From positions 166,253 through 230,252 of the forward strand of contig MU619264.1 of assembly GCA_025201805.1 (NCBI GenBank): a stretch of 64,000 nucleotides of DNA, given 5' to 3'. The position numbers and the translations under genes were made by a program. Every line of letters starts with the position of its first letter. Position 1 is the first letter of the stretch. Below are positions 1 through 64,000 of this stretch, piece after piece. This stretch comes from Parasitella parasitica NRRL 2501. Lineage: Eukaryota; Fungi; Mucoromycota. The notes beneath the pieces were generated by a model. The model had not been told where the DNA came from, searched no databases, and was given only the letters and a program-made list of their open reading frames with translations.

Positions 1-430
1 GCATAACTTCTTGGTTATGATTGTTGTTGAGTGCATGCATCATGAAAGTAAATTGGCTGTTCAAGTGCTGATTTGTCCGCAAGACTCACGACTGATCTAG
101 CATTTGTTCTTCTTCATCATTAATAGCAATAAGGCATCTTTTGCGACCATTAAAAGCAAATGACATAGTTGACACATTATTAACAAGCTAAATAAGGGTT
201 GATATGTATTGTTTTTTAATAGAATAAATCGAAAATGTGAAGGTTTATACATGATCTCTAACTTCAGGGCTCTAATAATAACGAGATTTCGTGGCAAGTC
301 AGGATTTAATTTTACTGTCTCAAATGTAGGGAAATATTCAGTTATTACCTTCTGAATTAGGAAGGTTTTCGACTTTTTTGCATTTTTAATTGAAGGAAAT
401 AAAATCTTTTTATTTCTATAAATATTTTTT

Positions 431-1604
431 TTAGTTATGATACTGCATGTCTGATTTGCGCCTGATCTTGATTGGCAGCAATTTGAGACTGAAGAATCTC
501 TCCCTCAGTATCCCAAACGCATGCTCAATTTTAATCCTCATCATAGAAACATAAGTATTGAACTTCTCATCGTCGGGAGACATTGGCTCACCACGAGGCT
601 TCTAGCGAACAGGAACCAGAAATTTGAAAGCCTTGTACCCGCCATCGCCAAGCACATACTCTTCCCAAGAAAAGTGGTCTGAAGCATACTTGTAAAGGTT
701 GCTCTGGGTCAGAACCTTCATGTCGTGGGAGCTGCCAAACCAACCACAGGCAAAATGCCTAATCTTTCTGTTGTGATCACAGACAGCCTGCGTGTTCACA
801 CAATACCCACCCTTCCTGCAGTAGAGTTCATCTCGTCTGGCCCAAGATGGTGCACATGCCAGGTTAATGGTGGAGCCATCAATGAACCCTGCCAGGTTGG
901 GGAATCCCAGTCGTTGCTTGTTGTGTCCCACAATTTCCTTCTCGGTTGCCGTTGGCCAGTAAATGAATTGATCTTCAAATGTCATCATAACCTTGAAGAA
1001 ACGCAAGGTGTAGTTGCGGATACTGCCAACTAGTGGAGCACATTTAATCAGTTACAGCGTTTGTTACATATATTTATTATAGACAGTTTTACATACCACT
1101 AACACCACATCCTCTCGCCAATCGACTTTGGGAAGCACCATTACCGTTACTTCCTAGCCGTTCAAGGACAATCGACACTTGCAGCTTAATATCTTTCTGT
1201 GGTTTGATGCCGCCCTTGCCCTTGTAAAGATCATGATCTTTGGTCAGATTGATTAGCTTCATGAATGAGGACTTGCTCATTCGCAACTCCTCCTTGTAAT
1301 CATCTTCATCAAGTTCATCCAGAAACTGTAATCTTCTCTCGGCTGAGACAAGCTTTGGGCGCTGATGCTGCCTTTTGAACAAATATCTGCTCTTTCTAAC
1401 CTTGTTGAGCCTTTGTCTTGCTGGCACACCCTTTAGAAGCTGCAATTTCAAACAGGTCGCAATATTTTTAAAAAGGCTGCCACCTGTTAATATTAATGAC
1501 ATAGCTTCATTCAGCTTAATCAAGCGTTCCATCTTCGCCTCTTCTGCGATGGCCCGTCCTTCCAGTAAATACTGAACTTCTGATTTTAATGAGTATCTTG
1601 GTAT
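431..1604 (-). pseudogene. PIF/Harbinger-family DDE transposase (DDE_Tnp_4/HARBI1-like), inactivated
   Basis: Exons 1604-1097 and 1029-431 joined by a GT-AG intron (1096-1030). Motifs: ELRMSKSSFMKL, GFIDGSTI (D1), GWFGSSHD, YVLGDGGY (D2), RIKIEHAFGILRERF (E). In-frame TAG at 604-602 interrupts the catalytic domain, the likely start codon reads ATA (1604-1602, then PRYSLK), and the C-terminal CxLHN motif is missing. Confidence 0.9.
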
Positions 1605-2039
1605 AGTTATGAAGATGTGTAAAAGAGTATATTTCCTACCTGTTTCTGAATCATGTTTACATTAAAGCTGCCAAATATTCATTGACGCGTTGTTCTGGCT
1701 AATCAAACATTTTGTTTTTACTTGAGTTCAATTGAAAGAATTAACAAGAAGAAACGGTAATAATTTTTTTTTATACACTTTTGCTATCCACTCGAACTAC
1801 AATTTTTTCATGGTTTCTGAAAAAAAAATTCAAGTAAATGATAAAGGTCATGGTGATTGTGATAATATATACTAGGATTTCTGATAACAAACCTTTTATT
1901 TTTGATAAAAGCTGAGAAGTTTTTGAGAGATGAGAAATGTCTCCCTAAGGAATATTTCAAGTAGGATTTCTATTTTAGATTAAAAATGCCCAAGGATAGG
2001 GAACATTTTAACATGATATGCGAAATTGCGATGCCCTAA
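431..2039 (-). mobile_element. Truncated PIF/Harbinger DNA transposon with its putative 5' terminal inverted repeat
   Basis: Transposase plus GCGAAATTGCGATGCCC (2020-2036), read as GGGCATCGCAATTTCGC on the minus strand, immediately flanked by TAA (2037-2039). GGG-starting termini and TAA/TTA target duplications are typical of Harbinger. The partner TIR was not found in the window. Confidence 0.65.
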
Positions 2040-4758
2040 TTATTGATCAAACAGCCATTGTGCAGGAGCAATATAATAGAAATTTTTAAATGAATGATTG
2101 TTTGGATTTTTATAATCCTATTTTTAAATGCAATGAAAATTCCGTATCAACATTAACGACATGTACTTCAGATTCCTGAAATTGAACAATCACCTAACGG
2201 GCCACAATACAAAATTGTTTGAATTTCATAATTGATAAATTATTTCAGATATTTACGTTAGATCTTTGACATCTAAATAAACCCAAATATTTAGACAAGT
2301 CTATAGAACTGCATAGATATTTAAACTAAAAAATGGGTAAACCACAAAACCATCAAGGTATCAAAATATCAAACTGTATCTACTAATAAGGCATTGATTT
2401 GTACATATCTGTCGAATTATGCATTTACACAATAAAAAATCATAGCAGCTATTGACAATCTCTATTTTTGTAACTTCGCATTATCATTTCATGTTACATC
2501 TGTCAAGTCAGCATATCCAATATCAAGGAAAGAATATAAACTCGGGAATCGCTATAAAGGACGGGTTGGTGTACAAAAATGTGTTTGCTATAGCGAGTTA
2601 TCCTCTATTCAGAATTTGATACACTACAGTACTTTGCCTGGGACTTGGAACCTACCAGAAGCCTATTAAGAAGCTTAAATTTTGTTAGTAAAATTACCCT
2701 CAACCTCAATCCCAACTTCTATTTTACTTTTTATGTTACATGTTAAGCATTAGCATCACAAAAAAAAGGAACTCTTGAACTGAAATTAAGCATTATTATA
2801 AGCAACAATGGTAAGAGGACTTCTCTGTCGCTAGCAATTAGCAGCCTATGAATTATTCACAAATAACACGGGGTTATTACAGCAAAACATTGTATTCTTT
2901 AATTATTCTCTTCTGCTTCCAGCTCGATGAACCCCACCTGTTTGATTATATTACTATAAAGAAATATATACTTATGGCATTAAAAATACTTATTTTATAG
3001 AGTTGTGTTATGTACCAGAATTGATATTGACGTGATACCATCTCCAGATGGATGTTTTTTACAGCTTAAAAGTAAAAATTTTAGCTTCGTATGCCATTTT
3101 TTGATTGATTTTGATAATTAAAAGTGCTCTAAAAACGCCAGAAATAGTATCCATTAGGAAAGAACTATTTTATATGATTTAGGTGCAATTTGAGCATGAT
3201 TTTTTTTTCGATGCAAAATCACGAATTTTTTCAATTTTTTCCTTGTGTCTACACATTGAAAATCGTCGATTATGCATTATTCACGGTTTTGACCTCAGAA
3301 ATGCGACTTTTTACTACAGCATATATTAGAAGAAAATGATCGTAGAAGACCATTTCTTGATCTGAAAGACTAGAAATGTGCTCTGATTAAGCAAAATATC
3401 AACTTTTTCCTCTTAATCTGTTTTGAGGTTTTCTCAAAATAATTTCTTCCATAAGCATACGGGAATTATGAAATGATATCAGCGTATAGAGTGCCCAAAA
3501 ATACAGCTATTATCATAGACTGACAGCCGTGGTATGCATAGTATCAGAGGATGATATCTTGCCTTAAAGAAGTAATTTTGTTTTCTAATTGTACAAATGG
3601 AGTTTCTGAAAGAATTTTTCCTTCCTGATTTTGAAAGCATTTAATCTCCGCTTTCAAAGAAAAATGAAGAAAACAATAGCTTCGAGGTCATAGCTTACCC
3701 AATTCAAAAGAAAAACAATTGAAACCTAATTTATTTAAATTTTGTGCTTCTTGGCTTTCTAATGGTAGTACTCGCATGTCTGTGCCTAGCCTGACGATAT
3801 CACGCTCCGATTTTGAAATATACTTTGCTGAAAAGAGTTAAAAAAATCGCTACCTACATCTTATGTCAACTTAAAATGTACAAAAATTTGCTCTAAGCTA
3901 CGCAGATATGTTATCAAAAGGTGTCTTATAGTCTAATGCATTACTTCGCATTACATTTTTTTTGTGTTTGAGATCGCTAAACATTGTTTTCTTACAGTTT
4001 TTGTCTTTTTTCTGACAATAGCACACTAAAGTTCGCTTAGGCCAAACAAAAAAAAACAAGCGCCTAAAACCTACGATGGCTTTGCAAAGGCACACACTTT
4101 TGAACCATTCCAATATTATGGAAAAGATGGCACAGGTTTGACTAGCTGTTTTACTGTGCAACTGGATATGGAGAATCTAGCCTGGTACTTATCTGACAAG
4201 ACCTTCTACACTAGAAGACGCCAGATCAACCGAAGGTATAAGAAAATACCAGAGAAAAGGAAACAACCTGCCACAAGGATAACACACCCATTTATAAAAA
4301 ATTATCTGTATGAAAATTTATGAAATAACAAGGACATAAATTTGTTTATCTTGAACCTTGCTCTCCGTTACTGAATCCAATCAAAGGTTTTTCAACCAAA
4401 GTCAATAGACACGCTTACGCCCAGAATCACAGATATTTGTCAATAGACAACCGCAAACTTTTGAAAGACTACCTTGAACTTTAAGAAATTAAAGATATGA
4501 TGTAGATAGCTTATTACACAACTCATTCTCTTTGTATTTTTACTATGAATGAAACAAAGCAATTACTCTTTTTCTCTAAATGCGAAATCCACACTTAAAA
4601 TCTTTTTAGGGAGACACTTCTTTCAGAAACGTTAGCTTTTATTGGAAATAAAAGGTGTTATCAGAAACCCTAATGGGCATTATCACAATTACCATGGCCT
4701 TTATCATTTACTTAAACTTTTTTTTTTTTTTTTTTTTTTNNNNNNNNNNTCAGAAACT
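1812..4758. repeat. Diverged ~170-bp inverted repeat pair (about 1812-1980 and 4575-4758)
   Basis: The reverse complement of 1812-1980 aligns by eye with 4575-4758 through shared blocks TTAGGGAGACA, AGCTTTTAT, AAATAAAAGGT, TGTTATCAGAAA, ATTATCACAAT, CCTTTATCATTTACTT, poly-T and TCAGAAAC. Confidence 0.85.
4740..4749. other. Assembly gap (10 N) following a poly-T run
   Basis: Ns in the sequence. Confidence 1.
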
Positions 4759-5952
4759 GCAAAATGATAGTATGGTGAAAAAAACTTAACCTTCGCTTCA
4801 CTACGGCGAATTTTTTCGGCTCTTCGTTCTAATGGGGGTGAACTGCTCGTCTTACATTTGATAAAACCAATTTAGCTTTGTGTCTGGTTTATTTAGTTCT
4901 GTTATCCATCCATAAATTTTCTGCGTGCATTTAATATTGTATTTGGTGTATTTCATAAAAGATTACGCAGTGATTGCGGTATCTTTATTAAAAAACTCTC
5001 TATAATATTATATTATGTCTAGGCTTCATTCAGCTCCGAGTATTTCTTTTATCTCCAAACCGTAAGCTTTGAACTTGATTTCATCTCTCGTTTGTTGTGT
5101 TTCTTTTGATAAATGTAGCAGCTCATATATAAATGAGTTGTTATTATCTTTAATTTAATGATGATATACGTTTATGATGAAAATAAATCAAAACAAATGT
5201 ACCTATTATTTGGGAAGATCAGTAGTCATTTAGTCTAAAATATAAAGCTACAGTAAGATGATAAAATATGCAAAGCAAGCAGCATCGCATCACATTTATT
5301 CCGATCTTCAATATACTACTGTAAAAAACTAGATCTTCAGATGTCTAAATTTGTTCAACAGAAACGATTCAGTACCAAATCTTGAAAGGCTCACCATCTA
5401 AACCAAAATTTATACGACTTTGATAATTATAACCGTTGAAAGTATGACGGTAGGCAATCTATAAATATAGCCGAAAAAAAAAAGTAATGTAACCACTCAT
5501 ATCCATCTTTAAAAATTTCGATTAAATTTGACCTTGATTAGTTTGTAATATGGAGAAACTAGGGCATTTTGTAAGCATAAACTCAATTTGCAATCATTCA
5601 TCCTATATCGGTCAGCTGTCAAAATCAGACTACAACAATTGAATTTCAATTCTAGGCAGCAAAATCTATAGATTAATCAAGGTATCTATGAAACTAGCTA
5701 AACAAGAGGCTATTCTTATGGCACATCAGCGATCAGCCGAGTAAATGTATACAGATCTAAGTTGATACTTCACCATCTGTCAGATCGGAAATTGGAAACT
5801 GGCTAATGACGTCGCAAACTTCTATAACCCCAGGCTGTGAATAGGCTAATTGAAAAATAACATGAGTGAAAAAAGAGAAAAGCGCCGCCTTCAACATCTC
5901 TCTTTATTGTTCTCCCCTCTCTCTTTATTTTCTCTAATCTTTCTATATAAAA

Positions 5953-6585
5953 ATGCTTCGTACTGCTGCTGTTCGCACCCGTGTTAGTGCCACCCGTGTC
6001 ATCGGTCGTCGTAACGCTTCCAGCAATGTTACTGTTCAAAACATTGAGACCCGTTGGAAGACCCTTTCCACCGCTGAGCAGAACACCATTGCTAAGCAAC
6101 TTGAAGAAGCACAAAAGGGTGATTGGAAGGCCCTTTCTCTTGACGAAAAGAAGGCTGCCTGTAAGTAAATTCAACCATACGCTGCGCAATCATTTATTGA
6201 TGTTGTATTTAGATTATATTGCCTTTGGAGCTCATGGTCCTCGTGAGCCTTTGACCAAGCCTGGCCATGGTATGAAGGTTCTTGGTGGTGTTGCTGGTGT
6301 CCTTGCTGCATCTGGCGCTCTCTTCTATGCTATTCGTGTTAATGGTAAGTACAATTTCTTTTATTTTACTACCGGTGGATGATTGTGTTTTGCTTTGTTA
6401 CGGCAATTTTTTTTTTTTTTTTTTTTTTTAATACTTTTTTCACTGTAGGTCAAGAAACCCCTCACACTATTAGCAAGGAATGGGAGGAACAAACCAACGA
6501 GTATCTCAAGAGCCAAAACTCCAACCCTATTTCTGGTATTTCCTCAGAAGGATACAAGGGAACTGGCTATGTTGTCAGCAAATAA
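5953..6585 (+). CDS. COX5: Cytochrome c oxidase subunit 5 (COX4 family), mitochondrial precursor
   Basis: Exons 5953-6160, 6213-6344, 6449-6585. Arg-rich presequence, then QKGDWKALSLDEKKAAYYIAFGAHGPR, one TM helix, and TISKEWEEQTNEYLKSQNSNPISGISS. Confidence 0.95.
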
Positions 6586-7465
6586 ACAACATTTTAATAT
6601 TATTTACAACTACACTCAAAAGAAAATTATATATCACGTTTTAGAGTTTTTTGCTTGTAAAGCGTCATGTTTGTTATAAAAGAATCAAAAGCTATTTATA
6701 AATATATAAAAAAAAGGGCATTCTCATTACAGAAAATCGGATAATATCACTTTCGAGGTTATTAGTAAGGTCAAAAACCTGACTGTAGCCATGGGATGTC
6801 GACAATAGCGTCAATTGACATTCAAAGACATGTCTGTTGTTTATATTCATATTTAAAAATGGTTTGCATGTCGGATAACTCTGCTTAGATTGCCGTAATC
6901 CATGATTTTATATACCGTATCTTTCAAAATAAAAAGAGACACTATTACAGATCTAAGGTCCTGAGGAGTATTCAACTATTATATTCTATGTGGTATGGTT
7001 AATAATATAAGGAAAAAAAAGTGCCTCAAAAACCATCAATAAGTCTAATATAATGGTTGAGATGCCTTTTGGATGAACTAAAGCTCTGCATTTTCAATAA
7101 ATTAGGCTTTACAAGGCCTTGAACCATCAACCGAAACGACATTCTTTGATAGGAGATCCAGTACGTTATCAGATGATACACAATACTTGCATGGGATCAG
7201 CTTGTATTATAGCTTTAATTAAGGTTAGTTTATCAAAGAATAAGCTTATTCTTCAGGGATTATGGCGTGTCTTTCAGTCTTTACCCTCCAGCATCAGCCT
7301 GTTTATTAGTTGATAATATTTGAGAAGAAACAGATCAACTTTGAGTAAAGCTTTTCATAATCTGACTGTCAAATCGCAGTAAAATTTATCTCGGTAGGGT
7401 TGTAGTGAAAGCAAATTTTATATTTAAACCTTGTTGATACTTTATATAAAACCCTCACTAATACC

Positions 7466-8228
7466 ATGTCTCAACAACAGCAAGTGGACATTGGCGATTT
7501 AGATTTGTCCTCTCTTCAGCAAGTCAAAACTCAATTAGAAGAGGTTTATATCGGATCAATAAATGAGAGATGATCGAATTTGAATGTTAAAACGAACAAA
7601 TAGGAATTAAACCATTTGACTCAATCGTATAACAAACTTAAGGGCGTTCAAGGACGATTCAAAGACTGTGTTGACAGTGTTGATTCACTGAAAGCGGAGG
7701 AGGCTGACGGTAAGTTTGTCCACGCAACGTACGGCGTGAAGAAGCAGATTTCTGACGCGTTCACTAATAGATAAGACTATTCTTGTACCCCTCACATCAT
7801 CTATATCCTTTTTTTATTTCATTAATTAACAGCCACTAATAATATGACAGCGTGTATTATATAACATGTCCTTAACCTATATCACACCTCTATGTCCCAG
7901 GTAAATTAAGCAATGTTAGCAAGGTCATTGTAGATGTCGGTACTGGCTATTACGTTGAAAAGGTAATCCGCCTTGATGAACATGCAAATACTAATCACTA
8001 AAATACATGGAATCACAGTCTGTTTTGGACGCTGCAAAGTTTTATAATGACAAGGTTGGCTATGTTAAGAAAAACCTCAGCACGCTTGAGAAAACCATTA
8101 CAGACAAACAAAGCACGTTGAGAGGTAACTTCTGAGGAGCTTTAGACGCTAAGAACGCTTATACTAAATGATTGCATGCAGCCATTGTCAATGTTATGCA
8201 GGATAAAATACAAAAGGAACAAAAGTAG
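7466..8228 (+). CDS. GIM5: Prefoldin subunit 5 (alpha type); not in the ORF track
   Basis: Exons 7466-7543, 7604-7709, 7771-7802, 7888-7962, 8019-8124, 8182-8228 splice in frame to [35 protein letters not shown]...[15 protein letters not shown]...[14 protein letters not shown]...QKEQK*. Confidence 0.95.
7803..7887 (+). other. U12-type (minor spliceosome) AT-AC intron, 85 nt
   Basis: 5' splice site ATATCCTTTT (7803), branch point TCCTTAAC (7869-7876), 3' end CAC (AC at 7886-7887). Removing it restores the conserved LVPLTSS|LYVPG. Confidence 0.93.
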
Positions 8229-8432
8229 ATGCTCTTTTTTTTTTTCAGGAACCATCATTCTTTATGAATTTGCTTGAAAGTGCACATCCAAAAAATAAAA
8301 GCGGGAGTTCATTTTTTGCTAATTTGATTTCGTGTGTGGAGCCTTCCTAATGAGTGTTTATAAATTGATGGCACCCCTCTCCTTAATTTCTCGCTTCTTT
8401 TTCTCTCTACACATAATTCACTGTGGGGGAAA

Positions 8433-11400
8433 ATGGACCTCTTCAATCGAAGCAAATCAAAAGGGAAAAAACGACCAATTATCGATGCACCTCTAATACA
8501 AACAACGACGACAACCAATACCTTACAAACATCCCAAGCAGCCGCACCCCAATCTCCAAAAAGTCCTCATCAGCAGGACGACTATTTTGCAGCAGGTACC
8601 GTTTCTCATCGATTTAAATTTAAGGCATATTGGTTTATAAACCTAGTTGAAGGATAGGTCGTCTAGTGGATAATGCTTCGACCATCAGGAGCTCTCAGTC
8701 GTCCTCCATACCAAGCACGGACAGCGATTATTATACCAGTGTGGACGCCATGTCTGAAACTGAGATAGAGGACTTTTTTGAGAGAATGCTGGTGAGTATC
8801 AGTGGGCATCAAAAAGGAATTAAACTGACATGTACGTGTAGACGAGAAGAGGGATCTATGATAACAACGCTCGATTGAAAATGTCTTCGTTTCCAATGGA
8901 AAAAAAGAGATTTATGGTTTCTCAAGACATACAATCGGAGACCAATATACCAGCAGTGCCTTCATTGAGACGAGGACTAGACAAAAAAGCAGATTATCAA
9001 GGGGAAAGCAAAGGCCCGGAATACTATGTCGGAAAGCTAACAGATATGTCAAAAGGCGTCAATGCCAAAGCTGTGTCGCATCTGGCGGTTGGATTAAGAA
9101 CGATGCCATTGAGGTCAGTAGTCGTGTCTGATGATAATAATGATCTCTCCTTAATTTGCGCACGTAATATAGCTGGGTTCGCCAATTCATTGATATGCAG
9201 GGTTTACAAGTCATCACCGACTTGTTGAAAGCATTCAACAAGAGCAAATACAAGTAAAATTCCAGCAATGGGCCATGTTTGATTGACACTAATACACATA
9301 ATAGGCAAGATTTGAGCCTGTCAGTCGAGGCAGACATTCTAAAGTGCTTCAAAGCGCTGCTCAACAATAGGGTAAAGTACCACCTCATATATTACATGCT
9401 GAAGGTTTCTAATTTTGGTAATTTTGCAATTTCAGGTGGGAGCACGAGAGGCCCTGCAACATCCTCAATGCGTACAAGAGATCGTTCATTGTATTGTCTC
9501 GCCATCCATCAACTCACGGCGGTTGGTGTGCGAGGTGCTTGTATTTATGTGCTATTACGAAGTACCTATCGGCCAAGACTTGGTGCTGAAAGCCATGGAT
9601 CAATTAAAAGAGAAGCGAAAGGGATTAGGCAGATTTGATGCCTGGTTGTCAGCACTCGAAACGACATTGAGCGGCCGTGGAAGGATGGGAAGCATGGTTG
9701 GTGCAAGTGAAGATTTCAAAAGAATGGCAGCCTCTGGCCCGCCTGATGGCCAGTTGACCGAATACGCAGTAAGTTTACATTATTTGACGTGGCACAAACA
9801 ATTAAGCAGAGTTTCTCTAGTTGTACAACATGATATTGGTCAATGCAATCATCAACGTTGTCGACGATCCTGAAATCAGAATCCACCTTCGAAATCAAAT
9901 GACGGCATCAGGGCTAGAGAGGATCATGGAAAGGATGAATGAAGCGTGCGACGAACATGTGGACCGCCAGATAAGAGAATTCAAGACGTTGGCAGAGAAC
10001 GACCAGGACGACGTGATGGAAATGTACCATGAGCATGCTCTCAGTAACCAAAATAATCCTAGAGATGTGTTTGAGTGCATTTTGACGAGCGTAGAAGGAA
10101 CGAGGGGTTACGATTTTTTCTTGAGCTGTCTGCAGCATTTGCTGCTTGTCAACAATGAGGAATCTGGCGTTAAATCGAGATATTATCAAATTATCGATAA
10201 TCTGGTTGCACAAGTGGTTCTTGACAACAAAGGCTTAGGAGAGGATTTCTCTGCTGATTACTCAACGACCGTCCAACATTTGATTAATAAATTTGCAGAT
10301 CAGGATCAGCTGAAAGCGACGCTAGAGGACATCAAAGAATTACAGCGAAACTATGACGAATTGGAGCGCGAACGAGATGTACTTCGCGAGCAATTATCGC
10401 ATCAAGGAGGTAATGTCACAATCACTCCTGCGTTAATCAATACTTACATTTCATTTAGATGCATTGGAAATTGTGCAACTCAAGGAAAAGACGGTGTCGC
10501 TGGAGGATTTGCTGAGGATGTCTCGCCACACCATTTCCACGCTGCAAAGGAAATTGAGAGATCTACAAAGCGATTACGAAGCAAGTTTAGAAAGGGCAGA
10601 GCGACAGATGGAGGAATTTTCAAAAGTCGTTGGTGGCGAAGACGATACAGACGAAGGAGATGTGGTAGTGTCTCGGAAGAGTATTGCTACTGCCTTTGGA
10701 CGAATTCGCGCTCAAGAAACACTAGAAGGTCGCAATAAAAACACTGCGAAACTAGATACCTCCGAGTTTGCCGGTCTTTTCTTGGATAACAATGACAGCA
10801 AGCATAAATCAATAGCATTGGGATTCTCAGAAGAATTCAAAAGTCAATTGGCTCGCCAGTTTGGTTCAAGCAGTGGGCTTGGCGATTTCGTGCTCCCAGG
10901 TACAATGCCACTAATGGGATCTGCTGCAAGACGTTCCAACAACCGTCGTAGACATATACAAGCAGAATTTGCACCACTTGCTTCTCCGGAAGAAGCTTTG
11001 ATTGAGGAACCAACTTTACCTAGTCAACGCAAAGATCCAATAGAGGAAAATAAGAAGAGCCCGAGCCCCTCAAAAAGCACATCCGTTAGCAGCAAAAAAA
11101 GTATTGATGATAGGAAAAACAGCTATACGATTTCCAAAGAAGATAATGATAGTGGCCAAATTATTTCACCCGTAATTACATCTATCGATGAACAAGGAGG
11201 ATTACAAACATCTGACACAACGACTCAGATTGATCAATCAAGTATACCCAAATCGAGCATTAGTGACAATCCACCACCTCCTCCTTCACCACCAGTTACA
11301 GCAAATGTTCCGCCTCCACCTCCACCACCTCCACTTCCGCCATCAGCGATGAGCAATAATGTGCCTATACCTCCACCTCCACCTCCACCACTTCCTCCCT

Positions 11401-13445
11401 TGTCAGGATCAACAACAGACCTCCCTAAAACATCCAATATTCCACCAGCCCCACCATTACCCGGGAATGAAGCAACGTTACCCCCTCCACCACCTCCTCC
11501 ACCATCAGTTCCTTCACCGCCAGCCACACCAGGTGTGGCAACCAACATGGCTGCTCCTCGCAAATATCTCAAACATCTGCCATCTGTTAAAACTCGCCAA
11601 TTACAATGGCAAAAGCTTAGCGCGAACCGTATTGGCACAACATTGTGGAAATCAGCGGCGGATGAAGAAAAAGAAGAAGCTTTGGAGTCCTTGTTTGACG
11701 CCGAAGGCATTTTCGATCGCATGGAAGAGGTGTTTGCTCAAAAGATCATTGCTCCTAAACCCGCTGCTAAAAAGGAAAAGCGTCCAGAAATATTCATTAT
11801 TGATGCCCGTAAAGCGTACAATATCAGTAAGTGTGCACGATTGTTTCGATACCTGCATTGGACCTAATCCTTCTTTTGAACAAAAAAAGGTATTGCAGTG
11901 CTTGCCAAGTGCAAAAACGTTCCCTTTGAGGATTGCAAGAAAAAAATATTGGCATTTGACGAAAAGTTTTGTACTGAGGTCATGCTGAGGAATTTATTAG
12001 CAAATGCTCCTTCCCACGACGAAATGGGCAAGTTGTCTGTATTCTTGAAAACAGCGTCCGAAGAAGATCTCGAGTGTCTGTCAAAGCCGGATGCATTCTG
12101 TGCAGAGGTAAAAAGTTGCTTATTCTATTTACGATTCACTGTTGCTCATGCGAGCCCCTTTTGTAGATTATCTCCATTGATCGGTTCAAGGAACGTCTTG
12201 CCAACATGCTTTTTATCACAACTTTCCATGAAAGAATCACTCAACTGGGTAGAAACATGGCTAATGTCATGGATGCTTCAACAATGTTGAAAGATTCTCA
12301 ATCATTCATCGATTTTTTGAACGTAAGTTGTAATTGTAAAGTAAAATGTTCATTTACTCAACCGCAACCCAGATCATTCTAATGGTGGGCAACTTTTTGA
12401 ACGGCACTAACTTTCAAGGTGGTGCCTTTGGTATCCGTATCAGCAGTATCAATAAGCTCGTGGATACTCGAGCAACTAGTAACGACACTACATTGCTGCA
12501 TTTCTTGTGTATAATGATCGAGGAAAAATTCCCAGATATCAGTAAAAATCTGTTGAAAGATCTCGAGCTTTGTGGAGAGGCATGTAGAGGTAACTTTGTA
12601 TTAACATCATATATGATATCTCGAGTCTTACAAATGACAACTATCATTTTAGTAAGCATTCAAGACTTGATCAAAGATTACAACGAGCTGCGTGTTGGGC
12701 TTCAAACGTTAATTCATGAGCTTGATTGCCACTACAGCCATGATTACGAAGCCATGCCCGGAGATGGCTTCGCATCCGCCATGTATAAATTCCGTGATCG
12801 TGCCATTGAAAAGTTTGATCAGCTTGAGGTGAGATATACTTCTATGGATGTCGCTTATAAGGATGTTGTTTCGTATTTCGGCGAAGACCCTGGTAATATG
12901 AAACCAGACGAGTTCTTTGGTATTTTCCAAACATTCACATCGAGCTGGAACAAGGCGAAATCTGATATCGAAATGCAACAAAAGAAGAAGGAACAAGCAG
13001 AAAAGGCGAGAGAGTTACAAGCTCAACGTAAAATTCGCCTCAATAACCGATTGGATATTAAGGATGGTAAGCATAATGAACTATAATAACAAACTTGACA
13101 AAGACTTGACATCGTTTAAAAAAAAAAGGTGTATCTGAAAATCAAGAAGACAAGGACATTATGGACAATTTATTACAGAAATTACGATCCGGAGAGATGG
13201 CTACAACTTCATCACAAAGAAAGATCCGTAGAACGTCCATTAGAGAAAGAAGAAAATCACGAGCAGAATCTATGGTAGTGAAAGCTGAAGATTTACTACG
13301 ACATATACAGAATGAGGAAGAATCACCACCACTACCAAGAGCTGCAAGAAGTGGATCTAGGAGGTTTACAAGTTCTGAGCGTATGAAAAAGTTGGCTTCC
13401 CTGGCTGATAACAATAACGGGGAGGAAGTTTCTGTTAATATATAG
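8433..13445 (+). CDS. Diaphanous-related formin (GBD/FH3, FH1, FH2, DAD)
   Basis: Multi-exon. GBD/FH3 (LAVGLRTMPLxW, ILKCFKALLNN, RIHLRNQM), polyproline FH1 (~11270-11530), FH2 (LQWQKL, IIDARKAYNI, LMVGNFLNG...GFxISSINKLVDT, YFGED...FFGIFQTF) and DAD (MDNLLQKLRSG). Internal exon boundaries not all verified. Confidence 0.93.
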
Positions 13446-14195
13446 ACATCTATGCACTGTATATGTTTATGTTTACTGCTACTTATTACCGCTTCACTAA
13501 TAATCAAACTAAGAATGCACGCATGAATAAAGAAAGATACAGAGTAAATAAACCAGGAATAATATCTATAGCTTGCTGTTCTATATATTTTCATTATGAT
13601 GTGCAACACGTATACTTGAATGAGAATCATGTCGAAAAATATCAGTGTTTAGAGTTGTTTTCAAAAGGACATCCTAATATTTTAAAAATCTTTATACACA
13701 TTCAGTAAATGTTGCAACTCCCTGAGCGAATTTGAAGGTTAATGTGCCAATTTGAAGTGTTTTGCCGCATGTTTGCAGCACCAGTTATTGGCCTCTTAAA
13801 GCTTTACATAACAGCTCATCAATCTCAAATTCTTTCAATATTATAAGCTTAATAAGTTGAAAAAAAAAAAAAAAAAAAAGACAGAATAAGGCCTGTGTGA
13901 AGCATGTAACAACACATTTCAAATGAGAAATAACCCTGGGTTTTAATCAGGTGAAATTGTAAATGTAATAGGTATAAACGTTGGTCTTCGTGTTGATTGT
14001 TGTTCCCTTTCCTCTTTTCTTTTGAAACAGTTTTCTGTTGGTGCTATTCAGTAATAGAGAGCCAAAAAGCTAGACTTTTCAAATCCCTTGTTTTTCCGGC
14101 AAATAACACACTAGTTACCATGTAAGACATGCTCAGCTTGACTCCTTTCCGGCTTGTATGTAGCTAACCAAGAAAACTTTAGTACTTTTATATAA

Positions 14196-17100
14196 ATGGC
14201 TTCTAACAAAGGGGAACCCGACGCATCCTCGTTGTTTCGAGATTTACCTAGCGATGACCCGTTCAGCCAGTTGCAGGAACAACAGCAGCAAAAGCAGCAA
14301 CAGCAGCAAAATCCTGCCTCGGAAGCAGTAGCAAAACTAGACGATAAACAAGCTGCTGTCGCCCAAAAGCAGCAATCTACATCAGTGGCAGGCGATGCCT
14401 CAAGTTTATTCGGTAACAGTGGAAGTGGGAGTGCTGATTTATTCTTTTCATCTGCCACCGCAACTGCTCACACTACTTCGCAACCCGAAGCAGGCAACGC
14501 GTCTGCAGCTTCATTTTTTCAGCAAGCACCCAACTCCTTTTTTGATGGTTTGAGTCAAAATCAGATTTCAGATTTGACTCAGTCAAATGGTCAAGAGAGC
14601 CAAACACAGCAATCAGCTACCCCTGCTTCTTCTTTGGCTCAAGCTTATGACCCGAATGTCTATGGTAACTATGATTATAGTCAACAACAATCAGAGCAGT
14701 TGCTAGGCGACGGAGGAGAGCAGCAACAATACGACGAATCTCAGTGGATCCAATTTGACCCTAATCAGCATTATTACTACGACGAACAAGGTCAAGTTCA
14801 TTATTACGACCCCAATACCAATCAAGAATATGACATGAGTCAATATGATTACCAATATGATCCTCAGTATGCAGATTATTATGCTCAGCAAGGGTACGAC
14901 CCTAATGCTTACGCTGCCGTTGATAACACTGGTACAGCCGACCATCAGCAACAGCAAGAGCAACAACAAGAGCAACAGCAACAGCAGCAACAGCAATATA
15001 CGCCAGTTCAAGATAGCTATGATCCTAATGCGTATGCGCCTAGTGTCGTCGATCCTCAGCATCTTCAGTCGGCTACTGCTATAGCTCCTCCTGCCAGTAA
15101 TCAGCAAAATTATTATTCAAGCAATTATGCAACTCAGCCAAACGAAATGAACCAGTATCAACAGAGCTATCAGCCTCAATCATACGCCTCTGTCAATAAT
15201 ACAGTTGCTCAAGTACCTGCCCAAGTTCAGTCTGAGCAAACGATTAGTGCTCAACACTATGCAACTGACGAACAGCAAGAACAAAATGGCGTACAAAGTT
15301 ATGCTCCTGTAGACGCACCTATTGACCAACAACAAACTTTCAACTATCAACCATATGATTCTACTACTGTCATCGCCACTGCGATTGCTAATGACAATAG
15401 TATTACTGACTTTCAACAGCAGCAATACCATCAAGATAATGCGTATGCTCCAGCTGAGCTCAGTAATAGCAATTATTCTCAAATTGACACAAATTTTGAA
15501 GCCGAAGATTTGCAACAGTATCAACCACCTCCTCCTCTAAGAGATGTTGGTCCTCCCAAGAATGCTTTATCTCCACCCCCTCCACCGCCTAAGCAAGAGA
15601 CGAGTTCACTTGCGCAAGGACCTACCCCATTACCACCAAGATCAGCTGTTGTCTCTCCTCCCCCGGCCAATACCCTATCTACAACCATTCCCCAAAGAGA
15701 TTCATTCGATTTGAACGATGTATCCGAGCAATCAGAACAACATTACCAAGGACACGAAGCACCCAAAGAAGATTTGAATGATCTGGACGATCTAGTGTTA
15801 GGCGGTTCTAAAAGTGAGCAAGTATTTGACAAGACTGATCTTTCGGCTGCGACAGACGATAGATACGGCTCTCAGGAGACAGCAGATAATTTAGAGCAGC
15901 CTACAGAGCAATCAGGACATGTAAGTGGTGATCCATCGGTCCTAACTTTTGCCACTGAAGATCAAAAAGTGCCTGAAAAGGAGACCATGGAGCCTCAAAT
16001 TACTGCGCAGCATGGACATCTGAACCTTGCTGCTGAACCCTCAGAGGAATCCAAATCAATCACTCAGTCAACTGTGCCTGAGGAGCAAAGTCTATCAAAT
16101 GTTTCCAGTGTACCGGATCAATCTGCCACTTATGACTTTAGTTACGGCTACGAACCTTCTGCTCCATCTGCCGAGAATACTCACGAATCTGATCAAGCCA
16201 TTAGCTTTGAATCTCATCCTGTTGCAAATTATGAGCCTCCAGAAACTTCTGTATTCGATCCACAACAAACAACTGCCTATGAGCCAGATCACACTGCTAG
16301 TTATGAGCCGACTTCAACGTATGAGCCTCCTCAACAGGAAGCTGCGAACTATGAAACTCAACAGCAACTAAACAATTATGAGCCTCAACAAGTTTCTGGT
16401 TACGAACCTCAACAAACTAGTTCGTATCAAACTTATGAATCATCGGCTGGTTACACGACTCAATCGACTAATGCCTGCGACCCATCCTCTGCTACTCTTG
16501 TCGCAGGAGGTTATGAATCACAGGACCAAAGTGGAGGCTATGATCCGACATCAACTAATTATAACACCACATCTTCACCACCTTCTCATGCGGGATCCGT
16601 TAGGAGCGTTGCTTCGCCTCCACCTCCAATGCAGCAAAGCTACTCACAGAGAGCCAACGGCATTACTGAACAGGACCGCCGCTATCACAGCGGTTCTCCC
16701 TTTGCGGGTCGCTATGGCAACTCACAGTATCCGACAATGGAAAGATCTGCCACAGTGCCGCCACCAATAACTGAGCGTATGGCCTCGCCTAGACCTCCAT
16801 TGATCCCTTGCCCTGATCGTCTTTGTGAAGGAGAAAACAAACCCAAAGCCAAGTTTTGCTGCGAATGTGGTCGTCCCTTGGCTGGTATTTCTAGATCCAC
16901 CACGCCTTCGGCTATATCGCCAAGCACCTATAGTCATAATGTGGAAGGATTTAGCCCCATGTCCTCTGCTGTATTTGGTGCGGCTGCAGAACCTCCCTCT
17001 TATCGCACTGCGCTTGACGACAAAAAGGATGCTATGGTAGCTAGCTTGAAGCAGTTTGTAGAGGGCTCTGTAGTCATTCAGAGCAATTTGGACGACCAAG

Positions 17101-19565
17101 AAAAACGTAAACGTGCTTTGTCATACATTGAAAGTCGCTTGATGTCTTTTGATAGCAATGAGGAGAGTAAGGCTCTTTTGTGGCGTGTTGTTAAATCAAT
17201 GATGGAGCACCAGGAAAATATGCTGGGTGATGGGTAAGTGTTACAGAAGGAGAGAAACTCAACTAATCGTTCATTGACACGCCGAGTAGTGGTGAATTGG
17301 ATAAATCTATCATTGCCTTGGTGTCATCTGCAGCCGACAACAGCACCAGTCATGCTTCCGCTGGACGCTTGGATGAGTTGGAGGCTTTCTTGACTAAAGG
17401 CGACCGCGAAGGGGCATGCCAATTCGCTAAAGATTACGATATGTGGGCTCATGCTTTGGTCATTGCCACTAGCGTAGAGGATGACCTTTTCAAAAAGACT
17501 GTAACTCAGTTCATCCATAGAGAGCTGTTCTCTTCTGATGCTGAGCTGGCCCCTCAGATCCCCGGCGACAAAAAGGCATTGCGTATGTTGTATTCCGTTT
17601 TCAACGGTGCCGGTGCAAATGCGGGTAAGACAAGAGCTATTCTTATGATCAAACATTGACCACAAGTAACCAAAATCACCAACAGTTTCTGAGTATGCAA
17701 AGACGACTTTTTCTAGCGAGGCCGTATACACAGAGGAGACACTGCATGGGTGGCAATCAGCGTTGTCATTGGTTTTAGCCAATCGCTCTGCCAATGATCA
17801 AGCAGCTATTCAGGGTCTCGGTGATCAGTTGAATCTGTTGAACAAGAGTTATGAGGCCCGTTTATGGTAAGACATCATGATTCACGATCTGTTTGTTGTT
17901 GCTAAATCACATTTTAGCTATCTGTTATCACCCGACGTGTCTGGTCTAGACAACAGCAAGATGATAGGCGATGACATGTACACGGATCTGGATGCGCTGT
18001 ACCTTCTAGAGTTGTACGAATTCACATCAAAGGCTTCGGTCCAGCAAGATTTCAAGTTGATTTTAGCTTGGTGGCTTACTGAGCTCGGTTTTGTCAAAGA
18101 ATCAAAGGAATACATTGACTCCATCGGCCAAAACATTGATGCCTCTGCTCTTGACCACCTAAAGCTCATTGGTGATGTTGGCGCTTCTGAATGGTAAGTT
18201 ATTTGCGTTAGTAATGATAGACCTGTTCTTTCTAAATGCCTATAAAACATGCAGTGAGGACGTTACATCTTTGTTGAATAGACAAAACTTTGATGCATTA
18301 ATTGGTGCGATTGAAGAAAAGGTGAATTCACAGTCTAGTTATTATGGCTACGGTGGTCAAGGTTAGTTGTGTGTGTGTATCGTAGAACATATCATTCACA
18401 TCTTTAAACACGAAATTTTTCTAGGCTATAGCGTCAGTCAAACACATGCTTACACTGGAGAAGAGACAACAGGTGATTCCCTTCAACAGGATGGGCTTAA
18501 TTACGGTTATGGGTATGGGGGCGGTTACATTGAACCTGCTGATGCCACCAGGCCTCCGGCTCCTACTGTTCCTGCTGCTGTAACATCTCCATTTGGAAAG
18601 TCAAAAAGCATTCAATCACCCTTCCAGGCTAATGTCCAGCCGGTATCATCACCATTCGGTATCCAGAATAGATCTCCTGCTGGTGCTGCCACTGCAGTTA
18701 CGTCTCCGTTTGGTCAACCTACTTCTGCAACTAATGATAGTAGTCATGGTGCATGGTGGGCAGGATCAGATGCCAACCAAACCGAAAATCAGCAAAACAG
18801 TTATCAACCGTACCAGCCTGAAACGGACGCTAGCACAAGCTATCAGCCTGATGCATACGCACCTGCAGATACAACAACAGCATCAGCGTCAGCACCTACA
18901 GAAAACACAAAAATGTCATCTTGGGGCGACGACGATGAAGATTTAGGCTTCGGAAACTCCAAATCCAAGAAGAAGTCAGATAACGACAACGATACCAAGA
19001 CAACCGATAGTACAGTGAAGGAAAAGCCCAACCAAATAGACGACATGAAGGACAAAGAAAAGACTGAAAAGACCAGCGGTGGTGGTTGGGGTATATTCAG
19101 TCTCTTTGGCCGTAAAGAAAAGGACCAAAATACTGACGAAAAGAAGGCTGTGAAGGCTAATTTGGGCGAAGAAAATGCATTTTATTTCGACGAAAAAGAG
19201 CAGCGATGGGTCAACAAACTTGTAAGTTGTATATAATGTCTCCAGAGGGGGGGTTTTTTTTTACTAATAGATAAAAAACCAAATAGAATGATTCAAAGCC
19301 TGTTGCTGCTGCGCTTCCTCCTCCTCCCAAAGCCGCTACACCACAACCTCCTTCCGCCGCTCACCCTATGGCCCCTCCTTCAATGGGACTAAAGCCAAGC
19401 AGTATCCCTCCTCCCCGTATTGGTTCCGCACCTAATGTACCATCCATTTCGGGCGGAACTCCTCCCGCATTTAGCACACCACCAGCCGGTAAAAGAGCAG
19501 CAGGTGGTTCCAGAAAACCAATGCGGTCCCGCTATGTAGATGTATTCAAGACAGATCAAGCGTAG
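14196..19565 (+). CDS. SEC16: COPII coat assembly protein Sec16
   Basis: Long Q/Y/P-rich disordered N-terminus, central conserved domain (LTKGDREGACQFA...MWAHALVIA, WQSALSLVLANRS, IQGLGDQL), then GWGIFSLF, KANLGEENAFYFDEKEQRWVNK and terminal RSRYVDVF. Multi-exon. Confidence 0.88.
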
Positions 19566-19697
19566 CTCTCTTTAAAAGAGTGCCAATACTAAATAAAATT
19601 TATACGCTATCCCATAAAAATAACCTTCACAGACGTGTATATGTGTGTGTGTTTTATTTCCTATGTTTATTTAGAGACTATATATGTTATGATGAAG

Positions 19698-21480
19698 TTA
19701 GAGAGTAAGGATAGCTTGGGATTCTTTCTCTTCTTCTTCCATGGCAGAAGAAGGGTGTGATAAACCAGCTTCATCAAAGTTTGACAAATCAACCAAACGG
19801 TAATCTTCTCTAAATAATGTAGTTTGCACAAATTGCTGTAATTGTTGTGGTGTCCATCCGTCTTCAACTGCCTTGTCAAGGCCACCTCGTCTCTCGATCT
19901 CTTTCTGTAGTAATGCTTCTGATTTTTTAACCGCTAAACGGTAAGTAAAGATGTCTCTGCGTTGCTGTGTGATGGACTCTAACTCATTATCTAAAACTGC
20001 TTCCAAGTCATCAAAGTAATTCATCTTTAGCTCCAATTTCTTGACCTCCGTATCGACTACTGAATGCACAAGGCGGCGGATCTCGCGCTCTTCAATATTT
20101 GACAGAGATTTAGCCTTGGCAGCAGCAGAGCCTAATGCGACAGAGGCTGCTTTTTCAATGGCTGTGCGAGGCTTCTTTACTTCCTTATCGACCTCCATAT
20201 CATCAACATCTGGCTCACATTGGCCTCTCTTTTTTGCTTGTTGCTGTTCCTGACAGACAATTGCAGCATCTGCAGCAGCAGACGCTACTTTGGGATCGAC
20301 AGCAGAGGCCAAGAAGGTTAAAATCGACATGACAGGGTTGTCCGCTTGGGAAAAAGGTGTGCGCTTGTGTTGCAATACTGAATGGTGCTCGTCTTGGTCG
20401 CGGTAAGGTTCGTCAATTGGCATCTGCAAAAAGTGGCATATGCATTGTTCTCGAGTTTTGGTGCCAACGTATTCTGCAATTGTGTTCCAGTCGTCGTCGT
20501 ACAGCTCGATAGCTTCCAGCAACAATAATGTTTCTTCGTCAGACCACGCTGCTTTGTCCTCGCTGCCGTGTTTGTAAGCATCTAATTCGTATTTAATAAA
20601 GTCGCTGCTGAAACTCGTAATGGGAAAGCGTCCATCCTTGTAACAAAGACGACAAAGGTCCATATTTTTGGTTTTTAGACTATGGTAGCGCTCGCGAGAA
20701 CAGTCGGCTCCACAGGTGTTGCAGTGGTATTGTCTAGTGTCTTTACCAGAATTGGATTCAAACACTTTCTGCCGTAATTCGACGTTCATTGTGGATGGTT
20801 TAGGTGCGTTGGCGGCTGCTACGCTTGGCTTGATGTTTGGCTTGAAAGGCGCAAGGCCGCGGGGTGTGTCTGCTGTTACTCTAAAATGTCCTGTGAATGG
20901 AGGGCCTACAGAGGAAGGCCATGTTGAAGGATCGCACTGTTATATAGATTTGTATCAATGAACGCTGATGCTTTTCACTGTTGTGTTGACTACAAACCTC
21001 AAAATTGATTAATCCCCATTGTTCCAAGAACGCGTGCACTCTCATAATCGCACACACATCACCGGCCAAGTTGCGTCTACAAGCAGTGACAGCTAGATAT
21101 TCTTTAGGGTTAAGGCGATAAGTGTTAATCATGAAATCACGATAATCCTGGTAAATCAAGGGCGTCTTAGAGAGGTTATTATTGGTAAAGAATTCTGGTA
21201 GAGAAACGCGTTCAATGTTGTGAATCGAGTTGATGTCGAACCAAGAGGTGTAGTGTGGAATATTGACAGGCTGTGTTTGGTCAGCAAGGTATTTACGAGC
21301 TTCTTCTAGTTCAATGTTGGCGCGAGGAGAAATTTGGTCTTGTTCTGATTTCTTGGCTTCAGGCTGCTCATTCTTTACGGCGCCTTGTTGGGCCAACGGA
21401 TTTTGCTGGTCGTTGGTGTTTGCAGGAGGCGATGATGGAGTAGTGTCCATAGGAGACGTCTTTGAGATTGGCTCTTCCAT
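19698..21480 (-). CDS. RSC8: SWI/SNF-RSC complex subunit of the Rsc8/Ssr2/Swi3 (SMARCC) family
   Basis: Exons 21480-20998 and 20936-19698. SWIRM (IPHYTSWF...[17 protein letters not shown]...[14 protein letters not shown]), ZZ-type finger (CNTCGADC...CRLCY), SANT ([14 protein letters not shown]), [11 protein letters not shown] and a C-terminal coiled coil. Confidence 0.93.
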
Positions 21481-22879
21481 TCTTCTTTTTCACGATTGTT
21501 TCCAAGGTATGAAAAAACACTTTTTTTTTTTTTTTCTCATTTGGATGCGTTTGGGCTGATTGTAAAGTGACGTAGAAATAAGTGGCACAATGATCACCCA
21601 GGAGAAATCGAGGATCTCACTTCTTTGGAGACCTGGCAGAAAGCACTTTTACAACATGTGTAAGCAATTTTCCTTGCATGCAATGTTAATACATCCAATA
21701 CATACAAGAAAATGCAATGAAATATTGACATTCACAAGCGTCAACGCCCTTAGATGTCGTCGTTTTCCCACCATCTTCCTGAAGGCGAGTACTGCATATT
21801 CTTTTATGCGTACCACTTTGAATGTATTCTACAAGACATCCTCAAATCAAGTGATAACGAGGCCGACAACATTGCAAACGAATGTAAGCATCCACCCATG
21901 GGCTAGGTTGAAAAAGGCAAGATACAACCAGGCCCAAAAGAAGTTCAGAGATACATGCCTAGTAGAGAGTTGGACCCTCCTCGTCGCCCGCCTGCCTGCC
22001 CCTCAAACGAACGCAGCAGTAGTATGAAAATAATAAGCAGACTCCAAGGTAGTAAAAAAGGTCCAAGAGTTATCAGAGTTGGTAGATGACATTTTTGACA
22101 TTTAATGCTCAGTCCGTTTATACAAGCAAAACCTATACGTATCAACTCATTTCTCCTCTCAAAGAATTGTTTTGCTGAAGATGGGATTCAAACCTGTTGC
22201 CTTTGAGACACTGACAACCATGTGACTCAAAAAAGGACACGATGGACTTAAAGCGGATGAAATCATGCTTCGAAAGGTCAAGCATTGTTGTACTTGATTT
22301 AAAAAGCCTCGTGGGATGATTTTAGGAGAAATGATACATATGTCTTTATCCACATTACAGCGGTGGAAATGCCGGGTTGGACAATCACTCCACATTAATT
22401 CACCACAACAGGAGTCATATTTTTTATATGGTGAAAATGAGCTCTTGTTGCTAAAAATACCCCTAGAGTAAAAATAACTGTTGTGTATTTAAAGAAAAAA
22501 AAAACGATTTGCATTCACTGTGCAAATGATTATATTCAATTTAGGGCTATATGCTGTGGAAAAAGAAAAGCACCACCCAGCAGCAATAGCAGCAGTAGCT
22601 TATTTGTCATTTTGTACATGTACATTGTATTATCACATATCTTGTGATGAATAAAAGAGAGACATACGTTCTGGTAACACAAATAGAATCAAAGTCGAGA
22701 TTTATTCTTGGCTTCTTTTTTAAGAAATCGAGGGCTTAAGATTTGGGAATCTAGACAGACCCGACAATCAAGATTTTCCCTGAAAAAAAAACATATAAAA
22801 GGAAAGGCAAATTCCAAGAGTTGTGTTTTGGTTTCTTATTTAATTTTTACACTACCAAACACAAGCAATATTAGCAAAA

Positions 22880-23059
22880 ATGTTCGTTTTCTTCAGTAAT
22901 CAAAAGCGCAACGTAGAAACTACATCAAAGACGACACCGTCAGACACTGGAAATCGCTCTAAAGAAACAGAAATAAAGCCTAATCAGACCAGTAATTTAT
23001 CATTCACAAATACCTATGTTTCTTTCCCAAGTTTGGATCCACCTCCAAAAGACAATTGA
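22880..23059 (+). CDS. Small hypothetical protein (59 aa) with a C-terminal YVSFPSLD motif; below the ORF-track cutoff
   Basis: Intact ORF MFVFFSNQKR...NTYVSFPSLDPPPKDN* with an A-rich start context and an upstream TATAAAA (~22794). Confidence 0.55.
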   Translation: MFVFFSNQKRNVETTSKTTPSDTGNRSKETEIKPNQTSNLSFTNTYVSFPSLDPPPKDN

Positions 23060-23683
23060 CTGGTCTGGCTCTAATTAAGCACCATATACCTTTTTTTACT
23101 TGCATTTATTATCTTTAAGCTAAATCAAACAATCACATATGTACAAAACTATATTCACCTTCCCCTTACAATCCTTTCCGTATTGACAACAACTTTTCTT
23201 ATGGCAGTTTATTTTATCCTTATTTATGTCTACATATACCTGAAATCTACTAATAAAAAATTATGTGTAAACAACACAAAACGCACTGGCATTATTTACA
23301 ATGTGATACAATACAATAGGCTGACTTCACGACAATTCTTTCAATAGATGAAAGTTCCCCTGCGACGACAACATTGAATCATTCGCTAAAAAGGGAAAAT
23401 ATACATGTAATCAGGGCACTCGCTTCACGTTGCAAATGACGACAAGACTGTAAAATGTCCAAAATCAAAATACAGTAGTTTGTTACATATTTAGAAACTA
23501 CGGTAATTTGAATATCCTTTTTGTTATCATCGAATTAGAACTGGATAAGACAAAACATGACAATGAATAAATTCGAGGGTTAGCTAAGATAGCAGCTGTT
23601 CAAGTTTTCTTTTTTTTCCTTTTTTTTTTTTTTTTTCATTCTACAAACCTATTATATACATTGCATATGATTATCAAATCATC

Positions 23684-24025
23684 ATGTCAATAACAACATC
23701 AACAAAGAATGCACAATCCCTGGAGACCAAGTTTTCAGATATGAGCCTGAAAAACAACGATTACAATGATCAGCCATTACGACGTTCAACCTACAATATT
23801 CTTGAAGCTTACGATAATAATATACCCCCAAACTCAAACTTGATGGACTCTTATTCAATCCATCCGCTTGAAAAAGTGTCTGATGGCTACTTTATGGATC
23901 TAGCTACTATTTCATTTAAACAAGAACCTCAAGGAGGTTTGAATACTATGATGGAAGATCTTAGTTTATCTCCAAATGATAGCAATGCTACGCAGCTGCG
24001 AAGATCGATGCCATATTATGTCTGA
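23684..24025 (+). CDS. Hypothetical protein (113 aa), S/N/D-rich
   Basis: Intronless ORF after a poly-T promoter tract with a good start context. The motifs LRRS and D[ML]SL each occur twice. No family recognised. Confidence 0.55.
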   Translation: MSITTSTKNAQSLETKFSDMSLKNNDYNDQPLRRSTYNILEAYDNNIPPNSNLMDSYSIHPLEKVSDGYFMDLATISFKQEPQGGLNTMMEDLSLSPNDSNATQLRRSMPYYV

Positions 24026-25545
24026 AAGCAATAGCAAATTGACTTGTGTAGTATATGTAGAGTTTAATTTCTAAATAATAATAAATGAAACCCGGAAATG
24101 GTACCATTTCGTAATACTATACAACTTCAATCATGGCTGGCAAATATCTATATTGTTGAAACATTACAGCTCGATATGCCATTCTTCTTTATTCTGTGCA
24201 AAATTAAAGCATGCTATATATCAAGACAAGCAGTTCACAATATATCCCATGCTCCTTGTACAAGAGCTTCATTATAGCCAATTTATTTAGTTTCGGCTCT
24301 ATGATATGAGTGGGTAGGATTAATTACAAAACATAGGCGATGAGCCAACGCTAACAGAGGACCAATCACCAATTGAGATTTGGCACTAAACTCTTCAAAT
24401 GAGATGTAGTATGTGTTGAGAAAAGGTACCTCTGAGTTTGAATTATATTACCTGCTTTGATCTTCCTTCTCCATACCCATTTTTTTGACATCTCAAAATT
24501 GTTTTATAGACGCTACACAACAGTTCATTAAGTTAACCTTATTTACACCTCAAAGTTCACTAGTGCAGAATTGAATGACAAATCTTTTGGTTTCACTTTA
24601 GAATTGATTCTTAAAGGATCCACGGAGTAAAATCCAAAAAACCTTTAAATGGTTTTTCGGCCAAAAGTATAATTATATTGCAGTAAATATTTTATCTAAT
24701 AATTTCACATTTACAAACGCATTTCCACAATTATTTTGAGCTTATAAATACCATAATGAAAAATCTCGTTTTGGGGGTGAAAAATTGAGATTTGTGAAAT
24801 CGTTGCCTCGAGCCTTACAGACCCTCATGAAAAATCTTGGTTTTGGGCGGCTTTTACACCAGACAAAAGGATCACTGGAAAATGCTTAATAAGCTATTTT
24901 CGAGTCATAGAAGTCGATTCTGCGTGTTTTCAGGGCGAAAAATCGCTTTGTTCGTGAGATACAGCTGATTAAAGATTGCAATTTGTTGTGCATTAACAGC
25001 TTGGAAATTGAGTAACTCGATAAATCACGTATTAGCCTTGGGATTTTTAGATTGTAAATCATTCAAGGGATTGACAATTTTGTATAGAATTCACATGTTA
25101 CTGTAATGCTGATGGGCAATGTTGTAAGCACACCCTTTTAGATCATGCATTCTATAAGTTTAATGCATTAGTATTACTATTAGGGTGAAAAATTACACAT
25201 ACTTGCTGTACCTGCAAGTGTCTGCCACTTTGGTCATTTACTACACATCATATGGTTATGTAAACACCTCCGAAATGAATGTTTTCTGCTTTTCATGAGA
25301 TACCAAATGCTTTTAATCACATGGAAAAATATCTACTGCTGTAATTTCTGACTTGAACAAAAGAATACAGCAAAACCAAACATTAAAACTCTTTGATCTG
25401 TGAAGCCTCTTGCTACTGCCTCTTTGCTACTGCCTTGTTTCTGCTATCATGTATGGAGTTTCAAAGCCATCCACACAAATTATCGTGAAAAACTTTTTTT
25501 TTTCTCCATCTTCTTTTATATTTGACGTTTTTCCAAAATTTTGAA

Positions 25546-28132
25546 ATGGGATTCGGTAGAAAGAAGCGTGGAAACAACAAGAAGGTAATTGGGAAAAGCC
25601 GATTTATAGGTAGACAAAACTGATTCCGTAATAGAACGTCGAGACGAATTCTGCTTCTGCTCCTGACGGTTCCGAGAAGATCCAAAAATTCTTTGATGAA
25701 CGCAAGCCATATGCCGTTATCGAAAGAGACAATGAGAACTTTAAAAAGTATTACAAGGTAATGAAAATGCTTCAATGTGCTGCTGTGAAATCTATGGGAC
25801 TAAACTACCCTCCTAGGCGCAAAATCTTATGTCTGAACAAGAATTTGACGAATTTTATAATCATCTCAAGATCATTTTACCTAGTACTTTCCGTATCACT
25901 GGTAGTAGAGCGTAAGTTGTGTGTGTGTGTGTGTGTAGATTTACCATTTGAATACGGGTTTCAGTTTTAATGTATCTCTATAGTGCTGCTATGGAGATTT
26001 TGAATGTTGTTGAAAAGACCTATGTCCCCAACATGCAAGATGTTGTTATTGATGGTGTCAAAATTGAACCTCCCAAATCACTGCCTTGGTATCCCGACAA
26101 CCTAGGCTGGCAAGTCAATGCTCCCAGGCTTGTGATCAAGAAATCACCTGAATTTCAAAAGTTCCATAGGTTCATGGTAACAGAAACAGAAGCTGTAAGT
26201 ATTGGGCTCATTAATTGTCTCTCATGAGATGCTGATCGTATGTGTGTGATGGAATGATAGGGTAATATTAGCAGACAAGAAGCTGTCAGTATGGTTCCTC
26301 CTCTTCTGATGGACATTAAGCCTCATCAATGGGTTCTTGACATGTGTGCTGCACCAGGCTCAAAAACAGCGCAAATCATTGAAGCAGTTCACTCTAATGA
26401 TAAACTGAATGAAATGCCTGGTAAGTGTCTTTTTTCCGTACATTTATTTCAATGTATAGAAATTTCGACTGACATACGTGTATACATAGCCGGTCTTGTT
26501 GTTGCCAATGATGCAGATTATAAGCGTAGCCATATGTTGGTACATCAATCCAAGAGATTACAATCACCTTGTTTTATGGCTACAAACCATGATGGTGCAC
26601 ACTTCCCCAACATCCATGTGCCTTCTGAGGATGGTAGTCCTTGCCCTGCTGGCTGGCAGTTTGATAGAGTGCTTTGTGATGTTCCTTGCAGTGGCGATGG
26701 TACTATTCGCAAGAACGAAAAGATTTGGGAAAACTGGAGCCCTGTCAATGGCCTTTCTCTCCATAGCACTCAAGTTCAAATTTTTGCTAGAGGCTGTCAG
26801 CTGGTCAAACTTGGTGGCCGTATTGTCTACTCTACTTGCTCGTTCAATCCCATTGAAAATGAGGCTGTTGTTGCGGAAGTGCTTCGTCAAACCAAGGGCG
26901 CTATCCGCCTTGTAGATGTTTCTGCATCTCTGCCTGAATTGAAACGTAAGCCCGGCTTGAGCACCTGGAAGGTGACCACCAAAGAAGGTGAATTTATCGA
27001 GTCTGTGGACGATATCAAGGACATGAGACAGCGCAAGAAACACACTTCTAGCACATTCCCTCCAACTACTGAAGAGGCCAAGAAGATGAATCTGGAGAGA
27101 TGTCTTCGTATTTACCCCCATCAACAAAACACTGGTGGCTTCTTTGTTGCTGTATTCGAAAAAATCAAACCACTGACAGCTGCTGATCGTGTCACACTTG
27201 CTAGACAAAAGGGCGTTAAGATTCAGGAAGCCGATATTGAGGAAGCTAAAAAGGAAATGGACATCAGCGCCAAGGAGATCATCCCTACCAAGCGTGCCAG
27301 TTTGGATGAAGCCGCTGACCAAGAAGAGAATGCCGCTTCTACCAAAAAGATCAAGAGAGATACTGATGCTGCTGAAAAGGAGGAAGGGGAGGTGAAGCTT
27401 TACGAAGGCAAGCCCAAAAGAGACGTTCCCGGTATCAAAGAAGCACCATTTGAGATGATGGCTGCAGACTCACCTGATCTCAAGGAGATTACAGAGTTCT
27501 ACGGTCTTGATCCCAACTTTCCTCGCGATCAGTTCTTGCTGCGTTCCGATGGCAACGCCAAAGGTCGTAGTCTTTATTTTGTATCTAGCTCCATCAAGCG
27601 AGTTTTGGAGTCCAAAGATTTCTCTCGTCTTCAAACTGTAAATACTGGCGTTCGCTTGTTCGTTCGTCAATCGTCACCTGTTGAAAACGGCTCTCCTTTC
27701 CGCCTGACATCGGAGGGTATGTCTATCTTGGACGCTGTCGTGAGCGATAAACGTCGCCTCAGTGTAGATATGGAGGTGCTCAAGGTCTTATTAGCAGAAG
27801 CTTTCCCAACTTTGGAGCAATTCCCTGAAAATTTGAGAGAAAAGGTGCGCGCCATGGAATCTGGTTGTTGTATTGTGCACGTCGAAGATAGTCAAGAAGA
27901 GGTCAGAAATCTAACTGCTTCTCTTATTTTGCCTGTTTGGAAAGGCAAAAACTCGCTCAACGTTTTGCTTAACAAGACAGACAAGAAAGCTTTGTGCCAA
28001 CGGATCTTTGGTATCATACCCGAATCAACACCTGAGCATCTTTTACAAAGGTCTACTGTACGTCAGGTTCTTAAAAACGAGCAAGATGCTGCTGCCGCCG
28101 CAGATAACGATGAGATTACCAAAGAAACTTAA
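25546..28132 (+). CDS. NCL1: tRNA (cytosine-5)-methyltransferase, NSUN2/Trm4 family
   Basis: Multi-exon from MGFGRKKRG. Motifs GNISRQEAVSMVPPLLMD, VLDMCAAPGSKT, FDRVLCDVPCSGDG, VYSTCSFNPIENEAVV and RIYPHQQNTGGFF. Confidence 0.96.
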
Positions 28133-28369
28133 TAACATTTTAGCTATTGCATCCAAACAACATATATTCTGTATAATAAAAAAAAATTATATTTACATTC
28201 TAACGCACATTACTGCGTAATTTATGCATTTTTTCATGGCTACTAAGGGTCAGTTTAATGTTTAATTCTGTAATGTTACATACGCGTTGTATACATGTAT
28301 AGCAGTAAATATTTGCCAATGTGAAGCACATGTTTATTTAAAAGAAATACGATATATAATATTAATACT

Positions 28370-29727
28370 TCAAGTCGATGCGGTGGAGTAGTCTTCTGCA
28401 TCTCTCGCAACAGCACCTGTCTCAAACCTTCGAGGAGGAGATCCTACTAAAGTTGCTGCTAGTCCACCGTCTGACGATGATATTTGACGTTGAAAGAATA
28501 AGGAGGGTCGTATTAATGGCGATGATGAAGAATGTGCGGAATTCTTGGTTTTTGTTAGATGTAATCATTATACATTTAAAGCGTGTCTATATTACAATAC
28601 CTCTAGATTATCTTCATCTAATATCGTCTTTTCACGATTGTGGTGATGTGATGTGTCTTGATCATCCTGTATCTCCTCCTCTTCTTCTTCAGACGTGGTT
28701 GTAGTGGTTGTCGTTGTTGGTACATTGGATAAACCAAGCATTTGTAAAACTTCATTTTCCTCTACAGCAACGCTTGCTTCTAAATTCGAATATGTTCTGC
28801 ACAATGGACATGAAAAGCCGGGATAGTTTTGCGTCAATAATGGACGCAGACATCTGTAATGGTATATATGCGAGCACGGTGCGATGAACAGTGCTTGAAT
28901 TGGCGCGATGCAGTATAAACAAATGCAGCATTCCTGGATTTCTTCTGCAGATGTAGATGGCGTCTTTGTAATTTTGATTTGATTTTTTAATTGTTGAAAT
29001 GCGGCTAAATTGTAGGTATTTGATGATGCTTCTTGCCACTCCCGGCGGTTCACTTCCAAACGCATCCTAACAGCCCGGTACATGGGTTCCAGGCCACCTT
29101 TATAATCCACACCTAGCTGAATCAAATCACCATCAACCACCTGCTGTGGTGTAGCGCTTTCTGTATTGGCTGCTGCAAGTCGTATGTGATTCACAAACGT
29201 ACCGCTTGAGGAACCAGAGTCCTTGATATAGATCTGTGCTTTCTCTCTCAAGTTAATTTCGGCACATGCATACATAAACTATTATTAAATACCTTGTCAT
29301 CTTCGTCAGATAGCCATATCTCTGCATGATATCTACTAACCACTTTACTTTTAAATGATAACCGGTCCGAAACAACAGTTCGGTCTGAATAACGGCCTAA
29401 TTTGAGAACGGAACCTCCGCCTTCAAGCTCACGATCAACCACATCAAACACAAAGCATCGATTGGTCATGCCAACATTCGGTACAAGTCTAATATGAACT
29501 TTTTTATGCTCAATTGCAGGTATTGCTATCGGTGGTGTTGTCGATAAGGTAGACGAGGCGGTTGTAGGTCGTCTCAGGCTATTGAATCGCCTTCCAAGCT
29601 CAGATGTTGCATGAATGGATGATGAAGATGGTAAATGTAAACTTCGAAGTCTTCTCGCTGTGCGAGGTAAAGGCATATTAGCGATGGCAGTAGCAGCTGC
29701 TGTGATTGATGATTCTGTATTATCCAT
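28370..29727 (-). CDS. DMA1: FHA-RING E3 ubiquitin ligase (Dma1/Chf family)
   Basis: Exons 29727-29293, 29233-28601, 28543-28370. FHA (LGRYSD, FKSKVVSRYHAEIW, KDSGSSSGTFVN, DGDLIQLGVDYKGG) and RING-H2 (CCICL...QALFIAPCSHIYHYRCLRP...CPLCR). Confidence 0.92.
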
Positions 29728-29948
29728 ATCTAAGATGCCTTAAAGCAGCACAAATTTATAGTAAAAAGAAGAATGAAAAAGAAAAGAAAGAAATTCAAGG
29801 GATTTTATATATGTACAGTGTATGTATGTAACAGGCAGCCCTTCTTGTTCAATGATGTCTCCTTTTTTTTTATTCTTATTATACGTGATTCTCTTGTATG
29901 AAATATATTGCTAGTCAAGAATCTAATCCAAACTGGTTGATAAAGCTG

Positions 29949-31108
29949 TTAAAAACCGTATTTTTTGGCTGCTTCTCGTCGAGTCTTTTTATTCGCTGCA
30001 AACATTTCATCCATTTTCTCTTGATTGTTGACAGCATGAGCAGCTAATGCCATGATGTTGTTCTTTTTCATTTGTAGTTTGCTAGCCTGCATCTGCGCAT
30101 ATATATATATATATATATTTACAGATAATATGGGAATTAGCAACATTTACGACTGATTTGATTTTCAACCTACTGTAACACCATTATTAAATTTAGGCGC
30201 GGCGATCAATGCTTGTGCTTGTCTCCATTCTTCAGATAGTAGCATGTCACTTTGATTCACATCTTTGATTTGAATATTACCTTCTCCTCGACCTCTTTTG
30301 CCAACCAATTGTTCTAACTGATGCATCCCTTGTGTATTAGTACATTGCATTGAAATTAACAAGGCATTCAACCTACATCGGAGTCATCCTGTAGACTGTC
30401 AACATGGCTGGCTTCTTTATGTTGATAATACACAGATGCATCTGTTGAGTACATGGCATTGGGATCATAAGCATACATGTCAACTGCTGATATATGTGTT
30501 TCTTGTTGCTCTGGTTCTACTGATGGAGTTTCTACCGAATATAATGGGCCAGTAGCAGTTAAAATCGATTTTGCTGGTGGTTGAATCCTGGATTCTTGTT
30601 CTTTTAAATCTTTTCCAATGCGGAAAAATGATCCCGTAAATTTCTTGGTTGGTATCGCTTCTTCTTGTTCATCCTCATCCAAATCTTCTTCCGTTTCATC
30701 TACCTCTTTCTTCTCTTCTTCCTTGTCTTTTTCAGCTACTTTGGTGGGGTTTGCTTCGACATCCTGTTCTTGAGAGCTCACCTTTTCCTTACCCTTCAAT
30801 TTCTTGGATAACGCATGAGGAGTAAATGCTTTATCTGTTGTTGCCATGGATACAGAAACTACTTTGCGATTTTTGGGAGCAGGTAATAAATCTGCAAGAC
30901 CTAATCCTACGGTGGTCTTTGGGCGTTTTCGTTCTTGCTCTCGCTCTAAATCATCTTGCTCATCATCTTCTAATCTTGGAAGTGCAATAGAAACAGTCTT
31001 CTTGGGTGATGGTAATAATGAAGATAGTGATCGCTTTGTTTGCTGTGGTTGTTCATGATCTGAATCTTCAGACTCGGAGCTGCTACCGTAATTTGGTACT
31101 AAAGACAT
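29949..31108 (-). CDS. PRCC-like protein (spliceosome/mitotic-checkpoint associated)
   Basis: Exons 31108-30377, 30317-30174, 30092-29949. N-terminal MSLVPNYGSSSES, LLPxPK motifs, and the PRCC C-terminal signature KKNNIMALAAHA...NKKTRREAAKKYGF. Confidence 0.85.
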
Positions 31109-31358
31109 TTGATGAAAAGACGCTCTCCTGTATATGCATTTCAAAATGTTGCTTTGTTTATCAAGAGGAGACTATATCAGTGACGATTTTCAGTCACATC
31201 GTTGGAAGAAGACGAAGAAAAAAAAAAAAAGAAAAAGGTTTTCTGAAATGACAGGACCAGATAGACCTTTGTTCTCAAACTATACATCATACAACTTGAT
31301 ATTTATTCTTCACAAAAGAAACTGAAATCTCGACTAAATTTTGAATACTCAAAAATCA

Positions 31359-34252
31359 ATGCCCTCTACTCGATCTCAAAAGGCAACACTTGTCAATGAT
31401 GTTGAACATTCAAACAGCCACAAAAAGCACGAATCACCAAATAAGATTGTCCATTCAAAAAATGCTGGAGGCAACATATCAGAGTACCCTGTCGAATTCA
31501 CAAGAGATTCCAAGTAAGTATATATCTGTTGGTTCAATTCATAAAGATAATTTAACCAATTTCTCAGGTATTTCTTTTCATCTGTCGGATCTTGTGTAAA
31601 AATTTTCAGCATGGCAACAGGAGCCGTTGTCAAGGTGCTATCACAGTCGCCTGCCTCTGGTGGCCACAGCAGTAAAATTACTTGTGTCGCCTTGAATCCC
31701 AAGAATCATCTTCAGTTGTACACAGCCAGTTTGGATGGCAACATCAAACTATGGGATTTCAATGATGATATCTTATTAAAGACATACAATGTAAATGCAC
31801 CGATTCAATCTATGGTTCTGTCCCCCGAGACTGCTGGATATGCTTACATTGTCGTTCAATCAGAAGAAACAAAGGACAAATTATCAGATAATACCATTGT
31901 ATATCGCTTTGCATTTGGCAACTCGGATGAACCGGCTCAACTACGTCGCATTTGCTCATTAAAAGACTGCACTACAATTGACATCGCCGAGGATGGCAAA
32001 TGGCTTGCGTTCGGTGCTCGCTACAAGGCCTATGTATGGCCTACCAATAAATCAACTGAGGATGTACCTGAAACACAAATTAGACACCATGTGTTTGTTG
32101 AACAAATTACAGTATTAAAGTTCCATCCTCATAAACCGATTTTAGCTGTGGGTGACAAATCTGGTAAGATTACTTGTATTGCCAACTACAATTCTGAGGA
32201 CACCAAGGATCATGTCAGATCAATTCACCATTGGCATCATCTTCCCGTGGGTTGTATTACATTCATGGCAGACGGCTCATACATGTTGTCTGGTGGTGAA
32301 GAATCTGTGATGGTTATTTGGCAACTGGACACTGGCCATAAGCAATTTCTACCTAGATTGGGTGGCAGCATTGCCTCTATCACTATTTCTCCCAACCATA
32401 GATTCTACTGCCTTGGCTTGGATGATAACTCAATCCGTTTAGTGAATAGTGTTACGCAGAGTATTGAACAAGTGATTCAGGGCCTTCAATATGGTAATTT
32501 TACTTGGAAAGTCACCAATGTTAATGTATCTAATACTGTATTTGCGTGTGCAAATGTTTAGCTCAAGCTGATAATGCGTTGAATCCCCTTTCTACTGGAC
32601 TTATTATCGAACCTCGTAATCATCATATTGTGTTGAACGGTGTTCAGGGTAGTCTCCAATTTTACAATGCGGTTGCTGATAGTCATGTTATGGATCTGGA
32701 GGTCGTGCCTATGAATCGGGTAGTGCGTGCAGGTGAAAAGGAGATTATTCATGCTCATGTAGCTCATGTTGCTTTCTTACATAACGGCGAATGGATGGCT
32801 ACGGTAGATATGCGTGATGATAAGGTCACAACTCCTGAGCTCTTTTTAAAGTTCTGGCGCTGGGATCCTGATACCCAAGGCTATAAGCTCCATACACGTG
32901 TAGATTACCCCCATATTAAACCCATTACATCATTAATATTCAACCCTGTTTCCCGTCAAGGACCTATGGCCATCACTACTTCCGAAGACAAGACCTTCAA
33001 GGTATGGAATTTAAGTACTGATCTCGGCCGTAGCTATCAGAATGGCGAAGCTGCCTGGGTTTGCAGATCTGTTGGTGTATATCGTGATAGTGTACCTTGT
33101 ACTGCTTCTTTCTCAGAAGATGGCAGTATCCTGGCTGTTGCTTTTGGCCAAGCTACCACTATTTGGGATCCCTATTCAAACTCGATTCAGGCCATACTTG
33201 CACAGCCTAACCCTGAAAACATCGAAAAATTAAGCTTTTTGGGTGAAAACTGTCCATTCTTGATTGCTAAATCCAAATCTCATCTGTATGTGTGGAATAT
33301 TTTAACTTGTAAAGTATGGTGGAGCTATAAGGTCTCTGTGGATCATCTTGCCATCGATACTGTTTCAAATCTATTTGCTATTGTACGTAACCACCCTCGT
33401 ACCAACGAATCTCGCATCACTGTATTCGAACCTAAATCGCCTGTGCCTATTGCATTGCAGCATTTGAAGTATACTTGTCTCTCTATCGCATGGCTTCCTA
33501 AAGAGCAGCAAGAAGAAAACACAGCTACATTGTCTAGTGCATTACTCTGCCTCAGCAACAAATATGAAATGATTATCCACACCATCAAGTCCAGATCAGC
33601 ATTGAACAGCAAATTATTAACTAAAAATGAGACAATCGCTGCCTCTGTTTCGCTGGATGATAACGACAGTACAGACATAAGCTTATTAAATGACATGTAT
33701 GGTAAACGTGAAAATGAAAAGGAGACAGATGAGCAGACCCGAATCCGTCTTAAAACTGTACAAACCATGCGTGAAGAAGCAATGTCAGCAAATAAGAAGG
33801 ACAGAGCAACTAGACGCAAAGAAGACGGCGATGTATCAGGTTTATCTGCACCTAGCCATGTCCTTCCTGGCGTGGAGACATTATTCGATACATTTATGTC
33901 TTCAATTATGACGCTCCGCATCAGCGAAGGCTCAGCATCGACTACTGAAGCCATGGAAATAGATGGAGATGACGAGACAATGAATAATGATTTACGGGAA
34001 CAAGAACAAGACAATTTATTACTACAAGATAACATCACAAAATCTGTCAATCATGACCTCCCTTCATTAATTAGTTATTTCGCGCATAAATTAGGTGAGC
34101 TAATATTTAAATGCTATGTTATTCATGATCTAACATCTCCTTGTATACTAGAACGAAATCCTGCATCCAATAATGCCAACAAAAAACAAGATTCCTCGTC
34201 AGATGATGATGATTCGGACGAGGAGGAAGATCCTGCAAAGATTGATTGGTAG
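31359..34252 (+). CDS. UTP17: WD40 t-UTP subunit Utp17/Nan1 (WDR75)
   Basis: Multi-exon from MPSTRSQK. GGNI...PVEFTRDSKYFF, HHWHHLPV, MLSGGEESVMVIWQLDTGHKQFLPRLG, LKFWRW...TRVDYPH, APSHVLP and an acidic tail. Confidence 0.92.
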
Positions 34253-34799
34253 AAAAAGATAAAAAATGAACATAGACGACTTAAAAACACTCACCAAGTA
34301 CAATCAGCCATTACAACATCGACACTTGTTAATAAATAGGCCCTTTTAAAAATAAAAAAAAATAAAAAATGTAGCATTCTATGCTAAAGTGTATAATAAT
34401 TTATTGACTTTAGCCAACGCAATACGCTTTGTTATAACAACCATTCTAAAGAAAAATATTTCAAAAATCTGATTATTCTCTGTTAATAAGTTTTCATTAT
34501 CAAATAACTCTCAAGCTTGTTGTGTGTGTTTTTTGATATATAACAGTTTATTTTATGAGTTCAGGTTATATAAAAACATTTTTGCTTCACTAGTCAGCCA
34601 AACTTCAAAGTATGAGAATAATACCAAGTTACAAGGTATAATACATTACATTTTATTTTCGAGTGTGGAGGCGCTGTTTCCTCCCCCAATTGAGCAATCC
34701 TGGTTAGGTATGAATAATTAAGTTAAATGAAATAAGTTTTCAGTTGATAGCGAGGATTAGTATTTATTTGAACAGCTTTTTTGGGAAGATAGGAAGGGG

Positions 34800-35704
34800 A
34801 TACAGCCAAGAAGCTTCTTGTACGGGATGTGTTCTACTTTGATTCTGAATCCCAAATGCTTCGTGTTCGATCTTCCTTGCACCAATGTTACCATCCAAAT
34901 ATCGCCAGAACTGTTGCTCGTTTCGTTAGACACCACCGGTTACGCTTCAAACCCTTCTTTTTACAACAGTGCGCCTTCACTCCGCGACCCACATTAGCGG
35001 ATACCCTTTCCTCTTCCTTACCCCGTTCTGTCTGCGATTTCTCCTGTCACCATCCCCATCACCATAATGTTCACCGGGTCCACCCTCCCGTTGTCGTGGT
35101 CGGCTCCCACTCAACAGCATCCGTTACTTCAAGAAAGTCTCCTCTCTGTCCTTACCGCCTCTCGCCAACCCTTTACTTCAACCACATCAACGGCGCTCCT
35201 TTTGGTCTGCGTCTATTCCGACTTCTGCCAGAACCGTTTGATATCGGGCCATCCATCATAAAATCCCATCCCGGTCTCTACTACATACTCATATTCCTCA
35301 GGACCATCCTTCTCCTAACTGTACCCTTTGCTTTGCCTCTTCTACTGAGACTATTACGCATTTCCTCTTCCCTTGCCCCCTAAATTACTAGTATGGCGCG
35401 AGATATATCAAACCTACATCCATCCTTAAAACCTCTCGGATGCGGTTCTTCTCCACTTTTTGCAACAACTCTTACTTTGCTCTCCTCCCCCTCACAATTG
35501 TGATGCCTCACTCCCTCTTACCAATCCCTCTTTTCATCGACTCTTTGCTGTCACTCTTGTCACTATTTGGCATACACACTGGCGCTGGATCTTCGCCCGA
35601 ATCCCTTTTCTCTCTTTTCTGTCACTCATTACGACATCTTAAGGACTTGAAATAAAAACCGAAGCACGACTCCATTGCAAAAAAAAAAAAAAAAAAAAAA
35701 AAAA
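34800..35704 (+). mobile_element. 5'-truncated, degenerate L1-like non-LTR retrotransposon with poly(A) tail
   Basis: Broken reading frames encode a zf-RVT-like region (FWSASIPTSARTV*YRAIHHKIP...CTLC...ETITHFLFPCP*) and IWHTHWRWIFARIPF. The tract is C-rich and ends with AATAAA and A26 at 35679-35704. The 5' boundary is approximate. Confidence 0.85.
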
Positions 35705-37481
35705 GATAAAAGTTGAGCTTTGCAATTTGGATCAGGTTGAAACCAGAAAGATGGTTTATTATAAGAGACATCCTATCAATTACTTCTATTTTCTAGATAG
35801 AATCATCGATGACATTTAACTTTAGATCCGATCAGGAACAGTTGCCATGGCAACTGAGTTGAGATAGTGGTAACCATGGTATTCTATGGATACAACAAAC
35901 AGGCCCTTATCTAAGGAGATAGTAGTTTCATCTACTTGTGTTATACAAAAGCATAGCGTGTTTAAAAAGAAGTAGCATTATATATGCTATAAGGAAAGAC
36001 TCATTGTTCGACACTTTTATCTTAATGCTCTCCATCAGGCATCATAACTGGAAAGATATAGTATAAGTGAGTGCTTAACATTCAATTAGTTTACCTAGAA
36101 AATCTTTAAAAGATGATTATTAGCGAGACAATCCCATAGCAACAAAGAGCATTTCCGTTCTAATAAAACTAAATGGCAATAAACACAAAATCTATGTTGT
36201 TGTAACAGTTTTTCTTTTGGAAATCAATCGTTTACAAAAACTGGTCGTTTTAATTGGAGAAGAGAATGCCCCTGACAGCTAATTTATGGCAAGTATACGC
36301 TGAAGCGTAATTCAGATTGATTCGCTGTCTCTTTGCAAGCATTCGTTCATCATAGGTTGTTGTAAATAAGCACTGAATACAGTGCGTTAGAACTAATGAA
36401 AATGTATAAGGGTACGCAATATCTCAAGCACAAGTTGTTAATATTAAGCAAAAGAGGTCCATATCGATCTGTTTGGCTGCCACTTTTCTATACTTAAGTA
36501 CTTGATTATAGTGTATTTCAAGTGGTTTTTGCATTTACAGACGAGTAGACAATAAATGTATTCATATTTGACAAAATGAGGCATCTAAATTTGGATTAAA
36601 TCCCTTTTTTTCCAAACAAAAAACTTTACATTTCAAAACAACAAACTAGTAGCACAAACTTGGGCGTATATTATCGCGTTGTCATACCTACCGGTATAAG
36701 CTGAAAAAATGGCTGGCATGTTTCCAGGTCTCTGAAGGCATTGATATGTGATACAAATACCTTAACCTAATCGGAAAAGGACCCTTTGTACGACAGGAGT
36801 TATAATTCATTGAAATCATAATTATATTTGAAAATTTATAGGATAACAAGTAAAATCTTCAGAATCGTGCAATACCTTGTATCTCTGAAAAAAAATTCAA
36901 TTTTATTATCAATCAGAGATTTATTTGACTCAATTTATCATACAAGGGCAAAAGAGCACTTTTGTCTTGCAAATGACGCAACTCCGCGAGAGGGATGGTT
37001 TGCCCAATGAAAAAATGAAACAGACAAAAAGTGTCAAAACTGAAACAACACACAATTATTCAGCAAAAAGCTTTGTGCTGCAAGAGGTGTAAAGCAGAGA
37101 GATATTCCGTTTGAAAAAGCAATAATAAACCAGCATATAGCCATACGAAACAAAATAATTTTGATACATAAGACACTGATATAAAACGAGAATGATTCGA
37201 TTTGTAATGCTCGTATCCCCGTCTTGTCTGTCACACATTGGGAGTATAATCCCTTTTCTAAAAGCCTTTTACTGAGCACTGCTCATTCGAGAATGATGGC
37301 GTGCTCAAGCTCAAGAGGAGTTTGGTGGCCAGTGTGATTGGATTATTAAGCTGCATTTTGTAACCCGGCAGCACAGTTTTATTTTTGATCCACGCTATAA
37401 ATACACTGTAGACCTTTTTTTCGATTTCCCTTAATCTCTCTCTTCTTCTCATCAACTGCAATAACCACATATAATATATTC

Positions 37482-39816
37482 ATGGAAGTGGAAAAGAAAA
37501 TCGCTTCTGTCTTTGAGTCAACAGAAACATTTGGTGGCAACAGTGATTCATCTGTCGAGAAAGCTACTATCCACGAAGTGGATCCCATTGAAGATTCGCC
37601 CATTGAGGAAGTCAGATCCAGTATCCCGCCTACAGATGATCCCACATTACCCACAGCAACATCAAGGGCCTGGTTTTGGGGTATTGTTTTCTCTGCAGCC
37701 ATCTCATTTTCCAACCAGGTAATGTGTGTTTGTCGGATATTCGATCACATAGCTATGTGCTGACCAGATTATTAACGTTGGCATTTTATATGTTTAGTTT
37801 TTCTGGTTCCGTGCTAATCCGCTGACCATCAAGGTCATTGTCGTACAGTTGCTTGCTTTTCCTGCTGGTAGATTGTCTGAGAAGATTCTTCCCAATTATA
37901 GAGTACCATTAGGCCGCTTTAGTTTCAATCTGAATCCTGGTAAATTCAGCGTAAAGGAACATGTGTTGATCACTGTCATGGCAAATGCGGCTGCTACATC
38001 GTTTGATGCTATCGATATTATTGTAGTGCAAAAGTTGTACTATAACCAAGATTGGGGTTTCGGCGGCGGTATTCTCTTGGTGCTGACTACTAGTCTGTTG
38101 GGGTTCGGTTTTGCTGGTGTGTTGCGTCGGTTCCTTGTGCGTCCTGCTGCCATGGTTTGGCCCATCAACCTGGTCAATGCCACTCTTTTCCATACCTTGC
38201 ACAAGGAAGTCCCCAAGGACGTCCAAGATGCTGAAGCGCTTCATCCTGGCTTGAGAATGAGCCGTAACAAATTTTTTGTAATTGCATTTGTGGCCTCATT
38301 CTGCTGGTACTTTTTCCCTGGCTACATTATACCGGTTTTAACATCTGTTTCCTGGATTTGCTGGATTAAACCTGACAATGTCCTTGTTTCTCAAATCGGT
38401 AGTGGTATTAATGGCCTTGGTATTGGCAGTTTCACTCTCGACTGGAGCCAACTTGCTGCATGGTATCCTAGCCCTCTTGCTATTCCTTGGGTTGTTCAGG
38501 CTAATATGTTTGCTGGATTTGTCTTTTTTATTTGGATCTTGGTCCCCATCATCTATTACACTGACACATGGGAGAGCAAAAAATTCCCCTTTTACAACAC
38601 AAATCAATACGATATTTGGGGAGCTCAGTATAACCGTAGTCGCGTGCTCACTCCTGACCAATATCTGGACGATGAAGCATATCTTAGTTACTCCCCTATT
38701 CGTATCACTGGTTTCTTTGCTATCTGCTATGGCCAGGGTTTAGCTGCGTTGGGTGCTATCATTACTCATACAATCTTGTATAACGGCAAAGATATTTGGA
38801 ATCGCATCAAGAGCGCCCGTCAGGCTGATGATGATATCCACGCCAAGCTGATGGATCAATACAAGGAAGTTCCTGACTGGTGGTATTTTGCGTTGTTTGT
38901 GTGTGCTCTCGGTGCTAGTTTTGCCACGATCGTCTGCTATCCTTCTGATATGCCTTGGTGGGCTCTGATTATTGCTGTTGTGCTTGCCTTTGTCTGGCTT
39001 CTGCCCATTGGTATTATTACTGCCATTACATCCCAAGCTCCCACTATATCCATGATTACTGAATGGGTCTATGGTGCTATTCGTCCTGGTCATCCCATTG
39101 GTAATATGATCTTCAAGACATATGGCTATATCACTGTCCGTCAGGCCCTTTTGTTTGCTCAGGATTTGAAGCTTGGTCATTATATGAAGATTCCTCCTCG
39201 CGAAATGTTCTCTTTCCAAATTGTTGGTACAATCATTGCGTCCTTTGTTTCTCTTGGTACGACCAATTATTTGCTAAACTCCATTCCTGATATTTGCACT
39301 CGTGCTGCTTATCCTTGGACATGTCCCAATGCTGGTCTCTTTGGCGCCTCTTCTGTGATTTGGGGTCTTATAGGTCCTGGTAAATTCTTCGACTCGTCCT
39401 CTCTGTATGCAGGCCTCCCCTATTTCTTGCTTGCTGGTTTTCTTCTTCCCATACCCATCTGGCTTTTGTCTAAGAAGTTTCCCAATACTTGGGTGGCAAA
39501 GATCTCTGTTCCAGTCTTCATGCTAGGTCCCACTCCTTATCCTCCTGCTCCTACCAATGTTGCCCCATGCTGGACCTTTGTCGGCTTCATCTTCAACCAT
39601 GTTATCAAAAAGAGAGCCAATGCTTGGTGGAAAAAATACAACTACGTCCTATCTGCAGCGCTAGATTCAGGTGTCGCTATCTGTGCCATTGTTATCTTTT
39701 TTGCGTTCCAGAACACTGAAATCAAATTCCCTGCTTGGTGGGGTAACAATGCTGATTCCGTAGATCAATGTCCTTTGGCTATGGCCAATTGGACGGGTGT
39801 TGATGTCTACGCCTAA
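37482..39816 (+). CDS. OPT-family oligopeptide transporter
   Basis: Exons 37482-37718 and 37798-39816. SPIEEVR...DDP, NQFFWFR, NPGKFSVKEH, DIHAKLM..YKEVPDWWY, QDLKLGHYMKIPPR and WWKKYNYVLSAALDSG. Confidence 0.97.
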
Positions 39817-40444
39817 AATCCCATTATATAGTGTTTATTCATTAGCATATCTTATAATATATTTGTATTTTTATACCCACAAACACGCTACGTATTAGCA
39901 CCTTACGCTATTAATCTAATAAACGAACATTGTTCAATTTACAAAATGGCTTGATTGTGTCTCGCTTGTTTGGCGTTGCGGGGCAGCTTAGGCTATTTGC
40001 CCTTCTGGAAAATATTGTGGTGAAAAAGGTCTAGATTCCCTTTTTCTGATAATTTATACTTTTTTGTGTGCATTCGCCTATCTTGCGAAGATTCAGAGTG
40101 TGATTTTATACAAAGCATATTGAAAGAAGAAGAGGAGGAAGCTCAATTTACGGCATGCTAAATACTAAATACGCAGATACCCGGAAAGCAAGAAGGCTGC
40201 ATAAAACATCGCATACATTTCTCACATATCTACAGGGAGAAATATAGCGGTATAATGAGCGGCAAATAGGGAGCCACTAAACTGTTGTAGCGTGTGTTAT
40301 GCACAAAGTAGCCACGTATCAAAACACATGTAAACAATAGAAATAATGCAATGATATAATCTTGGGCAATAGGCATCAGTGTGTGTAGCAAATTGTTGTT
40401 GGAGAGCAACACGTGATGGGATGGTGCATAAGGGCATAGATGTA

Positions 40445-40653
40445 CACCTTTTGTGGAAATAATTGGCACACCCAGTGAAAAAAATGGCACACTTTTAATT
40501 TTTTATATGGCACACTTTTAATTGGCACACCTCAATTAGTACGTATATTTTGTATTATAAAATATAGGTGTGCCAATTAAAAGTGTGCCATATAAAAAAT
40601 TAAAAGTGTGCCATTTTTTTCACTGGGTGTGCCAATTATTTCCACAAAAGGTG
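40445..40653. mobile_element. 209-bp MITE with perfect 88-bp TIRs and TA target-site duplication (Tc1/mariner-type)
   Basis: 40445-40532 is the reverse complement of 40566-40653, with a 33-bp AT-rich spacer. TA at 40443-40444 and 40654-40655. TGGCACAC occurs four times per arm. Confidence 0.92.
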
Positions 40654-41113
40654 TATTCAAGTATACAGAAAGATCCACATGTAGTATAGCAGTACTGGAT
40701 GAACTAGCTCATGCAGTACATTCGGAATACATTACATATTTCTTGGCTTTTTATATGCGTTTCAAGCTTGTGTTTAAAAAATCTTCTTTTGTTTTCTTTT
40801 GATGTATCACAAGGTGCCGATGGCATTTTTGATACCCTTCTTCTTGTACATCACCGTAAAGTATATCAGTCATTTTCAGCCCGGTTTAAAATCCTGAGTT
40901 TAATTGATTTATATAATAATGATGTTAAATAAATAAGATGTTAAGGTATATATGCTCTTTCAATGCGAGAGGTATGAATGCAACAAAGAAGGGAGGCTAT
41001 TTACAAATACATACAAGAAAAAAAAAACGGCGTAAAAAAAAGACGCAGTAGATGGTAATATTGACTGTTGAAAAGATATCATAATAAAACAGCATCACTT
41101 GAGCTCCATTTCT

Positions 41114-41751
41114 TTAAACCATACTCATCAGCTCAAGCTCAAGAGATTCCTGGTGTTCTTCAACAAATCTGTCCATTTCTGAGATATCAACGTATAAATC
41201 AAACTATTAAATTATTGTCAGGACATTTTATTCTATCGCACATTTGTGTATATTTATGTATAACTACCTTCAATACACCCAAAAAGCTACGTTCCATTTC
41301 ATTCAGTTCTCTTGACGTATAAAGTGGGGACACAATGCGATAGATCGACACTGCATGGGAAGCATAATCCTCGATGTACTTTGTAGCTACAATCATGGCG
41401 GCCAAGAATAATTTGTATGGGGTATCATATTCTACTTGACATGTTAGCCATCATCTGATTCAATTTTAAATCAAGATTTATTTTACCTCCTTGAGCTTGA
41501 TCAGGCAAGTTTCTCTTGAGACGTTCAAGGTAAATGAGGCCAATCACCAAGACAGTAGGTGTAAGGCGGCATTTTTGGTAGACTAACTTGATAAATGTAG
41601 GTAGTTCAGGCAACAACATGTGCTGGTAATATCTGCGTTCTTTTGAGCACTGGACTAAATCGTCTATATTTGAAACCATATATGAAAGTAAAGGCTCAGG
41701 ACTTGATCTAAATGTCAAAGTTTGGGAGGTAGTTTCAGTGACCATCATCAT
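41114..41751 (-). CDS. PCL/Pho80-like cyclin (single cyclin box)
   Basis: Exons 41751-41487, 41431-41268, 41203-41114. LPELPTFI...VLVIGLIYLERLKRNLP...YKLFLAAMIVATKYIED...ELNEMERSFLGVLKFDLYV. Confidence 0.9.
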
Positions 41752-42131
41752 TTTGATTAGTTGCTATTTGTGGTAAAGTAATGGAGGTATATAAAAAAAA
41801 AAAAGTAATAATGTAATAGAATGATGATGAAAAAAAAAAAAGAGGGAAAATATACCAGAAGTAGACCCTATTTATACATGAAAAATCAAGGCTTCGGTTC
41901 AAAAAGAATCCTCAAACAAACAAAACAAGTTAATGATCCAAGTTTAGACATATTTTCTCCATTATTTATGAAACGTGAAAGGTGATTATACTCCAAGCGA
42001 GATCATTTGATAAGGGGTCTGTCGACATTTGATTATATGAGATATTAACCATCAAAAATAACCCGGTTCTATTTTCTTTCTTTTCAGCTACAGATATTAA
42101 ACCGACTGTATGCCGTATTTTACAGAGTAAG

Positions 42132-42182
42132 GATGATGCTGATGATGCTGATGATGCTGATGCTGATGCTGATGCTGATGAT
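42132..42182. repeat. Compound microsatellite (GATGATGCT)3(GATGCT)n
   Basis: Directly visible tandem repeat. Confidence 0.95.
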
Positions 42183-42546
42183 CGTTTAATTTTAATAATA
42201 ATTGTTGTATTGAATTAACACGAGCGTAGTGCGTGTAGAATTACCATAGGATTTTTGCTTTTTTTCAGGCACATACATCTAAACAAATAAAAAATGTTTG
42301 TTTTGCAGAATATTATGCACCTACATCGGAAGGCCTTCTTATCAACTTGTTTCATGTACAGTGTATCTCGCTTTTCGTTTCGAATAGTAGTGGGGTGGGA
42401 CGAAGATCTCTCTTTTCATATAATGCGGGTATTTAATAGTTGAAATTTTGTCTGGTAAAATTAGCGATGAGTCAGTATTCATGAAAAAAAGATTTTCCAT
42501 TTCCACCCCCTTGACTCTTGGCAACCATCTTTAAAACATCAAAAAA

Positions 42547-43928
42547 ATGCATACGCTTGTACAGCAACTCGAGGACACTTTAAAAAAACGACGACAAATA
42601 TCCAAGATCCGTAGATTAGTTGTAAATCCACCTAATGCCATTGATTTTAGCTCAAATGATTTTTTGGGTTTATCGCATAGCAACCATTTCAAGGCTGCTT
42701 ACCTCAAGGAACTGCACCAATTGCCCACCATATTGGGTTCAACTGGCTCAAGACTACTAGATGGAAACTCTGCCTATTGTGAGCAACTGGAGAAGAAAAT
42801 TGCCGACTTTCACAATAGCGAATCTGCCTTGATTTTCAATTCAGGATTCGATGCCAATGCCGGTTTATTCAGCACAGTTCCCCAACGTGGAGATATTATT
42901 GTGTACGACGAATTGATTCATGCCAGTGTCCACGAAGGAATGCGGATGTCTCGTGCAGCCAAATGTTTGCCTTTTCTTCACTCCAATGTCGCGGATTTTG
43001 AGCGCATTATTCAGTGGGCTGTTGTTCAGTATCCAGGCAAGAATGTTTTTATCGCTGTGGAGACTGTGTATTCTATGGATGGTGATATTGCCCCGTTAAA
43101 TGAATTAATAGCTGTGCTTCGAAAATTTTGGCCTCTTAAAGAAAACGGGTATATCATTGTGGATGAGGTGAGTATTTGACAGCTTTCAAAACAGAATTGT
43201 ATCAGTAATTTAAAAACCAGGCACATAGCACAGGTGTTTATGGGCACCAAGGGCGAGGCATTATTTCGCAATTGGGCTTAGAAAAGGAGGTTTTTGCGAG
43301 GTTGCATACTTTTGGTAAAGCATTGGCGAGTAATGGAGGCATGTATAAACTAGTAGAGCGTAGATCTATGACCATATCTGATCAACAGCCTCTATTTAGC
43401 TGCTATTCTTGGGTCTGAAATCCTTCGACAATATTTGATCAACTATGCCAGGCCGCTAATTTATTCAACTTTTATGTCGTATAGCTCATTAGCTTCTATA
43501 AAATGCGCTTATAGTGTGCTCGAGAATGAAGAAACTATACTGGTAAGAGACAGATGGTAGCCATGGCGTAAAGCAAAATGATTAAAAATGATTCATAGAT
43601 TCAAAAACATGTACATGATATCACCCAACGTTTCAGGGACACTATTCGCTTACCCTCAGGAACACTTCTGCCATCATCCAGTCCTATTCAAGGAGTTGTG
43701 TTAAACGGCAATGCGCCTGTTCGGGCGTTAGCAGGTTACTTGAACAAAAAGGGGTTCATTGTAAAGCCTATTTGTTCACCAACAGTGCCCATTGGACAAG
43801 AGCGTGTTAGAATATGTCTTCATGGACACAACACCATGGACCAAGTCGACAGTTTAGTCGAGGAAATACATTTGTTCTTTCGAATCAGCCCTTCATCATC
43901 ACCAGTAGACGAAACGGCGAAACTCTAA
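42547..43928 (+). CDS. bioF: 8-amino-7-oxononanoate synthase (biotin biosynthesis, PLP-dependent)
   Basis: Four exons. DFSSNDFLGL, GSTGSRLLDGN, FNSGFDAN, YDELIHAS, ETVYSMDGD, VDEAHSTG, HTFGKAL (PLP lysine), LINYARPLIYST and PTVPIGQERVRICLH. Confidence 0.95.
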
Positions 43929-46094
43929 TAAAGTTACGCATAGTTTGGACAAATATGGACGCAATTGTACAACAGCATAAATATACACTTTCCCTCTCCC
44001 ACTGCTCTGCGCACCCAGTCGGTCCAGTCCGGCTCTTGGATACTTTGGTACTTTGCATGAAACAGCCATCCTTATAATAAATTATTGCCAACATTTTCTA
44101 ATTTGATACTCACGTAATATATGTCTCCTTGGTTATCTGAATCAAAGTATAAATATTTACCTTTATAACAAGATAATGTTGTATACTTTTATGGAATTTA
44201 ACCACAAAATTTGATGGGCGATACGAAAAAATCAAGTTTTGGCATTTTCCAAACAAAAAAGAAAGCAGGGATCCGACTGGGTGTTAGATGATAAGCTATC
44301 ATATATGATGTATTCAGCAGACTGATTCAGTGTTATACTATGCCTCTGCATGCATGCATATATATGCCCGCGCTGTTTGTGTGTATGCCTGGAATATACC
44401 ATTTAGAAGATCAACTAGTGTTGGATCTCCAGGAATACATGTACATGATCAGACATGCACATATATACTATATAGTTCATTTTTTTGTATGAGAGAAACG
44501 ACAGAAAGAATGGTGGTTTCACTGCATATACATTCAAGTGTAATCTTTTTCACATACCACGTTTTGTGAATAAATGCATGTAATGTTAATGCTCTTTAAT
44601 GCAATAGATTTTGAGCTAGTTTGAAACGTGGACATGCACCAAGGGAGATTATGGTGATCATATTATCTCTCTCTCTCTCTCTTTCTTTCTCTTTTCACCA
44701 TTATCTAATTGTTAGGTAATGCAGATATGCATATACAATAGGGCTTTGAGGTTCGATATCAGTTCATCACGCAAATAAACAAGCCCATTCAAATTCAGCG
44801 TTTTTAAAAAGTAGAATACTGACTTTTTTGGATATTATTTACACAGGATTATAAATAAACAGCAAGCAAATATAAACAAACATGGATGATGGAATGGATA
44901 TGTATAATACTCTTTTCTCGTATCACTTTCACACTACTTTTTTTGTTATTGTACAGGAAAAGAATTTTCTATTCTTCCTTGTATCTATTGTACGTTTGCA
45001 GTGCATAAAAATTGGTGCCATAATAAGGGAGAGCATCTATTGATACTTTAACATTTTACAAAAATAATCTTCCTGTGGGAACGTGGTGGATTGCGCTAAT
45101 GATCAACAGGCAAATAGTTGAGATGGATGATACAAATAACATTATTCTAAACATGAATAAAGAGTTGAATCACATTGTCGTTATTAAATAAGTGCCACTA
45201 TTTGTATGTATACATAATTAAAAACCATAGATAGATAGAGACATTTTTTATGTATACAAAACCTTTAAGTACGACAACACATGCTAAATTGTTTTATATA
45301 AATGTCTCGTCTTTTATGAGGTATATCATGTTATATAATATGCTCAGAAAGTCGTTTATCGCAACATATTCCTAATATATGATTGAAATTTATCGAGTAA
45401 GAATATGATTTTACGTTTTTGAAGGGTGTTTTATTTCACATCGCTACAAGATGCCAGAGAGCACTTAAGCATGGTGTTAAAAGATATAATAAATTTTAAA
45501 TATACATAATACAGGACAATAGCTAACAAGGTAGCATTTTATACTTATAGAGAGAGTGGTAAGCAAATGTTTAGTGAGCCGATAGAATAAAACTACTATA
45601 TTGTAGGTGCAATAGCAACAAACTGAAAATAAGAAAGTTTAAAAATGGCAGCTTCAAAAAAGCGTTATATCTTACACAAAGCTAAGCTGTATATGCTACA
45701 AATCGTAACTAAATATATGTTAACGATCATTTATATAATAAGTCTTGAACAGGTTATGAAAATGAATGATCAGAATTAGCTGAAATTTTTATCGTTTCAT
45801 CTATCTTGTAATAACCTGTAACTAGGCATTACATCAGCAGTGTTCACATTGGTCACTAAATTATTTAAGTACGCTAATAATACCAAAGATAAATGAACAT
45901 TAGTGAATCCACCTGTCCTTTTCCCAATATCATATATTTTATCTGATAAATATATATCCTTGCCATCATTATCCTTAGTTTACCCAGCCTGAGCTTAAGA
46001 CCCAGAACAAAATAGGTACAATTATAGATGCTGATTCCTTTATACAATTAATACGTTTAAAGAAGAATTTCATTAAATAAAAAAAATAATTAAA

Positions 46095-47347
46095 ATGACT
46101 GTGAGCGCATAGCATTTTTCATCTGCTGCATTGCCCTAGTCAGATCGCGTAGTTTATATGAAAGAAAAACCTTCCCAAAAGACAATAAGGAAAAAGAAAA
46201 AAGTATAAAAGCATTTAGAAAAAATAGAGAGATTTAGAAACAGAGCAAAGAGACATTAACACTTTTACACGAGCAACCAATTCACCATAGAGGCGCCAGG
46301 ATCTTGTGGGGTAGGAGGAGGGACTTGTTCATGGAATAAATGATTCATTTCATGCATGATCCTGCAGATTTCAGGCCAATGAACCGGCCACGGAAAGGCT
46401 TCTTGGGGATTTCGTGGTTTGTTTGGAGGTAGATGATTCAATAAATATGATAGCGGACCATCAACTGATAGAGGCATTTGTAGTCGACTGTGCATATGAA
46501 GACAATCGATAGCATGTTTGCGAGTAAAGTTTTCGAAAGGATGGTATATACAGGGACTAGGAATACCACCAGGCAACCAACCAAGGCGCCAACGGAGGAC
46601 TTGACTACCTTCAATATTTGTCATCGGCGAGAAGAGAATTGGGTCTATAATCATTTCTGGGCGGCAAGCAGATATCAATTTGGAGTTTGTGCCAGTGCAA
46701 AGGGTTTCAAAGCTATCTTCAAGAAACTTTTGTTTGAGGCTTTTGAAAGTACGTGGGCCAGGATCATCAATAATCGGAGCGCATTCTTTCCATAGTGGAT
46801 TGCTAGTCAATTTGTACCAATTCGAATGGCTGGCCGAGGTTTGGATATGTGGAAGTAATAGCTGAAGTAGTGTATCATCGGGCAAATCAAGAGAGCGAAT
46901 CATATATTTAGTTTGGAGGATCCTAGACCTATCTGTCATTGATGGCTGTTGTACCAGATGCAACACGACTTTTGTAGAAGATTTAAGAGAACCACCGAAA
47001 ATGCGACGAATACATTCATTTTGACAAGCTTCAAGTTTTTTGAAATGTCCACGATTTAGTGCACTTATAGCAAGACCATATTCCATTTGAGAACAAATCA
47101 TTTGAACATAAAAACAGACTGAAAGTAATCGACTAAACCCTTTGGAATTGACACCAATTGCTGCAATTTGGTTCATAGCTTTCCTGGCTTTCAAAGTATT
47201 GTTATTGACAAGAGCAGAAACATCTACATAGCCTCCTGGTTTGAGGGGGATTCCAAGGTATGAGAAACAAGCTTCTCGGGGTAGTGGTGTATTATAGAGA
47301 GAATATGGCTGTTTATTTAGATTTATACAGGTAAAGTGTCTGAACAA
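46095..47347 (-). mobile_element. 5'-truncated reverse-transcriptase retroelement fragment (non-LTR type, family distinct from the 34.8-kb element)
   Basis: ORF 47347-46265 begins at the end of the RT domain (FSYLGIP) and continues through thumb-like QMEYGLAI...LEACQNECIRRIFGG to a C-terminal LRWRLGWLPGG...CIYH...HAIDCLHMH. A T-rich 3' trailer follows. Confidence 0.8.
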
Positions 47348-47726
47348 TTTTTTTACTTTGTCTAAAACTAACTTTCTTTTCGTCTGATTTCCATTTCCAT
47401 TTCATAAGGTAAGCATATGATCTGAATTTAAATCTCCATTTGTCCACAAAAAAAATAGCATCTGTTTAGTCATGAAGTTATTGCTCAAGTAATGAAATTT
47501 GAAAAGGATTTATATACTACAAGTCAAGATATCAGGTAATACAAGTATGATATAGCTAAATTGACATCTCTTCTCACATGCAGATGAATATAAATGCCTT
47601 GTAAATATCAATGTATATTTGTACGATTCTCATCCATTAAATTAATTATGCTCATAAAACGCTTAACCTACATAATCAAGCAAACAAGTATTCTATAATT
47701 TAAGCAAAAACGTCCCATTACTGATT

Positions 47727-49459
47727 TTATTTTTGGAATGAGATGTTGATATGTGATTCACCCATTTGAAACCTAAACAAGTATATTAACATCAAATTAT
47801 CATTTGTATGCCGTTGGACCTTACCTGTTGTATTTTCTTCTGAAAGTAACAGCCGACTCGACACTCGAGAATGTAACCGTTGCCGAATTAACACTTGAAT
47901 CCAAATTGATATCATGTGCACCTCCATTGATTTCATTCGTCATGGCTCGTATATCTTGTTCTTTTGTATCTTTGCTCAAGCCCTTGATGATGAGTATGTT
48001 TGATTTGCCATTGGTGACAATAGGCAAGACTGGCGTTGCTGTAGTTAAAGCAGAGGAGTTCTTGTTGGGAACAGTAGCTGCCCTGGATACAGCAGAGTTA
48101 CCTGAATTACCTAAACGAGTTGTGATACTTGGCTTTTCATACGGCTTTCTATCAAACGGTGTTGTACTTTTTCTGTCGTAAGGTGATAATTCCCGTCTTT
48201 CATTTGGTGGCTGATATGGAATGTTTTTGGGCGGTAGGTTATTATTGCGGGCAGCAGCAGCGACGCCTTTAATTGTGATTCCACCAGCAGAAGACGAAGT
48301 AAATCTTTCCTGTCGTTTTGCTGCTCGATTCTCATAATTGCTATCTTCAGACCTGGGGCGCTTTTCTCCACTCTAATGGTTGACAGTTAATAAATAGCAC
48401 AAAAAAATGAATCTTTGCAACTTTTTTACCTCGCCGTTCTTTTGTTCCTGTTTCTTTCGCATAATTTCAGTAGCTTCTCGACGTTTTTGGTCCACTCTTT
48501 GCTGCTCTTGTTGCTGAAGCTGCATTTGCCTTTGCATAAGAAGCATGCGCTGAGCCTCCATTTCCATGAACCGTTGTTGCTGTTGCTGTTGCAATTGCAT
48601 CTGTTGCGACGCTCCACCAGCACCTTTGTTGAATTTTGGATTAACGTAGATACGGTTCGAGAATGGCGGATATTGTGGGAACATGTTACTATTAAAAAAT
48701 GAATACCCAAGAGGAATAAACAGCATAAATACATCATAATGAAAAGAGTAAATGTCAAAAGTAAGATGTATAAAGTCAATGTAACAATGTTGGCCTTTTT
48801 TTTTTTTCTCTTTTTTTCTCTTTTTTTCTCTTTTTTTCTCTTTTTTTTCTCTCATATATATTTTCAATAGTTGCACAGCTACGTATATATTAGTAATAAA
48901 AAAAAATTAAAAAAAAAAAAAAAAAAAAAAGAAAATGGTGAGGGTTAGAGAGGGGGTGGGGAATAGCGAAGCGCGTCAAAAAGACAACAGAGGATACAGA
49001 CGGTAAAAGAAAAAAGAATAAAATTAATACTAAAACCTACTTCATTGGGATTGGCTTTTGATTGTAAAATCCATTACGATTGTATGCATTAAACTTGTAG
49101 TTGTTGTTGTACTTGCTAAAGTTTGGTTGCTGTTGAGGTTGTCGCTGTGCGAATACTGGCTTCTTTGGCACAGATTTAACGTCGTTGGGTGTTTCTCCTT
49201 CTTCTAGGTTATTATTTACAGTTTTTTCTTCTTGTTTCTCGACTAATGTAGTCGTGTCTGATGTTAGAGTTGATGCTGGAGCTATTTCTTTAGAAGTCTG
49301 TTTTTCTTGCTCTCCTTTTTCAACTTGGGTCAACGTAGATGCGTTTTCATCGCGAAGCTCCTTTTCCAACGCTTCCAATTCTTCGTTTGTAAGCTCTGGT
49401 CCATCGATGTCTCCCAAATCTCCAAAGTCTTCAAAATCTAACTCGTCATCAGGTAGCAT
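47727..49459 (-). CDS. RRM-containing RNA-binding protein, RBM33-like architecture
   Basis: Exons 49459-49041, 48688-48430, 48372-~47825, ~47772-47727 splice in frame. Acidic N-terminus (DDELDFEDFGD), IYVNPKF motif, Q-rich coiled coil (DQKRREATEIMRKKQ) and C-terminal RRM (ILIIKGLS...ATVTFSSVESAVTFRRKYNR...INISF). Confidence 0.75.
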
Positions 49460-50542
49460 TGTTTGTATATATAAGTTTTCTTGAAGGTGAAAAAGGGGAG
49501 AAACCGAAAAAAAGAATAGAAAGAGAAATATATACTGAAAATGAGCCTGGAAAACGAGTGACCATACAATTGATTGGACTGCAGTTGTTTACGTCAAATT
49601 AAACAGAGCTTGTTAAGGAATGAAATGCCATGCTACTTATCACGGTACCTTTTCATTGTCATGGGAGTTGAATATATTTTCGACAAGACTCGACATCCCA
49701 TTGATTAATATTCGTCTTGTAGCTGCAATCTGAGACGTCCACAATGAAGGGGTGCTAATAAAGAGAACGGGGGTGGTAATTAGCACTGTTGTATTGCACA
49801 CAGTTACAAAGGGCTGTTTTTCCAAGTTTGATACACAAAGAGGCGCCCATGTATTTTTTGCACTGTATATACACACAAGGATCCATTAAGCCCTAGTCCT
49901 CGTCAAATAAATAAATGTTAAATGACGATAACATCAAGATTCATCATGCTCATATCGTTTATGTTAACCGTGCTTTCCACCGAAATTTCAACTCAGGTTT
50001 AAGCAGACTTGTTTTCAAAGTACATATGTTTGTACAATTCTCGGACCAAGAGAACTGTGAACATTAATATTGCTGATACACGAAAAAGCTTATAATTCTA
50101 AATAGATTTAGATATTTTTTCTTATGGTTTTTTATTTAAATGAAAAATCATAATACAATATAACATGTTGCAGAGGTTGATTTCAATGGACCATAGACAA
50201 TATCAACTAGCAACATATATATATATGTATATATAAACGAAAAGCATAAAATGGGAGGAAGAAATGTATATATTCAAAGGATTCCATGTTGACTGAAACT
50301 GTTATAGTTAATGTGAGTGAGAATATATTCCAAACATAAAGTGAGGGTGGTACATGACAAGTTACAATTCAACTATATAAAATAGCCAAATAGAATCATC
50401 ATCAAATGAGAGTTTTTTTTTGTTTTTTGTTTGTTGTTAATTTTGCTAGTTTTTTTTTGTTTTTTCTTTTTTTAAGAGAGGTTGTATATGTGAAGGAAGA
50501 AATGATTCTTGTTTTACATTTTTTGGAGTTTTAATGATTCTT

Positions 50543-50990
50543 TTAAAAGAGGTGGTCTGTATATACATTTTGTTGATGCTGCTGTTGATAATAGGAGGAG
50601 GTGCTTTCCCATGATGATTGTTGCTTAAGTGTGTTTTGAATATTCGAGGATGATAAGGTAATTACTGAGGATGCAGAGGATGCTGATGAAAAGGAAGAAG
50701 ATGATGCTTGGGAATAAGGATGATTTGATGATGTCTGGTACAATGAAGAACGACGTCGAGGATATGGTATTTCGCAAGTAGGAGCAGGCGATGGACTGTT
50801 TTGAGCGAGGTAGGATTTTAGTTGGTGAGTATCATAAGGTTTAGATGCTTCATTTGTCTGGCAGGTAACTGAACAAAAGTTCAAGTTCTGTAATTCTAAA
50901 GCTTAATATCAAAATTAAATTGGTCTCAATAAATCAACTTACCTCTTCCTGCAATTGTTTTTCACAATAGAGACAAATGTTTAAATCCAT
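50543..50990 (-). CDS. Ecl1/2/3-like small zinc-binding protein
   Basis: Exons 50990-50943 and 50887-50543 give MDLNICLYCEKQLQEENLNFCSVTCQTNE (CxxC...FCSxxC) followed by a Ser-rich tail with an RRRSS site. Confidence 0.75.
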
Positions 50991-53595
50991 GATATGATAT
51001 CAGCAAAGTTGATAAGAAGCCTAAAGAAAAAGAAAGAAAGGAATCATGATAGAAAAGGCAGGTATTTATATGAAATAGAAATGGGCTAAAGTCACATTAA
51101 TATGGATGTATAGTAAATGATGATGAGGGGTGGAAGGGGTAAGGGTTCGTACTTTATACAATATAAACATGTTTTCTGGACAAATGATCTTATTATTATT
51201 TTTTTAGGTAAGAGAGATATAATGATTATCCAGTAACACTCATTGAGGAGACTAGTGCGCCAGACTGGCCATGGGTTACGAAAGCTAATGAGCCATTATA
51301 ATGAGATTAGATGGAAATCAACGATGTTGAGAATATAGCTTTAGCAACCGAGTTTTCGATATCTTTCGTACCACGAGGTCTCAAGTTTGACGATAAACGT
51401 TATCTAAAGATGCCGTTGTATATAAAATATAATCTAGACATGATAATAAACACAAGAGCGACCAACAAGATGAAGGTGAGACGTCAATCTTTGGAGTTGC
51501 GCAACGACTACCTTTTGCAAATAATGAAACCAAATATTTTCACTATTTTGACATATACCTTTACGTGAAAAATAAAGTGGCTTAAGCCAAATAACTGTTT
51601 TTTTTACAGCAACCCATTATGAATATAAGGTTTTTCCAACTAACCTCGACTATTCGTAGCCGTTCTAATGCATGTCGATCTGCGGAATCGTTGCATAAAT
51701 CAACAAATCAAGGCAGTTTCGTCTTCCGCCATTATTACAACAAAAGTCATATAACAGCTTGGATAATAGATTGATGAAGCTACCAACATATTTACTTATA
51801 AAAAAATATGCAGTGTATACCATGAACAGTCTTGAGAGACTTTTAAACCAGTACGCACTCATTTTCTTAAAAGTAGGATGCCATGTCAGAAACTGTAATT
51901 TCTACCAATCATTTACAGCGTATTAATGGTCATCACGACAATCTCTTTCTTGTCGTTGAAAACAACCAATCAGTGATATGTCACAATTAGAGGAATTCTG
52001 CTTTTTTATTGTATAGATTATGTCTGCTTAATGATCACCGGGGCAGAGCGAGCCTGTTGCGTTTATTGTTGTAGTTTCCCAATTGTCCTAAAGTCAGTCT
52101 CGAGATTACATATCATTGACTATATATCATTGAACTTATTTGGCATTGTTCTTAACGTGTGACGCTTCATATCAGATGCTGCTGTATTTAATTGTCTCAT
52201 GATCTAAATTCTGCCCAGAACAGCTGTTTGTTTTAAGGAGGGGATTGATTTGCGATGTTGAATCCATTTTGTATTGATCAAGTCTGTCGTAAAATCTTGA
52301 AAATAAAGTGCTGAAGAACATATAGCAAGAGAAAACAATACATTTCTTCAGTTTTTTCAATACAGTGGTTCAAGCCTAATTTACTCTATCTTGAAACCCC
52401 CTCCTACATTTTTGAAAGGATTCACGCGCTTGCGCAAAGCTAAATTGCCCAGAGAAATGAAATTAGCTTGGCTATACGTTCAAATCATATTGCAACTTTA
52501 TAGTCCTTGGTGTATTTCTGAAGGCAGCTCGTTTATAGTTTTTTACAGAATTCAATTATAATGTCAAGGCGAGCGCTTCTACCTTCTATTTTTTTGATAG
52601 TGTGTCCACAGCGTTAGATAAAACAGCCAGCAGAGTATTGTGTATAATATTTGGATTCCAATGAATAACATATGGAGGGGCCTCTGTTACTAATTCGATA
52701 ATAACATATATGATATCTGCATAGCGTCTATTTTTCCATTCACAAGAATTCCTTACGCAGCGATCTTGAATATTTTGACTTGCAGTATTGTTTTCAGCGA
52801 GCCGGGAAGTGTGTATTTGTATTTGTATTAGTGATTCTTGGGGCTTTATTTTTTCATCAAACCCGTGTCTGTTCAATACTTGCGTGAAATTGCAAAAGCT
52901 TGATATTGTTATACTTTAAGAACTGTAAAGAGATAAACTGCTCTATTTTGCGAATCCAAGTTACAGATACTATTACGAAAATAAATGTACAATATGTCAT
53001 AGAACTTACTAAGCCCATCATTGCACTGTGCTTGCGCTTTTTTTTTATTATGCGTGTGTCAAAAACACGTCAATGGGCTGATTTTAGGCGTGCAAAATCA
53101 TTTTAAATAAATCGGCTTTGCCATTGATTCAAAGCTTGCGATCAATGTAATTGTTTTTAAAAAGTCGCAATCTTTATTCCATATCGTGGATTATCTATTC
53201 AACATCTTGCAATAATAATTGAATAATAGAAAATGACCATATGATTAGAGCCTATTTTCTTTGTGATAACGTTTTCACTGCATATTAAGACTTATGTATC
53301 GAATGGCATCATTTTTGAAATAGCTGCTTCTGCCAAGAGGACATGACTGACCTTCTTGTTTGCATGATAAAGTTGCGCATATTGCATGAATGACTTTGGT
53401 AAGAACGAGATTTTTATTACAAAATAAGGCATATGTCTTGTGAGAATATCACGCAATCGGTATTAGTTTAATCTCAAAATATGCCACATGTACGGTACAT
53501 ACCCCCTCCCATCAATTGTCATCATAATAGATATGTATGAACCATCTTATACTACATCTTTTATTTTACAGAATCGAATTAAATATACAGAAGAC

Positions 53596-54590
53596 TCAAC
53601 ATAGAATACCATATAAAATCATCACTGAGGTAGCTGTAGCCACGCTCAAGGCAACAGCAATGGGCCCAAAGCTTTCTGAGATTCTCTTGCCAGCATTATA
53701 GAAACAAGTAGGGCAATAATCAGCTGTACAAAGCATATTAGCAAATAATTCAAACAAGAACCCAATGAATACTTACATCCTGACATGGCTGAATAAGACT
53801 CTGGAGAGTAGAATGCGATAGATAATCTGGTATAAGGAGCCAACCAGCCGGGTTGAGCGGGAGCCGAGACGCCTCGTTGGTCATAGAGCTGAATTTGATA
53901 CATGCCCATCATAAGAGGAGAGGCTGCAGGAACATCTTTGATTTGCCAAACAGCACTCGTAGCAAGGCCAGGCATGGCAGTAATGGTATAGGTGACTTTG
54001 TTGGGTGCAACAGCAGCTAAAGTCAGGTTGGCTGGTTGAACTCGTAAATCTGTAAATGACCAGACGAACGTGACATTTTCTCTGGAGTCAATGCGATATA
54101 ATGGCGAAACTGATTTACTAGCGGTTGGCGTAACAAACGAGGCAGCACCGGGATAGACACTGTTGCCGTAACTTGCAGATGTTGGCAATGCATCCAGTGT
54201 GTTGTTGTTTGCTGCTCCGCTGTTTACAACGCCTGATTGTGTGGCATTGGAGGTACCGCCACTTAAAATCCCCGTTGCAATAGGCTGTTGACTTGCGGAT
54301 ATGGCTACTGACCCTGATGCGGCAGGGGGTTGTGTTGCAGAAGCGACCGGTGCTGCTACACTACTAGGTTGTACTGGAGCCGCATTTGATGTTATAACTG
54401 CATCTACATGAATCAATATTAATTAATTGTTCTTTAATCGACAACATTAGCTATTATTTTACCCTGAGGAACTAATTTAAATAAAATCCAAATGTCAGTA
54501 TAGGGCTTGATAATATTGTGTCTGATCAATCACTGTACCTGCATTCACAATTGCAATAAGAACAGCCAAAAATAAAGGAATGAGATGCAT
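53596..54590 (-). CDS. Secreted/membrane-anchored protein (signal peptide, S/A/P-rich linker, beta-rich domain, C-terminal hydrophobic tail)
   Basis: Exons 54590-54539, 54471-54463, 54403-53777, ~53723-53596. MHLIPLFLAVLIAIVNA, NVTFVWSFTDLRVQP, YQIQLYDQRG...PGWL, YCPTC, then a hydrophobic C-terminus (TM or GPI signal). Confidence 0.8.
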
Positions 54591-54604
54591 CTTTTTTGAA
54601 TCTA

Positions 54605-54607
<3 letters not shown>

Positions 54608-54686
<79 letters not shown>
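54608..54686. repeat. Long poly(A)/poly(T) tract (A31-TT-A46)
   Basis: Directly visible. The length may be affected by sequencing or assembly error. Confidence 0.9.
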
Positions 54687-54694
<8 letters not shown>

Positions 54695-55081
54695 TTTTTC
54701 AACACTTTTTATATGATATAAATTCCCTTTCGAGGTCTATTTTTGGTGCTACATAAGCCAAAAGAAATATTACAGGATAAGTATCCTCTAATAATAAACT
54801 TTTCAATTTGTACACATTTTAATTGTTTTCAAGGAAATAAAATGTCAAGCTATCATCTCAAGAGACATCTCGCGATCACTTGTCATAATTGTTGATTTGA
54901 TACAAGTAAACTGATACCTTTTCGTATTATTTTAAAGTTGCCATGACACTGAGTTTGAGTTTTGAATGTCATCTGATGATGATTGTAACGTTCTTTGATG
55001 TGGGATCTATTTTTACCAGCAAAATGTACTCCACATTTTAAGCTTCTTTTCTTTTCTCTCTCTTGTTTACTCTTAACAAAT

Positions 55082-56193
55082 ATGTCAGTCGAACAAGGTA
55101 AGTTTAGCGATTATTTTTTTTTTGGAAAGAGCATGTAAATGTCTTCTAGATCGCGTTCAAGAATACCTCGATTTTGCAATCAATTTGGCCAAGGAAGCTG
55201 GTGCCATTATCAAGACCGCCGTTGATTTTCGCATGGCAGGAACAGGCTCAAATATTGAGCTAAAAAAAGAAAATCCAACAGATCTCGTGACAGAAACAGA
55301 CAAAGCTGTTGAAGAATATATCAAGGAACGTCTTTCAAAGACATATCCTGATCACAAGTAATGCAAATATAGACAATTCTTCTATTTCACCAGTTCACCA
55401 ATTTTGTATACAGATTTATTGGCGAAGAGACTTTTGCTAGTGGTACAAGGACAGAATTCACCCATGAACCAACTTGGATTGTTGACCCCATTGGTGAATA
55501 TCTCATTTGCAATTGCCATTACAACATGCTAATTTAATCCACACAGATGGTACCACAAATTTTATCCATGGATATCCATTTGTCGCGGTTTCCATCGGCT
55601 TAACAATCAACAAGATCCCAACTATCGGTGTCGTCTTTAACCCTCTATTGAACGAGCTCTACTCAGCAGCCAAAGGCAAAGGTGCTTATCTTAACTCAAC
55701 ACAAAAGTTGCCATTGTTTAATCCGCCTCAGCCTTTGGTTGACTTGTCTCATTGTTTGATTGCCACCGAGGCTGGATCCGATAGATCAAAGTCTGTCATT
55801 GATGCTAAGATTGCTGCCATTCACGATATGCTTCAAAAGAAATCAGATAGGAATCCTTTTGCTGCTGAAGCTCATAGTGTTCGAACCACCGGGTCTGCTG
55901 CATTGAATTTATGCAACGTGGCCAAGGGTATCATTGATGTTTATTGGGAAGTCGGATGTTGGGAATGGGATGTAGCTGCTGCAATTGTTATTGTTACAGA
56001 GTCAGGCGGCCTTGTTCTAGAAGGCAATAATGACAAATTGAATTATGAACCTGTCAATATCTTTTGTCGCAAGTATTTAGCTATTCGTGCTGCAAGAGAC
56101 AAGGACAGTCAACTGGAAATCGCTTCTCAAATGAAAGATTTGATCCCTACTATTGACGCACCTCGTGCTCGTGTTCCTGGAGGTTTTGAATAA
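55082..56193 (+). CDS. INM1: Inositol monophosphatase
   Basis: Four exons from MSVEQ. DLVTETDKAVE, FIGEE, TWIVDPIDGTTNFIHG, RTTGSAALNLC and WEWDVAAA. Confidence 0.96.
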
Positions 56194-56270
56194 TAAGACT
56201 ATCATATAGAATAAAAGATTTTGATGTAAAAAGTAATGTCAAAGTAAATTTTGTAACTTTTATTAAGACT

Positions 56271-58973
56271 TTAGAATTCATCATTTTCGCTATCATCTTC
56301 GTCTTGATCATCCTCATCCTCATCCCAATCCTCCTCATCATCACCATCTTCATCATCTTCATCATCTTCATCTTCGTCTTCATCTTCATCATCTTTATCG
56401 TCGTCATTTTCGTACTTTTTGCCTTTATACTTGTGGTGTTCGTAATCGTCGTCATTTTGTTCAAATTTACCGTTGTATTCATTTTGATGATCTATATCGC
56501 ATTCCTCATCGAACTGATTATTGTCATACAACCCAAATTCAACATCGTTCTCAAAGTTGTCATCATCATTACCATCGTAGTATTCTTTTCTATGATGATG
56601 GTGGTTGTCGTCTTCACAGAATAAAATTTCTTCGTCGTGGTCATATCCTTGATGGCATTGATATTTAGTCATTGTTTCGCGATGATGATGAGTATGACAT
56701 TCCGTGTCTATTGAATTAGTATTAACTAAGTGTATACGTAGCATTTGCTTCCCAACACATGCCTGTTTGAGATGAAAACATTGAAGGAACTGAAAATGAA
56801 TTAGTATGGTGCGTTGGAGATTCAGTTGAATCTGTAATATCTCCACTGAAGCTATAACTGCTTGAACTGCTTGAACCGCTTGAGCTCATTGAACTGCTTA
56901 AATTGCTTTCAGAGCTGCTTGAGTTGCTCTCTGTATTAATGCTCTCTTCACTACTGCTACTACCGCTCGCTTCACTTCTACTACTGCCGTTATTTTCAGT
57001 CCTATTGCTGCTGCTATCTTCGCTGTTGTTACTGCTCTCGGCGCTACTGCCGCTTTCGCTACTATTGCTGTTCTCATCACTGCTACTACTCTCATAACTG
57101 CTGCTACTCTCATCACTGCCACTGCTCTCAGCACTGCTGCTAATCTCATCACTGCTGCTACTCTCATCACTGCTACTGCTACTGCTCTCATCACTGCTAG
57201 TACTTTCGGCACTGCTGCTAATCTCCTCACTACTGCTACTCTCCTCGCTGCTGCTACTCTCCTCACTGCTGCTACTCTCCTCGCTGCTGCTACTCTCCTC
57301 GCTGCTGCTACTCTCCTCACTGCTGCTACTCTCCTCGCTGCTGCTACTCTCCTCGCTGCTGCTAATCTCATCGCTGCTGCTAATCTCATCGCTGCTACTA
57401 ATCTCATCGCTGCTACTGGCAGAGCTACTCATTGAACTAACACTTTCAGAACTACTTGAGAAATCGGGGGGCAAAGGAATAACATCATAAGTGTCATCCA
57501 AAAATATGGGAACACAGACATTTGTTGTTAGACAACTACCGCCGATGGCTTGATAATCGTGAATCTCTATGCCACTTCCAGCCCAGTGATAGTTGTTTGC
57601 AAAGACCTGTCCAGCAAAAGCACCTGTGTTAGAATCTAGAATATCACCTATTGTATTAAAAGATAATCCGTTATTAGCACTGAGATTCTACTGATTTCTG
57701 CGCGTATGCGTATATAGTTGTACATGTACCTTCTGGCATCAGAGTCAGCCCCCCAAGTTGACCACCTGTGTTTCTGTTGACCTGAAAAGAGCCACTGGTA
57801 TAATAACCCTCATTGTCTGCAGGATAAAAGTTGAGAACAGTACTGCAGACTGTCATGCTATGACTTGGCAGATTTCCTTGGATTGTGATGGCAGTGTTTA
57901 CCAAAACGGGAATCTATATATTGAATTTGCTTATTAGATACAGTTACATGTTCTGGACCGATATATGATCTTACATTGATAATCAATCGAGAGGGCCAAG
58001 ACATGCCTATAGGACCATTCCAGTTACCCTTTCCAAAGTAAATAGCATCCGGCGACGAAAAATTGGGGCTGTATGTGCAATTGCGGCAAGTGCCAAATGT
58101 AATAACTTCGTAGTCAATGACAGTATCCGCAAGTCTCGTCAGTACGCCTTCCGAATCGAGATGCAGAGTGGGTGGTATCACAGAAAATTGCTGAGAGGCA
58201 GCAATGGCATTCAGCTGTACCTGAGTGAAATTAAAATAGCCTGTGCCTCTATCGTTGTATACGGGACATCCACTATCTTGCTGCACTATACTGCTAATGT
58301 CAGCACCTGCTGGTAGGAATGTAGCTCCATGTACGTGTATGTCACTATATTTGTAATCAGAGCCCCAAGTACCCAAAACGAGGCCATAACCAGCCAAATT
58401 GTTTTCGACGTCGGTACAATCTGCACCATGATTAGCATTGACGGTGTAGGCATGCGCTGAAAAGGCTCCTCGTACTGCAAGTGGGCCTAGGATATCTTGA
58501 GCCTCTGAAGTGATAAAGTCACCAAAGAATACGGCATTAAATCTATTATACTAGCATATCTGGATTATTATGACTAGAAACTTTATATTTATTTAATCAC
58601 TTACAACTTGTGTTGCTTTGCTTGAACTACACGCAAGACCTACTCTTGTAAGATTTCCTGCCAAATTCTTATCAAAATATGGTACGTTTTTACGTGGTGG
58701 CGGCGAAGGGTTAGGTGTTTCACTTTCATCATCTATTATGGCTGATGTTGTTGATCTCAGTCCACTCTCTGATGTTGTTGTAATTCTTGGTTCACATATC
58801 TGTTGATGATGGTGGTGATTACGATGGTGCTTGTGATGTTGTTGCTTGTATTTTGATTCATGGCTAAGCCAGCTTTTCCAATTACTCTTTTTTTTCCAGA
58901 ACTTATCCCACGCTAGTGTTTCTTGCACTGCTAGCAATGCTATCGCAGCTAGCACAAGTATTATAGACTTCAT
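56271..58973 (-). CDS. Secreted choice-of-anchor-A-like domain protein with Ser/Glu repeats and an acidic, His-rich tail
   Basis: Signal peptide MKSIILVLAAIALLAVQETLA, domain FNAVFFGDF...DILGPLAVRGAF...LNFYP...GGLTLMPEG...DSNTGAFAGQVFA, SSSEES repeats, then a D/E-rich C-terminus. Five exons inferred, the last intron being GC-AG. Confidence 0.75.
57060..57420 (-). repeat. Coding 18-nt tandem repeat (consensus GAGGAGAGTAGCAGCAGY) encoding S-S-S-[DE]-E-[SI]
   Basis: Directly visible. Most homogeneous at about 57225-57415 and degenerate toward 57060. Confidence 0.92.
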
Positions 58974-60001
58974 ACGAGTATGTTTAAGGAGGCTTGTTTG
59001 ATATAGATTTAAACAAAAAGGTGAAAAGAGAGATACAGATTAATTGATCGTTCGCCAAGTTATTTATTATTTTTTTTTGCGAGAATATTTGAAAATATGT
59101 CAAATATTTGGTATGTAAACAACAGGAATATATGTCGAGAATTGGAATACATTATAAACAGAGAGGATATATGGTAGAACTGGCTGTAATGGCGCTGGTT
59201 AACTGCATTTCAAGGATATATAATATTATTCTTATTTTAAGGTTCATTCGAAAGCTTCAAACTATAATAGCGTGCTATACTCCATATTCTAAAATCGATT
59301 TGTGCAATGTGAGCACGATGAATACAAAGTTTAAACAACAGCTCAAGCTTGGTCCTTGTAAATTTGTGTTACAAATATTAAAAAGTTGCAACACAATTAT
59401 TGACATTCAAGCAAATTTCAGTATACTATGGAATTTACTACGAAAATATATTTGTTACTATTTTTTATACTAATAGCGTCTGAATCATTCCTAAAAATCC
59501 ATTAAGGGCAAATTGCGTTACAGTTCATGTCGTAATTGATCTGCTACTCCATAACTCAAACTCTTGACCTTTGATCGCGTTTTTGGCCGAATCAAGATTA
59601 AATAGGTTCCTCACTATCGTAAATTTATTTTTGGTACATTTGTATAAAATAAAGGATAAATATTTTGATCATGATTTTCATGAATGTCCTTATGCAGCCG
59701 TAATTGGGATAACCTAGTGTTACTATTTTATGTAAACCCTCCAGAGAAAAATTTTCTTGCTGCTAGTAACTAAGACTACTTCGATTTGTACTTCATTTGT
59801 ATATGATTAGCGTATTTAGTATTTTATATAATAAAGCAACATATGGACCAGGAAAAGATCTTTTTTTTTATTCCTGTCCTCTAATACACGTCTTTAATAT
59901 TTGATTTATCATATATATTTACCAAATAATACAGATAACCCTGATCAAGACACGGAGTCCTTCTGAACATTTCGTAATCACCATTCACATAATAGCACAA
60001 A

Positions 60002-62336
60002 ATGAAGCGTTATAGCGTTGAATGTATGGCCTTGTTACTCATATTGGCATACATCTACGGAAATCAAGCTACTGCAGTTATGGTAAAAGGTATTTCTCAA
60101 GCAATGATTGGAATTATGTATGTATATTCATTTGTTAAGCAGACTGTGAGAAGCTTGATACAATCTCCCCCAGAAAATACTATCTCCAGCTTTCTAATTT
60201 CAATTGCACAGGTAAATATATTATATTTAATATATTAATGTAGCACTACTAATGATCCCTCTTAAAGCTAGGATGGTGACAACAATAAATGGCAAGAATA
60301 GATTAATTGAACGAGGACTGGCAGATCTGGGAACTCCTACAGAGACTAAGAATTATGGCACTTACAAGACTAGCCAAGATAGTGCAACCAAAACTAACAC
60401 TCATTCAGTATCGGACACTCATGCTGATGAGACATACAAGGGTAGTTCAGGACAACAACAAGGCAATACCTCTAGCAAACATCAATCTAATACCAGTAGT
60501 GACGATAGTAATCAAAACCACAACGTAGTAGACAATGATACAACTCGCGGTAGTGGCGCTTTTAAAGAAAAGCCTACCAATTCATCTAATAATTCTTATG
60601 AAAGCGCTCAACCAACTCAAACAGAGAAAGACTCTGATAATGGTGATGAGAGCCCCTCCCATACAAAAGAGTATGCAACAGACGACGAAAAAAGTAGCAA
60701 TACCAATACTCACGGCCATGCTACATCTTCTGTAAAGAAAGATGATGATCCAAATGACGACCCAACAGATGCAAGCCCTGCTAGTGCTACTCGCGACTAT
60801 TCGCGTCAAAACACATCTGAAGTACTTGCTGAACCTACTACTGAAGAAGGTGCTAGTGGTAGCCATGAGCATGAACGTATCACTAAATGGCAATCTCTTA
60901 GTATCACTGCTGAATCCACTTTTAATAACGAACCTGCCACCACCACTGCAAAAGAAGAAACAACAAGACGTTGGAAAACTACATATGGTGAGCCTACACA
61001 CATCATAGTTACGACAGCCAGTGACATTGCATCCAAAGAATGGGAAAAGACTACTACTACTACTACTACTACTGCCGTTACCATGGATTGGAAACCAGTT
61101 GCTACTGACCATGACAAAACCGCCACTACTTGGAAGCCTACAGCAACTACTGATGACCCCGAAAGTTTGAGTGCCACCCAAGTTAAAGAGGAAACAATCA
61201 CATCTATGTCCAAACCTAGCGCTGCAACCGAAAAAGTGCCAGCAACAGAAGAAACACAAAAAACAGACATAAAGACAACTACAGTCTCTATTTTATCGTC
61301 AGTAACAAGTGTTGATAATGCTTATTTATCTTCATATTTATCTGGCATCCTTAACACTGATTCTGCAGCAGTTCATCACCAGCAGACCGCTTCACAAACT
61401 ATTACTACCAATATCGCAATCAATGAAATAGCTTCCTCTGCTGCGGCTGCTGCTGCTACCACATCCGATCGTTTCCAAGCTATCAGTCATGCCGTAACAT
61501 CTAATACAGAGCACCTCTCTTTTGCAATGGCAGACTCGCCTGCAACTAACAATGCAGAGACCTCTCAAGATATAACGCCTACTAAATCAAGCAGCTCCAT
61601 CTACTATCCTAGTTTTACTCGATCTTTTTCGGTTGCTTCATCGACTGCCACCCCAATGCTAGTCTTGGGGTCATCTACAGAATGTACATCTGACCCTCAT
61701 GCTGTTGATGAAAAGTGTACATTCGAGTACTTTTGTAACGCAGCCACGCATTCGTGCGTCTTTCTGTTGCAAAATGACAGCGCCTGCTATGAAAGCTTCC
61801 AATGTGCCTCTAGCTACTGCACAGATCACATTTGTGCGGCAGCGCCTGAAGCGGTGCAGCCTAACCAGGGCGGCAGAATTGCTGGTGCAACGGTTGGATG
61901 TGTAGTTGGAGCAGCTATTTTGTTGTTTGGGCTTATTCGTTGGCGTAAGCGCTCTCAGACAATTAATCGTAGAATGAACAAATTCCACAGCAATGCGAGG
62001 CCCTTCTATGATGCAACTACGACCATCTTGCCAGCTATTGGGAGCACTGTAACGCCAAATTACACCAATCAAGGCGCTACCCGGCTTTCAAAATACAACT
62101 TTTTGGCTCACATGCTGAATCCAGAACCCCCAATGACAGGACAACAACAACCATATCGATCTGCTTCAAATGCCGATCATTACGCGATCCCGGCTGCAGC
62201 TGCAGAAGGAGGGGCTGCTATGGTCGAACAAGTAGACTACAACCCTTTCAGAGCCCTGCACACTGATTCATGGACTGAAGAAGACCACCAGTCTCTTGAA
62301 AGATCAGAAACCAAGACATTCTACAGCTACATCTAG
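60002..62336 (+). CDS. Mucin-like single-pass (type I) membrane protein with a juxtamembrane Cys-rich module
   Basis: Exons 60002-60089, 60143-60211, 60268-62336 splice in frame. Signal peptide, long S/T-rich region, 8-Cys module (CTSD...CTFEYFC...C...C...CASSYC...C), TM IAGATVGCVVGAAILLFGLI, basic RWRKR and a Tyr-containing tail. Confidence 0.8.
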
Positions 62337-62733
62337 GCTTTCTTGGCGAAAACTACAAAAGTTGCCTAATTTGGGACCTGCGCAAAATTTCAGTGTTATT
62401 CTATAAAACAATAAAAACGATGCTGTGTTATAAATAGCAACAGACATGTCAAGCGCTTGGACAATCAACTATTTACAATGTAATGTTATTATATAATATT
62501 GCTGTTGTTGTAGCGCGAAAGCACCACTAAAAATAGCATTGATAATAATCATTTATTAGTGGAGTTCTGTCTGATCCAAAAATACTGATAACCTTTTTTT
62601 TTTTTGCACCACCACATCGTTTGCAATTAATTTTCCTTTCTTCTTTTGTCTAGTTACTTTTTTCATTTTTTTCATTTCTTAATTTTTCTCCTCTTTTTCC
62701 CTTTCGCTTTCTTTCCACGACAATACCAAAAAA

Positions 62734-64000
62734 ATGAATTCAACAAGTGGAAATTCGACAGTGAATCCACTTGGTTTGGCAGCGGATGCGCATGGCTCTT
62801 TGTACAAGCTAATTGGTGTCACCTTGGCTATTTGCAGTGGTAAGCAGGCATAGAAGTGTCCAGAGTGTGTGGCCTCAAACCAACATTTTTTGCTGTGTAG
62901 GCGTGTTCATCGGCAGCAGCTTTGTATTCAAAAAGAAAGGCCTACTTCAGTCGACAGAAAAATCAGGTAGTCTAATTTTGATCAATGTAAACACTTATGC
63001 ATTGTAATTGACATGTTCAATTTCTTTGTTTTGAAGGAGGTGTTGCAGGCGAAGGGTACGGCTACCTCAAATCGCCCATGTGGTGGACTGGCATGATACT
63101 CAGTAAGTCTCTCTCTGAGAGTTTCTCACTCTAGTTATTCATCGTTATTTTAGTGGTTGTTGGAGAAGCCTGTAACTTTGTAGCCTATGCTTTTACGCAG
63201 GCCATTCTCGTAACTCCTCTGGGCGCATTGAGCGTTGTGCTATGGTAAGGATAAAAGAACATGGCTCCAGAAAGTAGAAAATTAATGCCTTGTGTGCAAA
63301 AAAAAAGTGCTGTGCTGTCGTCCATCTTCTTGAAAGAAAGACTGTCATTCCAAGGAAAGGTGGGATGTTTGCAATGTGTCTTGGGTGCTATTATTATCGT
63401 CATGCATGCCCCGGAACAAGGCGCTGCTGATACCTCTATCGAGACATTTAAAACCCTTATGCTGTCGGTTGGTAAGATGCAAACAAGCGCATTGTTGATT
63501 CCTTTTTTTTTTACTCAATTCATTCCGCTTATAGGGTTTATCGTTTATGCGTGCATTGCAATCGTTTTGTCGCTATTTCTAGTGCTTTATTGTGGACCCA
63601 GATGGGGGAAATCAAACATGTTGGTCTACATTAGTATATGCTCGCTTATTGGATCTTTGTCGGTCGTTTTCACACAGGGCATTGGCGGTGCGATCGTTCA
63701 TTCATTCACCGTAGAAAACCAATTCAAAAACTGGTTTGTATATTTGGTATTGATCCTGACACTTGTCACCTTGGCCATTGAAATCATCTACCTCAACAAG
63801 GCGCTAAACATCTTCAACACTGCTGTCGTCACTCCAACTTACTATGTTACATTTACCACGCTCACCATTGTCAGCTCAATTGTATTTTATCGTGGTTTTG
63901 ACGCATCGCCGGTCGACATCGTCACTTGTGTGTTTGGGTTTTTTATTATTTGCTCTGGTGTTGCATTATTACAGCATTCGCGTAGCGAAAAGAGCAGGGG
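62734..64000 (+). CDS. NIPA-family magnesium transporter (3' end outside the window)
   Basis: Multi-exon. KLIGVTLAICSG, FIGSSFVFKKKGL, YLKSPMWWTGM, GEACNFVAYAFTQAILVTPLGALSV, YISICSLIGSLSV, YLNKALNIFNTAVVTPTYYV. Confidence 0.95.

Follow-up and report, generated by a model that had tools for sequence, protein, structure and literature searches.

A probable U12-dependent AT-AC intron in the prefoldin subunit 5 gene of the Mucorales fungus Parasitella parasitica

Gene and exon-intron structure

The gene for prefoldin subunit 5 (PFD5) of Parasitella parasitica (Mucorales) has its coding sequence at positions 7466-8228 of the 64-kb stretch of genomic DNA analysed here, hereafter the window, and the interval 7803-7887 (+) is the third of its five introns. 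The layout below was assembled from the window itself, from a public RNA contig that is described in the next section and from P0157, the NCBI model of this assembly ('prefoldin, alpha subunit [Parasitella parasitica]', 147 aa).

7466..7543, +, exon 1, from the ATG; translation at position 0 of P0157, GT-AG joint after 7543 in the RNA contig
7544..7603, +, intron 1, GT-AG, 60 nt; RNA contig joint 7541/7602, cut moved by +2 to 7543/7604
7604..7709, +, exon 2; RNA contig, translation in P0157
7710..7770, +, intron 2, GT-AG, 61 nt, phase 1; RNA contig joint 7708/7770, cut moved by +1 to 7709/7771
7771..7802, +, exon 3, 32 nt; sequence, RNA contig and P0157
7803..7887, +, intron 3, U12-type AT-AC, 85 nt, phase 0; RNA contig joint 7802/7888, motifs read directly
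7888..7962, +, exon 4; matches to PF02996 and to PDB 6nr8 chain 5, P0157
7899..7900, +, decoy AG acceptor within exon 4; in frame with the donor at 7710, giving ..ADGKLSNV.., and unused in the RNA contig
7963..8018, +, intron 4, GT-AG, 56 nt; RNA contig joint 7962/8019
8019..8124, +, exon 5; RNA contig, Pfam and P0157, single-copy in the genome
8125..8181, +, intron 5, GT-AG, 57 nt; RNA contig joint 8124/8182
8182..8228, +, exon 6, coding part, ending in a TAG stop; sequence, RNA contig (which runs on to 8306) and P0157

The translations of the six exons are all found in P0157, in order and without differences, and the relatives of P0157 carry the UniRef name prefoldin subunit 5. Exons were searched singly, while the full-length queries were public proteins, namely P0157 and P0007 of Benjaminiella poitrasii, the latter having been found by way of the exon 4 piece. 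In Pfam, this piece matched PF02996 (Prefoldin) at 30.4 bits (cut-off 23.2) and exon 5 matched the same family weakly (16.2 bits); exons 1 and 2, as pieces too short for such a search, returned no Pfam matches. In the PDB, the exon 4 piece aligned over SS/MYVPGKL with chain 5 of 6nr8 (prefoldin subunit 5; E 7.5e-8), and the PDB matches for exon 4 at E <= 1 were exclusively prefoldin subunit 5 chains. Judged from these matches, the gene is an orthologue of PFDN5 and not of the other alpha subunit, PFDN3/VBP1. Prefoldin 5 is an essential chaperone subunit.

The next gene downstream of PFD5 occupies the window from 8433 onwards (+), about 200 bases past the stop codon. In Benjaminiella and in a Mucorales-like metagenome contig, the gene that follows PFD5 carries a formin Drf_GBD domain, which suggests that gene order around PFD5 is conserved.

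Excision of intron 3 in RNA

A single 503-nt contig of a public run (X1), compared with 7300-8400, aligns with the window in six pieces with 0 mismatches; X1 contributes this one contig from one study, and the label of the run as RNA is a guess. The contig joins 7802 to 7888, skipping 85 nt that begin with AT and end with AC, and the joint has no alternative placement ('both' = 0). The same contig also removes the four GT-AG introns. Since five introns are missing from it at exact splice sites, we regard it as a spliced transcript, and since exon 5 has a single occurrence in the 32.8-Mb assembly, a retrocopy is not its source. The junction 7802^7888 predicted by the sequence-only reading of this DNA is therefore present in a transcript contig that is 100% identical to the window. 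Fully spliced RNA is the sole transcript form seen, at high word depth, in assembled contigs of a kind in which splicing efficiency and rare isoforms are invisible.

Splice signals

Exon 3 ends in ...ACA TCA TCT at 7802 and exon 4 opens with CTC TAT GTC CCA GGT from 7888; excision of 7803-7887 keeps the reading frame across the two exons, and unspliced read-through of intron 3 meets a TAA at 7827-7829. The intron opens with the U12-type 5' splice site ATATCCTTT at 7803-7811 (+), identical at nine of nine positions to /RTATCCTTT, and contains the U12-type branch site TCCTTAAC at 7869-7876 (+), whose branch A at 7875 lies 12 nt from the 3' end at 7887. The 11 nt between the branch motif and the intron end hold no polypyrimidine tract, and the terminus is AC at 7886-7887 (+). 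U12 branch sites typically lie 10-20 nt from the 3' end, without a polypyrimidine tract. No GT stands at the end of exon 3, the nearest one upstream being at 7784-7785. The three U12 hallmarks that had been claimed for this intron (donor, branch site ending 11 nt before the 3' end, and AC terminus), as well as the claimed lack of a GT donor at the junction, can all be read in the DNA.

Taken alone, the donor ATATCCTTT occurs at chance level, with two matches in the 64-kb window against 1.78 expected. The combination of donor, branch site and AC exceeds chance genome-wide, with 31 matches against 10 for a reversed-pattern control. The second ATATCCTTT of the window, at 23512-23520 (+), is intergenic and without a branch site, and was set aside as a chance match.

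Introns at the same site in relatives

Homologous loci from other organisms and from metagenome or Logan contigs were compared at the position of intron 3, with the following outcome.

Benjaminiella poitrasii (L009): AT-AC, 100 nt; donor ATATCCTTT, branch site TTCCTTAAC
Metagenome contig, Mucorales-like (L010): AT-AC, 93 nt; branch site TTCTTAAC
Blyttiomyces helicus, a GC-rich chytrid (L013): AT-AC, 121 nt; donor ATATCCTC, branch site TCCTTAAC, branch A 13 nt from the end
AT-rich metagenome eukaryote (L021), 849-969: AT-AC, 121 nt; sole good branch motif 32 nt upstream of the end
AT-rich metagenome eukaryote (L022), 833-1020: AT-AC, 188 nt; sole good branch motif 46 nt upstream of the end
Animal-like contig (L023): GT-AG, U12-like, 157 nt; GTATCCAT; TTCCTTAGC
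Close Mucorales relative, 6.8-kb contig of Logan SRR25833176 (L012), 940-1010: intron absent, TCATCT/CTTTAT contiguous
Thecamonas trahens (L014): no intron at the site

When three Mucorales introns are aligned, conservation within the intron is confined to the donor ATATCCTTT, CTTAAC and the AC terminus. The close relative L012 retains the four GT-AG introns of PFD5 and has lost the U12 intron precisely. In the two AT-rich metagenome eukaryotes, a long T-rich tract separates the TCCTTAAC-like motif from the 3' end, an unusually long distance for a U12 intron.

Most of the 150 representatives continue across the intron site without interruption, as expected where minor splicing was lost; many of them also read into intron 4, which suggests that they are genomic ORF calls rather than cDNA. 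Six loci (L015-L020) were ORFs lacking introns or contigs resembling cDNA, drawn from metagenomes and Logan; uninformative on introns, they were discarded as intron evidence. A literature search for prefoldin together with U12 in Arabidopsis returned nothing useful.

Judged by its position, the PFD5 intron is inherited: other Mucorales and a chytrid have an intron at the identical phase-0 site, ahead of [L/M]YVPG. Comparison with PFDN5 orthologues, which had been put forward as a check on the intron position, returned same-site U12 introns in Mucorales and a chytrid, and in vertebrates by the indirect route that follows.

Comparison with vertebrate PFDN5

Human and mouse PFDN5 are published as minor-intron genes (PMC6717393, PMC8034651, PMC10853781; also PMC12332006 for mammals). 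The donor of the PFDN5 minor intron is given as TCT/GTATCCTTT in both species (PMC6717393, supplement file 3), and the mouse branch site as TTTTTCTTAACC (PMC6717393 supplement). A set of vertebrate-like protein fragments (for example P0100, P0052, P0104 and P0112) was compared as peptide text. In the mouse-like fragment P0100, FFLTPASQ stands directly before MYVPGKLHDVEH, in keeping with the mouse branch site TTTTTCTTAACC lying shortly before the same exon. A further group of vertebrate-like fragments has ..VLD....Q ahead of MYVPG, as TCCTTGAC...AG would give. From the supplement motifs and these peptide read-throughs, it is very probable that vertebrate PFDN5 carries an intron of the GT-AG U12 subtype at the very site seen in Parasitella.

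The two introns share a gene family, as exon 4 has its best PDB match in human prefoldin subunit 5, and a TCT codon followed by the U12-type donor core TATCCTTT (PMC6717393 supplement); in the vertebrate-like fragments, too, the intron is placed directly before MYVPG. The two nevertheless differ in subtype and length, the vertebrate intron being GT-AG and about 1.6 kb whereas the Parasitella intron is AT-AC and 85 nt, and the vertebrate branch sites, TTTCCCTTAATT and TTTTTCTTAACC, are less perfect than the TCCTTAAC of Parasitella.

On the strength of the shared site, the PFD5 U12 intron predates the split between fungi and animals, the vertebrate part of this argument being the indirect one. 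It has since changed subtype (AT-AC versus GT-AG) and been lost repeatedly; loss has affected lineages that lack minor splicing as well as at least one Mucorales relative, where it was precise. A single U12 site common to a chytrid, to Mucorales and, indirectly, to vertebrates, with a difference in subtype and a precise recent loss, is what lends the intron its evolutionary interest.

Errors in public gene models

The segment VPLT.S[LM]YVPG is kept in 95 of the 120 best homologues and is missing from 24, one more having been flagged just for LYVSG. All 24 homologues without the segment are among the 48 named Mucorales models, so that half of these models (24/48) are wrong. Eleven Mucorales models, including P0190, the second P. 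parasitica model, read ..[D/E]GKLS.., the product of an in-frame GT-AG decoy that corresponds to 7709 to 7901 in the window. Nine translate the 3' end of the intron, and several of them have FLN...Y ahead of LYVPG, the translation of TTCCTTAAC...AC; the donor of the remaining four is the GT that corresponds to 7784. The Blyttiomyces model at NCBI (P0019, RKO89263.1; L013:1201-2065) leaves out the KTVLVPLTNS exon and renders the 3' end of the AT-AC intron as protein. The underlying L013 contig contains an N gap, accompanied by a duplication of exon 3 and its donor.

The expectation of the sequence-only reading that gene callers restricted to GT-AG would mis-annotate this gene consequently holds for 24 of the 48 Mucorales models and for P0019, but fails for this assembly's own model P0157, in which the splice is correct, as it also is in the Benjaminiella model P0007. 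GT-AG-only models delete or garble the conserved LVPLTSSLYVPG segment, and the present gene offers a clean, RNA-supported example. Annotation-based surveys will undercount minor introns in these fungi, and the value of the finding lies mainly in annotation and intron evolution, not in mechanism.

The same decoy raises the question of whether the X1 contig might be an intronless DNA copy, a contaminant or an assembly artefact, with the true mRNA spliced as GT-AG from the donor at 7710 to the acceptor AG at 7899-7900. Such a product would be in frame and is the one adopted by the eleven public Mucorales models, and X1 consists of one contig from one study that was labelled RNA by guess. Nevertheless, an explanation of this kind is barely credible, given that five introns are removed from the contig at exact consensus sites with 0 mismatches and that exon 5 is single-copy in the assembly. 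The alternative splice would, moreover, delete the LVPLTSSLYVPG segment, which is intact in the 95 of 120 best homologues and in the human structure, and is likewise intact in orthologues that have no intron there (L012 and L014).

Minor-spliceosome components in the genome

The sequence-only reading predicted that the genome would encode U11, U12, U4atac and U6atac snRNAs, and a single candidate was recovered for each. The U11 candidate scores 68.7 bits (Rfam cut-off 39) and possesses the 5' end AAAAAGGGC and an Sm site; the U6atac candidate scores 64.5 bits (cut-off 33) and carries GAAAGGAGAGAA. The other two fall just below their cut-offs of 53: the U12 candidate, at 49.1 bits, carries UGCCUCAAAUUAAUGAGUAAGGA and an Sm site and has its 5' UGCCU..AAUGAGUAAGGA intact, and the U4atac candidate, at 47.9 bits, has an Sm site. 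The shortfall of the U12 score is due to a much shortened 3' stem-loop, a feature published for Mucorales U12 along with a U4atac that is difficult to find (PMC4133162).

The U4atac and U6atac candidates pair with one another at -39.1 kcal/mol, against -22.9 +/- 4.4 for shuffles (z = -3.7), by way of GUCCUUUUCAAAGGGG at the 5' end of U4atac and CCCCUUGAGAAGGAC in U6atac. With respect to intron 3, the donor ATATCCTTT is complementary to AAAAAGGG, with which the U11 candidate begins at its 5' end, and to AAGGAG in the U6atac candidate, and GUAAGGA in the U12 candidate complements the branch site TCCTTAAC.

The U6atac candidate has UUUGGCAA in place of the UUAGCAC of the Rfam consensus, which puts a G in the first column of the AGC triad (L002:1501-1638 (-), L005:1501-1639 (-)). 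The U4atac candidate carries a UGCCGAA that matches this change, and pairing is good overall; the pair may represent a compensated substitution in stem I, in a register that is uncertain.

Proteins specific to U11/U12 had also been suggested as a check. Profile searches of the genome covered PDCD7/59K, the SNRNP25 type and zf-U11-48K, and detected a PDCD7/59K domain (35.1 bits) and an SNRNP25-type Ubiquitin_4 domain in two exons (38.6 and 26.9 bits). The zf-U11-48K model (PF05253) found no match in the genome; having 25 positions, it is easily split by introns and is therefore uninformative in a genome as intron-rich as this one.

Interpretation and literature setting

We interpret 7803-7887 as a U12-dependent AT-AC intron, the third of five in a single-copy PFD5 gene, which was inherited, and we place the probability of this reading at roughly 0.93; its dependence on the minor snRNAs is deduced from the splice signals and the machinery. 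The excision in RNA is exact, the signals and the machinery genes are present and the position is conserved, and from the signals and the machinery we infer that the minor, not the major, spliceosome removes intron 3.

AT-AC termini do not by themselves define the class of an intron, and rare U2-type AT-AC introns occur in animals. Intron 3 could on that account be an AT-AC intron spliced by the major (U2-type) spliceosome, in which case the minor snRNA genes would have no bearing on it; the assignment to the minor pathway does, after all, draw on sequence. This possibility strikes us as very improbable. The donor of U2-type AT-AC introns is U2-like and differs from ATATCCTTT; here the donor and the branch site both agree completely with the U12 consensus, a polypyrimidine tract is missing and the branch A lies 12 nt before the 3' end. 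Furthermore, the U12 motifs are the only parts of the intron that are conserved across species, and the genome contains complementary U11, U12 and U6atac sequences.

If intron 3 is indeed U12-dependent, the established model of minor splicing, from which the following steps are taken, predicts that the U11/U12 di-snRNP would bind the donor ATATCCTTT through the 5' end of U11 and the branch site TCCTTAAC through U12. The U4atac/U6atac.U5 particle would then join, with U6atac displacing U11 from the donor. Attack on 7803 by the branch A at 7875 would be followed by ligation of exon 3 to 7888. The remaining four introns of PFD5 would be processed as ordinary GT-AG introns.

Minor splicing in Mucorales is not new, and this intron is a well-documented additional example of it. 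Minor snRNAs and AT-AC or GT-AG U12 introns were reported in Rhizopus and Phycomyces between 2006 and 2010 (PMC2846911, PMC2396436), 205 to 249 minor introns have been reported in Rhizophagus and Basidiobolus (PMC10639083) and hundreds of fungal minor introns have been catalogued (PMC10639083). The premise that few target introns are described in early-diverging fungi is accordingly dated, given published work on Mucorales minor splicing and these catalogues (PMC2846911, PMC2396436, PMC4133162, PMC10639083). The Parasitella intron shares machinery and signals with the U12 introns of Rhizopus, Phycomyces, Lichtheimia, Rhizophagus and Basidiobolus; the cited papers make no mention of this intron in fungal PFD5.

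Possible roles of the intron

It is conceivable that the intron acts as a regulatory brake, with slow splicing, or retention coupled to the stop at 7827-7829, limiting the output of prefoldin 5. Slow or regulated splicing of some animal U12 introns is published (PMC4615840), the site would have been kept since the ancestor of fungi and animals, and retention would truncate the protein. We consider such a role unlikely, however, as the sole transcript form seen is fully spliced (contigs being unable to reveal rare forms) and as L012 dropped only the U12 intron and kept the other four, which argues that the intron is dispensable. Thecamonas, which has no intron at the site, counts as a further loss, as do the many lineages with ORF fragments that run directly across it. 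In addition, the case has been made from a survey of eukaryotes as a whole that much of minor-intron evolution is explained by neutral processes (PMC10639083).

A related proposal is that the PFD5 intron belongs to a small core of minor introns that stayed at one site from the fungus-animal ancestor onwards, including in lineages from which most other minor introns have disappeared, and that it would be retained because minor-splicing activity is coupled to the output of the prefoldin/CCT folding pathway. TCP1 and PFDN5 are both listed as human minor-intron genes (PMC8034651). The proposal is highly speculative and, to our judgement, distinctly unlikely; were it true, the precise loss in L012 would constitute a natural experiment on the coupling.

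Genome-wide occurrence of U12-type patterns

The GT-AG subtype dominates U12 introns in most eukaryotes. In the P. parasitica genome, the pattern for the GT..AG subtype showed no excess (12 matches against 11 in the control). Short strict-consensus U12 candidates are almost all AT-AC in this genome, the 31 matches reported above being those to ATATCCTT..CCTTRAC..AC. Examples of such AT-AC pattern matches, by contig and position, are as follows.

C1:536513-536593
C23:305652-305738
C36:225172-225250
C58:8669-8736
C69:69042-69114
C73:73765-73851
C77:38628-38712
C108:15671-15757
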